Assembly: GCA_951804945.1 (NCBI GenBank)
Contig: OX638153.1
Location: 50,964,001 to 51,028,000, forward strand
Direction of reading: 5' to 3'
Source of the DNA: Podarcis cretensis
Taxonomy: Eukaryota
DNA: 64,000 bases
Under the pieces are notes generated by a model. It did not search any database. It saw nothing but the letters and a program-made list of their open reading frames with translations, and had not been told where the DNA came from. Shown one piece after another: positions 1-64,000 of the stretch. A program made the translations under genes and the position numbers. How positions within the stretch are numbered: the first letter of the stretch is position 1; each line of letters starts with the position of its first letter.

Positions 1-1080
1 TTGTTTTTGTGTGAGGAAAAAAATTCTTCAAAATATTTACTTTACAGCTGGAAAAAAAGGTCTGGTTGGTCAATCATAAATATTTCCATAGAATAATATT
101 TTGCTTTTTATTTGCCTGATGATACTTTACTGGCCAAGGTAAATTTAAACAATTACATATAGGCAGTAGAAAGATACTGTTCTCATGAAGCTGGTGCAAA
201 GAAAAAAGATAAGTTGACTGTCAAATCAGTACTGCATTGAGACAGCTGCAGTCGCAAAGGATGAATAAAGACAGATAAGCAATTATTTTTGACAGAAGTT
301 TAATACTGCCGGCGAACGACTAATGAAATAAAAAAGTCACTTAAACAGAAGACTATTGCAAAGTATCAAAACAGAATTACTCCTTTAAGAAAACTTGTAA
401 TGAATTTCCAACCTGCCTCTGAGGGCTCATTGTGGGTACCAACACACCAAAGCAGCTCAGCAAGCAAAATATAAAAATGTTTCTGGAAAATATGGAATAC
501 TATAGAAATTCATTACAGTGTTCATGGTTCAACAGACATGAATATATTAAAAGCCAGCTAGATCACTGGACGGGACAGGTGGGCAGGACCTTTTTTTTTA
601 GCAAGCCCTGCATTTGTTTGAAAGCACATCATTTAATCAAGATTTCAATGCAAACCTCATCATGAAAAAGGAATGAGTTTGCATCAGAATTCCCTGCTAA
701 AAGGAACAAATATTTGTTTTAGCAGGCATCTGCATAGAATTCTGCCAAACTGAGCAGAGTTTAACCCCTGCTTATCGGCTGATGCCCGGTGTGTGGGTGT
801 GGGTGTGTGTTAAAACCTGTTGCCTTGGCTGTACAACCAATGCAGGATTTAACACTGTCCTACCACCCACCAGCTGGGGGAAATGGCCTTGGTTTTCAAA
901 CTGGGCAGCTTTGCAGGGTTAACCTGCTTTAAAGAGTTAGAAGTTGTAACTCCACTGGACACTACTAAAGTTGTGGCATTCAGTCAGTTTGGACCATGGC
1001 AAAGGATGTTAGGAGTTGGAACTCAACAATATCTGGAGGGACACAGGTTCCCCATCCCTGATTTAATAGGTAAGGTTAAT

Positions 1081-1190
1081 TAGGGCTGCCATATGTCTGG
1101 ACTTTCCCAGACATTACTGGTATTTCAAAGGCGGAATGTGGATCTTAAGCAAGCCAATCAAAAAATCGCTCAACAACTATAGCAACCCTA
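1081..1190. mobile_element. Short degenerate hAT-Blackjack-like MITE
   Basis: Ends TAGGGCTGCCATA / TATAGCAACCCTA; no clear TSD. Confidence 0.5.
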
Positions 1191-1382
1191 TAAATTAAAA
1201 CATATTTTCTTTTTACTTCTCTTAAATAAAACAGCACTGTGTTTTTTATATTTAAACTTTTGGACAGTACAATTTTACAGATGGTGGGAATAGTTATTAA
1301 TATAGTAGTGCTAATTCTCTATTGGGACAAATGCAATAAAAAGTTCTAATCAATAGCTATTGCCCTCAAGATTTTGGACCCC

Positions 1383-1384
<2 letters not shown>

Positions 1385-1451
<67 letters not shown>
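1385..1451. repeat. Compound microsatellite (CA)n(GA)n
   Basis: Directly visible. Confidence 0.95.
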
Positions 1452-1456
<5 letters not shown>

Positions 1457-2497
1457 GAACACAATCATGTTTTTCTTCACTTGCTACTTTGCCTCACTGG
1501 TTTCAAGCGCTTGGCTTAGTTCTTTCTGGAATATGCATGCCAATCTTCAAAGCCATGCCTGTACAAGCTGCAAATAATTACCATTGATAAAATTACACAT
1601 ACCCTATTGGATGTGATAAAAAGGTTAGTTATTTGAAATAACCAAATACTTTTTCTATATTTTTTATCTCACTATTATGTACAAGGTTACTTTAAATTTT
1701 ATGCAACAATAATTCTATCATCATGTGTAAATCAAATATTCTGCTTACAAGGCCATTATTATAATGGGAGGCCTGTAAGAGATTGACAAAAACATTTAAC
1801 CCATTCCTATATTATGTTAATATATAGAACGTGCATTTCCTTACATAAAATAGAAACATGGCTGCAAGTTTATATTATCAATGAAACTTAGAACCAATTC
1901 ACACAGTAAGTATATTCTGCATGCAAGCATTCCAGGCTCCTCCTTGGTCACACATGTGCCTTCGTGAAATATAAACTGGGCTGCAGGTTTTTCAGTGAAT
2001 ATGGCAGCTGAAAACACTGTTGTCACAATAACATGCTTCAGCAAATGCTCTAGCCACCACCAAAGGTGAAATGCGCAGCTGTATGACCAAGGTGACCAAT
2101 GAGCCTTGAGCAAAGAAGGCCAAACTAGCAAGCCCATTCCTGGCTTTTAGGCATTTTCTGTTCCTAAGGAGGGGTGAATATAGGACACAGCTGCCTGAAC
2201 AAACTCACAGCACTTGCAGGCAGTGGCACTCAATGCTTCAGGAAAGGTCAGGCAGGGATCGCTTCCGCATCACTGTCTCAAGGTGCATAGAGCACTTTCT
2301 AGCAGCAGCACCCAACAGTGCATGTTTCCCCCTTTTCCTTGAGAAATATTGATAGGGTGCTGACAACTACAACTGACTGCATAACCAATATCTCTAGGCA
2401 AAACCTGTGCACACTTGATTATAATAGAATGGCTACCAGAGGTTTCCATGCCTGATTCACATTAATACTCCCCATCCACCACAGGGGTACTCAAATA

Positions 2498-2704
2498 CAG
2501 TGGTACCTCTAGTTACAAACTTAATTCTTAACTAGAGGCATGCTTTCGCTGATGGGGCCTCTTGCTGCTGCTGTGCCACCAGGACACGATTTTCGTTCTC
2601 ATCCTGGGGCAAAGTTCTCAACTCGAGGTAACCCTTCCAGGTTAGCAGAGTTTGTAACCTGAAGCATTTGTAACCTGAGGGGTTTGTAGCTCGAGATACC
2701 ACCG
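2498..2704. mobile_element. Tc1/mariner (Tigger-like) MITE
   Basis: TA TSD and TIR CAGTGGTACCTC; five copies of this family are in the window. Confidence 0.88.
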
Positions 2705-3614
2705 TACAGGAGAATTTGACTGTATGAACTGGTTTTAGCTGAGGTTAGATATAGGTATAGATAGACATACACACATATAAAACAATTAATTTCAAAAAGC
2801 ATAATGTGTATTATTAGATTCATATACAAATTACTTGCAATAGAAACATCTCCTTGAAGCAGTAGCAAGGTAGCAGGTGCACTATAACATGAGCTTTCAA
2901 AAACATTGAAAGGATAAAAATTCCAGTGTTCTCAGAATATAACCACTATAAACATTACCAAAAAAGCCCAGCACTGCACAAGTGAAGGTTCATATAACAA
3001 AATAGGTCAAGTTTCAGCACCTGATATATGGACTAAATGAAGTGCTGACAGTATCCAAGCACACTTCTCCATTCCTTAAATAATTTATCTCCAGCAGAAA
3101 TCAATGAAAATCTAATAGTATTCTGCTGTATCTCAAACAAGCCAGTAGAAACTCAGCTCAAACTACAGTACTCCCAGCTTTGTATGTGTTGTAAGCGAAC
3201 AATGTCCTATAAATGACAAATATGAAGGTATCTGATAGGATTCTCTCCTAAGACAACTTAAATTGATAAGCATGTTTCAAATATTCTTGGAACCAAGGAA
3301 ACAATGGTCATAAAAAAACTCTATTAGACAGCTATAGAAACATTACAATTAGGGGGAATTAGATAAGCAACTATCTCAGCCATCGCTCTCAATTAAATAG
3401 AATTATAACCTTGCATAAAATCTATGGAAATTGAGGACATTCCAGCACATGAGCAAGTTTGCAAAAAAAAAAAAAAAAAAAAAAAACCAACACCACAAAA
3501 AAATCCTTAAAATTTGGTAAGACAATGATCCTATATAGGCTGTGGGAAAGGCCATATGGGTGGTGACATACATGTGGAGGAAGTAACATTTGAACCATCC
3601 TTTGGCATATGTAT

Positions 3615-3994
3615 GGGAAGCGGGTGGCACTGTGGTCTAAACTACTGAGCCTTGGGCTTGCCAATCAAAAGGTCAGTGGTTTGAATCCCCGCGATGGGGT
3701 AAGCTCCCGTTGCTCAGTCCCAGCTCCTGCCAACCTAGCAGTTCGAAAGCACCGCAAAAAGTAGATTAATAGGTACCGCTCCATCAGGAAGGTAAATGGT
3801 GTTTCCGTGCGCTGCTCTGGTGTTGGTGTTCCGTTGCGCCAGAAGTGGCTTAGTCATGCTGGCCACATGACCCGGAAAAACTATCTGCGGAGCGGAAAAC
3901 GCCAGCTCTCTTGGTCTGTAAAGCAAGATGAGCACCGCAAACCCAGAGTTGTTCACGGCTGGACTTAACTGTCAGGGGTCCCTTTACCTTTACC
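3615..3994 (+). mobile_element. Sauria SINE (older subfamily)
   Basis: tRNA-like head (GGTGGCACTGTGGTCTAA...GGTTTGAATCCC), (ACCTTT)n tail and TSD CCTTTGGCATATGTA. Confidence 0.92.
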
Positions 3995-5930
3995 TTTGGC
4001 ATATGTAAAAAGCTCCCAAAGTGCTGATGATGCAGAGGCCACAACAGTTTTCTAAATCACTCAAGGTGTGTGTTCTGTCACTAAAATGCCCATGCATGCC
4101 ACGCACCTTGAGTACACTGAAACATATTGTCCCTTTATATGCTGGCATTCACCCAATGATCTGCAAGGTATTGTCCTTTTAACTCCCAAATTTTTCTCTA
4201 CCTGCTTGAATCTCAAGATCTGAGCCTCAAAAGAATAGGTGATGCTGGGCACATAAAAGCTGCAGAGTACTTGCTATGAGGTCAACCTCTCTTTGTGAAG
4301 CAGCAGTTGCTGTAACACACACTCTCATCTAAATAGGCCTAATCAGGCTCAGTGAGCGTATCATGAAGTTCAAGGCCTGACTGACTTGTACTAACAGCAA
4401 ACGCAAAAGCACATAATTTTCATTTTCAGCTATTTATTTTCATAATGAAAGTCTATCTATCTGAACAGAGTGAAATTAGAGTGAGGTGATGTCATATTGT
4501 ATTGCAAAGGATGCATGAACAGAGATGAGCAAAATCCCTGACTGCTGCAGATTCAGTTACCTCTGATTATCGTGATCTTTCCCTGTATCAAGGGGATGAC
4601 AAGGGGATGCTGTGATTCTGGGGATGAAGGTACTAAAAGTGGAGGAAGCAGCTTTCCTGGGGGGCGGGGTATAGAAGCAGCAGACAGCACAGTGAGAACA
4701 AGAACTGGGAAGAAATGCCCTAACAGGTCTCTAGCCTGGGGAAGGATGGATGGATGGAAGAAAAGAAATCTAATAGTGCAGAAAGATTTGATGATTTGAT
4801 AAAACTTGAGAAATGGCAATCTAGCTCAAAATATATGAAGCATAACAAGGCACTTATTGTATTATCAAAGTAGTGATTTTATTAATAATAGTGTGATTCT
4901 ATTTAATAATTACATTTTTAAAAACTCAGAAGCTACTTTCAATCACTATGAGAAAAGTAATGAATAAAGTAATAACTGCAGCCCCATTATGAAGCCATTG
5001 ATTCTCTTTCTGGGAGATGGGAATTGAGAAGAAACAGCAAAAGCTAACATAAGCTTGTTGTCTTTCTAGGAATTTGGAAAATGCATCTTCCTACATTGAT
5101 CAAGTAATCATTGTTACTGCTCTTTCAAGCAACTGCACTTTTCTAGCTAAAAGCAAACAGAAAAGATTTGGCTGACATGAGGTTCAAAGCCAAATACAAA
5201 CATTTTCCTGATTTCATAACTGAAAATAAGCCTGCACAGAGAGAATTTTGCATGTTTTATGTCACCCATACTACTTTGAAAGAGAGGCAGCATTCATACA
5301 CATCAAGCTGCTGCTCTGAAGCAAGGCAAACTTATATTATATTCAGGCTAATCAACAATCACAGTAAGAAAAGACACAATAAAAATAGCACTTATGCCAC
5401 AAATGGGGCTGCTTCCTCCCGTATTCATGAATATGTTGAACAAACAGAGCTAGCCTATCATAATCTGTAAACAGAATAAAGAAGAGAAACACACTGGCAA
5501 TTTATGGTCAGGTAGAACCACTTTAATATAGTGCATCAGTTTTTAAAGTCATTGTTACCTACAACCTAGTTCAGAGTTTTAACTTAAGCCTTCTGAGGTA
5601 GCCAGCTAAAGCTTTCTAATGCTGCATGTGTCTTCTAACTTCTCACTTTCTCATATATATATATATTTATGACAAGCTTCTAATCAACAATTACCCCCAA
5701 GAAGACAAAGAATTTCTACCTACATTCTGAGCCACAAGATAGATGATTATCATGCAATGTGCTTTCTGGGGCACTGGTCTGCTTAGCAAAAATAATTGTA
5801 TCCTGCTAAAAATAATTTAAGCTGCAACCTCTGACAGAAGAAGCAGAGGCAGGTTACTTGGCATTCTCACCCTTTTAGCAAACATTATATCAGGGCAAGT
5901 CATTAGCTGCATACTACTTTAAAGTAGTAT

Positions 5931-6287
5931 GACGCAGGTGGCGCTGTGGGTTAAAGCCTCAGCGTCTAGGACTTGCCGATCGAAAGGTCGGCGGTTCGAA
6001 TCCCTGCGGCGGGGTGCGCTCCCGCTGCTCGGTCCCAGCGCCTGCCAACCTAGCAGTTCGAAAGCACCTCTGGGTGCAAGTAGATAAATAGGGACCGCTT
6101 ACCAGCGGGAAGGTAAACGGCGTTTCCGTGTGCGGCTCTGACTCGCCAGAGCAGCGATGTCACGCTGGCCACGTGACCCGGAAGTGTCTCCGGACAGCGC
6201 TGGCCCCTGGCCTCTTAAGTGAGATGGGCGCACAACCCCAGAGTCTGTCAAGACTGGCCCGTACGGGCAGGGGTACCTTTACCTTTA
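5931..6287 (+). mobile_element. Sauria SINE (young subfamily)
   Basis: A/B boxes and ACCTTT tail; near-identical to the copies at 33270, 44110 and 56118. TSD TACTTTAAAG. Confidence 0.93.
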
Positions 6288-6508
6288 CTTTAAAGATTCT
6301 TTGGGGAAAGAAAAGCATACTCCTGAAAGTTAAAAAGTCATCCTCATGCCAACTATGGAGGTAGTCATCTGCACACCAGGGCTTCCTTTGAGCCTGGTCA
6401 CACCAAGTCTCAGTATCAGAATTTGTTAAGAAATGCCAAGGCTCAATCTTTAAACACAATACCATGTATTATTTATATGCTTTACAATAATTATTTATTT
6501 TGAAAATA

Positions 6509-6733
6509 CAGTGGTACCTCGGGTTACATACGCTTCAGGTTACATACGCTTCAGGTTACAGACTCCGCTAACCCAGAAATATTACCTCGGGTTAAGAACT
6601 TTGCTTCAGGATGAGAACAGAAATTGTGCTCCAGCGGCGCAGCAGCAGCAGGAGGCCCCATTAGCTAAAGTGGTGCTTCAGGTTAAGAACGGACCTCCGG
6701 AATGAATTAAGTACTTAACCCAAGGTACCACTG
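6509..6733. mobile_element. Tc1/mariner (Tigger-like) MITE
   Basis: TA-CAGTGGTACCT...AGGTACCACTG-TA. Confidence 0.9.
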
Positions 6734-7582
6734 TAGTTATCATCCTTTCTTGGAAGTCTGTAAAGGGGATTTAAATATATTGCATTTGTACAAGTTTTAT
6801 AGCTAGTCCAGCTATGAAGTCTATGGATTACAAATGTTTGGCAACTGAAGGCGAAAGACAGGGTTTGGCCAATTCATCTAAGGAGCACTTGCTTTTAATT
6901 GGCATTTGGCCTATAAGTAAATATAGGATTGCATTCCTAATATTTGTCTGTAGTGTACATTTTATCTTATGGGATATATAAATACTTTCATGTTTGTGAA
7001 CTCATAATTTAGTATTTCACCTTAACTCTTGCTCTTTAGCAGAGTATGGAACTTTTTTCTACTTCTATTTTAGCAAACAACATTAAGCATATCACCAAGA
7101 GAGTCCATCGGTGGAAGAAGGCCCCCACCCTAGATTGATTAGAAATCTGGCTCAATCAAAAGAGCTAAGAAGACAGAAAATACTTTTTTTGCAACGCAAA
7201 AATTTTACAAGCAATTTTTCTTTACTCCCATTGTACTTTTAATAATCACCGAACAAAAACACAGAATTGTAGCGTTCAAAGGGTCATACAGTCCAACCTC
7301 CAACAATATAAGAATCACAGTTAAAGAATCCATGACACATGTCCATCCAACTTCTGTTTAGAAACATCCATAGAAAAAGAATCTTCAAAACACAGTACTG
7401 TCTGAATACCAACTGCTTCATGAGCCCCCACTACTCCACGATCTGGCCTAGATTCTGAGGTAGCCCCACTACCATCACAGAGGTGGGGAAAGAGTGACGC
7501 CACAAAGTTTGGCACTATTTCCCCCATGTTTTAATACCAAGCTGACTGTTTAAAAATGAATGATCATATCCTCAGGCAGGTC

Positions 7583-7752
7583 ATAGATAAAAGAAATGTA
7601 GACTTGAAAGGAACCACAAGGGTCATCTGGTCCATCTCCCTGCAATGAAGGAATCTTTTGTGCAGCGTCCACAACCCTGAGATTATTTTGCCCAACATGG
7701 GGCTCAAACCCAGAACTGAGGTTAAGAGTCTCATGGTCTACTGACTTAACTG
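7583..7752 (-). mobile_element. tRNA-Lys-derived SINE with CR1 3' tail
   Basis: 7690-7752 is a decayed reverse complement of tRNA-Lys(CTT), joined to the CR1 3'-end motif (GAAAGGAACC..GGTCATCTGGTCC). Other or truncated copies lie at ~10190, ~30570-30700 and ~37086. Confidence 0.75.
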
Positions 7753-8472
7753 TAAATTCTCCCCCACTGCCATCCCATTCTCTAGGAATAATCTCCTTCC
7801 TTTGAGGGCTCCTCTCATCTCTTCACTTGACCCTGTTTCTGTAACTTAAAATTTCTGGACAATTTCTTTAGTTCAAGCCAAGGTTGTAGTGATTAGAGAT
7901 GTTATAATTTATACATCCTAGTGTTTTAACTTAAATTATTCATGTGTGCTGTCAGCTTTAATTGCACTTCACCATAGCTTTTGACTTAGTATAGAAAGTG
8001 TCTGAACCACTCCTATTTGTGGATTTCATAAGATAAAAGGAAACTTTATTTCCCTTTCCCCATGTTTTACCTTGCAAGTGGGAGAGAAGAGAAAAGAGGA
8101 ACATAAAACATTAAAATTACTGGATATCTGGTCAACAAGCAAGTAGGAACAAACATAAAATGCATTTTTTCTGTGGCCAAACTATAGGTTGCAATGCACA
8201 GAACTATCATCTAACGGCCCATTTTAAATTTGCATTTTAAACCCTGTGGAGGCAATGCTGTAAATATTGAGCAGAGGTGAAGTGTTGTGCCCCCTTCTCT
8301 AATTGCTCCCACTGGAAGCTATTTTCCCTTATATAAATGAACCATCACATTACAGGCCTTTGCATTTAACTTGTGTCTTGTTCAGCCTTCTTAATTTTAA
8401 AAACAAATATGAACAAGAGATGATCAGTCTGCCATTTTCTTCAGCCTGATTTATTCATCACGGGCAATCCTG

Positions 8473-10020
8473 TTATTATTATTTATTATATACCACCCTA
8501 TACCTACAGGTCTCAGGGCAGTTCACAAGATAAAATCACAATATTAAAAACATGAAATACACAATCAAAATAAAAACAAAAGCAACCCAATAACCTCCCC
8601 TCAAACACATTTCAAAAGGGCATTAGATGTTAATCAGCCAAAGGCCTGGTTAAAGAGGAACGCCTTTGCCTGGTGCCTAATGAATGCACCAAGTGAACCT
8701 CCCCTGGGAGAGCATTCCACAAACGGGGAACCACTGCAGGAAAGGTCCATTTTCATGTTGCCACCCTTCAGACCTCTCATGGAGGGAGCAAACAAAGAAG
8801 GGCTTCAGAAGATGATCTCATGGTCTGGGTAGGTTCATATGAAAAGATGTGGTCCTTGAAGCATTGCAGTCCTGAGCCATTTAAGGCTTTATAGGTCTAA
8901 ACTACGGTTACCAGACTTTTTTCAAGGCACTGCCAGGGACAAGGGGCATCACAGCACCTTCCTTGCTCCCCCGTTAAACTCACCATCTCTGCACTGGCCG
9001 TTGGAGAGAGAGGAGGGAGAGAAAGCAAAGGAGCCCGCCCGCCTGCCTGCCTTCCTCCCCTCCGTTTCCCCCTCAGCCTTCACTTTTGTGCCTCTTTGTT
9101 CCTGTGAGAAGCCACCACCGCACTCCATCTCTATCTCGCAACGCAGCACAGCTCTTTTCTATGCTTCTCCTCCTCTTCTTCACCACCTCAGCGCCTCGCT
9201 CGCCCCCCCCCCAACTTGGGTTCTTCTGCTGTGGGCGGCTCTGCCTGAGTTCAGGGTGAGCATTGATCGAGGAAGCGAGCCAGAAGGAAGCTCTCTGTCT
9301 CGCGCCTCGGTTTAAATAGCCCCCCCCCCCCCGCCAGCGGATTGACTAGCTGGAACTGGCTGTTGCCTTGCCGGAAGTCCCCAGGCATAAATCCGGGGAC
9401 ATTACTTAAAATCTGGGGACATTCCGGGGACAGATTTTGTCCGAGAATGGATTGGTGAATCCGGGGGCTGTCCCTGTGAATCTAGGGACTGTCCCCAGGA
9501 ACCGGGGATGTCTGGTAACCCTAGTCTAAACCAGCACTTTGAATTGGGCCTGGAAACTAATTGGTAGCCAGTGCAGCTGGGCCTAGATAAGTGTAATATG
9601 CTCAAAACTGTCTTGCCCCGGCGAGCAACCTGGCTGCTGAATTCTGTACTAGATGAAGTTTCCGAACTGTCTTCAGAGGCAGCCCTACGTATAATGCATT
9701 GCAGTAATCTAACCTTGAAGTTACCAGAGCATAGGCTAGTTGGGCTATCCTTGTCCAGATAAGGGCACAGCTAGGCCACCAGCTGAAGCTGATGGAATGC
9801 ACTCTGTGCCACTGAGGCCACTTGAGCTGTGGCAGCAAAGGATCCAGGAGTACCCCCAAGCTATGAACCTGCTCCTTCAGAGGAAATGTAACCCCATCTA
9901 GAACAGGCAACCTCCCAGTCATCTGGTCAAAGAAACCACCCACTAACAGTTTCTCAGTCTTATCTGGATTGAGTTTCAGTTTGTTTGCTCTCATTCAGTC
10001 CACTATCGAGACAAGATACC
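8473..10020 (-). mobile_element. L2-clade LINE 3' fragment (ORF2 C-terminus and 3' tail), interrupted by a hAT element
   Basis: Translation includes MRANKLKLNPDKTE and LVTSRLDYCNALYVGLP...LVQNSAARLL with frameshifts. An L2-type 3' end with a (TAA)n tail lies at ~8473-8530. Confidence 0.9.
8903..9523. mobile_element. hAT-Blackjack-type non-autonomous DNA transposon
   Basis: TIR TA(C/G)GGTTACCAGA, 8-bp TSD GTCTAAAC and subterminal CCGGGGAC repeats. Confidence 0.88.
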
Positions 10021-11930
10021 GTTCCTACAGCTAGTAAACATGGAAATCCCTTAAAATAAGGGATTGTTATTCAGCCTCCACAGTGGGCACATGTCTCAGA
10101 TACATACCTTCTAAGAGTCTCATGTAGTTAGATCTTTAGACACTGGCAATAGTACATCTTGGCAAATTCATCCAGTAACTTATAGTCATAGACTCACAGA
10201 AATGTAGCGTTGGAAGGGACCATGAGGGTCAACTAGTTCAACTCCCTGCAATGCAGGGGTTTTTTTGCCCAATGCGTTAGTGTACTATAATTGTATATAG
10301 GCTTTCTTAATACATCCTGTACTGTAGCTGCTGTTGCCTGACTTTTCACTGGTATTCCAATTTAACAATCTATTGCCTTGCCACATATTGATATAGATTT
10401 AGTAAACAATTGATAAACTGAGAAACAACAATAAGACAATGGGTTACACTTCTAAAACAAACCCTATAGCTAGAGCAGCAAGCTCAAATTTATGGACAAC
10501 AATGGTCTAAAGTACTTTCACAAGGCTTTTTTTTTATAAATGCAGAGACAACCTAAGACTGCAAGATAATTTGTGGAAGCACCATGAGTTGCAACAGGAG
10601 AAGAAGCTGTACACTACAAATTACAGGTGATAAAATGAATACTGCATATATAATTAAACACTGTTGTCACAACTAGCAATGAAAAGTTACTCTGAGTAAA
10701 GGTTTTCATTAAATTCGTTTTATTTTTTAAAATATGGCCACCATCCATATTGGTAATTGTATGTCAAAGTTTGGCCTGTGGATCTCTGTATTTGAATTCT
10801 TGTTTCTAGCTTGTTCAAATTTTACAGTAATATACTTCAGTGCTCCACTCATTTGAAATAATCATATATTTCTTTCTTCCCCAGCCACTAATAGGAACAC
10901 AGATGGCCAGTGGAAAAATTGGTACATGCTTTTCCATGTGAAAAATTTAATTTCTGCAGAGAATTCAAAATGGGAGGCCCAAGGCAAACAGAAGAGACTG
11001 AACATTAAATAGAAGTAAGTGTTTGGCTGATCTTCTAAGTTGCAAAGGAAATATAAAGTGGCAGTCAAATGGGAAAATGAAATAAAAACTGTTATGGCGT
11101 TAAAAAGAGCATGAAAGCATTTGTGGACCATATACATATTCCGGAAACCACACTGTAAAAAAAGAGCATAAGCCTATGGATGTTTACATAGACATAAGCT
11201 CCAATGAACTCAATGGGACTTACTTCCAAGGAAACAGGCGTAAGATTCCATTGCATATTTATTAATTTTACCTTTTTCTAGCATGTAAGAGCTTAATTTA
11301 TCAGTTTTTTGTAGAAAGATAAATGCAGGTGCATCTGTCACAGACCAATTCCTTGAAATAATTTCTTCAATCCTGTGAAAACCAGTAAAGGTCTATTAAA
11401 GACCAGGGACTTCCCATCCATGCAAGAAGCAGTTTTCCTTTACTCTTGGGACAAACTGATGCTGGACGTTAAACATCTGGTGCACAGAAGCAACACTCAA
11501 AAATTCAAAACTCTTGGAATAATCAGACACGTTTATTGTATGATTTCTTTTTTAGTTTTCAAAAAGTTTGCTATATAAATGTTTTTAATCTACTACTAAG
11601 GAAAATTTCAAATCTTAACTTTCTCTCTCTCATGTGTCCTCAGTGACCTCTGTGCTGCATAATTTTATATGTTTTTCCCCCCTTTCAGCCAGACCTGCTA
11701 CATTACACTAACAAGGATGTTTTCAAACACAGTCATGTCTCGTCGACAAGAACCTTTCATCTCACTTATGTAGGACAAGCAATATGAACTGGCCTACTGC
11801 AAAACCTAGTTTACTTGCAAGGCAGTGAAGGAATATAATCCTTGTACCATTTCAGAAACAGACTCAGACTAACTTCCAAGCTCATTTTCTTATACAGCAG
11901 TGAACACTATTAGTCCTCTGCTTTCCATTA

Positions 11931-12130
11931 CAGTGGTACCTCGGGTTAAGAACTTAATTCGTTCTGGAGGTCCGTTCTTAACTTGAGGTCCCACTTTAGC
12001 CTCCCGCTGCCAATGCGCCACCGCCGCACGATTTCTGTTCTTATCCTGAGGCAAAGTTCTTAACCTGAGGTACTATTTCTGGGTTAGCGGAGTCTGTAAC
12101 CTGAAGCATCTGTAACCCAAGGTACCACTA
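11931..12130. mobile_element. Tc1/mariner (Tigger-like) MITE
   Basis: Same family with the same TIRs. Confidence 0.88.
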
Positions 12131-12733
12131 CATAAAGTTCAGAACCAGCTTTGATTCTCCTGGACCTACTTCTAGAAAAAGTTACTTTTTTGCAGCACAG
12201 ATTGACTCATACTAATTCATACTATTTTTTTATAATTGCACACTGAGTATGTTTATTGATCCTGGTACTTATTTTTTAATGCATTTTCTCACACTTGCCT
12301 CATTATCGGCTTCTGCTCCGTATGATCAATTTGTCTCAAATCAGTCATTGAAAAATATTTGTTATTCATTAACATTATCCTTTTCAAATCACTTTCAACC
12401 TCATATGAGTTAGATCACAGTACAATCAAATGATTTTAGTAGGTCACTAAAAAAATTGCAGATTCAATAAATATCAATCTAATCCCATCCAGATAATCAC
12501 TGTATTTTACATTAAATGGGAACATTATACAAAGAAGCTGTTCTATGATTCCCTGAATTAGTGGTGAGACAGTCTCTGGTTTGTATTTTTTCTATCTTTG
12601 CTGATGCAAACAGTTATTTTTTTTCAGCCTCTGCACCACATCTACAATATTTTATATTGACATTTTTAAATGTCACCAATCAGCTAAAAAATAATAAAAA
12701 TCCCAAGGCAGTGCACAACGAGCAACAATAAAT

Positions 12734-12860
12734 ACAGGGCTCTTTTTCAGCCGGAACTTACCAGAGTTCCAGCATGTCTCAGGTGAGTGCTATTGCCAAG
12801 AGAACAAGGGAGGTGTTCCTGGTGAGTTCCAGCACCACTTTTTCTAGAAAAATAGCACTG
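12734..12860. mobile_element. Short hAT-like MITE
   Basis: Imperfect TIRs CAGGGCTCTTTTT / AAAAATAGCACTG and an internal repeated GAGTTCCAGCA. Confidence 0.55.
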
Positions 12861-13536
12861 AATAAATATATAAAATAATTCCACCACCCAGTGGCACCAA
12901 CTTGGCCCCCAGACCGTGGGCACCCAGTGCACGCATGTCACACCGCAACATCATGACCCCACATCAATGCGGGGTGCACACACATTCTGGAGACTGGGCC
13001 AGCACCTGCACCTCTGCCATGGCGCCTTTTTTGGGGCCCACTGCAGCAGCGGAAGCACCCTAGACACATGTCCACAACCAGAGCAGGCCTGAACACAGGC
13101 CCCGCAGTGGAGGCGCAGACCCCGGCCCAGTTGCCACCAGAGCACCAGAGGTAAGGCAGTGATGGGCAGAGGGTGCCAGAGGCCAGGCACCCACAGCAGA
13201 ATTTTTGTGGGTGCCTGGGGCATAGTCACTCCATCCTCCCACCAATAATGCTACAAGAGGAAACTGGCTCCAGTTAATGTATTCCCACTGAAACCAAGAG
13301 AGAATCCAAAAGGACCCCCTTACCATCATGTTCACCTCTTTTTTCCCACCACATCAGAGAAGATGACTTATAAGAGCCCTGCAGCCAATCAGAGCACATC
13401 ACCAGAAGCATACAAGATTTCATAGAATCATAGAACAGTAGCATTGGAAGAGTTCTCAGGGGTCATCGAGTCCAATTTCCCACCTTTTTTCCAACCATGG
13501 CCCCCTTCTGACCTTGTTTCCTTCCTGTGGCCCCCT

Positions 13537-13672
13537 CATGGGCGTAGCCGGGGGGCAGGGGGGCAACTGCCCACCCTAATAAGTAAAAATCAAATACAAA
13601 TCAATACAAATCTGAGGTTCTGTCCTCCCTAACAAAGACCTACCCCCCAGCAAAAATCCTGGCTATACCCTT
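13537..13672. mobile_element. hAT Tip100-like MITE (relative of the 42209 copy)
   Basis: CATGGGCGTAGCC...AAAAATCCTGGCTATACCC, collinear with 42209-42336. Confidence 0.7.
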
Positions 13673-13989
13673 AACCCCCCTCCTACCAGTAGAAAGATAG
13701 CTATTTAAATGTTTGTTTACAAATTGAATATGTTTTACTTATAATTTTTATAATCTATACAAAATATAATCACATAACATGGTAGGAACATAATGAAATA
13801 TTGTTGAAGCAGAAAAGCATATAATCATGGAACTGGAAGGGACCCCAAGGGTCATCTTTCTAGCGCAACCGCCTACAACATAGGAAACTCAGCTAAAACA
13901 TCTATGACAGATGGCCATCCAACCTCTAATTAGAAACCTCCAAGGAAGAAGAGTCCAGAACCTCTCGAAGGAGATCCAACTTTCATGTA

Positions 13990-14215
13990 CAGTGGTACCT
14001 TGGTTTACAGACGCTTCAGGTTACAGACTCCGCTAACCCAGAAATATTACCTCGGGTTAAGAACTTTGATTCAGGATGAGAACAGAAATCGTGCTCTGGC
14101 GGCGCGGTGGCAGCAGGAGGCCCCATTAGCTAAAATGGTGCTTCAGGTTAAGAACAGTTTCCGGTTAAGAACGGACCTCCGGAACGAATTAAGTTCTTAG
14201 TCCAAGATACCACTG
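13990..14215. mobile_element. Tc1/mariner (Tigger-like) MITE
   Basis: Same family, with TA TSD. Confidence 0.9.
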
Positions 14216-15129
14216 TATTATAAAAAGTAAACAACACTTATTTGACCCAAGTTATTTGACACAGAGGGGTTCAGGGAGTTCTGTATATATGGGTGAATTT
14301 TTAAAAGCAAGTGATCCTCACTGACCTGGTGCAAAAAGATTTTGTCATCCGGTGGAGCCCTGGCTGCCCCTAGATAAAACACTATAGCCCTACACACCCT
14401 TACCTGGGAGTAAGGCCTACTTTCTTCTCAGTAGACACTTATTTATTTACTAGATGCTAGTCAGCAGACCAGGCGACCCCGCTCGGCTAGGCGCCAGGGT
14501 GGATTTCCCCCGTGCCGTGCAGAACTGGGCCAATGCTGCCGACGGGCCCTGTGCCCTTTGGCTGGGAAACACTGATCTAGTCTAACCCCCTGCAATGCAG
14601 CTCATGATAAAATGCATGGCATGGGGCAATATCACTTAGCTCCCAGATTTAAGGAACTAGAAACACACAAGCCTGGACCTTTAGTAGTGGTTAAGATTGG
14701 TGAAAGAGTACTTGGCGCATGTATCACACACAGGATTCTTACTGTGCTTTGTGCTTACCTTGACTGTGTGCACCTATTCTTAGCACTGAGAAATGGGATG
14801 TTATCAAATGCAGTTAAGCAGAGAAAACTATAGCTGAGATGGCAACTTTAATTTTATTAACCTAGAAATGAACCTTTGAAGCCAGGCTGTGAAACAGTTG
14901 TAAAGCCTTTATCCTCTTTGAAAGTGTCAACAATAAGTGATTTTGCTACTTTTCAGTGCAAGACAGCAGATTATAAAAAGCAAAACCAATTGCAAGCAAA
15001 GATTTGGAAGCAGAATTAATGCAGCGATGTGCTGATGGCAGACTCCCTTATTTAAATACGAGGTGGTAGACTCCTCATCATGACAACTCCGGTTGTTGAA
15101 GGAATTGGGTAAGGAGACCGAGAGGATAT

Positions 15130-15452
15130 ATGATAGCCATATTCAAATATCAAATTTCACATGGAGGATGGAGCAAGTTTTCTTTCTTCTGCGCTTGCGA
15201 TTAGGACCCAAACCAATTGATCAAGTTACAGGAAAGAAGATTCCAACTAAATATCAGCAAGAACATTCTGGCAGTAAGTGCTGTTCAACAGTGGAACAGA
15301 CTCCCATGAGAGGTGGTGGACTTTCCTTGGAAGTTTTTAAGCAGAGGTTGGGTGGCCATATATGATCTAGACGAGATTCCTGTATTGCAGGGGGCTGGAC
15401 TATATGACCCTCAGGTTCCCTTCCAACTCTACAAATCTGTGATTCTATAATC
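15130..15452 (+). mobile_element. CR1 LINE 3' end
   Basis: C-terminal motif SLEVFKQRLGGH and a 3' UTR ending CCCTTCCAACTCTAC..GATTCTAT. Confidence 0.85.
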
Positions 15453-17525
15453 ATTTACCACTTCAAAATTAAAACTATAGTTGTGTATTAGTCATCAGAT
15501 GAATGTAATGTAATCAAGAAAAACAGGGAAATATTGTAACCATAATTTTGGTAGAGCAGAGAAAATGTTCACGTAGTCCAGCACAGTCTCCAACGGCAGC
15601 CAGCAAATGCCCCCAAAATGTTCACCAGCGAGGAGAGCACGGGTCCTCCGCTGCCCACACCCTCCCTGCGCAGAAGACTTCCGCGCAGGGAGAGTAGGAG
15701 GAGACTGGGCGTCAAAGAACTTCTTTGCTGGAAGAAGTTCAAGAAACGCCCACTGACGGATTCTGCCAGCGATTGAGACAGCCACGGATGGGTGGCTGTC
15801 CGGACAGAAAGGGTTCACCCAGGTAACCCAGCCAGGTGTGGCGCCAACTTACGCACGAGCAACCCCCTAGAACCATTACAGGTGCACAGTTCAAAAAGAG
15901 TAAATATACACTCTCCTGCAGAAGTCAGTGTACAACAGGTTTTTAAGAAATGCCAGAACCAGAAACCATCAAACGTCATAATATGAACCACAGTAACTGA
16001 CTGTGTACTAAAAGCTATCCAGAAACATCCACCAATACTACCTACATGCACTTATTTTGTCTGGAAAAGAAATTCTTTGTGCTTTATTTTTGAACTGCAT
16101 TGGTAAAAATTTGCTTTAGCCTACAAGAATAGTCTAGTTGCAAATTCACATAATTATATAGATTACTAAGTGAAGTATTAAAATGACTACATTTTACAAC
16201 ATTTTTTTCTATAGAAATTTTGGTTGAAGGCTGCATGGCACTTAGCTATGACATTAAGTTTATATTGTGCTATAAATGAACCATTAACATTCAAAGATTT
16301 AAAAATGGTGAATATACCAATATACCACAGCTGCTAAAATATTCTGTTACACACACAGCAAGGTATGTTTTGTTTCTATGGTACTAGAGTTTAGTACAGA
16401 AGTGGCAACTCCTGGAAACATTTATTAAATACAGAGGCTGAGTATGAAAGGATTTCTGCTACTGCCCTGAAGTACAAAATTCTACAGTACTGAATAACCT
16501 TAATGATATGCCAAACAGCAATTGCAAGTAATTTATTCTCAAGGTTTTTATGAAAGTCATTACAGTTGCAGTATCATATCAGGTTATAATATTATTCATG
16601 GCTGTTGAGTAATCCATATGCTACTTTGTGACACATTTATTAACAAAATTTTTTCTTGCACTGGAACTAACATTTTGTTCTTCTTAAAGCATGAGTGTAA
16701 AAGATGGTATTCTCTGTATTTAAAGCAATATATTCAGGAACACCTTCATAAGCAGAATGAAGAGCATCATTGTTCCTTGCCACTACATGGGCCTAGCAAT
16801 GATTCAGGGATGTATCCAACTAAGTCATACTCATACTCACTAAAATCAGTGGGCTTAAGTTATTCATGACTAACTTGTCCATCAATTTCAATGGGTCTAC
16901 TTCAAGTATAACTCTGGCCAGATGCAATGCATGAATATTAAGGCTGTAATTTACAAAGACAACAGCACTAAAAACCTGAGTGTTAAGTGTTCATTTTGCT
17001 ATAACAATCATCTCCATACATAAATGATGGTTATCTTCAAAGCCCCCAAAAGAGCAATACTATTTGCATTCAGCAAAGATCCTATCAGGGTAAGTGTTTG
17101 GGAGATAAAGTTATAATGTTATTCATATGGAGTCCATTAAGATCTTAGGATAAACAATAGGCACAACTCAGGTTTTTTTCTGGAGTGTCATGCTAGGATC
17201 CAAAGAATCATAAAAATATTTTGCATACTTAAATAAATTTGGGCATAGGTTGCTCAAAATAGCCTCCCCAGCCTGCACTGCATGGCAAACGTCTTTTGAA
17301 ATAGGAAGTTTAAAAGCAATTTGTGATATGGCATGAAGTCTGGTGTTTGAACAAGTCCCATGGGGCACATACAACACTTGGGGCCTATTTAAAGTAGCTC
17401 TTTCAGTCATGTGTGTAGGGAACAGGAAAGGAAGAGGAACCTTTATTGCACACATGGAAGTCCCTTGCACCAGTGGAACTGCAGTGCTGGATATGACTCA
17501 GTGTATTAAAAAAGGTAATACAGAC

Positions 17526-17965
17526 TGAAGGACCACACATATCTGCTATTTGGGTCCCTGAAGCACAGATTCACACAAAGCGGCAAAACGCTCTTGCAGG
17601 TTATTAACAGGATTTTTATTTGAAGTGCATATGCAAAACAAAGGTACAGGGCGATCAGTACGCAACCTGTACACAGTAGTCAGGGTGTGCCCCTTTATAT
17701 AGATTTGCAAAATAGAATACCACCTGATCTCTTGTAAGTCACCTGATTTCTGGGAAATCGAAACTTATAATAAGTTCCTATTACCACATAAGGTCTTGGT
17801 CTTCTCTCCCTCCTTCCTGCAACCTCCCTCATCCTGGTATTACAAGAAATCCTTGTTCCTTATCTCTATCTGCCCAAGCTAGACATTCCGAGAGGCCCAT
17901 TTGCAATGTAACATTTAAGCATGTCCTTCAATAATAGAACAATTATATTGTAATATGCTCCTTCA
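17526..17965 (-). repeat. 3' LTR of provirus (440 bp)
   Basis: TATATAAA (17694-17701) and AATAAA (17615-17620) on the minus strand. It is preceded by the purine-biased AGTGAAATTGGGGAC, a weak polypurine tract. Confidence 0.93.
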
Positions 17966-20307
17966 GTCCCCAATTTCACTGTTTGGACAGATTTCGCTCA
18001 AAGAGCAGAATCTCGTTCTCCTGTGGAAGACTTCCAAAATACAAGTAGTCATCCCGTCAAATTAAATGTGGCACAGAGACCACCATGTTAGGTGAGGACA
18101 TAATCCAGGCCCAATTTTCACAATTGCTGTGCTATCAAATAAGAACAGGTTTAAACGGATACGCATAAAATAACACATATCGTCTTTCGTTACTTGTGGC
18201 ATTCAAACACTTTGTGGACGTGGTCTATGCTTTACATTGAGCTGGAAGGTCCACCAATGACTGAAAAAAAATGCTGTTCGTTTTGTTTCCTTTCCTTTTC
18301 CCGTTCCCAGGTGTCAGAGTTAGTTCTCAGGTCTCACCCTCCAATATGCACAGCAACATATCCTGGTGAATCCCCGTAGGGCTTTCATCTTGACCACGTG
18401 CTTTGTCCCTGGCAGGTTTGGGCACGTCGTGAGGGAAGTGTCCTTGCCTTTTGCCTCTCTATGGGACCGCATCATTATTATTAGTGCTGGTCTCGCACTC
18501 TAGGAAAGTTGCTCAGTTGTCCTAAGGGGACCAGAGAAAAGTCAGTGCACCTGGGATACATGCCCAATCAGAACTGAGACCAATTTGAATTTATCTTGCC
18601 CCACGGTTTTCAATTTTCCCAACCAATCTGTTAAACAAAACCATTTGAAAGGGCACATGTCCAAATAAATCAATTCAACTCTATAAGGGATCATTTCAGC
18701 TAAAGCAAAGCATATACACCTTTATTTATCTGGTGGTATTATGGATCCAAAAACATGTCCTTGGTAAAACGAGGTTGTAGCACATTTAAAAAAGAACTGG
18801 GGTTATAAAGTGAGTAAATCTAATGAGTAGATTACACAATAGCCTGAAATATTGGAAAGCATGAGAATCCTCTTAAACTGGTGTTAGCAATAAAATACTA
18901 TACTTTAAATTACACATAGACATTCCTTTCCTTTTCGTGGAAACAATACAATGTCAAACATATTTCAACATTCCAACATAAATAACATGTAATACAGAGC
19001 AAACTAATTAAACATCAGTTGCATATTTTGAGGCAATTATGAAGATTCTAGGTCTTCTTTCCAATCCTGGACCACAGTCTTGAGGTTCAAAAGTGACAAA
19101 AATGTCCTTATAATACAACTCCTCCCCCCTTTCGTTAGCACCACCCCATCTCAGTCATTATCCTTTGAAAGGAAAGAGTTCATGTGTCTTTGTTGCTGCT
19201 GCTGCTGTAGGTATTCTATAGTTTTGTAGTCAGGAGGAGTTGGGCCTAGGGTTTTCCATCACTGTCTGCAACAACATCTATAGAAGTGATATGCTGTAAG
19301 GAGGGGGGGGGCAGGGACTTAAAAGAGAGTTAGAAAGGAAGAAGGGGTAAAAAGCCCCTCCCCAAAAATGTCCTTAAGTTATCTTAGCTGCAGATAATAA
19401 AATTGTAGCATGTTAAGCATTGTATTCATTTCAACATTATCATTACATTTCCAGATAATTATTATAATTATCTGCTAAGGTTGCTTGTTTTCCTTCATTG
19501 AGTTACTCCACATATACAGACAAAAATAAAGAAATAGCTTAAAAATTACGTTTTCAGATGAAAACGGACTTGACAGAAAGACACCATATTTTGGAAAGAA
19601 CTATTATTATTAAAAAAAATACAAAGAATACACACAAAAAATATTATTAAAGCCACACATATGGACATATGACACACGTATGGACAACATGTAGCATATA
19701 AAACATACATAAATTACCAATCTTCTGGTAATTGTAAGAAGAAGTTTAGCTCGCATCCTGTTCGTTTCTTTAAGCGAAATAGAACGGCCCCATATAAATT
19801 GTTTTACGACCCTTGTCTCCATAAAAAGGGTCTTTTGACCCTCCATGCTTCACCAAGCACTAGCCTGTTAATTAAACTGTCAGGGATGTCCCTCTGACTC
19901 CCTCTTTTCCCTTGCAAGGTGAATAGCCACAGACCTATCCTTAATCCCTAAGACGGATTCTTAAAATTCGTCCTTTTCTTTTTCCATTTCCAGAGGAGAT
20001 CGTTCGGGGCGACTTATTCTGTGCGCACGTACTAAATCCTCATCCTCACGAGGAATTGATCAGATTCCTCTGCCCCCCCCCCCAATCCCTTGGGACCATC
20101 CATTACTCACCATCCTACGGTCGTATCGTTTCTCCCTAGCCGCCTTCTCCTGGTTTGCTGCTCTCCATGGCCCGGTAGACTGGGCAGAACACCCCCCTAC
20201 TTCTTCAGCCAAAAATGGCTGGTGCGCGCTTTGAAGGCGGGGGAGGGTCCCCCCACCCTCCTCAGACCAGACAGGGAAGAGCAGACCTGCCTTTGTGTCA
20301 ATTCTAG

Positions 20308-20465
20308 CAGTGGCGTAGCGTGGGTTGTCAGCACCCGGGGCAAGCCAGGTAATTTGCGCCCCCTAACCCTGGATTTGCGCCCCCTAACCCTATCCCTAAC
20401 CCTAACCCCCAGATGTTGCGCCCGGTGCGGCCGGCCCCCCCTGCACCCCCCACGCTACGCCACTG
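20308..20465. mobile_element. hAT (Tip100-like) MITE with internal telomere-like repeats, nested in the ERV leader
   Basis: Perfect 17-bp TIR CAGTGGCGTAGCGTGGG/CCCACGCTACGCCACTG and a perfect 8-bp TSD AATTCTAG (20300-07, 20466-73). Confidence 0.92.
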
Positions 20466-20484
20466 AATTCTAGTGCTCATTATT

Positions 20485-20502
20485 ATCCCGGGCGAGCCCC
20501 CA
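20485..20502 (-). promoter_or_regulatory. Primer-binding site, tRNA-Pro
   Basis: The minus strand reads TGGGGGCTCGCCCGGGAT, a 17/18 match to the MLV-type Pro PBS TGGGGGCTCGTCCGGGAT, 5 nt from the LTR end. Confidence 0.92.
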
Positions 20503-20507
20503 AGAAA

Positions 20508-20946
20508 TGAAGGACCACACATATCTGCTATTTGGGTCCCTGAAGCACAGATTCACACAAAGCGGCAAAACGCTCTTGCAGGTTATTAACAGGATTTTTA
20601 TTTGAAGTGCATATGCAAAACAAAGGTACAGGGCGATCAGTACGCAACCTGTACACAGTAGTCAGGGTGCCCCCTTTATATAGATTTGCAAAATAGAATA
20701 CCACCTGATCTCTTGTAAGTCACTTGATTTCTGGGAAATCGAAACTTATAATAAGTTCCTATTACCATATAAGGTCTTGGTCTTCTCTCCCTCCTTCCTG
20801 CAACCTCCCTCATCCTGGTATTACAAGAAATCCTTGTTCCTTATCTCTATCTGCCCAAGCTAGACATTCCGAGAGGCCCATTTGCAATGTAACATTTAAG
20901 CAAGTCCTTCAATAATAGAACAATTATATTGTAATATGCTCCTTCA
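20508..20946 (-). repeat. 5' LTR of provirus (439 bp)
   Basis: Near-identical to 17526-17965 and adjacent to the PBS. On the minus strand TATATAAA precedes AATAAA. Confidence 0.93.
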
Positions 20947-22130
20947 AGACCTTTAAGATTATGCTGTCTGACCAATGTAACATGCAGCACAGTTAAAACA
21001 GATTAATTCAGGTCTGTTACACAAAGCTGAACACATTTTGTTCCCACCCTTTTGCTCAAAGGGCAAAAATTAGTTTTGATGTAGTTTAGAACTGAAAATT
21101 TTCAGCAGTCAAAATGCTATCATGTGTTCTTACTGTTCTCCGGTTTACAATTATTACTTTGATTGTCCTCCTCACCCATTTGTCCCAAACTAACTTCCTT
21201 CTGTTTTGTAATAAAATCGCAGCACAAAAAAAGCCCTAGGGAAATTCTAAGTCAGATAACTTTCTGTCATTCATAGGAATGACCGGAGACAGCATCAGGG
21301 CAATCTTAAATTGTAATGGAAAGACAGGTGCTTCTGCACACATAGTTGCTGGGCGAGGGACATTCTTTCTATAAAGGTATGAGGAACAGCATGCCAAAGC
21401 AATACAAAATAAGATGCACAACTCTTCATGTCTCCTTCAGGATACACTGATATGTGGTCAAGGAAACCTCTCTTGCAACTTACTAGAATAGGCTGAGGTT
21501 ACATAAGACAAGGAAGATACCAAGAACATCAGTAATCACTAGAAGGCAACCAAGATGTGATTGATTATGTCAAACAAAAGCAGAGAGTAAAAAAATTAAT
21601 CTTTCCCAAGAAATATTTTGACTTTGAAAAACTGGGCTGTGCCCTTTCCTCTAGTAAACAGAGAGCGTACTTCCTAATTAGATCAAAATTTTTAGTTCTT
21701 TAGTGAGATATTTAAGATGACCAAACAAACCACAAAATCTTGACTGCCATGGTTGTTAAACTCTCTTCCAGCAACTACATTGTTTCAGGAACAATAGGTT
21801 GTAGTCAACTAATTTTTACTGAGAGTAGACCCACTGAAACTCATGGACCAAAGTTAGTCATGGTCATTGAAGTAAATTATAGTTGAATACAACCCAGTGT
21901 TAGCAGAATTTATGTGTTTTGCTGATTTTTAGGATACTTTGTATCAAACATCACTGTTCTGCTTCATCACTGATAATGCTTTGAATGGTGCTGATTTAAC
22001 TAACAACAGAAGGTAACAAAAATTGAGAATCATCAAATGAAAAAATAAAATATTGGGCTTATTATAAAAGACAACTGAGAGCTATGCTGTCTGACTCAAA
22101 ATACACTCACCAGGTTCAGTGAGTCTAAGG

Positions 22131-22390
22131 CAGGCATAGGCAAACTTGGCCCTCCAGATGTTTTCGGACTACAACTCTCATCCCTGACCACTGGTCCTGT
22201 TAGCTAGGGATTATGGGAGTTGTAGTCCCAAAACATCTGGAGGCAAGAGTTTGCCTATCCCAGCCTTCCTCAACCTGGTGTTATCTTAATATTGTTGGAC
22301 TGTAACTCCTTTTACCATTGGCTAGGTTGCCTGGGGGGGGATGGACGTTGCAACAACATCTGGACAGAGCCATGTTGAGAAAGGCTTTCA
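22131..22390. mobile_element. Two adjacent fold-back MITEs of the ACTACAACTCCC family
   Basis: CAGGCATAGGCAAACT...AGTTTGCCTATCCC followed by a more decayed copy. Confidence 0.7.
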
Positions 22391-25300
22391 TAGAACCATT
22401 ATAATATAAAGGACCACACCATCTTTAAGACAATGCAAAGCAATTAATGCCAAACGTGCTAGAATCTAGTCTAGCGAAGTACTTTTTGATGAGAATTTGC
22501 CTCTTCCCCATAACTGTCAGTCACTCTTAACACAATTCAGGTGACTGAGTGCCTTTCGCTTTGTAAGCAAAACATTGAGATCTGTCAAATGGGCCAAGTA
22601 AGACATGATTGTTAAAAAGAGATCAAATAGGATCAAACAGGGAGTCAACACAAAGAAGGCCACTGCACCAGCTATTCACATTGGGAGGACAGTTCCTCAG
22701 TAGAATGCAGGGGGCGGTGGATGTAGGGGAGGTTTAGTTCAGAAATGTGGTTGGGCAAAGGATTAAAGCACTCTCATCCCACAACACTTCTAACTCCCCC
22801 GCTAACAGCTACCACCAGCAGCAGCAGCATACAAGGATACATTATGTAAGTAACACTTTATTTAGTTTGGCCCTGACAAAAATGCCTGACAGCATTTGGC
22901 ATACATGATATAAAGGTGTCATTAAAAGGGGGGGGGATATTGAAGTGGGCGCGGAAATCCCCTAACAGTATATATAGGAAGCATTTTGAAACTGGAAACA
23001 AAATAGGTTGGGCAATATGCATCGAGTGGTTTTTTAAAAACACACACAAACCTCTTCTCCCTGCACTTTAAGAGAAATATAAGACACAATAAGAAAAGAG
23101 ACCTTTTCCCTTTCTCACTCTTCAGATCCACCAGTCCCCCCTGGGTAGCAATAAAATTATACAGTATAGAGCTCACAAGCAGCCACAAACCCGAATCTTC
23201 TAGCACTATATGGGAAGGCTAGGGAGTGAGGAGACGTTCCTTTCTCTTCCCTCCCTCCTTAACTTCCCTCCTCCCAAGGTCTGAACTCCCCCAGGCTGCT
23301 GTTGCAGGCTGAATGGAGACCAGAATAGGAGCACTCATCTTAGAGAATGATGATAACAGCAGCATTTTGCTGCTGATGCCACTTGTAAACTTTCTAGAAG
23401 CAAACAATGATTTCTGTGCAAGGATTAAAAACTCAAATTCTCTCAAAGATCGTGAAGGTTAATACTTTCCATCTGCATAATATAACAATATATAACTTTG
23501 AGCTATAATTTTAAAATAAAAAGTGTGGCACGGCTGCTTCAGCATCTCTTGCAGAATGGTATCACAGATTATAAAGGCTTATTGTTAATTCTGCTTCAGT
23601 GTTATGGAGAATGGTATGAAGCAACTATTTACAGAGGAATCTGAGGTGAATGCCAGTGGCTTCTAGCTGTAAGCAAACTTTATGTTTTAGGAATTTATAT
23701 ACAGCATAACCTACTCAATTGATCCCAGGGCAGTTTGCAAGATGTTAAAACACTAAGAAACAATAACATAAAAACAAAAAAGCAATAATATGAACTCTAG
23801 GAAATGCAACTGCTACCTCATAGTGAACTCACAGTACTTCCAATAATTGACTTTTAAAAATCAATTTTAAAATGTGAATCAGAAATTACTCAACTCAGTA
23901 CTATCAGGATGCTCCTTAACTTGAAATTTATTACAAAAGGAAAATGTCAAAGATTTAAAAAGATTACTGGTTCTGTGGCATCTCTCAAAAACTACAGACT
24001 TCTTAAGAATACTAAACTAATATAATCATAATGCAACAGAACACTAGGCACATTTTCAGGTGTAATGAGGTTTGTTCCTGAATGGTGATGGGCTATTAGG
24101 ACAAGCTGCTGCAGTAGATATGGTAGGTTACATTGTGATACACCTGCTGAAGCATCACTTCAAGCTACCTGTTCAATGATATAATGAATATGTACATCAC
24201 CTCCTAGATAAAAGTGTTAGAAATCGCTTTGCTTGCAGATTTTTCTTTAAAAGAAACATCTTTGTAACCACAGTTTTTACCTCTCTTTATTCTACCTTGC
24301 ACAGTGCAGTACCACTACAACTCATTGCCAGATTATAATGGCTCAATTGGAGGGACTGAACCAGTGCCATACCTGCAAAGGGCCCTTTTGCCCTGCTGGC
24401 AGAAGCAACACATGACTAGGTTGGTTGGGAACCAGCACTGACAACATCATCAATGACAACAATGAGGTCAGCGCGCGCACGCACACACACCCCACAGCTG
24501 CTTCTCATAATCATTAAGGACAAGGCAGCATGCATGGGGCACACACACACACATGCACAACACGCAGTCAGAAAGATGTTGCAGAGTGGGCAGAAGCAAA
24601 TACAGGAGGAAGTGGCTGCAGGCAGCAGCCATGCTCAAAAAGCATAGCGCACCAATGCTATGTTTTCGCTCTCACTGCTGCCTCAGTCTTGTGTGTTGTT
24701 GTAGCTGCCTGTCATTGTGGACTTCACTGCCATGCTGGTAACCAGCTGGCCACCTCCACCTGGCACGTGAAAGTGGACCTCCCAGAGCAGCGGCAAAAAG
24801 AGGAGCAACTTGCTGCTGCTAGCATAGAGCTGCCACTGAAGGCAGAGGAAAGGGTGTGGAAGACGCTGGTCCATGCACTGTATGTACAGTAGGATACGTT
24901 TGCTTAAATACTGCTAAGTGTGTGCATCTTTCCTCTGTGTCCACATTATTTCATTCACTCTGCAAGACTGCTGCCTCTAAAGTGCGCTGCTTTTGGTATG
25001 TTTTACTTGGAGTTAAACGTTATTCATGAAATAAATTAGGCTTCCTGCTGGTGCTCACAAGGATATTATTTATTATTTCATGGTAAACCATAAAACAAAA
25101 CTATAGAATTCAAAATACAAAAGCAACCAGCAAATACAAGCCATAAAACCATCAAACATCATACAACAGCAGCATTAAAATTCCCACTGCTTGTACTTTA
25201 ACTTGTTTTCTGCTGAGCTTGTTTGTGGAGCTGCACACGCTCTGAGTATTTCTTTGTAATCCGCAAAAGCTTATTCCATAATAAATTTAATTCATTTCTA

Positions 25301-25671
25301 AGATACCACAATACTTATTTTGTGGTCTTATTTCATGCCTTTCTTGGGGACATGGAGTCGCTTTTGGGGAACTACACTAGGGCTCCCAGCTGACTTAATA
25401 CCATAAACCTAAACAACTATACTACAGAACACTTTTGCTGAAGAAATGGCATGAACACCCTATCCACAGTAAGTGCAAATGATCTTTCTCCCAATGTGGT
25501 AACAAGCATAAAATCCCCACAATTATAAAGTTCAATTGTAAATACCAGTAGACATTTATCAGTTAAAATCCAGGTGTTAGAAGCATAAGACCTAGGGCCA
25601 CATTATGGAATACATCTTGAAGTGCCAACCTTTATACAATATATGCTAGTCTGAATGAATATATGCTAGGC

Positions 25672-25731
25672 TACCACTCTGCTGAAGCTAAGCAGATCTG
25701 GGCCTGGTCAGTGCCAGGATGGGTGACCACC
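25672..25731 (+). pseudogene. 5S rRNA-derived fragment (5S pseudogene or head of a 5S-derived SINE)
   Basis: GAAGCTAAGCAGATCTGGGCCTGGTCAGTGCCAGGATGGGTGACCACC aligns to the 5S internal control region GAAGCTAAGCAGGGTCGGGCCTGGTTAGTACTTGGATGGGAGACCGCC. Confidence 0.7.
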
Positions 25732-26403
25732 ATGTATGCTGCCTTGGCTTTCATGATGGAAGGAAGAGGGGATAGAAATGTAAGAAAATAAAGAATGTGG
25801 GAAAACTGCATCAAAGCATAGCTTAATTGGCATGGCTCCCATTGCCATTTTAATACCTTGTGTGGGTAATGTAACATTATTCTCCATTGAGGTGTGGTGT
25901 CTTGAATGATATAAGATAAATGATATAAATGATATAAGATAAATTAAGTCACAATTTATGATTCCTCTTTTCTACATCCAATATTGGGCTTGTCAATAAT
26001 TTGGTTCCTATGTAAAGAATATATGGTATTTACTTCTTGAGTAGCACTGGTAGCTATCAACAAGATGGAAGATAAAACATAAGCCTGCAAGTTGCTCCTT
26101 GTTCATATAAATGTCAGTACAGTCTGTATAAGAATAATCTATTTCTTTAACAAAAATACAAAAGAGACCCGAGAAAGTATCTGGACTTAATTTTCAAATA
26201 CTTTGGAAATATCAGAGATTGGAATGCAACAAACTAATGGCCTCCAGATTCTTTTTTGGTAGTTCATAGACAAAAGGTTGAGGTGGAGATATGGAATGCT
26301 GTTAGGAGAAGGATAGGAAGGAACTAAGGGAGGGAAATGTGTGAGAGAGATAATTTTAAATTTTTACATTTATGAAGTATTTCTGTAAACCATAACAATG
26401 CTT

Positions 26404-26407
<4 letters not shown>

Positions 26408-26458
<51 letters not shown>
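26408..26458. repeat. Compound microsatellite (TC)n(AC)n
   Basis: Directly visible. Confidence 0.95.
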
Positions 26459-27000
26459 TGCTAGCACCAGCACAGGCAGCCACACCCCTGCAGATATACC
26501 CAACAAGTTGGTTACTGCATACCCAAATAATATATCTTACATGACCAGGCAAATGTTGTACAGTAGTTCCAGTCTCCAGGGGACCACAATACTGCAAAGC
26601 TTAGGACTGCTGCCCAGAAGTATTTGATAGTGCATGATTCACAAGAATACTATGTGTTAGGATGCCTAATTCTTACCAATTCCCATCCTTGAATGCAGCT
26701 CCATGTGACACATGCCATGACATTCTGGAGGGTCCCTCGGCATTCTTGAGAGGATTTACAGGGAACTACAGTGTGGAAGGGGTGCTAAGAAAGCCCCACT
26801 GCTTTAGAAAAATTACATTCACAGAACTCTGTATCCAAACTTATATTTGAATGCAAATTCAACTGACAGTTTAAAATAAATTAGCCCTGCACATGCATAC
26901 ACTCACCAAATAAGTTAAGTGGTGCAATAACCTTTGAAAACACTACTTACCTAGGTGGCCAGAGCTGTCAAAACTGAAAAAGTCAGTATCTTTAATTTTT

Positions 27001-27030
27001 TATTATTAAGCATTATTAAGCATTATTAAG

Positions 27031-27064
<34 letters not shown>
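27001..27064. repeat. (CATTATTAAG)3 plus (ATT)n at the tail of an L2 3' end
   Basis: Directly visible. The adjoining 27075-27120 matches the L2 tail at 8485-8530. Confidence 0.85.
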
Positions 27065-27065
<1 letters not shown>

Positions 27066-28960
27066 GAATTAGAATTTATATACCACCCTATACCCACAGG
27101 TCTCAGGGTGGTTTACAGAATAATCAGGGCAATTTACAGAATAGCCCCTTCTTAAGCCATATTTATGTGTGTTGATCCAATCCAACATAGATCACAGCCT
27201 AGGAACTGAATGAAGGCGTAGGGACTGTTTTTATTTTACTGAGTTCCTGGATTCGAATAATATAGTTCACCCTGAAAGTCAAAAACTATTCATTTGAACT
27301 AACTGCAAATTTAATCTTGCTATTTTAGCAAGAGGTACTTGCTCCATAAAAGTCAGGTTTTGATTTATTTTGCTTAAGTAGGAAGTCAAGAATCTTGCAG
27401 AATCAAACGCTTTCATTGAGATACCACAAAATTATAGATCTATGTAAATTACAGCTATAAATTACCATACAAATAGGAGAGCAACGTTTAGACTTATTTC
27501 ATGCAGATTCAATGTTAAATCGCTATTTGTAACTTCTACTGCTAAATCTCATAATGGGGTAGCAAAACATCACATGATTCAATGCAAAAACGAATACAAT
27601 TTCTTACTCGTTCTTTATAGAAATGGAAGCAGACCCATACAATTTCTAGGTGACATGTTAGAAACCAGAAATAGATAACACTGGCATTAGCCATGAACTC
27701 ACTTTAGTTAGAATGGGCACAGTTTCAAAGTAATTTGTCAAATTATTGCAGATTGCAACAGAAAGTACCATTTTGTCAATAAAAGAAAGTTGGAAGCGAA
27801 CAACTGGAGCTCAGATTACAAGATGGAGACCAGAGGAGCCCCAGGCCCCTTACTTTTTGTGATGGCACCCTTAGCAGTTGTTGTTGTTTTTTTACAGAAG
27901 GTACCAGGAGTGGGGCATGATTCAATTAAAGGCAGAAGTCATAGGGCAAGATTCACAAATGACTCCCTACCTTTCTCCCCATAATTTGAATATTTCAGAC
28001 CACTGAACAAAGATTTGGAAGCATATCTGATCAACAACATGCACCTTCATCACTAAGCCACCCATCATTCCAGCAATAGCGACAGCTACCCAAATAGGCT
28101 GTTACATGCCAAGGCAATGTTAACACCATACATATGTAATATGTGTATACGCAAAAGAGCAAATATCAAAAGGATTCCACACCCTAGGCTGCAAAGCCCA
28201 CAGTCCAACCTAAAACACAGTGTGGGGCCTAACCAGCATTTTTTCTACATGAGCGGTGAAAACTGTGGAAAATAGGTAACATGAAAATGCTAAAACCAAT
28301 AAATTATCTGATCAATAAATTATCCGATCTGTATAGAAGGAGAGAGAGAGAGATTATATATTGATTGAACAACAGATCAGCTGTTAAAACCTGAAAGTGA
28401 ACAGAATTCTTTTTTTCTATTGTTCTTTTCATTTTGGGTATTAGCTAACCAGAAAAGCTATTTAATTTTTGCTACTTCAGAATGTAATAGGAAGAGGAGC
28501 TAGATTTGTGAGAATCAGTGTTCTACTTGTAAAATAATGATTGGTTTCATAGCAACCGACACATGCAAAACCTAGGTTCATAACTTCATTATATATTCAA
28601 GCAACAAAGCTCTGTCAGAAAAAAACCCTTTTGTAGCATCATAAAAAAGCCGAAACAGCAATTCTTTATTTCCAAGATCTCAGATATTTTAAGGAAGCTT
28701 TCTAAAATAAAGTGTCTATGGGATGAAACAGATGTGTCAACTAGTGAATGGTGTCTACATTAAACTTCACTGAGAGGTGGCTCCCAGCTGCAGGGCAAAT
28801 CCATTCATGTGGTATGGCTAGCTCAAGCAAAATTAAACTCACTTTGCATGGCATTTTGATTCTAGTTTTAGATGGATTCCAATCTCAATAACCCACTTAG
28901 GGACATAAAGAGAACTGTGCATGTCTTAAGGCACATCAGATTATCCTGCCATAACATCAA

Positions 28961-29004
28961 AAGGAAGGAAGGAAGGAAGGAAGGAAGGAAGGAAGGAAGG
29001 AAGG
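28961..29004. repeat. (GGAA)n microsatellite
   Basis: Directly visible. Confidence 0.95.
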
Positions 29005-29025
29005 GCTAGCCACAGAACTCTAATG

Positions 29026-29353
29026 CATGGGTAGGCAAACTAAGGCCCGGGGGCTGGATCTGGCCCAATTGCCTTCTAAGTCCGGCCTGCAGACAGTCCA
29101 GGAATCAGCGTGTTTTTACATGAGTAGAATGTGTCCTTTCATTTAAAATGCATCTCTGGATTATCTGTGGGACCTGCGTGCCTGGTGTTTTTACATGAGT
29201 AGAATGTGTGCTTCTATTTAAAATGCATCTCTGGGTTATTTGTGGGGCATAGAAATTCGTTCATTTTTTTTTTTTTCAAAATATATTCCGGGCCACCACA
29301 AGGTCTGAGGGACAGTGAACTGGTCCCCTGCTGAAAAAGTTTGCTGACCCCTG
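29026..29353. mobile_element. hAT-Charlie-type MITE
   Basis: TIR CATGGGTAGGCAAACT / AGTTTGCTGACCCCTG and perfect 8-bp TSD CTCTAATG. Confidence 0.9.
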
Positions 29354-30764
29354 CTCTAATGGCTTTTGAGAACACAGATTAGTCTCTCCTTTCTATTTGA
29401 CCCGCATTCTTCATATGTTGCAAAAATATCAGTTGGAAATTAAGAACACCTGGGGCAAAGGCAATAAAAAGTCTATTTTCAAATCAACTCTTGAATACAT
29501 ATTACAATTTTGCATGTGAACATATGCTTATATCAACAGCACACAGAAGCGAGCCTTTCAGGAAAGCTTCATTTATTTATAAAAATATCTGTATACTGCA
29601 ATTCATTTTAAAAAATCAAAGCAGATTGCAACCATTATAATGCAATAAAAGCTGCACAAAAATTAAAACAGATTACAAGATGACTATTATGGAAAATGTT
29701 TTTCTTAATAACAAAAACCTTGTGCTTACAATGTTCAAGCTACTGTAAAAGGTGCTAGCTTGCAGCATTCCAAATAAATCATATTTGAGATATGTTTTGT
29801 TACGGAAAAACCCTTAGCTAGATCTTTTGGACATGGTCTGCTAATTGGGATAAGCAATGCTGCACAGATTTGCCCTAGTAAGAGGTTTAGGAACTGGTAA
29901 ACATCTGCTTGTTTTCTTAACATTAGCATCTGCACGAACTGTACACAAGTATTTCTTACTCCCTGTGAGACATTCATAATGCTACTTCTATCATGGTCCT
30001 CCAGCATACAACTTATTTTGGGACACACACACACAGTATCTCAAACAGTAGAAAAGGAAATTGCAAATATGTTTAAAAACAATACAAAACACACACCTAA
30101 GGTAGAGACCTTTTCAACTAGCTGGAAACGCTTGTCACTTATGTTAATACATGTCATTTCATCTTGCCTCTGGTTATGCTGTAAATGCAAGTCAGGAAGA
30201 CAGAAACGGAAGGAGCTGAAAAGAGGATATACTGTAATGTACCTAAGGTAAATTCATCTTTTTTAAAAAACACACACACAGGGACCTTCATGGGGAGGGG
30301 GGAGGGGCACTATTACACATTTATTATACTGGACTCTGATAAAGCCTGTGCTCAAGCCTTATTGGCTCCTGTATTTGCTCTCTTCTCTGTGGCTAGTCAC
30401 TGTATTACCTTTTCCTGGTTACATTTCTATTTCCTGCCAGCATACTTTGGGCTAATCTATACATGTACCTGGATAAGGAGGTACAATGTACTGTGCCATT
30501 TTAAAGGAGGTACAGTGTACTGTGCCTTTTTGCTCTTGCTGGCACTTAAAAAAACACCTCACTGCAAACAGGAATCTAGCAGAGCAGGCTGGTTTGGAAC
30601 TCTCCCATGATACTCTCCCATCTGGTCCAACCCCCTGCAATGGAGGAATCTTTTGCCCAATATGGGGCTTAACCCATGATCTTGAGATGAAGAGTCTCAT
30701 GTGGGATATTATGCATGGGATATGCTATGATTATAATGCTTATGCTACAAATGTAGCATAAGTA

Positions 30765-30806
<42 letters not shown>

Positions 30807-31598
30807 GTACACAACCAAACTGAACAATTTCCATGTAAACCACAGTAACTAAAAATAAAGATATAATAATAATATTAACAACAACAACAACCCAACCCAA
30901 CAATAACAGCCCAAGAGTCTGTTGACCAGCCTCAGCCCCATCCCTTGGTCAGATGCCTCTATACCATCAGCTTATTGGATAAAACACACAATCATATAGG
31001 TAAACATAAAGCCTCCTCAAAGATGGAGACCTTAAAGTGATACAAAGCAGAACACTCTCAGTGTCTGACAGCTACCTTTCTCATACACAAGTGATGGTTT
31101 TCCTGTAGCAATTTCTATTTTACTACATATATCCAGCAAGTTCCAAGAGTTTATTTTTATTTGACATGTTACCCTACTGCCTATCACAGCAGATTTATTC
31201 GGTTTTTACAGAAGTTGTCTAGTACAGTGAATATAAACCTATCACAAAAAATATAAATTATGAAGAAATACTGGAATAAAATGTATATTTGAATTAAGGT
31301 TAAGAACTGTCTAAACAGCAACATTAGGAGCATTCATGTAGGTAAGTTATGACAGCTATCACTCCCTTTCAAAGAAGAATCAAGGGGAAACAGGCAGACA
31401 AATATGGAATCGGGATTATAAGCAGAAGCACATGAACTCTTAGAGGTTTCCCACGCGTGCTGTGGTGGGACTTGACACACCAGTACATACAGTTTGTTCA
31501 TACAGCCCAGAGATCAGAGAAGTTCCCCCACCTCCCTTGAGATTCTAGCCTTCAATATTTCTGTTCCTAGGACAGTGATTCCTGCCATCATCTATCTA

Positions 31599-32159
31599 CC
31601 GTATTTTTCGCTCCATAGCATAAGACACCTGACCATAAGACGCACCTAGTTTTTAGAGGGGGAATGCAAGGGGGGGATTCTTTAAAGGGAGCGCTGAGCA
31701 GAGCCTTTATGCATCCCAGGCTCTGCTCAGCACTCCCTTTCACGAGCTGTGAGGAGCACGTGTGTGGCGCTTGCAGGCTTCTCCTACCTCAGGGAAAAGC
31801 TCCCAAGAGCTGCACACACGCTCCGCGCAGCTCTTTAAAGGGAGTGCGGCTCTTGCGGGCTTTTCCAGGAGGTGGGGGAAGGAAAAGAGGGCAGCCCCTG
31901 TCCCTCCCCCCACCTCCCGCAAAAGCCAGGGATAGCCGCGCGAAGCCTCCTCAGGGCAATGGGATGAAGGCTCCCCGTGCCCTGAAGAGGCTTCCACGGC
32001 GAAGCTAGAACAGCAGGAGGGAGTGCTGCGCAGCGATCCCTCTCGCTGTCCTGGCTTCTGGCTTAGCCGCACAGCCTGCATTCACTCCATAAGACGCGCA
32101 CACATTTCCCCTTACTTTTTAGGAGGGAAAAAGTGTGTCTTATATAGCGAAAAATACGG
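31599..32159. mobile_element. Tc2/pogo-like non-autonomous DNA transposon
   Basis: TA-CCGTATTTTTCGCT...AGCGAAAAATACGG-TA with a GC-rich interior. Confidence 0.88.
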
Positions 32160-32368
32160 TATTTTTTTAAACCAAGAAGGGAAACAATGGCTATGTACAC
32201 ACAATACATTTAAAGCACATTACTTTATGTGAAGAATTCTGGAAACTGTACTTAATGGATTGTTTAATTTTAATTGTAAAGTGTGCTGGGAATATAATAA
32301 TTGCAGCTTGGGAGTACAGTTCCCAGGATTTTTTCTGAAAGCAATGTGCTTTGATTGTATAGTGAGTG

Positions 32369-32504
32369 CAGTGTTTCCCAGCCTTGGGTCTCCAGCTGTT
32401 TTTGGACTACAACTCCCATCATCCCTTGCTAGCAAGACCAATGGTCAGGGATGATGGGAATTGTAGTCCAACAGCAGCTGGAGACCCAAGGTTGGGAAAC
32501 ACTG
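32369..32504. mobile_element. Fold-back (palindromic) hAT-derived MITE
   Basis: Near-perfect ~58-bp arms CAGTGTTTCCCA...ACTACAACTCCCATCATCCCT and their reverse complement, with GTATAGTG on both flanks. Confidence 0.85.
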
Positions 32505-32829
32505 GTATAGTGTATAAATACCAACAACCTGATATTTCAACAGGATCAGTTCTCAGTCTGAATTGTCATTCTTAGGACTAGCCAATTGGATAGTTATCCT
32601 TCTCCTTAGCTGTACACTACTATTCTCCTACAGCAGCGCATAGCTACATCTTACAGTCTTCTTTTTAAAAACCACACAGGAGGAGCATGGGCGTCTCTCT
32701 GCAGTACATCTCCTGTCTTTATTTCAACAATTTTTCCACATTTCATCTATGTGAGCAAGATAACAAACAAAGTAGATAGTAGGCAACTGCAGACTTGAAA
32801 CAATACTATGAATAAAATCTGGTGGCAGC

Positions 32830-33081
32830 GTGCATTGGTCTCCAACCCCATCGTTCTACCCAGACACTGAGGTCCAGCACTGAGGGCCTTCTGGTGGTTC
32901 CTGCACTGCGAGAAGCCAAGTTACAGGGAACCAGGCAGAGGGCCTTCTCGCCCTCCCACCAGATGTCAAAGAGAACAACAACTACCATCTGAAGGCAGCT
33001 TTTGATGTTTGATGTATTACAGTATTTTCAGATTATTTTGGAAGCCCAGCCAGATGGGTGGGGTATAAATAATAATAATAA

Positions 33082-33129
<48 letters not shown>
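32830..33129 (+). mobile_element. L2 LINE 3' fragment with (ATT)n tail
   Basis: CTGAGGTCCAGCACTGAGGGCCTTCTG...AGGGCCTTCTC and GGGGTATAAATAATAA tail. Other L2 pieces lie at ~38310-38660, ~57330-57640 and ~62250-62590. Confidence 0.7.
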
Positions 33130-33130
<1 letters not shown>

Positions 33131-33269
33131 TAGAAAGCTGCATCCCACTATCACGCCCAAATATTTGCTGTTTCAGTCTAGCTTGCAAAACTACCTTCCA
33201 AGAAAAAAAAAAAATTCTTCTGAATCAGATGTGTATACTACTTTAAATGCCCCTATGGAGAGAGAGTAA

Positions 33270-33632
33270 GGGACGCGGGTGGCACTGTGGGTAAAAGCCT
33301 CAGGGCCTAGGGCTTGCCGATCGAAAGGTCCGCGGTTCGAATCCCCGCGGCGGGGTGCGCTCCCGCTGCTCGGTCCCAGCGCCTGCCAACCTAGCAGTTC
33401 GAAAGCACCCCCGGGTGCAAGTAGATAAATAGGGACCGCTTACCAGCGGGAAGGTAAACGGCGTTTCCGTGTGCGGCTCTGGCTCGCCAGAGCAGCGATG
33501 TCACGCTGGCCACGTGACCCGGAAGTGTCTCCGGACAGCGCTGGCCCCTGGCCTCTTGAGTGAGATGGGCGCACAACCCCAGAGTCTGTCAAGACTGGCC
33601 CGTACGGGCAGGGGTACCTTTACCTTTACCTT
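33270..33632 (+). mobile_element. Sauria SINE (young subfamily)
   Basis: Full length, with 15-bp TSD TATGGAGAGAGAGTA. Confidence 0.95.
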
Positions 33633-34336
33633 TATGGAGAGAGAGTAGAACCATCCAGAAGAATGAAACACAGTATTATTTGCTAATCACTTCTAACACA
33701 CACACACAAAATATATTTCACAACTGCTGTTTCTTACCTCACAAACTATACATTTGCAACGAAATTTGTCCAAGACAGATGTTTGCTTCCCAAATGGCCA
33801 ATTCAGAGTGACGGTCCATGGTCAGCAACCAATTCTGACATTTGTTCATGTGAAAGCTGTTTTCCAGATCTAAACACATGTCACGACCACTCCCTTTGGC
33901 AACTAACTAACTCTGTAATCACTTCAGAGGCTTCCATTGCAGCACACAAATATTTTCAAGTATTATATCCCAGCGACTTGAAGAAGAGTGTGTGTGTGTG
34001 CGTGTGTGTATCATGCTTTCAATGGACACAAAAGTTGCAGCAAACAGCCTGGCAACTGATGGTAAACAAAAAAAAAAATTTCTTGCTGCCTTTCATCCAT
34101 ACTATAATTGCAGTTAAATTATGAACAATCATCGTAAGAACTGTATACAATTGTCCATAAGAATACTTAGAAGCAGCCTTAGAAGCAGATAGTAATGTTA
34201 CCCTTACAGAATTGGTTTGTGTGTGTGTTTTAAGAATCAGGGTGGGGGAATTATAAAATTAATTTTTTCGTATTGACACATATTAACTGAAACAGCATCA
34301 TTAAATGCATTCTCCAGATGCTGAGACAAATATATA

Positions 34337-34483
34337 CCGTATTTTTCTGTGTATAAGATGCCCCCTATTTTGGGGGACTCAAAATTAAGAAAATGCACTA
34401 TGCACTATCTGCATATAAGACGACCCCTTATTTTAAACTTCAAAAATTTAGGGGAAAATAGTCTTATACACAGAAAAATACAG
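34337..34483. mobile_element. Tc2/pogo-like MITE
   Basis: TA-CCGTATTTTTCTGTGTATAAGA...TCTTATACACAGAAAAATACAG-TA. Confidence 0.85.
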
Positions 34484-34780
34484 TAATTTCTTGCAGCATT
34501 TTGGGGGCTAAATGTTAAGCAGTCCCAGATTCTGTACATAGTTATAACAATATTTTAAATTAGAAATTAAGGCATTGATAAGATTAAAATACTATGCATA
34601 TCAATTTTATATACTCATTCTTAAAGTGATCAGACTAGTAAAATAAAGGATACTAAGATTAACTACTATGCATGTAATATTTCAAGACAGAATGAGATTA
34701 GGAAGTCTTATGTCTGTCGGCTTTGGTCTGCATAAACAAGCCTAACAAATATGTTTTATAAAACATAGTGAGATTGGTCA

Positions 34781-34819
<39 letters not shown>

Positions 34820-37800
34820 TTAACAAGTAAAGTACTATAATAATAAACAAGTCTTTACTTTTTAATGAAAGCAGCCAATATTGCCAAATTGGCTTTGACC
34901 AATTTGATAATATTGATAATATTTGATAAGTTGCTAAAAACAGACAACTTATCCCAAATAAAAAACACTGTCATTCAAACTGTTCTCCAGACTGTGTTTC
35001 AGGATAAAATGACATCAAATAAAATTTTCAATACTTTTTTTTTTTAGTTATGCACCCTTTGGCTGTGTCTGTAGCCTGTAACCTAAGGTTTAGTAGTGTT
35101 TTGCAGAAGCTGTCAGTCAGAAGCAGCAAGCAGAAAGTAAGAATGCTCAGGAGCAGCACTCCGGACTGCAACATTTTGTTGCAGCTCCTTGTTATATATG
35201 TATGTCTTCTTTGTTTTATATAAAACTCCAGAGATATAAACCAACCAGTAAAAGCAGGTTCAGCATAAGGCTGTCCAAGAGCTTAATCCTTTTATTTATT
35301 TATGGGCAGCCATAAAAATCAAACAACAACAAACTTGTACAGCTGTCCTCCATTTAGACCTTGAAACTCCTGGAACAGGAGGAAGTAAAATTGAGATGTA
35401 GTCCCAATGCTCCTGGCTTGTAGGAAGAAGTGCCTCATTGACCAGCATTAAATTGTGCTCTTATATATTACATCTCACCACATCACTACACAGCTGTGTA
35501 TTAGTTCCTGATGAATCATCCATGAAAATTGAACCGTACACCCCTCAAGATCTTAAGGGAGAGGTGGACTAGCTTCAGACAGCAAAGTTCCATCCTCAGT
35601 GGGCTTATCATTGTAGAAAAATAGGCTAGGCTATGGTCTAAAGATTGGTTATATAAGGAAAATAATATGCTAAATGTGTAATGTGTCTGTAAACTTTGTT
35701 TCTGCCCTCTGTAAATCCTGCACTTGAAGCAATATGCTTATAGTCATACAAGCCACACAGGAGGAGACACAAAATAAGTGAAAACGAGAACCACAAAGTT
35801 GGGACGGGCTAGAAGGGAATATCGCATCCAGTCCCACACCTTGAACCACTCAGTTTGCCTCTCCATCATCGCAGATCCACCACATACCCAGAATGAAATA
35901 AAGGGCTCCTGCAAGCCAATTACTGCTTAATACTGCATGCCTTCAAGTCATTGATTTTACATCCGTCACTGGTATTTAGGACCAAAAAAGAAATTATACT
36001 ACAATGAATGAAATATCACCTGATTTCTCCATTGGAAGAAACATGGCTAGAAACAAAGCATGACTGGAAATGTTACTTGAGGAATGTTAACTGACCTATT
36101 TTCCTCCCCTCAACTATTTCAGTTTGGCATCATAGGCTAGGAATGCTGTATGCAGTTTTAGTTGAGTGTAAATAAGACACAAAGGAGCTCCAGAAGCTCC
36201 GGGCAAGCATCCAGTATGTATTTTCTTATCTCTGCTGAGGGCATAAGTCTCAACAAGAAAAGTGATGTTTGGGCTAATGACACCATAATGTTCAGTTCAG
36301 GATACAGTTCAATCTGTGAGCCTCAAATGATCCTTCATATTCTGCCTTTCTGGAACATATACATTCTGCAAAGGATGTGAAAAATGCTTAGAATTTGAGT
36401 GCTCAGTAAATCGTTCACTCTACCCATACACACAGATCCAAAAAACAGGTGTGTCCCCCACCACCACCACCACAACAACACATGGAGGGTCTTCCTATAC
36501 TTCCAATATGCTGGGTGAATGCTAAGAGGTGTCTTTTCTTTTTTATGCAAACTAAGGTTTTTTGGTTCCGTTTCTTTCAATATTCCAGTGAACTAAGTAA
36601 TCCTGTTTCTTGCCATTAGGAATGAGTGAGTCTTTCAGTTTCAGTTCTCCCAATTTCTTATTTTTCCATTCTAAAATTCAGTTCTCCACACTTCTGTAGC
36701 AATTTGCCATTAAAAAAAAAAAATCCTTAAAATTTGTCAGCATTTCAGTGCTAACTTCTAATAAGCACATGTTTCTATGCAATTCTGACTAATGAACACA
36801 TTTCTACAAGCCATTCCCTCTAAGATAATGATTTTTGTATGTTATTTAAATGAATACATTCATTTTTATGCACATTCCTCATATTCATATATATATATGT
36901 ATACACACAGAGAGAGAAAGAGAGAGAGATTGGTTAGAAAACTGCATCACAAAATTTGGGTATGTATTTCAAAGTATAACTGAGTTTTGGCTCTCAAATT
37001 GTTTCAGAAAGTGTGAATTAGTTAAGTTCATCCTGAAATGAGTACTGAATTTAATTCTGCCCCCCCCCCCCAATCACTACTTGCCATAGAATTGTAGAGT
37101 TGGAAGGGACCATGAGGGTCATCTAGTCCAATACCCTGCAATGCAGGAATCTTTTGTCCAATGTGTTGATGGTGTATTATAATTGTTAATAGGCTTTATT
37201 AATACATTGTGAACTATAACTGCTGTGGCCTGACTCTCAATGGTATTCTAATTTAATAATCCATTGCATTGCCACAGATTGATATAGATTTAATAAACAA
37301 TTGATGAATTGATAAACAGCAATAAGGCCATGGGCTACACTGCTAAAACAAACTAAAAGCTTCAGGAAAGCAATAATCTAAAATGCTTCCATTATTTATA
37401 AATTTATAAATGCAGGAGCATCCTATTAAGGCTGGGCAATATATCAATATATAATACAAATCCAGTTTGAAGCCCATATCATGATACTGGGTTTATAATT
37501 TGTGTTTTCTGTTATGAAGTCTATATGTTCCTGACCCATGGAGAATTTATTTTTAAAATAGTATAACTTTTAAAATGTTAATGTTTCCTAAATTGCTTTT
37601 AGGTTTGTTTATCATGTCACAAAGAATCAGCATATTGCAGAAGTGCACTAGATATATTCTTTACTGGTGTTTTCAGTAAGAGAAGAAGTAGGCCAGTGCA
37701 TGCTCCCTCAGAATTAGGTCAAAATTTAAACAAGTCATTCACAAGCGATTCAGGTTTTAACATTTTCCCTGGTCTCCTCAGTATTCTATATTTTACTTGT

Positions 37801-39069
37801 AAAATTAGAATTTATTGTATAACTCCCAAATAAATCTGCATTTAGAAATTTAACAGGCTATTAGCAAGTTAAACTGAAAGCTAAATAAATACTGCACACT
37901 GAGATAAAATTATTGAACAACTTAGCAAATAGTAAATACTATCATCTTTCATAAGCAGTACCAATCTTATTAAACCATTAAAATATACATATCTCTGCAG
38001 TCCTTTCTGCAGGCAGGCAGGGATTTGGAGGAGAATGCAGAAATATTAATTTTCCACACTTTCCAGAAGAAAAAAAAACACTAACCAGATAGCAATATAA
38101 AGTGCAGTTACTCTCATCTGCAAGGTGGGCTATTTCCTTTGCAGATATTTAACATAGTATGCATTTCTATTAAAACCACTTGCAACCAGAGCACACTGTA
38201 GATTGAAGGTATTGGATTGGTCAGATAAAATACTTGTACTATATATGTATGAGCAATTGTGGTCTAACCAGGAGTGAGCCTGGTCAGCATAAGAAACCTG
38301 TGCTCAGAGATCTAAGAGATCGCCTTACCCCACATGTGCCCACTCAACCACTTCGATCCAGCAGAACTGGCACTCCTACAACTCCCGCACAATACCCATT
38401 CTGCATTTTAAGAGCCCAGTTGTTTAGCGTAGTAGCACCTACACTTTGGAACTCCCTGCCTATTGATATCAAGCAGACTCCTTCACTGTTCTCTTTTTGG
38501 CACCTGCAAAGAACATTTTTGTTTAGATAAGCCTACCCAGATGCTTAGAAAGTTGAGGTAATTTTAATTTGCTTTAATATTGATTTTATTGTTTTACCTT
38601 TTTCAAAATTGCTTTGAGATTTGTTTTTTTACAAGAAATGAATAAGTGAATGAATGAATCTTCATTGTGCATCGTATTAAGGACCAAGAAACTACAGAGC
38701 AGCACCTGAGGACAGCAAAAAGAGAGAATGGAAACTGTAGCTTCCAGTGGGTTGGAAAGGGTAATCACTATGTGAGGACAACTTGCAATATGTCTGCGCA
38801 AATACTAGGAAGCAACAGGAGTTAGGGAAACTTCAATAGATGTATTTATTTGTAAACAGCAGATAAACAACTCAACATGGAAGTTAGAACTTGCTATTTG
38901 GGTAAAACTAAAGTTTCAACTAGTCCCCACTAAACTTTGGATGGAATCACACCCAGGGAGAGGTGGGGAGTTTCTATCACAGGCACATATCGTAAAGAGA
39001 CATGACAGACACACAAACACACACTATACAAAGTTTCTAATAGTCCTCAAACTATTTGATACAATTACT

Positions 39070-40255
39070 TTAGCAAAACCTCTCTACTTCCCAGGGGGCG
39101 GAGTTGCAGGCTGGCCACGAGCTCTCCCTGTGTACATCACGGGGGGGCGTGACGATGCCTTCCGCGTCATTGGGATTCCCGGCCTCATCACACCCCACAG
39201 CCAACCAATCGGGTGACTGGGGGTGTGGCTTACCTGATTTAAACCCCGTGCAGCCAGGGCTCTGTCTCCTTTCTCCTCCTGCGTTGGATCTCCCACCCTC
39301 CCGCTCTATTTTCATGTGTTCACCATCTTGGCCTTGCTATGGACTACAGTTGGTCCCCTGCTGAGGGGGCCAGGTAGGAATTTTCCCACTTGGCAAACTG
39401 GCACCAGTCATGTGGTTTTCACCTGCCTTGTAGCAATCGTCACAACTTTTAAGGTTTGGCAGTTAGGCATTGGTAAACCTGTTTTATGGGAAGGGAGGCT
39501 GTGGCCTTCACCTGTCCCTCCTCTTTAAGGGTATTCCGTTAAAGGGATCCTGGGGTGTGGATCCTGTCCAAAGCCAGGGTATGGGCTAGGGCCATGCCAC
39601 GACCTCACTGGGGACCCTGGGGAAGCTCGCAGTTGATGTACATCAACAGGGCCCCCCCTACTGGTGGTTGACCCTTGTTGACACCTGCATGACGGGTAGG
39701 AGTCAGATATAGTCTGTTCATTTCCGATGCCTAAGCCAGGGGTGGCCAACTCCAGAGGGACTGAGATTTACTTACTGGCAGTGATCTACTCTCCTTTTTT
39801 GTGTTCAGGTCAAAGTTGTTGAGCTTTTTAAGGGGTGGGAACTCCCCCGTTTTATGCCCATTTTGGGGGGTTACATGGGGGGGTACTTTTAAGGGGGAGG
39901 GGGTTAATTACCAAAAAGACAGTGCTGTGGGAGCATTTTGCCTGACAGCAAAAACTCTGTCTTCCGTTACAGAGATCAGGAGAAAATCCAGGCAGGGGAG
40001 AGGGGGCCAGGCCAGGTGCTCTTAGGCAAAAGCAAAGGAAAATGAGTCTGCGATCAACAGCGATTGACTGCAACCTCCTGGGGATCGACCAGTTGATCCC
40101 GATTGACCTGTTGGACATCCCTGGCCTAAGCCAATACCACTCACATCTGTAACCAATAAAGTTGTGGCCTTATTTATCCCATTAACCCAAAATTTTGGTG
40201 TCCATGTGTTTCATTATCTAAGAAAGGGGGTGGGGCTCAGGACCTTGCCATGAAA
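39070..40255 (+). mobile_element. Retroelement terminal-repeat-like sequence (LTR or Ngaro/DIRS-type)
   Basis: CpG-rich block with GC box, CCAAT, TTTAAA and then AATAAA (~40155) in promoter-to-polyA order. No TG..CA ends or TSD found; boundaries are approximate. Confidence 0.5.
39737..40123. mobile_element. hAT-Charlie-type MITE nested in an LTR-like repeat
   Basis: TIR CAGGGGTGGCCAAC / GTTGGACATCCCTG and perfect 8-bp TSD GCCTAAGC. Confidence 0.9.
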
Positions 40256-41269
40256 TTCCAATTTGAGAGCCAATTTGTCAATTCAGGAGATAATGGATCT
40301 TACTCAGAACTGCAAGCATGGCTCTGTCAAATGCTAATAAATATTTGAAAATACTAATCACCACCTCTGTTTCATATTATACATTCAATTCAGCTGAATT
40401 CATTCCTAATAGCCACATGTGGAAATGGGCTTCTGCTTACTTGTTGAAGCTGGAAGTGAAGGTGTAAATCAAGATGCCTATACACATGCAGCTGATGGTT
40501 GCCCATGCATGCTGCATTACTTTCAATCACATGTGCATTGAGATGTACATCTGAATGTGCATTCCCATCGTTGTGCAACTAGTCATGCATAATCACATGT
40601 GACTAGAACTGTACCAGGGCATTAATATTTTATCAATGTTAAGCTCATTTGAGCGTTATAGCCGTTATAACACATGACAAGAATCTTCATATAAGCATGA
40701 CAGATCAGTTGACTACTGTATTAGCTTCAGGGGGAAGGGCAGTCATTTTAAAGTAAAAGCACACTAAGATCTGGAAGATAATAGTATCTTCCTTAAAACC
40801 ATCAGTAAAGCTTCTTCCACAAATATTTGGACATAGCTAAAATAACATTTCTACAGGTACATGGTTTCACTGAGGCATATGCCAGTTTCTAGTTTCAACT
40901 TCTTTAAAAGGTTTTTAAAGGCCAGTAATTTTCAATGTTCTAATATGACTCCATAAATTATAGAGGAAATCACCATGTAATCAAATAAAAGTCAAGGATA
41001 GATAACTATATAGGTTTTCAATTTCCTATGGCTCTGTGCTGGAGATGTACATTTGAAATCAAGCTGATTTCAGATGTATCTGGTGAAACTCAGGGATACT
41101 GGCAATACTGGGGAAATGTAGTAAACAGAATAAAACAAATTACTGGGATAAAGTACCAACAGAGTCTTCTGTTCTTAGGTAAGCTTGATAGTGTGCACGC
41201 AGTTTAATGTTGCTAAACAGTATTATAGCACATTTGCTGGCAGCTCAAAACTGGAGGGAGGGGGAAATC

Positions 41270-42480
41270 GGAATGGAAAAGTAATAAAGCTGGTGCTGGC
41301 TTTTGATACAGGAGTTTGCTATCTGCCTGCTGAATTGGGAGTGCCAGTAGCAGAAGAAAAGACAGAGGTCCCTGCTTGGTGATTACCTTACTAGGTATTG
41401 AATTGGATTCCCTTCACCAGTACTACCACCTGTCTTCCTGCTGGCAAAGCTTAGGCTTGGGGCCATTTCTGTGGGAAGGATACATCAGTTAATGCTTCAG
41501 AACCTGCAGAAATCAGTGGCCACCTTAACTCTGCCTGTCAAGCTATAGCTCTTGGTCAAGCCCTCTTGCATAGATTTTGTGATGCAATGGAGGACCTCAG
41601 TTAACCTCACAAGAGAATCCAGGTTTCCATGGGCATGAAGCTAGACTTGTCTGTCTGATAAAATAAAATAAAAAGGTACAAGCACAATAGTATTTCCTTT
41701 TGGAGACAAGATTTGTTGCTGGAAAAGGAACTCCGTTGCAGTTGGGTCACCTGGCTTTGAGGTTATTTTCCAGGACAACTTGTGTTCTGCTATATTGTCC
41801 TAGAACTGGGTTGATAAAGGTTCAAGTAGGTTCAAGTTGGGACCTTTGTGCTCTGTTGTCTCCTTTTCAGTTTGATCTATCTTGCTCACTATGTTTTAGA
41901 ACTCAGCATGGCACTGCCAATGTGCTGTCACAGAACCAGATGACACATTTTCAGGAGTGTACCCTGAAAATGGCCTGGAAGGAACTAGAGTTTATGCCAG
42001 TAGAGCTATGAAATCTTGGAAGACTGAGGCAGACAGTGTCATAAAGTTGCCACTGGAACAAACTATTGCAGAACAGGTATGGAGTTCAGTGTTTTTCAGA
42101 TCCTAAAAGGGTTTTTGCAGGAGTGGCCAGTTCCAGTGGAGCAGCTAATGGGAGTTCTGTGTGGCTCTCACACCATGAAAGGTTTGGTGCCAAGGTGCAA
42201 GGCACAGACATGGGCGTAGCCAAAGGGGGGTGGGGGGCAACTGCCCCCATAAATAAATAAAAATACTTAACTAAGGTTCTCCCTCCCCCTACAAAAGTCT
42301 GCCCCTCCCCCAACAAAAATCTTGGCTATGCCCATGGGTGCAGGCATGCTTTTTAACTCTAAGCAGGTGTTGCATCCTTCGCAGTTATCCAACTTGGGTG
42401 ATAAAAATTGTGCTTGATTAATGGCAAGGCACTTATTTACAGGCCTGTATTGACTCTGGTATTGTGGGGCGACAGTGGCC
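41270..42480 (+). mobile_element. Degenerate Ngaro (DIRS-order) retrotransposon: RT, RNase H and tyrosine-recombinase remnants
   Basis: Broken-frame motifs in order: LGVPVAEEKTE.P, LGIELDS, GHLNSACQAIALGQALLHRFCDAM, ANVLSQ (ADALSR-like), AGV...IQLG** (LGRW-like) and W-IVGDS. Confidence 0.75.
42209..42336. mobile_element. hAT Tip100-like MITE nested in the Ngaro remnant
   Basis: TIR CATGGGCGTAGCCAA / TTGGCTATGCCCATG. The flanks GGCACAGA/GGTGCAGG fit a CpG-decayed 8-bp TSD. A related copy lies at ~13537-13672. Confidence 0.8.
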
Positions 42481-43116
42481 AGGGGTACTCACTGAGTCTA
42501 ATAGCTTGCTTTAGTTTCCATTATACCTATGTGCGTCCATGTTTCTATCACCTTCTCACTTGATGCTTTTAATACCGGTAAGTAGGCTGTTACCATTTTA
42601 TTGCATTGGTTTTCATGTTGCTATAATGAGTATTCTTCAAGAATTTGTAATTTTAACTTGTCTCCCATTATTCTTGTACATTTCCTAGTACTTGGAACTG
42701 CAGTGGCCTCAGGGCAAGCTGATAATAGCAGACAGAATGAGGTCCTTAGGCATGTTAGAGAAAACATGAACTAAAAATTGCTGCTGCCAGATAGAAAATA
42801 GCTTATACTAAACCGATGGGAAAGGGAACCTTTTGCTTTCCACTTCTAAGCAAGTTTCACATGGAGAGATCATGGAGGAGATTTCACCCACCCTAAACAC
42901 AGCTTATATTGTTCTGCTTTTTCTTGCTTCACACACGGAGAACCACTGATCTAAGCAACAGCAGCAAAAGTAGGGAACAACAATATTATTTAGTTAATAT
43001 CAGAAAATCTTGATAGTTCATCAGACGCAGTAAAGACACCTGCATATAATATATATAGTATGTTTGCTATGTCCATGTTCTTCAAAATCCCTTTAAAGCC
43101 TTTCTTTTATCATGCG

Positions 43117-43149
<33 letters not shown>

Positions 43150-43172
43150 CACACACACACACACACACACAC

Positions 43173-43362
43173 GTGTAGCTGTGTTAGTCCATAAGAGTAA
43201 ACTTCATAATCCACAGATGGGCAATATCTTTATTGTAACCAGTCAAAATGCCACAAACTCCTTTTTTATGTCACAGTTTGCCTAAGAAAGAGTTCTTGGG
43301 AATTCAAAAACTTGTACATAATACTTTTGTGACATCTTGGTTTGTGCCAATAAAGGTACTGC
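43173..43362. mobile_element. Penelope-like element terminal fragments in inverted arrangement
   Basis: GTAGCTGTGTTAGTC start and inverted ATCTTTATTG..AACC..AAAATGCCACAA / TTGTGACATCTTGGTT..CAATAAAGGT, plus a decayed hammerhead-like core. Confidence 0.5.
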
Positions 43363-44109
43363 CCAATGGAGGGTTCTCTCCCTGCAATTTGTGTGCTATG
43401 CTAATGCTAATTCTGTTTTGGAAAGGTTAATTTCATTTGACCTTTGGCTGTGAAAAAACAAGAGGCTGGAAGCCTAATAGTTTAATAGAGATATGCTTAT
43501 TTTTATGGTAAAAAATTAAGTTGACCCCCAGTTGTTTCTTCCTCATCCTTTATCCATCCCTGAACAGCATTTAAAGAATAATCTTACAATCTTAACAAAT
43601 TCCCTATAGAGGAAATGCTATGTTACCATGGAATCAGTCAATTAACTTTGACACATGCTTACCAAGATTGATCAATCATTTCTGATGTCTGCCTGCTAAG
43701 TTATTGTTTTTCAGGAATGGAGAGGAAATCTCACATGAGATTAACACCCAAATTGCCTAAACTGATACTGCCCTGGTGTCAATACCAGCAGCATTTGCTA
43801 ATGCCAATCACTCATTACACAATGAGTTAAGCTTGCTGCATATCCTCTTGGTTCACTTCATATAAGATAGGAATCAAGAAAGAACAAGAGTCTTATTGTA
43901 CTGAATTCTTTTACAGATCATACAAGAAACACAAACCTTTACAAATTAAATTAATATATTTTTAACATCATTGAAAATTAACACATTAACACTTCAAAAC
44001 AATGTATTTAAGTTAGGGCTCTTTTATATAAATAATACGATTAAGCCTTTTAAACACACACAAACAAAGGATGTTTTAGAAAGAAAACTGAATGCAATGC
44101 TAATATATT

Positions 44110-44481
44110 AAAGGTAAAGGTAAAGGTACCCCTGCCCGTACGGGCCAGTCTTGACAGACTCTGGGGTTGTGCGCCCATCTCACTTAAGAGGCCAGGGGCC
44201 AGTGCTGTCCGGAGACACTTCCGGGTCACGTGGCCAGCGTGACAAAGCTGCTCTGGCCAGAGCCAGAGCCAGAGCCGCACACGGAAACGCCGTTTACCTT
44301 CACGCTGGTAAGCGGTCCCTATTTATCTACTTGCACCTGGAGGTGCTTTCGAACTGCTAGGTTGGCAGGCGCTGGGACCGAGCAGCGGGAGCGCACCCCG
44401 CCGCAGGGATTCGAACCGCCGACCTTTCGATCGGCAAGCCCTAGGCGCTGAGGCTTTAACCCACAGCGCCACCTGCGTCCC
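44110..44481 (-). mobile_element. Sauria SINE (young subfamily)
   Basis: Full-length reverse copy with TSD AATATATTAAA. Confidence 0.95.
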
Positions 44482-44646
44482 AATATATTAAAAGCAACAG
44501 CCTTAATTTATAACAACTTATATCAAGCCATATGATCCAATCTGGGAAATACCTGAAGTACAAAAATTAAACCATGTTTCAAATTTGGCTTTTTCTCTGT
44601 CATATTTTAAATTAACCAACCCCGGCAATGGGAGCTGAGTTTAGGG

Positions 44647-45097
44647 CAGGGGTAAGCAAACTTTTTCAGCAGAGGGCCAGTCTACTGTCCCTCAGACCTT
44701 GTGGGAGCCGGACTATATTTGGAGGCGGAGGGAAATGAGGCAAGAGCACCACGAGCCCTGGTGGCTGCTTACCTGTGTCTTGCAAGCGGCTGGGGCTGGT
44801 GACGGCGGGACGATGAGCAGTGCACAAAAGGGCTCCGGAGAGGGGCTGCTTAAAATGGCGGCTGCTCGAGCGCTGCTGCAGCTGACCCCAACAAAGCCCT
44901 GCCCCCTTCCTCCTCTAGGCAGGGCAGGGAGAAGCCAGGAGGGAGGGAGGAGGCGCTGCCGCCACCATGTGAGGGAGGGAGAGGGAAAGAACGCATGCGC
45001 TGGCGATCCACATGGCAATCCCCGGACCGTCCGCGGGACGGATCCAGAATGCAATTGGGCCTGATCTGGCCCACGGGCCTTAGTTTGCCTACCCATG
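44647..45097. mobile_element. hAT-Charlie-type MITE, same termini as the 29026 element but a different GC-rich interior
   Basis: CAGGGGTAAGCAAACT...AGTTTGCCTACCCATG with TSD GTTTAGGG/GTTTAGAG. Confidence 0.88.
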
Positions 45098-47652
45098 GTT
45101 TAGAGTGTAAGAACTGTGCCTTATATAGTTTATAATATATCTGATAATATATCTGTTTGGGATTCTTGTGTGCTACTGGGCCTACTTCAAAGTATAAGAA
45201 ATGGTTTATACAGCCCTCAATGCATCAGGACCCAAATATACAGTATGTATGAGTGCCTTCTCCATTACCAGCCAACTAAGTTTAAGACTGGCAAGGGAGA
45301 GCTCTACCCACAGTCCCAGTAGTGGACCTACATTTTTGGGAGCCTGAAGCTTGAACCGCCATGTAGGCCCCTTCACAACCAGCAACTAGGTCTGTTATCT
45401 TCTTCACCAGGGTTGTTCCATGACAGATCAACACACTTTTACAAACTACTGAGCTACTGACTCACAAACCTGGAATTGTTGAAATACAGTATATACATTT
45501 TAAAAAATCAATCTGAGTCATGTGATTTAAACTGGGTCTAACAGACACAACATTTTAAAGCAATGCGGACTAAAGTCGCTTATGGGGTCCGTCTGGGATT
45601 AGGGGCTCTGAAGCTTAAGATTCATTAGTTTCATTTTTGTAGAATAACCATGGAGTATTTAATCCTCAGTAACTACATTTGAAACAGTGCTTTAAGGTGT
45701 TGTAAATATCTATTTTTAAGATTATGGTTTTACTGTTTATGCAGTTATGCTTATATGTTTGTTGTACATTGCCCTGAGCCCCTTTAGAGGAAAGTCAATT
45801 GATAAATATTTTAAATAAATTGAACTTCAAGTCTTGTGAGATACTTTATCAGGTATGTGGTTTGTTCTGCTATGCTTCAGATACAGAAACAGATGTATCT
45901 TATATCAAAAAAATACTTCAATACTACAGTAAAGATGCATTATAACCCTTCTTTTTCAGATTAACTTTACAGCATTTACAGAATCCCAAACCTATTTTTC
46001 ATTTATAGAACAATAATGACATCAATAACACGTTCAAAGTCATTCAACACAGAGATAAAACAAAAACTTGCAAGTTTATTTTTATACTTTACCAGAAGTC
46101 CTCAAGTTTTCTTCATTAAAACACTCTTCTGCTAATGGAGAATTATACCTTGAACATTCAGCTAACTATTCCCAACGCTAACTTGGAAAAAGCATTACAA
46201 TATTCTACAAGCAAGCTTTAGGTAATGTTCCCTCTGTCAGTTTCACTTTCCTCATGCAAATATTGTGTGTGACAAAGAATAAATCCTTTAATACTAAACA
46301 ACCAAGAAAATCCCCCTATTATAGTATCATTACTGGAGGTACTGATTTTTGTAGACATTAGCTAAGGGAGACATTATCATCTGGAAATTTTACTTGTCTT
46401 ATATTATCAGAGACTTAGACTAAGGTATAAAACAGAATGCAGTTGACACTCAGATAAAATTAACTGTTTTGAAGGAATCACATTCTAATCCCTAAATGCA
46501 GACTTTCTGAGTGGAACTACATAGTAAGAAAAACTTATTTTGTGGATTGTTACAAGACAAACAAAAACTTGGTCATCAAAATATGAACTTGCTTAAGTAA
46601 CCACTTTCACTCTTACAAATACTCCATTAAAGTTGATGCCCCCCCCATTTTCTGCAGAATGTTTCTTTCTCAAGCAAGCAAGTAGCTCACCACGTACATC
46701 AATAAAAATGAGCATGAGCAAAAAACTGTACTCCTGTAAAATATGGATTCTAGCCAGCTCTTATCAGATGAGCTGTTTTAATGTCTGGTTTTCCCAGCTG
46801 CCCAGAAATTGTGTGTGTAAATACACACATGTTACCTTATTTTAACACCTAGCTGTTAAAATTATCTTAAATTATAAATCTCAATTAAGTGCACAAAGGT
46901 AAATATTGATTCCCACTTTTACACACTGCACAAAAAGAAAGCATGCAGAAGCAAATGAACCTGCACAATGTAACTGCTCAGATCAGTAACTGCTCAGATC
47001 AGTAGCAGAAGTGGGATGAAATCCTTGCATTACTAACCTTTACTCCATAACTCTAGCCACAAAACTGCACAGGTTCCTCTTTTTAAGCATGTTTCATGTA
47101 AATGAACAAGCTACTACAACTTATATCCACAGCACACAGTCCTTAGTTTGCACCACACATCCAAACCACTATTTTCAATCCTCTTTTGCTGTCTATGACT
47201 CACTCATTCAGCTTTAACAGACTAGGTTTCTTAAATTACTGGGGATTACTATAACCTTCAGAGAAAGCTGGCTAGTTTGATAATGAGTGAAACGCATTTA
47301 AACAGGGTTAGGTGTAGATTAATATATTACACCTTTGTCAGAGAACTTGGATGAACAGTATTGGGGGAGTGGAACATTAAATGGAATAAAAACCTTTGCT
47401 TTGAAGGAAAGACCTTAAGAATTAACTTTTTCTCTCTTTTTTCAGGGAGATAGAATTATCGCTCTCATGATCATATCAAAGGGAAAGTCCCTATCAGATT
47501 CCTCCTTGTCTTCTCATTAAAAGCAAGCACACGATGATCTAGGGATTAGTTTTTGTACTTCTGCAAAGACACTTTGGGTATAAAACATAACAGCAAGAAA
47601 AGGAAAAAGGGGGTGGGGGGAAAGAGTATGATCAGAAGATGGTGAAACTTAC

Positions 47653-47939
47653 TTGAACCTGCCTTGGCAGTGCTGGCACTGGTCTCCTACCCAGCCTTGG
47701 TCACAGATGCAGGTAGAATTCAGACACCGGCCCGAGAAGCAGGAGGTCCTCTCGCAAGGCTTGGACTGGGAGACTTGGGCATACAGCACCAGGTACAGTA
47801 ATCCATAGAAAAGCAGCCAATTGTGCATATCCAGAAGGGTGGCGAAGCAGCAGGAGGAGCAAGAAAAAGGTCTCCAGGCACCAGAGATCACAGGAGGGCC
47901 TCCTATCCTGCGCAGGACTTTACCCAAAGGATCCAGCAT
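47653..47939 (-). CDS. ATRNL1: Attractin-like protein 1, first coding exon (signal-peptide region plus first EGF-like domain)
   Basis: Translation ...WLLFYGLLYLVLYAQVSQSKPCERTSCFSGRCLNSTCICDQGWVGDQCQHCQGRFK matches the ATRNL1 N-terminus as I recall it (LYAQVSQSKPCERTGSCFSGRCVNSTCLCDPGWVGDQCQHCQGRFK). The exon ends TTCAA|GTAAGT (phase 2 donor at 47652). The ATG at 47939 has A at -3; another in-frame ATG lies at 47957. Confidence 0.93.
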
Positions 47940-48490
47940 CTTTGCCACAGAGCACATCCGCAAGAGCCGGGACCCGGTGCGCGGAGGGGGGCGGGCGGGC
48001 CGGGAAGCGAGATTAACCCAGTTCCTTGTGCAGGTCTGACGAGGAGGAAAACAAGCCCCGCCGCTCCAGGAACATCACCCAGGTCAGGGAGAGAGCGAGT
48101 TGAACGCAGAGATGAGGAGGAGCAGAGACTGCGCGCCCCCGCCTCAAAAAAGAAGCAGCACAAAACAAGAGGCCGATGGGGAAAATGTGTCCTGAAGAGA
48201 ACTGGTTAATTCGGTCTATAGTGCGAAATAAGGGAAACCGCCAAGCCCTGCTTTCCCCTCCGTCTGTCCGCAGGCTCCTCACAACACCTCCCGTTTATCC
48301 CTCAGGTGAAACGACGCCACCAGCAGCAGCAGCAACAGCCTTCCCGCCTCTTCTTCCTCGTCGTCCTCAGGGCTCATTGCCTCCGTCTTCCATGGACTCC
48401 TTCCTGACCTTGTCGCTTCCCCTCACGACATGCCCCCGTTCAACCCACCCAGGGTAACGCTGCTGCTGCTCCTCCACCGCCGGCCGCCCC

Positions 48491-48552
<62 letters not shown>

Positions 48553-49560
48553 CCTCTCTCCGCACCCCCCTTTCTCAGTCTCCTTTGTAGCTCGCCCTCT
48601 TTAAGCAGCAACAGCCGGGCAAGGACGGCGGTGGAAGGGATGCTTCTTCCTCCCACAGGCGGGCGGCCGGCTGAGAGAAGCGCCCTCAGGATCCCCTCAG
48701 AGCCTCCCGCCCCAAGTGGGCCCCGAGTTCCTCGCCCGCCCGCCCGTCCGTCCCCGCCGAGATGGGGCGAGGGGCGCGCGCTTGCTTAGTTAAAAGCCCT
48801 CTCCTCCTGTCCCAGCTGACAGTTTGGAAGCAGCCATTTTTAAAAGGCTAATTGGTAATCTGCTTTTTTCCGAGGCGGGCGGCTCGCTGGGGCTGAATCC
48901 CTCCTCTTCCTCCCCCCCCCCCTTCCCGCTCCGCCGGGTCTGTGCAGAGCCGTCCCTCTCTCTCTGGACTGCCAGGCCCCTCCTCAGCCAGCGCGGGAGA
49001 AAGCAGGAATTCCCCGCGGCTCCGTCCCCGCCGCCTCAGGCCACTCGTTGCTGAAGCAACTGCGCCGAGAAAGGGTTTGGGGGGCTCCGAGCCCCGCTCC
49101 CAGCTGGAAGTGAAGGGAAAGAGGAGGTGCAGAGGCTTCTGCTGGCGGCAGGTTCCCTCCCTCTCCCCCCCCCCGCCCTCTCCGAAAGTTCCTGTCCCAG
49201 CCGCCCCAGAAGGAAGCCTCAGGAAGGGCAGGAGCGTCACCCCGCCGCTTTTTTGGAGGCAGCAGAAAGGATTGCAACGCCGTGTGTATCTGTTTCCCCT
49301 CCTGCTGCTGCTGCTGCTGCTTCAGCCTCCCCTACAGCTTTGCAGGGGAGTCGTGCCGAGAAACTACCACACAAAGAAGAGCTGAGCATGTGCAGCAGCG
49401 AAGCCCCCTTAAAGGCGCAGCGCATTGCTCCATTGCATCACTTTGGAGCGTGACACGAGAGAGAGGGAGAGAGAAACCGCTACTTGGTCGGGAGGGGGGC
49501 GGGAGCCGCCGCCGCCGCCGCCGCCGCTTTTCCACATGGAAGATCGGAAGAGCGTGTCAT
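47860..49560 (-). promoter_or_regulatory. CpG island / promoter and 5' UTR region of ATRNL1
   Basis: Abrupt GC- and CpG-rich block in a CpG-poor window, directly upstream of the first coding exon. It contains GC boxes, (GCC)n at ~49504-49527 and a YY1-like GCAGCCATTTT at 48830-48840. Confidence 0.85.
48494..48549. repeat. (AT)28 microsatellite inside the CpG island
   Basis: Directly visible. Confidence 0.95.
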
Positions 49561-51059
49561 CTTTTCCAACAAGGGAGAAAACAAGTTCCTGAACTTCTCA
49601 TACGCAGGCACACAAAGGGGGTGGGGGTGGGGAGAGGCAAGGCTGGGAGCTTTCTCAGAAATATTTTGCCAGCGCAGTAACTCAGGGTAATAAAATTAAA
49701 ACAAAAACAGGATGAGAAACAGCAGCACAAGGATGATTATTATTATTATTAGTCTGGTTGACTTGAGTGTACTTTGCATTTACTCCCCCCCCCCCCGGTA
49801 CTGCTCCCAATGGGAGCCTTCAACAGCTGCATTCAATGGGTGCAGTTTGCACACGTCATTGCTATATCTTCATGTCAGGGTAGGCTTCAACTTTTGAATG
49901 TCTACCTGCTGTGAAGATGCTACGTGAAGGAACAGTAGCCGCTCCACAAAAGGACAGTTCTAGGATCTCTCGCAATTCTTTTTCTGAAGAAAACCACCAG
50001 AGTACTTTCAAGAGCTACACACACTTTTAAAACTACACTCTCAGAAGTTACAAACATTTACTCTAAACAAAGGATGTAAGCATTTATTTGTTGACTGAGC
50101 ACTTTTTAAATACTGTTCTAAAATGTGTTATTTTCTACTGACTTCTTTTGACATTTCAACAATCTGCATATCAGCAGGCAGATTTTGCTCGGATTTCCTG
50201 GTCAAATGTAATCCATATTAAATCTTGTGTATGCTTACCTGAGAATGGGACCTGAATCAGATAATGAATTCATTATAGGTGATTTTAAATTGCTAAAGAG
50301 TAACAAGTTTATAAGTTAATACTGGCTTGCGTTTCCCTGGGCTGTGATCATCTTTCATGAAATAACTGACAACTGTCCTCTTGGATTAAAAAAACCCCAA
50401 GAATGCACCTTCTTAGCGCTGTACACATGCTAGGGTGCCTGCCCACCCTACACTGAGTAAGGAGAAGACCTTTTACAAGTGTGCTCAGAAAATGCAGAGG
50501 TAGCATGTAAATGAATGGAGACTGCAAACTCTGCTTCTCTTTCCAAGAGTGAACTGTTTTGATGTGAGAAGGGCAAATATCAATTTTAAGAGTGGTATTT
50601 CTGGACAGGAGTAATCAGCCACTTGCACCAGAGTAGCCTGCATTCGGATTGTTGGTTTGAGGGGGGAAATGGTTCAGATGGATGGGAGGGAGTATGTGTC
50701 TTTCTCATGCTATTAATCAGGAATCTTTGTTAAATGGCTGCAGAATGCCAATTCATAATGGGGCCACCAACAAACAAGAAGTTTCGGCAAACTGGGGAAA
50801 CCCCAAGGTATGCAGAAGTATGTTACCTCAAAAATTACCTCAGAAAGAGGCAAGCCCCTGCCCTTCAAACCCAGTTAGACTTACCTCTGAGTGGACTTGC
50901 GTAGGACTGGAAATGTTAATCTGTGGTAGCCATGGTGAAAATGAAGCAGAACTGTATTCTAGATTAGTTAATTGAGAACACTTGCGTCTGGCTCCACCAG
51001 CAACCTCTGGCCCTCAGCAGAATTCTCTCTGAGAGAATGCAGCCCTCGAAAGAAAGAAA

Positions 51060-51402
51060 ATTGTCCTGTATGCTATGCACCCTTACCTGGGGGTAGATCT
51101 CATTGATCTCAGATTTACTTTTGAGTTGACATGCATAAGACTGCACTGCAAGATTGCAATCCTAAACACATTTACTAGAGTCAACTCAAGTTAATGCATG
51201 CAGACTTACTTCTTGGTTAACTAGTTCAAGATAGAGCTTTAAACCTTGGGTCTAATAGATTGACAGTGCAATCCTAAGCACCAGTGAGACTTAACTTCCA
51301 CATACTTGTGCCTCAGGCTGCAGTGGAATCTCCACTTACATGGGAGTAAGTTCCATTAACTCAGTGGGACTTCTCAGAAGATATGCTTTGGGTTGCACTG
51401 TA
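51060..51402. repeat. Cluster of short (~80 bp) palindromic MITE-like repeats
   Basis: Repeated GCAATCCTA...CTTAC.TGGGAGTAAG...AACTCA.TGGGACTT...GGATTGCA units. Further copies lie at ~11170-11255, ~16806-16930, ~21797-21897 and ~55562-55740. Confidence 0.55.
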
Positions 51403-53228
51403 AATATTCCATTTTCATACAGTATACCTAAAAATGTCTCAGCACATAGCCATGGAGATTCAGTCGACCTAGTAATAATTTTACACCTTTGAAAAATACT
51501 GTTCTCATTTGACTTATGCTTTGGGGGCTGAGGAAAATTATTCAGTCCTGTACTGCTGTGCAGTTTGTTAATTGTTCTAAATAAAACTTGATTGAGTCCA
51601 CTGAATAACTATCTGCTGTTAAAAAGTGATGTGAAACCAGTGACTCTGTTAATTTAAGATATATATTGAACTACAAATGAGCTCGACAAATGAGCTTTTC
51701 ATTTCATACCACATTAAGCAATCTGTGCTCACGCCTACAAGCATAGAGGCAAGTTTCAAACCACTTCTTAAAAATCAATTTTATGGAGAGGGTTAAAATC
51801 CATCTTTTTGTGGCTTTTTCTTCTTTTTTCTAGTTAGAAAAAGGCAGCCAAACTTTTTAAACTACCAATCAAAGTAAAGGTAATTTGGAAAGAGAAGTCC
51901 TCTATCAGCGGAGAGCTCTATTTAACATTGCAAAGGGCCAGTGCTGCAATGCTGTAGCAATCAATGTGTCTGTGCATCAGGTTCTTTGATGAAGGACCAA
52001 ATTATAGGAGGGGGAGGGGGAGCCAGTGAAATGAGAAAAACAGAGGATTCAGAAGTGCTAAATAAGTGGGTGAGGACAAAGGATCACACCCTCTTACTTT
52101 TCAGAATCCTTATATACATATAATAATCAAGCAAATGTATCCACCCCTTTTAATAACTTCAGGGTCAATAAAGTTTTATTATTACATTTGTATCCCACTT
52201 TTCTTCCAAAGAGCTCAAGATGGCATACATGGTTCTTTGTTTATTCAGTCCAACAGTAACAGCTATCATAATAATTTTTAATAATTTTTACATTAATGTA
52301 GCAATGCAAAATTATGTATAGAACCAAAAAATAGTAATGAAAGAACAAAAATATCCAAGCAGGGAAAAGTGAAGGAAGAAAATGGTATTTTAAATCTATT
52401 CTGAAACAGATTACCGGGTATATGCCATCCTGTACATTTTTGCTTCAGTATTGAATTAAAAGGCTCTCAATAAATACACTGTTTTGCTGTTTCCCTTCTC
52501 TAATTCTCATATTAGGGTGCAATCCACCCAATTGATGCGACTTTATGGACCAGTGGAGCAACCATGGCATTCACAGCTGCTCACAAGTAGAAGATGGGGG
52601 GCCAGTAAGATGCTGCAGCAGCCTGAAGCCAATGTAGTTTTCAGACATGGATCTTGTCGGTGCACAACAGCAGTGAAACCAGCTTGGGATCCAGTGGCTC
52701 TCAACTGGCTCGGCCCAAGCCCCTCCACAATGCCCTGCTTTGAGGCTTTCTGCTGGCTGCCTCTGAGGAGGATCTTGATAGTGACCTGGCTGCCTGTACA
52801 TTTAACTCCTAGCAGGAAGCTAGCTTAGTCAGGACAGCTGAGCATCTCCACTCCACTCTTACCCAAACTTTAAGACACCAGTCATTTATGGAGAGCAGCA
52901 TTACCTTTTTCCAGTTCTGAGTGATAGTCAGTTGGGCTGCTATTAAGAAATAAGTTACCATTTCCACATCTTCAGCTAGCACTGAGCCCAGGCCATTACT
53001 TAGATATTTTTTGTTTTTTAATTTCCATCACAACAGATACCCAAAGCTGTTTAAGTTAGGGAAGTCCAAAAATACTATATAAATTTGCTCTGGCACAACA
53101 ACCATTTTGTGTTATGCACATATCGCAGCCAATTTTTAAAAATTCAAAATGTGCCTCCTAAATCAAAAAAATTGGTGGCAACTAACCCAAGCAATCAGCC
53201 AGCTAAATTTCTGCTCTAGTACACAATA

Positions 53229-53454
53229 CAGTGGTACCTCTGGTTAAGTATTTAATTCGTTTCGGAGGTCTGTTCTTAACCTGAAACTGTTCTTAACCTG
53301 AAGCACCACTTTAGCTAATGGGGCCTCCCACTGCTGCCGTGCCGCTGCTGCACTATTTCTGTTCTCATCCTGAAGCAAAGTTCTTAACCTGAGGTACTAT
53401 TTCTGGGTTAGCGGAGTCTGTAACCTGAAGCGTATGTAACCTGAGGTACCACTG
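53229..53454. mobile_element. Tc1/mariner (Tigger-like) MITE
   Basis: Same family, with TA TSD. Confidence 0.9.
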
Positions 53455-54070
53455 TACTTCTTTACAGGTAACTCTAGGAATTGTAGCTCTGTGAGGGGAC
53501 TAGGGGTGTCCTAATAACTCTCAGAATACTTATAGTTTCTGATATTCTTTGCAGGAAGCCACATAATTTTTGGTAGTGCTTTAAATGTATAACTTAGATG
53601 TGGCCTTAGTCTGTGGGAATTTCACCCTAGCATCAAACTGGGGAAGAGGATTTGTAGTGACACCTATTTAGAGAGAGAGCAAGTGCAGTAGAAGCATAAG
53701 CAGTAGGAGAACAAGAACATAAATCCTTCTAAATTTTTATTTTATCTTCCATATATTTTTCTTTCAGATCTCCTGCTTTTATATGAGCAAATGTACCAGT
53801 TTAAGTAGGTTTTTAATCATGATAAGGAGTTTCAATGAAAGCTGAATGAACTTCTATATAAACAGGATTTGTTGTTGTACAATCATGGAATGCTAATGCA
53901 AATGAAGGAACAGTAACTTCTGCTATTTATTCAATTTGCATCTTTGCATATATATTGTATAACCATCATGCAATAAATGAAAAGAGCTGTAATTGTAATT
54001 ATATTGAAATAACTAGTCTATTTTATTGAAATTCTAATTATCCTTATTAAATTTCATTTTTCATGCATAT

Positions 54071-54899
54071 TGTTATGAGTTGGGGTGTTAAACTGTATGT
54101 CACACCCTTCTAATCCCTGGACCCAGCAAGTGTTAAAATCTAATCAAGGTTTCTAATTTTTGAAATAGCCCTACTAGCCTCCTGGTGAGGTTGAAGGAAA
54201 ACAAAGAAAGGGGGCTCTGTGGGAGATGGCAAATAGGTGGGGCCCCTCCCTCAACTCACAGTGAGAAAGACAAAAGCCAGAGTTTAGAGTTGAAAGGAGC
54301 GAGGGATCTGACCTAGGAAGGAAAGCAGCACACTAAAGAGAGAGCAGTGTTTGATTTCTGCTTGACTCCAGTGCTGCAACTATGTGGGAAGTAGGTTGGC
54401 AGTTCGAATCCCCGCGATGGGGTGAGCTCCCATTGCTCGGTCCCTGCTCCTGCCGACCTAGCAGTTTGAAAGCACATCAAAGTGCAAGTAGATAAATAGG
54501 TACCGCTCCAACGGGAAGGTAAACGGCGTTTCCGTGCGCTGCTCTGGTTTGCCAGAAACTGCTTAGTCATGCTGGCCACATGACCTGGGAGCTGTACGCT
54601 GGCTCCTTTGGCCAATAAAGCGAGATGAGTGCTGCAACCCCAGAGTCGGTCATGACTGGACCTAATGGTCAGGGGTCCCTTTACCTTTACCTTAAGGCTC
54701 TTTTGGGGGCGCCGTAAACCCCTCTGTCATAGGCCCAGGTTGTATGTGTAAATAAACCATATGTGTAAACAAACCATTTATCATAAAGACACCACAGTCT
54801 CCGCTGTGCCTCATTCCCACAAGGAAACATGAACTCTGAGTAAAGTGCCTGGAAACCCTGGAATCTCACATCACGTGAAGATTGGGGTGCTGTGCAACA
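54071..54899 (+). mobile_element. Solo LTR (Gypsy/ERV-like), interrupted by a Sauria SINE
   Basis: TGTT...AACA termini flanked by ATAT on both sides, with AATAAA about 150 bp from the 3' end. Confidence 0.65.
54393..54692 (+). mobile_element. 5'-truncated Sauria SINE nested in a solo LTR
   Basis: Begins near the B box (GTTCGAATCCC), ends in (ACCTTT)n and resembles the 3615 copy. Confidence 0.88.
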
Positions 54900-56117
54900 A
54901 TATGTGCACAGCAAGACTGAAATCCATGCAGTGCACACTGATGAATGCAAATGAAGCAACATGAAACTTTTTACTATTCTGTGTCACATAAAATCATTAG
55001 GGATGTCAGATTCCTAGGTTGTGTGGGATTTGTAAATGCCAATGTGGTTCAAGTATGCTAATTTAATGATGAACTTTACTGTCAGCTGAAGTTGTATGCC
55101 ATGTCTGAATGAAGGCAAATCTGTCAGTCTGTTATCTTCACTTGTCGAACTCTTAAGTGATCCCCCTTCTCCTTGAATGTGGTATTTCACATCCTGAATG
55201 CTTTCTTTCTCAAGATATCAACACAACAACCATTTGCCTTTCTCAAAATGACTTACATCGCTAATAGAATTCTCTACAGAAGCCAAACTAAGCATGAATG
55301 GCTTTATTCAGAGAGAAATGTTTTTAGGGATCCAGGACTGAGGAGAGAGACTTTTTCAAATTAGATAACATTGATATGTATTTTTTTGGGGGGGGGTATT
55401 AGAAAACAAAATTATAAAAACCCTTTAAAGGCTGTGCTTCCAGTATAAGACGATATAACTGCAGATCAGCTTTCAGAAGCACAAAGGTATAAAATATTCA
55501 CTCAAGAAGAGCACATGCATTCCTTATTTGAAGATGAAAAAAGGTACGGATAGACCCAATTTAGGCTGCAAACATATAGACAAATAGGCTGCTATACCAA
55601 CCCTTATTACCTGGGTGTAAGAACAACAGAATTCAACAGGACTTCAATATGGTTAGGATTGTTTTGTGACTTGGGAGTAAAACACATTGAACTCAATGGA
55701 ACCTCACTTTTGAGTAGATGTGACTAGGATTAAGCTGTTGCACAGCAATCCTAACTCCCCCCTGGGGGGTATTAATAGCTGGGGGTGGCAGTTTAGGTTT
55801 CTCCCCCAAATCCTCCATCAGTGGGCAGGATCACTGCTACTGGGGTAGGGCATCCTGTTGCTTTGGGAGGCAAGCTAGGTAAAGTTGTCCAGGTCTTCCC
55901 TCGTCTTGCTCAGAAGGTTGTAGAGCAGCAGTTCTCAATAGTTTCGGTGGACCACTTAATGATCTTTCTGCCTGTTGTAGCAATTGTAGTGCACTGTGCT
56001 GGGTGCTTTTTAATTGTATTTTTATTGCTTCTTATATTTCTTATGTTTTACTTTATTGTATTGCAATTTGCAGTTCACTGAATTTCAGATTTTAATACAA
56101 TATAGAACTAACAGAAT

Positions 56118-56488
56118 GGGACGCAGGTGGCGCTGTGGGTTAAAGCCTCAGCGCCTAGGGCTTGCCGATCGAAAGGTCGGCGGTTCGAATCCCTGCGGCG
56201 GGGTGCGCTCCCGCTGCTCGGTCCCAGCGCCTGCCAACCTAGCAGTTCGAAAGCACCTCCGGGTGCAAGTAGATAAATAGGGACCGCTTACCAGCGGGAA
56301 GGTAAACGGCGTTTCCGTGTGCGGCTCTGGCTCTGGCTCTGGCCAGAGCAGCGATGTCACGCTGGCCACGTGACCCGGAAGTGTCTCCGGACAGCGCTGG
56401 CCCCTGGCCTCTTAAGTGAGATGGGCGCACAACCCCAGAGTCTGTCAAGACTGGCCCGTACGGGCAGGGGTACCTTTACCTTTACCTT
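56118..56488 (+). mobile_element. Sauria SINE (young subfamily)
   Basis: Full length, with 14-bp TSD TAGAACTAACAGAA. Confidence 0.95.
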
Positions 56489-57649
56489 TAGAACTAACAG
56501 AAGCAATAAAAATACAATTAAAAACCAATATGAATATTTAATGTGGGGATGCTGCAGACCCCCCAAATGAAGCTTGCAGAACGCTGGTGGTCCATGGATC
56601 ACTCTTTGGGAATGCCTGTTGTGGTGTAAGCCGCTGCACAGCAGCTGGAAGCAGCCAAATAATTAGGCTGCTAGCAGTAAAGAATGGACTGTCACCAAAG
56701 TTATCCAGAAAAATGAATATAAGATTTCCATGCAATCCATGTCATGGGTGGGCTTTGTTGCTTGTGGGTCTGAAAAACAGCAACATGAAATTCAACTCTT
56801 GCTACTGTTGTTATTATATTCTTATTATGTGGTGTATGCAGGAAAGGAAAGGTAATAAAATGTGTCTGAAGCAAGATTGGCAGTACTGTGTCTAGCCACC
56901 TGGAAAGGTAGGTTAAAATCGAGAAATATCCTGTCTCAGCAGAGAAATGCCATGACATTAATTTTACCACATATTCACAGAAAACTCTGACAAGCTTGAA
57001 GGTTTGCCTCAGAAACTGGAAATTTTCCAAGTGCAGGGTTTTGACTTGAGAGGAAAAGGGACATTTATAAAGTTCCCTCATCAATTTCCCCACACAAAAT
57101 TGCAATGTGTTTGCTTTCACATGGAACTCTAAAGTATTGTGTTCCATTTATGTATATATTTCAACCCTCATCACAAGGGATCCCCAAGGCAAATCAAAAA
57201 AATTTTTTAAAAACCAACAAAATGCAAGTGAAACCTATCAACAACACCTCCATCTATCATATCCCTTCCCAAAGATTCAAAAAGCCTGTAAAAAAAAAAG
57301 TGGAGGAAAAGGAGTCTGACTTCAGCTGGCTGACACTGGAAAACAGACTGGAGGCGCCAGTTGGGGAGAATGCCATTGTAGAGAAGGTCCTCTGATGGGT
57401 TCCAAATCAGTTGATCTCAGCTCTTGTTGAAGGGCTTCCCAAATGACCTCCAAATCCAGGTAGGGCAATATGAGGAGAAGTGCTCTTTCAGAGTTCTATG
57501 CTATTGAGGGCTTTATATGTCAAAACTAACACCTCAGTTTGGACCTGGCAGCCACCGCAGATCTTTCAACACTGGTGTTATATGGTCCCATGCAGACATG
57601 CCAGTTAGCACTTTGGCTGCTGCTTTTTGTACCAGCTGCAGTCCCCAGA

Positions 57650-57789
57650 TCAATGGCTTCAAGTTACAAGAAAGGAGATTCCAATTAAACATCAGGAAGT
57701 ACTTTCTGACAGTTCAACAGTGGAACAGAGTCCCTTGGAAGGTGGTGAGCCCGGTCTTGGCTGCGGAGGGCTGGGTATAAATAAAAAAA

Positions 57790-57838
<49 letters not shown>

Positions 57839-57880
57839 TCTTGGATGTTTTTAAGCAGAGGTTGGATGGCCATCTGTAAT
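57650..57880 (+). mobile_element. CR1 3' fragment interrupted by an L2-type tail with (ATT)n
   Basis: NGFKLQERRFQLNIRKYFLTV motif, an (ATT)n run at ~57790-57838, then the CR1 resumes with GATGTTTTTAAGCAGAGGTTGGATGGCCATCTG. Confidence 0.75.
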
Positions 57881-58942
57881 GAATATTATTCTTTCTTTTC
57901 TGCCAAACAGGCTGTAGGTATGTATTAGTTCGACTTTGAAAACGTCAATTCTAATATGCCAGCATAAGGATGCACAACATGTAAAGTTGTAATGTTTAAA
58001 ATGGATGGGTGGTATTTATCTGAGTATTTATAGCTAGCTGATTGCATTAATCAGATTTGTATCATGCTCTTCTTCCCTGCATTGCAGAATGGCATATATA
58101 GGGCTTGGATAATCCTCACAACAGCCATGTGAGGTAGATTAAGCTAAGAGATTGACTGGCCCAAGATCACCCAGTAACTTTATTGCTGAACAGGGATTCA
58201 GAGACAGATCTTCATGATCACCGAATATCAACTATGAGTTTAGAGACAGGTTGTCTACCTGTAGTCATTTTCCTAGCAAAAAGATGTAAATGTGGTAATC
58301 TTCTGCCTATCGCTATTATGTGTGTTCTTGCATGTATTTGTGAGCTTTAGGAACTCTTATCTACCAAGCTAAAGATGGGTATTTAAAATACATTAACACT
58401 TGATTGAGCATTGGATGGGAGCCAAGCAAATCCTGGATTTGAAAGAATGTGCTGTCTCAGCTTCTTGAAGAGCATAATGGATAGGCAACCTCTCCAAGCA
58501 CTCATTAAGAGGGCTTCTGGTAAGTGATGTCTAGGAAAATTAGATGAGAAATAAATCACTAAATATGAGGCATATATTTGATAACATGGAATACTCTACT
58601 TTGTAGATCCCAGAATTGAAGTGAAATGTATACATACCTCAAGGGTGTTGGGATGTTAGCTGCAGTAATTAGAGTGTCAATTTAGAATTGCATGTGTATA
58701 TCCCTGAGTGATATGTATATTATTGGGGGGATGTTCTAAAGCTACTAAGTGAAAATGCTTATGGAATAAATACACAGTAATGACTCTGGTGGGTCTTGGG
58801 CAGATTGAATAACTTTATGGCATTTTACAAAGTTAATGAGTATTATCATTTTTTGATTAATTTTATCACATATATATATTTTTTTTCCTATCAGATTTCC
58901 AGTAAATCCTAAATGGAATCTGCCAAAGGTAAACAAAAATCC

Positions 58943-59157
58943 ACATGGAAGGGACCCCGAAGGGTTATCTAGTCCAACCCTCTGCAATGCAGGAATTTCA
59001 ACTAAAACATCAATTACAGATGGCCATCCAACCGCTGCTTAAAAACATCTAAGAAAGAAGAGTCCACCACCTTCCAAGGGACTCTGTTCCACTGTTGAAC
59101 AGTTCTGACTGTCAGAAAGTTCTTCCCGATGTTTAGTTGGAATCTCCTTTCTTGTAG
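58943..59157 (-). mobile_element. CR1 LINE 3' fragment
   Basis: Reverse complement of the same CR1 end. Similar fragments lie at ~7262-7390 and ~13825-13975. Confidence 0.82.
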
Positions 59158-62100
59158 CTATTATTTTTACACAGTGACTGCAAGTGAAATTCATTGCAAA
59201 GTTTCTGGAGAGCATACAAAAGAAAAATACCCAGTTGATTATTGTTTTCTAACATCAAACCCAAATCTTTAATAAGAGAAATTGGCTACATTTGGCCATG
59301 GTGATAAACTATGGATTACCATAGGGGAGCCTCAGACAGGGTAGTATTCTATCTGAAGGACTGTCTCGTTCAAATTTAACATAAAAATAAAGACCCATAA
59401 GAAGGAAAATTATCCATCAATAGCACCTGGCCAGCCAACTAAACAAACACTTAAGCCACTTGGTCATAGTATGCTGAAATGTATTGTATTTCTATTAAGA
59501 TTATTATAATTATTTCAAAATGTGCATTTGTATATATAAGTCAGCATGCATATATCAAAGACATGTCCTTGTTTGACCTTCTTTTTGGTTGTGACTGTTT
59601 TCCTCTTTGTGGACAATGCCTAGGATGTTTTGAACACAGAACATAAGAATTATCACACCAAATAGATGAGTATTAATATATCTCCAAATATGTGAAATGT
59701 AAAAAATCTGTACACTTTCAAAACGTTGCAACAACTTAAAAATGCATTAGAAGTTCTTGTTCAGTATGACCAGATTGCTTCTGTGCATAGATTGCTTAAA
59801 GGCATGTGGTACAAATCATTTTGTTCTGTGTCTCTGATTCAGTCAATTCATTGTGCAATTGTCTGGTGCCAACAAATACTGGCAAAGTCTATGTGATCAG
59901 ACATTTCATAAGAATATTCATAGAATTATTCTAATTTAGCTAATTTCTTGACTGGCAATATCTCCTCTGCTGTTTTATTCCTGGACTACTTTCTGAATAG
60001 AATCTCAGCATTGTGCCAAACAAGTGCAAGAGGCCTTTCTTTTCTTTAAAGGTAAATTTGCTTCCTTTGAAGAATAATTCATTTGAAAGGAAAACAAGTG
60101 GAGGGGGAGGTATTTTAAAGCCTTCATGCAGTATCCAATTCAGACTGAAATAAAAGACTCACTTTTCCAGTAATCGTCTTTTTTGTTTGTTTGATAAAGC
60201 CAGCAGGCTTCTTGCAGACTCGCCTACTAATACTAATAATACTAATACTAATACCAATACCAATACCATATCATACAGTTCTGAAGCAGTAAATGCCTTG
60301 AATAACAGAAAGGAATGGGGAAGTGGGTGTCCTCTTTTCATTTTATTTGAGAATGTAAGAATTGCCTTGAAGGCTTACAATGCTCTCCTGATACAGTTGA
60401 TTTTTTACATACAGGCTGACACTTGTGTACAAGGTGTTTACCTTGCAATAAGTGAGAAGTATGCCCATGCAGTATTTTTGTCTTAATACTCACACTGGTA
60501 TGTTGATCTATATGCTCTATAAACACAGATGTATTGGGCTGAAAACAAACACTGCAGCTGGCATGGCAAACCCAACACTTAAAAAGCACGTGTTTATCCT
60601 TACGCATACACATGGACCTGCCAATTCGAGTCTAAACCCTGACCCAGAAAGAACTCTCCCCAACAGTCACACAACTGTACTTTCCTCAATACCCAGCACA
60701 AATATCCTAGCAATCAGTTTTTAATATTGTTTAGAGCCATTAATGAGTATTTCAGGCAGATCTCAAAGTTCACAACGTGGGATTTATAAAACCAACTGGT
60801 TTGAAACACCTCAATAATCCTTTGCCCGAATGGTGCTCTCCAAATGTTTGGGAATGAAGTTCCCATCAGCCCCAGCCGGCATGATTTGCGACTGTGGATG
60901 ATAAGAGCTTTAGTCTAAATCATCTTAATGGCATCAGGTTAATGAAGGTTGTATTATTGCAAATAATAACTTTGAAATGAAAACATTGTGCCCCATCATT
61001 CAGATTATGGTGTCATTCGGGTGGTTCTGAGTGTGATACAACAAGGAAGGGTTAAGTCTTAGGTGTATCATTTAAAATCTCTCACTTGTACAGTTTCCCA
61101 CACATTCACATATCAGCAAGTGGCAGCATCCCTGATTCACAGGTACATCAGTACACAAACGTACTATAGATATACTGTCAGATCCCCAAGCAATTTCTGA
61201 GTTCACTAATTCAACAGCATATCCACCAACCACAGAGAGCAGCATCACTTTACACAGTGCTGTCAGAGCTACCCATCCTTATGCATTTCAATTATACCAT
61301 TGTGGCCATTATATGAACTGCTTGCAAAATAAAACTACCACCCTGAACTTCCATTGCCAACACTTTAACTAAGCCATTCAGCTACTGTTAACCTTACTTC
61401 ACCCTCATTAATTTCAAATTGTAAGTAATGGGTTTTGCACTGACCTAGAAATACATGCTTCAGTAATTGGGGGTGTAAAAAAACCAAAACAACCCACACC
61501 ATTACATTACCTTCTCAAGAAGAAGAACTCTGCCTGTTGGTCTACTAAGATTGGGCCACCATTCTAATTCATGAGCTCTCTGGGAAAGTTCCCACTGGCC
61601 TTGATGGACGCTGCAGCCATTTCCCCATTACCCGATATGTGTAGCAGGGAATAAAATTGTAACAGCAGCGTGCAGCAGCCCCCTGTGATATGCCTGCTCA
61701 TTTGCCTGTCTGGAATGTGGCTACACACATACAATCATAGATTTATACACAAGGTATATACTTGGCAAAAGGCACAGTACAAAAAGGCCTATGAACACAT
61801 CAATGCCATGGGACAAGATATATTGCAACAGTCCCAGTCCCCTCCTATACATGCAGGAATGTGAAAAGAGGGTTGATATGCTAACAACTTGTGGGCTGTT
61901 CACTCTGCCTTGAGGGGGCAGGTCTGCATGTGACTGATGGAACAACAATTCATTCACTAGAACAGAGTCTATATTTTGATCCAGACCAGCTTTTTAATAA
62001 GCAGGCATGGTGGTAGCTAAGAACCACATTCTTCACTGCAGAACAAATCAGGATTTCTTTGTCCAGATATGAGGCTTTCTTCTGCCTACTGTGATGACTT

Positions 62101-63734
62101 CTCTGTAGTTTCGGGACAAAGTTACAGCTTCCTACATTAGAAGAAGAGGCACGGTTTGATCTATCAGATGTTCTGGTCTTCTTCCATTTTAACACTCTGG
62201 CTTCAATCTATCTCACTTGTTAATGGAGAGGCTGTGCTTGGCGGGCAACCACTTGTGAGCTGGACGTATGCCCATCCTGGCTAGTGAAAGGCAGCTGAGA
62301 AAATCTGAGCCCTTTGCTGGCTGAGGTTATTAATGCATCATTAAGGAAGGCAGGAGGCCAGATGGCCCAAAAGATACAATTGTTTGGACTTTGTTCAAAG
62401 AAACAAACCTGGATACAGATACCTCAGCCAGACATACCGCTTTCAACATTTCATTTAGTGAGCAGCCAATATCCAGCTTCAGAGGCACATGGATACTATC
62501 AGCTTTCTAAACTTGACTTTGGCATTTAGTGTACTGAGACTGCATTCGTAGCTTTGGCCAACAATCTTCATCTCAGTATTGATGGGACAGAGGTACCGTC
62601 TATCCATCATGTGAGAGCAGGGCAAGGGAAGTTGTGGTCCTCCAAACATTATTTATTTAACTACGATGCAATATGAAAACCCATTGAAATACCAATTTCA
62701 TAATGATGCTTAAAAACCAGCACACGGATAGACAACAAAACTAACCAGATCCAAGCACAGCAGCTGCAATTTATATTAGCAATTAAAACCCACAAAGAGA
62801 AATGGGCACTAAAGGCTCATTTAAGGGACATAAAGGATGGAGTCTGTCTTATTTGAGAAGGTACGGAGTTCCAGAATTCCAGCACCACCACTGAGAAAAC
62901 CCTGTTATAAGTGTTTGTCAGCCTAATTGTCTTTCCTGCTGGGCGTTCAAGCAGGCTCTCTGACATGTATCTCAAGATATAATCAGGGTGGTATGTGTGC
63001 TTAAGCTATTGCCAACTTCCCACTCAGCTCTCAAACATTAGTCTCACTCGGACTATGATTGATTTGTTTGAATGATTCTATAACTTGAAAATGGGAACAC
63101 TGTCTGTTCTATTTTTACCCAAGAAAATCTTTAATATAAAACATAAAAATCCTAGCCCAGGCAGGATAGTTTGTGTAGGCTAAACCCAGGAATCTTTGTG
63201 TTTGGCACAATTCAGGAGAACTTCTGCAGCCTGTATTTTCCCTTCAATATCCCAAATGTTATCTAAATTCTACTATTTTACTATTTTTTTAACATTCTAC
63301 CCTTTCACCAATTTCTAACATTCATTATTCTAGCAGTAACTCTTGCACCCTGAAACTCTGTTACTCCAAATCTGTAACAGTATACTGGCAGGACATCAAT
63401 ATGGAAAAGGGGTGGCGAAATATGTTGTCATCCGGATGTTGCTGGAGTACAATTTCAATCATCCCTGACAGGGGCTGTGGCCCAGGGCAGCTGGGAGTTG
63501 AAGTCAAACCAGACCAAAAGAACAACAACTAAGGAGAGCTTCCTGTTCTCATAGTGTCTAGCCAGAGGCCTATGGGAGGCTCACAAGCAGGACCTGAGTG
63601 CTAGAGGTCCACAAATTATCCACCACTGTTTTAGATTAATCCTAAACTTGGAAAACCAAGAAGATTTATAGGGAAAAGAGAAGTGTATGTATGCATGTGT
63701 GTGAGAGAAAGAACACACACATACATATGTGTAC

Positions 63735-63905
63735 GTCTGTGTGTTTGATATTGTCAGACCAGGGAATACACAGGTTCAAATCCCCACTCAGCCATAAAGC
63801 TCTGGATGATTTTGGACTAATCATTCTCTCTCAACCCTAACCTCTCCTTCAGGATTTTTGTGAGAATAGGATGCGTGGAGGAAGAACCATGCACTCTACT
63901 AGCTT
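63735..63905 (+). mobile_element. Old tRNA-derived SINE (MIR/Squam-like)
   Basis: B box GGTTCAAATCCCC followed by a CORE-like TCTCTCTCAACCCTAACC...GTGAGAAT. A reverse copy lies at ~58060-58220. Confidence 0.55.
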
Positions 63906-64000
63906 CTTCAAAGAAGAACAAAAATAAAAATACAAGGAACAAATAAAATACAAGGAACAAACATTAAATATGACATAGTGACTTAATTAAATTCTGGCTT

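Follow-up and report, generated by a model that had tools for sequence, protein, structure and literature searches.

A non-coding class I provirus in Podarcis cretensis and the clade of non-autonomous elements that shares its core

The window analysed here, a stretch of 64,000 nucleotides from Podarcis cretensis (contig OX638153.1), carries at 17526-20946 a 3,421-bp LTR element on the minus strand. Its parts, in window coordinates and with the evidence for each in brackets, are the following.

17522..17525, no strand: target-site duplication (TSD) AGAC, left copy (direct sequence; the empty site of sequencing run X11 skips 3425 = 3421 + 4)
17526..17965, minus strand: 3' LTR, 440 bp, with TGAAGG...CCTTCA ends (direct-repeat comparison)
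17966..17984, minus strand: weak polypurine tract (PPT; sequence reading)
18016..18138, minus strand: broken env TM remnant with stops, spanning the immunosuppressive domain as far as the first cysteine region (tblastn and shuffles)
18157..19627, minus strand: non-coding core, common to a non-autonomous clade with Lys or Arg primer binding sites (69-77%, BLAST) and to older cousins of the same LTR family
18370..18477, minus strand: possible conserved stem-loop within the core, weak (folding against shuffles)
19628..20022, minus strand: segment with no other match in the genome (the search gave two matches, itself and locus L007, the latter only from 20023 on)
20023..20507, minus strand: GC-rich 5' leader, 86-95% to the deleted provirus L007 (alignment)
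20105..20110, minus strand: splice-donor-like GTGAGT, retained in L007 (sequence alone)
20308..20465, no strand: nested 158-bp MITE (terminal inverted repeats, TSD, empty sites elsewhere)
20485..20502, minus strand: primer binding site (PBS), tRNA-Pro type, 17/18, 5 nt after the 5' LTR (motif match)
20508..20946, minus strand: 5' LTR, 439 bp (direct-repeat comparison)
20597-20602, minus strand: AATAAA in the 5' LTR
20675-20682, minus strand: TATA box in the 5' LTR
20947..20950, no strand: target-site duplication AGAC, right copy (direct sequence)

Much of this anatomy had been called in the original prediction, and the LTR pair of 440 and 439 bp, the AGAC duplication on both sides, the Pro-type PBS with its 17/18 match, the putative splice donor (which reads ATG|GTGAGT, starting at 20110) and the order TATA then AATAAA (TATATAAA at LTR position 265, AATAAA at LTR position 345) all held. 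The LTRs differ by the small indel that had been noted, of 1 bp, and by four substitutions rather than about three, three of them isolated and one beside the indel. The reference motif for the Pro PBS is present in its exact form in six other loci of the genome. The interior had been called AT-rich, which is true of the core (GC 0.38) but not of the leader (0.52); as a whole it has a GC content of 0.43, against 0.41 for the window. As predicted, it holds no ORF of gag, pol or env size: the longest sense stop-free frame is 100 aa, there is no pol, and Pfam found no retroviral family in any of 18 frames (six of this interior and three sense frames each of four related interiors). One sub-threshold match to CGGC on the antisense strand in the Pfam scan was ignored, and Rfam gave no matches on the element.

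The statement that the interior had no retroviral motif was mistaken. While Pfam reported nothing retroviral, tblastn, used in the domain search that had been proposed, found the env TM remnant at 18016-18138, which is 48% similar over 50 aa to the env ORFs of L073 and L077, coding endogenous retroviruses (ERVs) of the same genome. Its score is 37.4 bits, the best of 60 local shuffles being 28.9, so that none of the 60 reaches the real score. At the DNA level the remnant is about 70% identical over 55-70 nt to six env-bearing loci, and its closest env relatives belong to the His-primed family of L073/L077, not to the Pro-primed ERVs. L087 and L089, older and truncated cousins whose LTRs are related, carry the same env piece, better preserved. 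The prediction that the element is class I (gamma-like) is supported by paired TG...CA LTRs, a 4-bp TSD, a PBS after the 5' LTR, a poor PPT and this gamma-type env TM remnant, all of which point to such a provirus. A short stretch ahead of the PPT resembles, by eye, its counterpart in Pro-primed coding ERVs.

Overlooked in the original prediction was the MITE at 20308-20465, which has 17-bp perfect terminal inverted repeats, CCCTAA-type repeats inside and an 8-bp TSD at 20300-20307 and 20466-20473. Its family is a high-copy one, with 678 candidates in the genome, and all 40 of those scored were 98-100% identical. Short inverted repeats, an 8-bp TSD, high copy number and the lack of an ORF are what one would expect of a hAT-type MITE, an 8-bp duplication being characteristic of hAT elements. 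The MITE site is empty in L007 and also in X5 and X7, two runs in which long contigs of the interior have a joint that skips 166 bases (158 + 8); the MITE insertion thus postdates the provirus. What looked like a MITE-less allele of the window element in X1, X2 and X4 was rejected, since it consists of a short and more divergent contig, which we read as the L007 paralogue.

A genome search with the LTR (best 40 of 95 candidates scored) gave 48 matches, and 36 loci were fetched. In 35 of these the LTR has neither PBS nor interior, the exception being L007. Thirteen are full-length solo LTRs at 82-99% identity, 10 of them with a TSD of at least 4, and three solo LTRs reach 95.7-98.6% to the window LTR; the remainder, L007 apart, are fragments. 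In L007 the LTR, the PBS and the leader survive and the rest is gone. It had been a candidate for a second copy of 3.2 kb, which we rejected, as it is made up of a 5' LTR with leader, an unrelated repeat and an LTR interrupted by a LINE. Apart from the window element it is the only match to the leader in the genome, and the LTR-PBS junction pattern occurs just twice in the 1.5 Gb genome, in these two loci. No interior copy above 77% was found by BLAST (best 40 of 148 candidates scored). The window element is thus the only full-length copy of its Pro type found in the assembly, the inventory being completed by one deleted copy (L007) and the two truncated cousins (L087, L089), and the idea of an expanding family of exactly this type had to be given up. 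Measured by the rule of five copies for a non-autonomous subfamily, as given in the available part of PMC10089650, the Pro type alone misses the number and the wider clade that shares its core passes.

It is at this higher level that the predicted non-autonomous family exists. The core at 18157-19627 matches many loci at 69-77% (best 40 of 148 candidates scored), and the alternative that no other copy would share the interior did not hold; a sister core used as the query gave 159 candidates. The sister elements are 5.6-8.0 kb long, with LTRs that end in TG...ACA, Lys or Arg primer sites and 4-bp TSDs, and their junction pattern gave 102 hits in the genome and none in the control. Of 100 listed junction hits, 15 show the spacer found in coding Arg-type ERVs, which leaves 85 of the non-coding type. 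Ten of these 85 had been examined before, and every fourth of the other 75 plus the last was fetched (n = 20). The core is present in 15 of the 20 and missing from five; 13 of the 15 have an LTR pair, 95.5-100% identical (at least 99% in 10 of the 13), and these core carriers hold at most a gag-start or env-tail remnant. In the earlier set of sister loci, paired LTR sequence was seen in 10 of 12. The Lys/Arg clade is much bigger and younger than the window branch, its LTR pairs being mostly 99-100% identical. In L025 the pol ORF next to the core turned out to come from a Gypsy-type element nested there, which has 367-bp LTRs of its own. Long ORFs also occur in L019, L022 and L023; these are RT frames, which we attribute to LINE insertions.

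The ends of the sister elements have recognisable relatives. All eight Lys-type leaders are 88-95% identical to coding ERVs with a Lys PBS, and all seven Arg-type leaders are 92-94% identical to the coding ERV L067. Since the leaders are so close to coding ERVs, gag-start and env-tail remnants are kept and none of the coding ERVs examined has the core, the sister elements combine the ends of a coding ERV with the interior of another element, a layout like that of recKoRV (see below). The cores of the Lys and Arg types are 95-98% identical, yet the LTRs and leaders of the two types do not align. In the core tree, which is unrooted and excludes L087 as too short, the Lys rows nest among the Arg rows; the fork of the Lys rows has support of 91/94, below the starred level, and lies inside an open fork. 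Having no root, the tree is compatible with either direction of any end swap. The window core is the outlier, with 87% to L089 and 72-76% to the others in aligned columns.

The original prediction also implied a recently active helper. Gamma-like gag copies are abundant in the genome (best 150 of 240 candidates scored), and the search for a helper covered 44 loci, namely 20 found by Gag (of 240 candidates), 6 by the Pro PBS and 18 that are env-like, in addition to the 36 LTR matches. Young coding ERVs, some of them Pro-primed, do exist: in proviruses of the Pro-primed kind that contain sequence of gag, pol and env, the LTR pairs are 98.6-99.6% identical. No helper matched in sequence was found, however. 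Among the 44 loci no coding ERV aligns to the window LTR or leader beyond the 28-31-bp PBS junction, and there is none among the 36 fetched LTR matches; the BLASTN count that had been suggested thus recovered solo LTRs and a shared core but no longer coding element with the same LTR. The Pro-primed coding proviruses share the TGAAGG...CTTCA ends of the window element, whereas TACA or AACA is the terminus in the remaining coding families that were checked. In local alignment against Pro-type LTR bodies the window LTR scores no better than shuffles do, and for the leader the two highest scores (z 4.2 and 3.1, with low raw scores) belong to a Lys- and a His-primed ERV, not to Pro-primed ones. From the common primer and end motifs we infer that the helper would have come from the Pro-PBS lineage, an assignment at the level of the lineage only.

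To see who carries the insertion, the site was checked in contigs of 8 of 24 listed sequencing runs. Six of the eight read as occupied, under four species labels (organism A with three samples, B, C and D with a single one each), and X10 is too shallow for a reading. In X11 (organism F) a single contig of 4,087 bp crosses the empty site, skipping 3,421 + 4 bases. In the carrier runs both flank contigs stop 26-30 bases inside the LTR, below the 31-base bridge threshold, and the interior is largely present in long contigs that are 97-100% identical; an occupied site is the simplest reading. A joint of 17929 to 20911 in several runs, which suggested a solo-LTR allele, was rejected: it falls within LTR sequence and was taken to reflect paralogous LTRs. 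Contigs of X11 are 94-97.5% like the window interior, one of them lacking most of the env remnant; as the window site is empty in X11, this copy (one run, contigs only) is likely a second insertion elsewhere. The missing leader coverage in X11 was left out of the argument.

The flanks differ from the window at 13/1,532 positions in B, 16/1,584 in C, 18/1,528 in D and 29/1,465 in F, that is by 0.85-1.2% in carriers and 2.0% in the empty-site run, and the LTR divergence of 0.91% (Poisson 0.25-2.3%) falls between the two. With a wall-lizard rate of 1.98e-9 per site per year, taken from the available part of PMC8760935 and serving as a proxy, the LTRs are about 2.3 Myr old (0.6-5.9). The insertion predates the split of several species labels. 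The proposed check for empty sites did find one, in X11, but occupancy in the other readable runs suggests that the insertion is not a very recent one. The window copy is probably inert by now: it is single and old, a MITE sits 17 nt behind its PBS, and its polypurine tract is poor.

Taken together, the window element is an integrated non-coding class I element with a core common to dozens of others, and we consider it likely that it was copied in trans about 2 Myr ago by a Pro-primed gamma-like helper and that it represents an old branch of a clade that has switched helpers by recombination. Mobilisation in trans, as originally proposed, would follow from the TSD together with the lack of ORFs; the part of that proposal that did not stand is its recency, given the age relative to the species labels. 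As in retroviruses generally, the window LTR would have been transcribed and the RNA packaged, primed by tRNA-Pro, reverse-transcribed and integrated by helper proteins, while template switching between co-packaged RNAs may have exchanged the ends around the core.

One may also consider that an extinct Pro-primed gammaretrovirus gave rise to a plain deletion derivative of which the element is the last, decayed remainder; its core would then be the eroded env/pol of that virus, later captured from this lineage by the Lys/Arg elements. The core does lie directly upstream of the env remnant, in the position of SU and with about its length; no rows of the core tree are more distant than those of the window branch and L089; and the many solo LTRs, at 80-99%, speak for a long-lived LTR family. 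Nevertheless, we regard this history as unlikely. The env similarity ends sharply at the upstream edge of the remnant, and in five of six core copies similarity to SU or fusion peptide is within the shuffle range, the sixth being marginal (26.6 against a shuffle maximum of 25.8). There is no codon periodicity in the core; five pairs yield 104 indels, 25 of them with a length divisible by three. Even a deletion derivative would still have required a helper at its last insertion.

Trans-copying some 2 Myr ago also has to be weighed against membership in a young family whose spread in this lizard continues with the aid of a matched helper that was active recently. LTRs that are 99% identical, the three close solo LTRs, the young Pro-PBS coding proviruses and the close interior copy under another species label (X11) would all fit such a family, to which we nonetheless give very little credence: it is represented by one full-length copy, the site reads as occupied under four species labels and empty in one run, there was time enough for a MITE to insert, and the 44 loci hold no matched helper. 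Still less credible, and in our opinion extremely improbable, is that the core is an independent repeat inserted at the DNA level into unrelated proviruses, in which case its sharing would be silent on retroviral recombination. Nested insertions are indeed common here (the MITE, the Gypsy-type element in L025 and LINE-type ones in L022, L023 and L007), but the copies examined agree in where the core lies, immediately ahead of the env tail or PPT, and in its orientation, homology among sister elements extends well beyond it, and it has no transposon domains.

A bolder extension of the helper-switching reading is that the 1.5-kb core is a selfish RNA module, under selection for export, dimerisation or packaging, that has been serially refitted with the ends of active retroviruses (Pro, then Arg and Lys). 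If so, the core has outlived its helpers and would be a serial helper-switching satellite of retroviruses in the reptile germ line. This is conceivable and rather doubtful. Folding exceeds that of shuffles in 1 of 17 core windows (18370-18477, z -2.8 to -3.6), weakly and with a single compensatory pair, and is unremarkable in the other 16.

Among known systems, LARD and TRIM elements are LTR-bounded and non-coding, keep PBS and PPT, and are defined mainly from derivatives of plant Ty3/Ty1 elements. The window element is likewise LTR-bounded and non-coding; however, its env remnant and Pro PBS indicate a retroviral origin, and the label therefore adds nothing. A closer parallel is mouse VL30, described in the available part of PMC4859993 as non-coding with intact LTR, PBS and PPT signals and a 4-bp TSD, with Gly, Pro, Gln, Met and Thr primer types within one family, solo LTRs that far outnumber full-length copies and many identical LTR pairs. 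The lizard elements resemble it in all these respects: lack of coding capacity, mixed primer sites, 4-bp TSD, excess of solo LTRs and identical LTR pairs. In contrast, VL30 elements measure 4.1-6.3 kb and have stop-riddled gag/pol and PSF motifs (PMC4859993, same part), whereas the window element is 3.4 kb long, with an env remnant and no trace of gag or pol. Compared by description, where a match in sequence would be unexpected, the element appears to work like VL30 and is not filed as a member of it.

The nearest likeness above all is recKoRV, in which, according to the portion of PMC6112702 at hand, the non-coding interior of PhER lies between KoRV ends, 5' LTR and gag leader on one side, env tail and 3' LTR on the other, and has since been re-mobilised, producing TSDs; the Lys/Arg sister elements have this same layout. 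In the koala a single interior acquired the ends of a single invading virus, in a span of about 50,000 years (PMC6112702, same portion), whereas the lizard core has the ends of two, likely three, ERV lineages, and no parent was found for the window ends. ETn/MusD of the mouse and the mysTR-related ERVs of the deer mouse are further cases of non-coding partners moved in trans, with interiors thought to have been replaced by non-homologous sequence via recombination and a conserved 3' internal region of unknown function, as stated in the available parts of PMC2265474 and PMC10089650. According to the same parts, these are class II (ERVK) elements that share the 3' region with their coding partner; the lizard elements, unlike them, are class I, with a core seen in no coding ERV examined. 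The window element belongs to none of these mammalian families. Neither this family nor the MITE is described in the literature searched, a scope outside which lie subscription papers, supplements, Dfam and Repbase.

The clade matters more than the single provirus: in its dozens of very young elements, none of them coding, the ends can be matched to two groups of coding ERVs from the same genome. It can be seen as a reptile counterpart of VL30, ETn and recKoRV, with both partners and many copies in one genome, which permits a test at the sequence level of whether helper switching is how such elements persist, and of whether selection acts on a non-coding interior or the interior is baggage. 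The provirus itself is an ordinary fossil that can serve as a lineage marker, being present under four species labels and absent under one, and the later MITE provides a second marker.

Non-coding ERV-like elements of 5.6-8.0 kb whose primer sites are of the Lys or Arg type (L024, L029, L032, L034, L090-L095 and L115-L134, loci from the same genome) form a large clade, which is a stronger subject for study than the provirus in the window. LTR pairs with 99-100% identity are frequent in this clade, and about 85 of its loci, as recognized by the LTR-PBS junction, are found among the 100 matches listed. An element that carries the core, the non-coding segment common to the provirus and this clade, contains in turn a Gypsy-type LTR element (L025/L041, C3:149115-154059 in the genome assembly G000), whose 367-bp LTRs are identical.

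A gamma-like ERV family with His primer sites (L063, L064, L073, L077 and around 100 more places in G000) comprises many near-identical copies. Its LTR pairs are 99.6-100% identical, a 91-amino-acid env stretch is identical at more than 90 places, and the family represents a very recent germ-line burst. At L065-L067, L073, L077 and L091-L094 the primer sites show short insertions or internal changes relative to the usual 18-mer; such altered sites belong to several ERV families, of His and Arg types, and are common to coding and non-coding partners. Further young ERV types (L148, L149 and L152) combine shortened interiors with LTR pairs that match perfectly or nearly so; in one of these types the only long frames are gag-sized and env-sized.

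Smaller elements lie within and near the provirus:

20308-20465, MITE of 158 bp nested in the provirus, 17-bp TIRs with telomere-like CCCTAA repeats between them
22108-22280, inverted-repeat pair near the provirus
16877-16911/21814-21848, inverted-repeat pair near the provirus

The MITE family is very young and high-copy, the genome search having returned 678 candidates, with the 40 that were scored being 98-100% identical. Among callable sequencing runs, the MITE at this site was seen only in organism A, one of the species labels. The two inverted-repeat pairs are likely to be further DNA transposons of small size or copies of inverted repeats. Elsewhere in the window, long GC-rich open frames cluster on both strands at 47600-49700, an arrangement resembling that of a CpG-island or first-exon region.

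Follow-up and report, generated by a model that had tools for sequence, protein, structure and literature searches.

The 158-bp element described here, located in a 64,000-nucleotide stretch of contig OX638153.1 of Podarcis cretensis (the window), is a member of a young family of non-autonomous hAT elements (MITEs) with at least 3,522 copies in the genome, counted as exact matches of the 37-bp left end only (the reversed control gave 0). Our preferred reading, to which we assign a probability of roughly 0.8, is that the MITE consists of the ends of a larger hAT parent, that it would have entered, by a cut-and-paste jump, the leader of a non-coding provirus integrated earlier, that its telomere-like tract arose by short duplications, and that the parent reached the lizard by recent horizontal transfer. 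The positions of the features are summarized in Table 1.

Table 1 Features of the provirus, the MITE and the host gene (window positions).
Feature	Position	Strand	Remark
Provirus 3' LTR, 440 bp	17526..17965	-	
Provirus internal region	17966..20299	-	no long ORF, no Pfam match above cut-off
8-bp TSD of MITE, left copy	20300..20307	+	present once at the paralogue's empty site
Non-autonomous hAT element (MITE), 158 bp	20308..20465	.	~69 bp (left) and ~60 bp (right) shared with the ends of the 6,834-bp parent
Left TIR, 17 bp	20308..20324	+	identical in parent
Subterminal unit of 21/22 bp, two copies	20352..20391	+	single in parent; other MITE copies have up to 8-10
Telomere-like tract, five G-runs	20380..20410	-	tandem duplication of 12 bp, one mismatch; G-quadruplex predicted
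Right TIR, 17 bp	20449..20465	-	identical in parent
8-bp TSD of MITE, right copy	20466..20473	+	
tRNA-Pro primer-binding site of provirus	20485..20502	-	
Provirus 5' LTR, 439 bp	20508..20946	-	
First coding exon of ATRNL1	47650..47939	-	provirus and MITE lie in the intron after it; provirus in the sense of the gene

In a preliminary description of this DNA, the element had been called a hAT MITE with a perfect 17-bp TIR, a perfect 8-bp TSD and intact CpGs, inserted just past the primer-binding site (PBS) of an ERV, and carrying a duplicated interior unit and five G-tracts on the minus strand. These points were confirmed: the element contains 11 CpGs (observed/expected, 0.67), lies 19 bp behind the PBS, carries the interior duplication as a 21-bp unit, and has a parent in which identical TIRs enclose a hAT transposase. 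The TIR length lies within the 10-25 bp range of hAT elements. As is expected of a MITE, the element is short, non-coding, homogeneous and of high copy number, and it keeps the ends of an autonomous partner. The target 8-mer did not occur in the window, on either strand, beyond the two TSD copies. The fold of the MITE had a z of -3.3, with 0/200 shuffles as good.

Subsequently, other copies of the family were examined. The 30 closest copies showed 0-3 differences over the 158 bases, and each was found at its own target site, 28 of them with a perfect TSD. A further sample comprised the first 30 left-end matches on contig C1, which is not a random draw. All of these copies were at different sites, with an 8-bp TSD that was perfect in 24 and near-perfect (1-2 mismatches) in 6. 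Their lengths ranged from 126 to 554 bp, mostly near 147 bp, and the right 55 bp showed 2.4% divergence from the window copy in 29 of the 30. The length variation came mainly from a 22-bp unit present in 1 to 10 copies; hence a 22-bp minisatellite is the main variable unit of the family. Two members (L076 and L077) have this unit expanded to 8-10 copies, showing that the family seeds minisatellites. The copy closest to that of the window (L002:1380-1900 / L093:1949-2554; G000:C11, ~9.397 Mb) has both diagnostic bases in common with it and lies nested within the left end of another, longer family member. In another copy (L117), a ~390-bp repeat of the D2 family of the window, which we take to be a Sauria-type SINE, was inserted within the CCCTA tract.

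The parent was identified as a 6,834-bp element (L149:2651-9484) with its own 8-bp TSD. Its transposase, encoded on the minus strand, matched Dimer_Tnp_hAT (PF05699) with 48.1 bits (cut-off, 21.4; E, 1e-12), and the DUF4371 and zinc-finger matches on its broken pieces were below the cut-off. The gene is broken by frameshifts and by two nested insertions matching other repeats in the genome. Only one of the three matches to the transposase DNA in this assembly, that of the parent itself, was full; no intact transposase able to move the MITE of the window was found in the assembly, its single parent copy being broken. The MITE would be mobilised in trans by a transposase of the parent type. Ds of maize is likewise a non-autonomous hAT element that was formed by internal deletion.

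Other loci were considered as the parent and rejected. Among the 20 DUF4371 matches, L149 included, 12 of which were extended to 9.9 kb, these TIRs surrounded a transposase only in L149. A young 4.4-kb family (L119-L124) lacked the TIRs. This family, to which L139-L144 also belong, is a second young hAT family of ~4.4 kb whose copies are 97-99% identical; it has 730-aa open frames in two copies and, judging from these sequences, is possibly still active. We also observed two 3.77-kb DUF4371 elements (L135/L136, also L147/L148) on different contigs, which are 99.9% identical and have a 658-aa open frame each.

The set of domains, namely DUF4371, the dimerisation domain and a TTF-type finger, presumably fits the Tip group; the quick tree described below contained no Tip100, Ac or Buster reference. 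Buster elements prefer TSDs with a central TA, and the absence of a central TA from the TSDs of the MITEs argues against Buster membership. Membership of the parent in the Tip (Tip100/BuT2) group is plausible. According to the report on BuT2 MITEs of the Tip group (PMC3942097), those elements and the present family have in common a short TIR (given as 10-25 bp), an 8-bp TSD, the ends of an autonomous element and a high copy number. They differ in that 24 copies are given there versus at least 3,522 here, and in that amplification of the junction has here produced a short telomere-like tract alongside a 22-bp minisatellite.

We then compared the parent transposase with known proteins. A 280-aa piece was 96% identical to proteins of Pleurodeles waltl and 93% identical to that of Pelobates cultripes, and the only named squamate among its 112 protein matches showed 53%. 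The two top protein clusters had 28 members; the named ones among the 22 of 28 that were listed came from Pleurodeles, Pelobates and Pelodytes ibericus, plus two unassigned 50-aa entries. Patchiness across intermediate taxa was judged at the protein level, from one search of candidates of 491-2,000 residues. When three pieces of the transposase were compared with the amphibian proteins, the identity was 93.3-96.3% for 12/12 proteins, which is far above the expectation for the divergence of the hosts, and the lizard element is dead. In a quick tree of 29 rows, made without bootstrap, the lizard copy and six amphibian copies formed one clade (SH-aLRT 100; end branches 0.007-0.034), and other frog relatives fell outside it. 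The host gene ATRNL1 was compared with that of a snake, giving 87% in exon 1 and mostly 82-100% in later exons. Because the lizard-amphibian identity of the transposase is about the same as that of this conserved host gene between lizard and snake, a recent transfer between squamates and amphibians is likely. On these protein comparisons we hold a recent horizontal transfer common to the lizard, the newt and two frogs to be probable, and the parent would have entered the lizard lineage by this route. Pleurodeles, Pelobates and Pelodytes are Iberian or south-west European; the shared range of the amphibians is suggestive but may reflect which genomes are sequenced.

The likeness to the amphibian proteins might instead be due to vertical descent of a domesticated gene, or to contamination, and the database name of the matches, 'zinc finger MYM-type protein 1-like', would agree with a host gene. 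However, the lizard copy is a broken element that retains TIRs and a TSD; it is located on a 94-Mb contig, and its nested repeats recur elsewhere in this genome. Moreover, each amphibian has several dispersed, near-identical copies, and no close relative was found among the named amniote proteins in the 112 matches. We consider both explanations very unlikely and retain the horizontal transfer. The next relatives of the parent were unnamed transposases from sequencing-run assemblies (P0003-P0007). P0003-P0005 showed 69-88% over the three pieces and P0006-P0007 showed 70-73% on one piece; their hosts could point to a vector or to further transfers.

The provirus that carries the MITE extends from 17526 to 20946 on the minus strand (3,421 bp) and is flanked by a 4-bp TSD. 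Over 440 positions, 4 substitutions and 1 indel separate its two LTRs, and a tRNA-Pro(AGG) gene of the genome agrees at its 3' end with a 16-base stretch of the PBS in 15/16 positions. We presume that it is of the gamma-like class. No coding remnant gave a match above the Pfam cut-off in the 8 of 9 minus-strand frames of at least 45 aa that were scanned. Other full-length matches of the LTR in the genome were mostly solo, with a perfect 4-bp TSD in 10/12. In its TG...CA LTRs, 4-bp TSD, PBS-Pro and many solo LTRs, the provirus resembles non-autonomous tRNA-Pro-primed endogenous retroviral elements, whereas it has no recognisable gag, pol or env frame and received a later DNA-transposon insertion. 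The best protein matches of the first coding exon of ATRNL1 were from snakes (87% and 80%), followed by turtles and birds, which identifies the host as a squamate.

To date the insertion relative to the provirus, sites corresponding to the MITE were compared. The 400 bp of the leader beside the MITE had two matches in the genome, the second of which (L032) was 86% identical; there the PBS was present and the target 8-mer occurred in single copy, i.e., the site was empty. Four of the 22 listed runs were compared at the locus itself. In run X1 (organism A), contigs spanned the host-provirus junctions on both sides. One contig of 886 nt, which had 6 substitutions and a single-copy depth like that of the flanks, skipped exactly 166 bases, corresponding to the MITE and one TSD; this orthologous empty site comes from assembled sequence, and its join carries the mark 'between: not known'. 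In runs X15, X16 and X18 (organism G), contigs ran from the leader into the MITE. Joins skipping 166 bases were also seen in these three runs and were rejected as a polymorphism, since the contigs, where listed, resembled the paralogue in having 12 substitutions and 6 gaps over ~194 bases. Because the site is empty in organism A and filled in organism G, the provirus is older than the A-G split and the MITE is later, unless the MITE was lost from A by clean excision, which may also explain the empty site. The comparison of empty sites comprises one paralogue and one orthologue, and it suggests that the MITE likely landed in an already integrated provirus.

The preliminary description had raised the possibility that the MITE hitch-hikes on retroviral replication, on condition that other proviruses carry it too. 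In that case, a source provirus would have received the MITE in its leader and passed it on by copying. Its position between the PBS and the internal region would indeed place it in any genomic RNA, and a precedent for MITEs inside viral genomes, in large DNA viruses, is given in PMC6004678. The proposal did not survive the comparison: the leader matched only twice in the genome, and both the paralogue (1/1) and the same provirus in organism A (1/1) were empty. Furthermore, provirus sequence was found within 1.5 kb of 0/29 of the closest other MITE loci, no MITE was found within 1.5 kb of 5 other tRNA-Pro-primed LTR elements, and none lay between the LTRs of the 8 more distant relatives that had both LTRs captured (20 fetched). 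Two of these 20 stretches contained other MITE variants; one of these lay outside the LTR pair, and the other may lie inside or outside it. At a density of 1 copy per 428 kb, the chance of a MITE in a 3.3-kb provirus is ~0.8%, and there are at least 128 candidate relatives. Copying of the MITE with the provirus is thus extremely improbable, and its position within the provirus is most likely incidental.

The tract itself had been labelled (TTAGGG)n. Hexamers are present, but the label was overstated: the tract has three regular hexamers and one variant, all in phase, with two units as its longest perfect run. The four-unit tract had 409 exact matches in the genome. In the 30 sampled copies, the longest perfect CCCTAA run was one unit in 7 and two units in 23. 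At least three perfect units were found at the right junction in 24 copies (three in 21, four in 3, and never more than four), a count of exact matches that misses copies with a changed junction. The motif is accordingly, as the preliminary description had thought possible, a trait of the family and not a product of local slippage in this copy only. The further suggestion that the family disperses telomeric seeds is weak: perfect runs do not exceed two units in 30/30 sampled copies, and the 22-bp minisatellite varies most.

In the parent, CCCTAA occurs once in the left ~70 bp and a second time at base 117, outside the retained part, and does not occur at the right end. Two copies with one hexamer are simple deletion derivatives. 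The tract of the window corresponds to a 12-bp unit of the 147-bp MITE form repeated in tandem, with one mismatch, at the deletion junction; therefore, the odd hexamer appears to be the seam of a duplication. Of the first 100 of the 409 listed matches, 27 had the exact 12-bp tandem, which L079 has too, and 73 had the one-letter variant of the window. A 12-bp tandem duplication at a deletion junction points to slippage rather than telomerase. The tract likely arose by copying slips or short duplications at this junction, as judged from the sequences of the copies. The order of events would be one hexamer, duplication of the 22-bp unit, addition of 6 bp, the 12-bp duplication and a point change, possibly through a series of template slips during gap repair.

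Alternatively, telomerase may have added the tract as genuine telomeric DNA during the healing of a break in the parent, and the MITE may disperse functional TRF1/TRF2-binding sites. The G-rich strand does read TTAGGG straight after the G-run at the right-end junction, the four-unit tract is present in as many as 409 copies, and telomerase-made interstitial repeats at repaired breaks are known in vertebrates, as stated in PMC8537989. The +6-bp step is compatible with both routes, telomerase and slippage. Telomerase would add perfect repeats. However, the perfect runs stay at or below four in 24/24 of the longer copies as they stay at or below two in the sample, one hexamer was already in the left end of the parent, and the variant unit is explained by a 12-bp duplication of existing sequence. 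YTAGGGTTR is the TRF-type half-site motif, and each sampled copy has at most one (one in 23/30, none in 7/30). The window copy has one, and by its sequence a single half-site is a poor site for a dimeric TRF. We regard addition by telomerase as unlikely, and prefer short duplications as the origin of the tract. The earlier screen by the authors of PMC8537989 for short interstitial telomeres required at least four repeats. The tract of the window falls short of this threshold, with four units in phase including the variant; four perfect units occur in 3/24 of the longer copies. The sequences described there likewise contain in-phase TTAGGG hexamers at internal sites, whereas the present ones are spread by a transposon, have at most two perfect tandem units in most copies and are explainable by duplication of a pre-existing subterminal motif.

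The minus strand at the MITE is the sense strand of both the provirus and the ATRNL1 pre-mRNA. ViennaRNA predicted a three-tier quadruplex in the minus-strand RNA (-90.1 versus -81.3 kcal/mol without it), and a minus-strand G-quadruplex in the tract is thus predicted by modelling. The canonical short-loop pattern was present in 4/30 sampled copies. G4Hunter peaks were 1.88 for the telomere-like core, 2.12 for the TIR-proximal G-runs, 2.28 for the provirus leader without the MITE and 2.04 for the leader of the paralogue. The idea that G-quadruplex potential is special to the core was rejected, as the neighbouring G-runs and the provirus leader without the MITE score above it. Since the neighbouring G-runs score higher, the tract appears to add little that is special.

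A bolder combination is that a hAT element was recently passed between a land lizard, two pelobatoid frogs and a newt, maybe in a shared range, and gave rise to thousands of MITEs in the lizard; in one branch of these, the subterminal motif would have become a telomere mimic, scattering ~400 G-quadruplex-forming, shelterin-binding cassettes, introns included. We consider this combination quite unlikely, and a functional telomere mimic as such is unlikely too. As a locus, a young MITE within a dead provirus is nothing unusual, and hAT transfer among vertebrates is of an already known kind. According to PMC11008031, hAT-6_XT from turtles, fishes and one frog likewise comprises near-identical hAT transposases in distant vertebrates, and SPIN in squamates, as cited there, is also a horizontally transferred vertebrate hAT. 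In contrast to hAT-6_XT, the hosts here are a squamate, Pleurodeles, Pelobates and Pelodytes, with no named fish among the close matches; this comparison concerns the hosts, and the two may be the same family. In one survey, 93.7% of 975 vertebrate transfers involved ray-finned fishes (PMC7070016); a tetrapod-to-tetrapod case would therefore give a handle on routes and vectors. We did not meet this hAT family or the squamate-amphibian transfer in literature listings; the repeat databases (Repbase and Dfam) and the supplements of PMC7070016 and PMC11008031 lay outside the scope, and the family may already have a name. The amphibian transposases are apparently intact, which makes them candidates for an active transposase. 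The copies offer a traceable series in which a telomere-like tract, predicted to be G4-capable, and a minisatellite emerge from the transposon's own end, and this series matters for any reading of short TTAGGG matches in lizard genomes as footprints of telomerase. With and without the tract, several hundred MITE copies provide a natural control set for TRF binding.

Several further repeats were noted. In the paralogous provirus (L032 / L094; G000:C12, ~55.14 Mb), the leader is cut at ~270 bp by LINE-like sequence, with LTR fragments beyond. Eight related LTR elements (L185 and L187-L193) have direct repeats that are 98.6-100% identical and ~5-6 kb apart, and they show ~70% identity to the 3' part of the provirus of the window. 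A tRNA-Pro PBS was also found in L194, L197, L198, L200 and L201, beside an LTR-like end unrelated to the LTR of the window. Finally, positions 32369-32504 of the window form a 136-bp near-perfect hairpin with 58-nt arms, which is probably another small DNA-transposon MITE.
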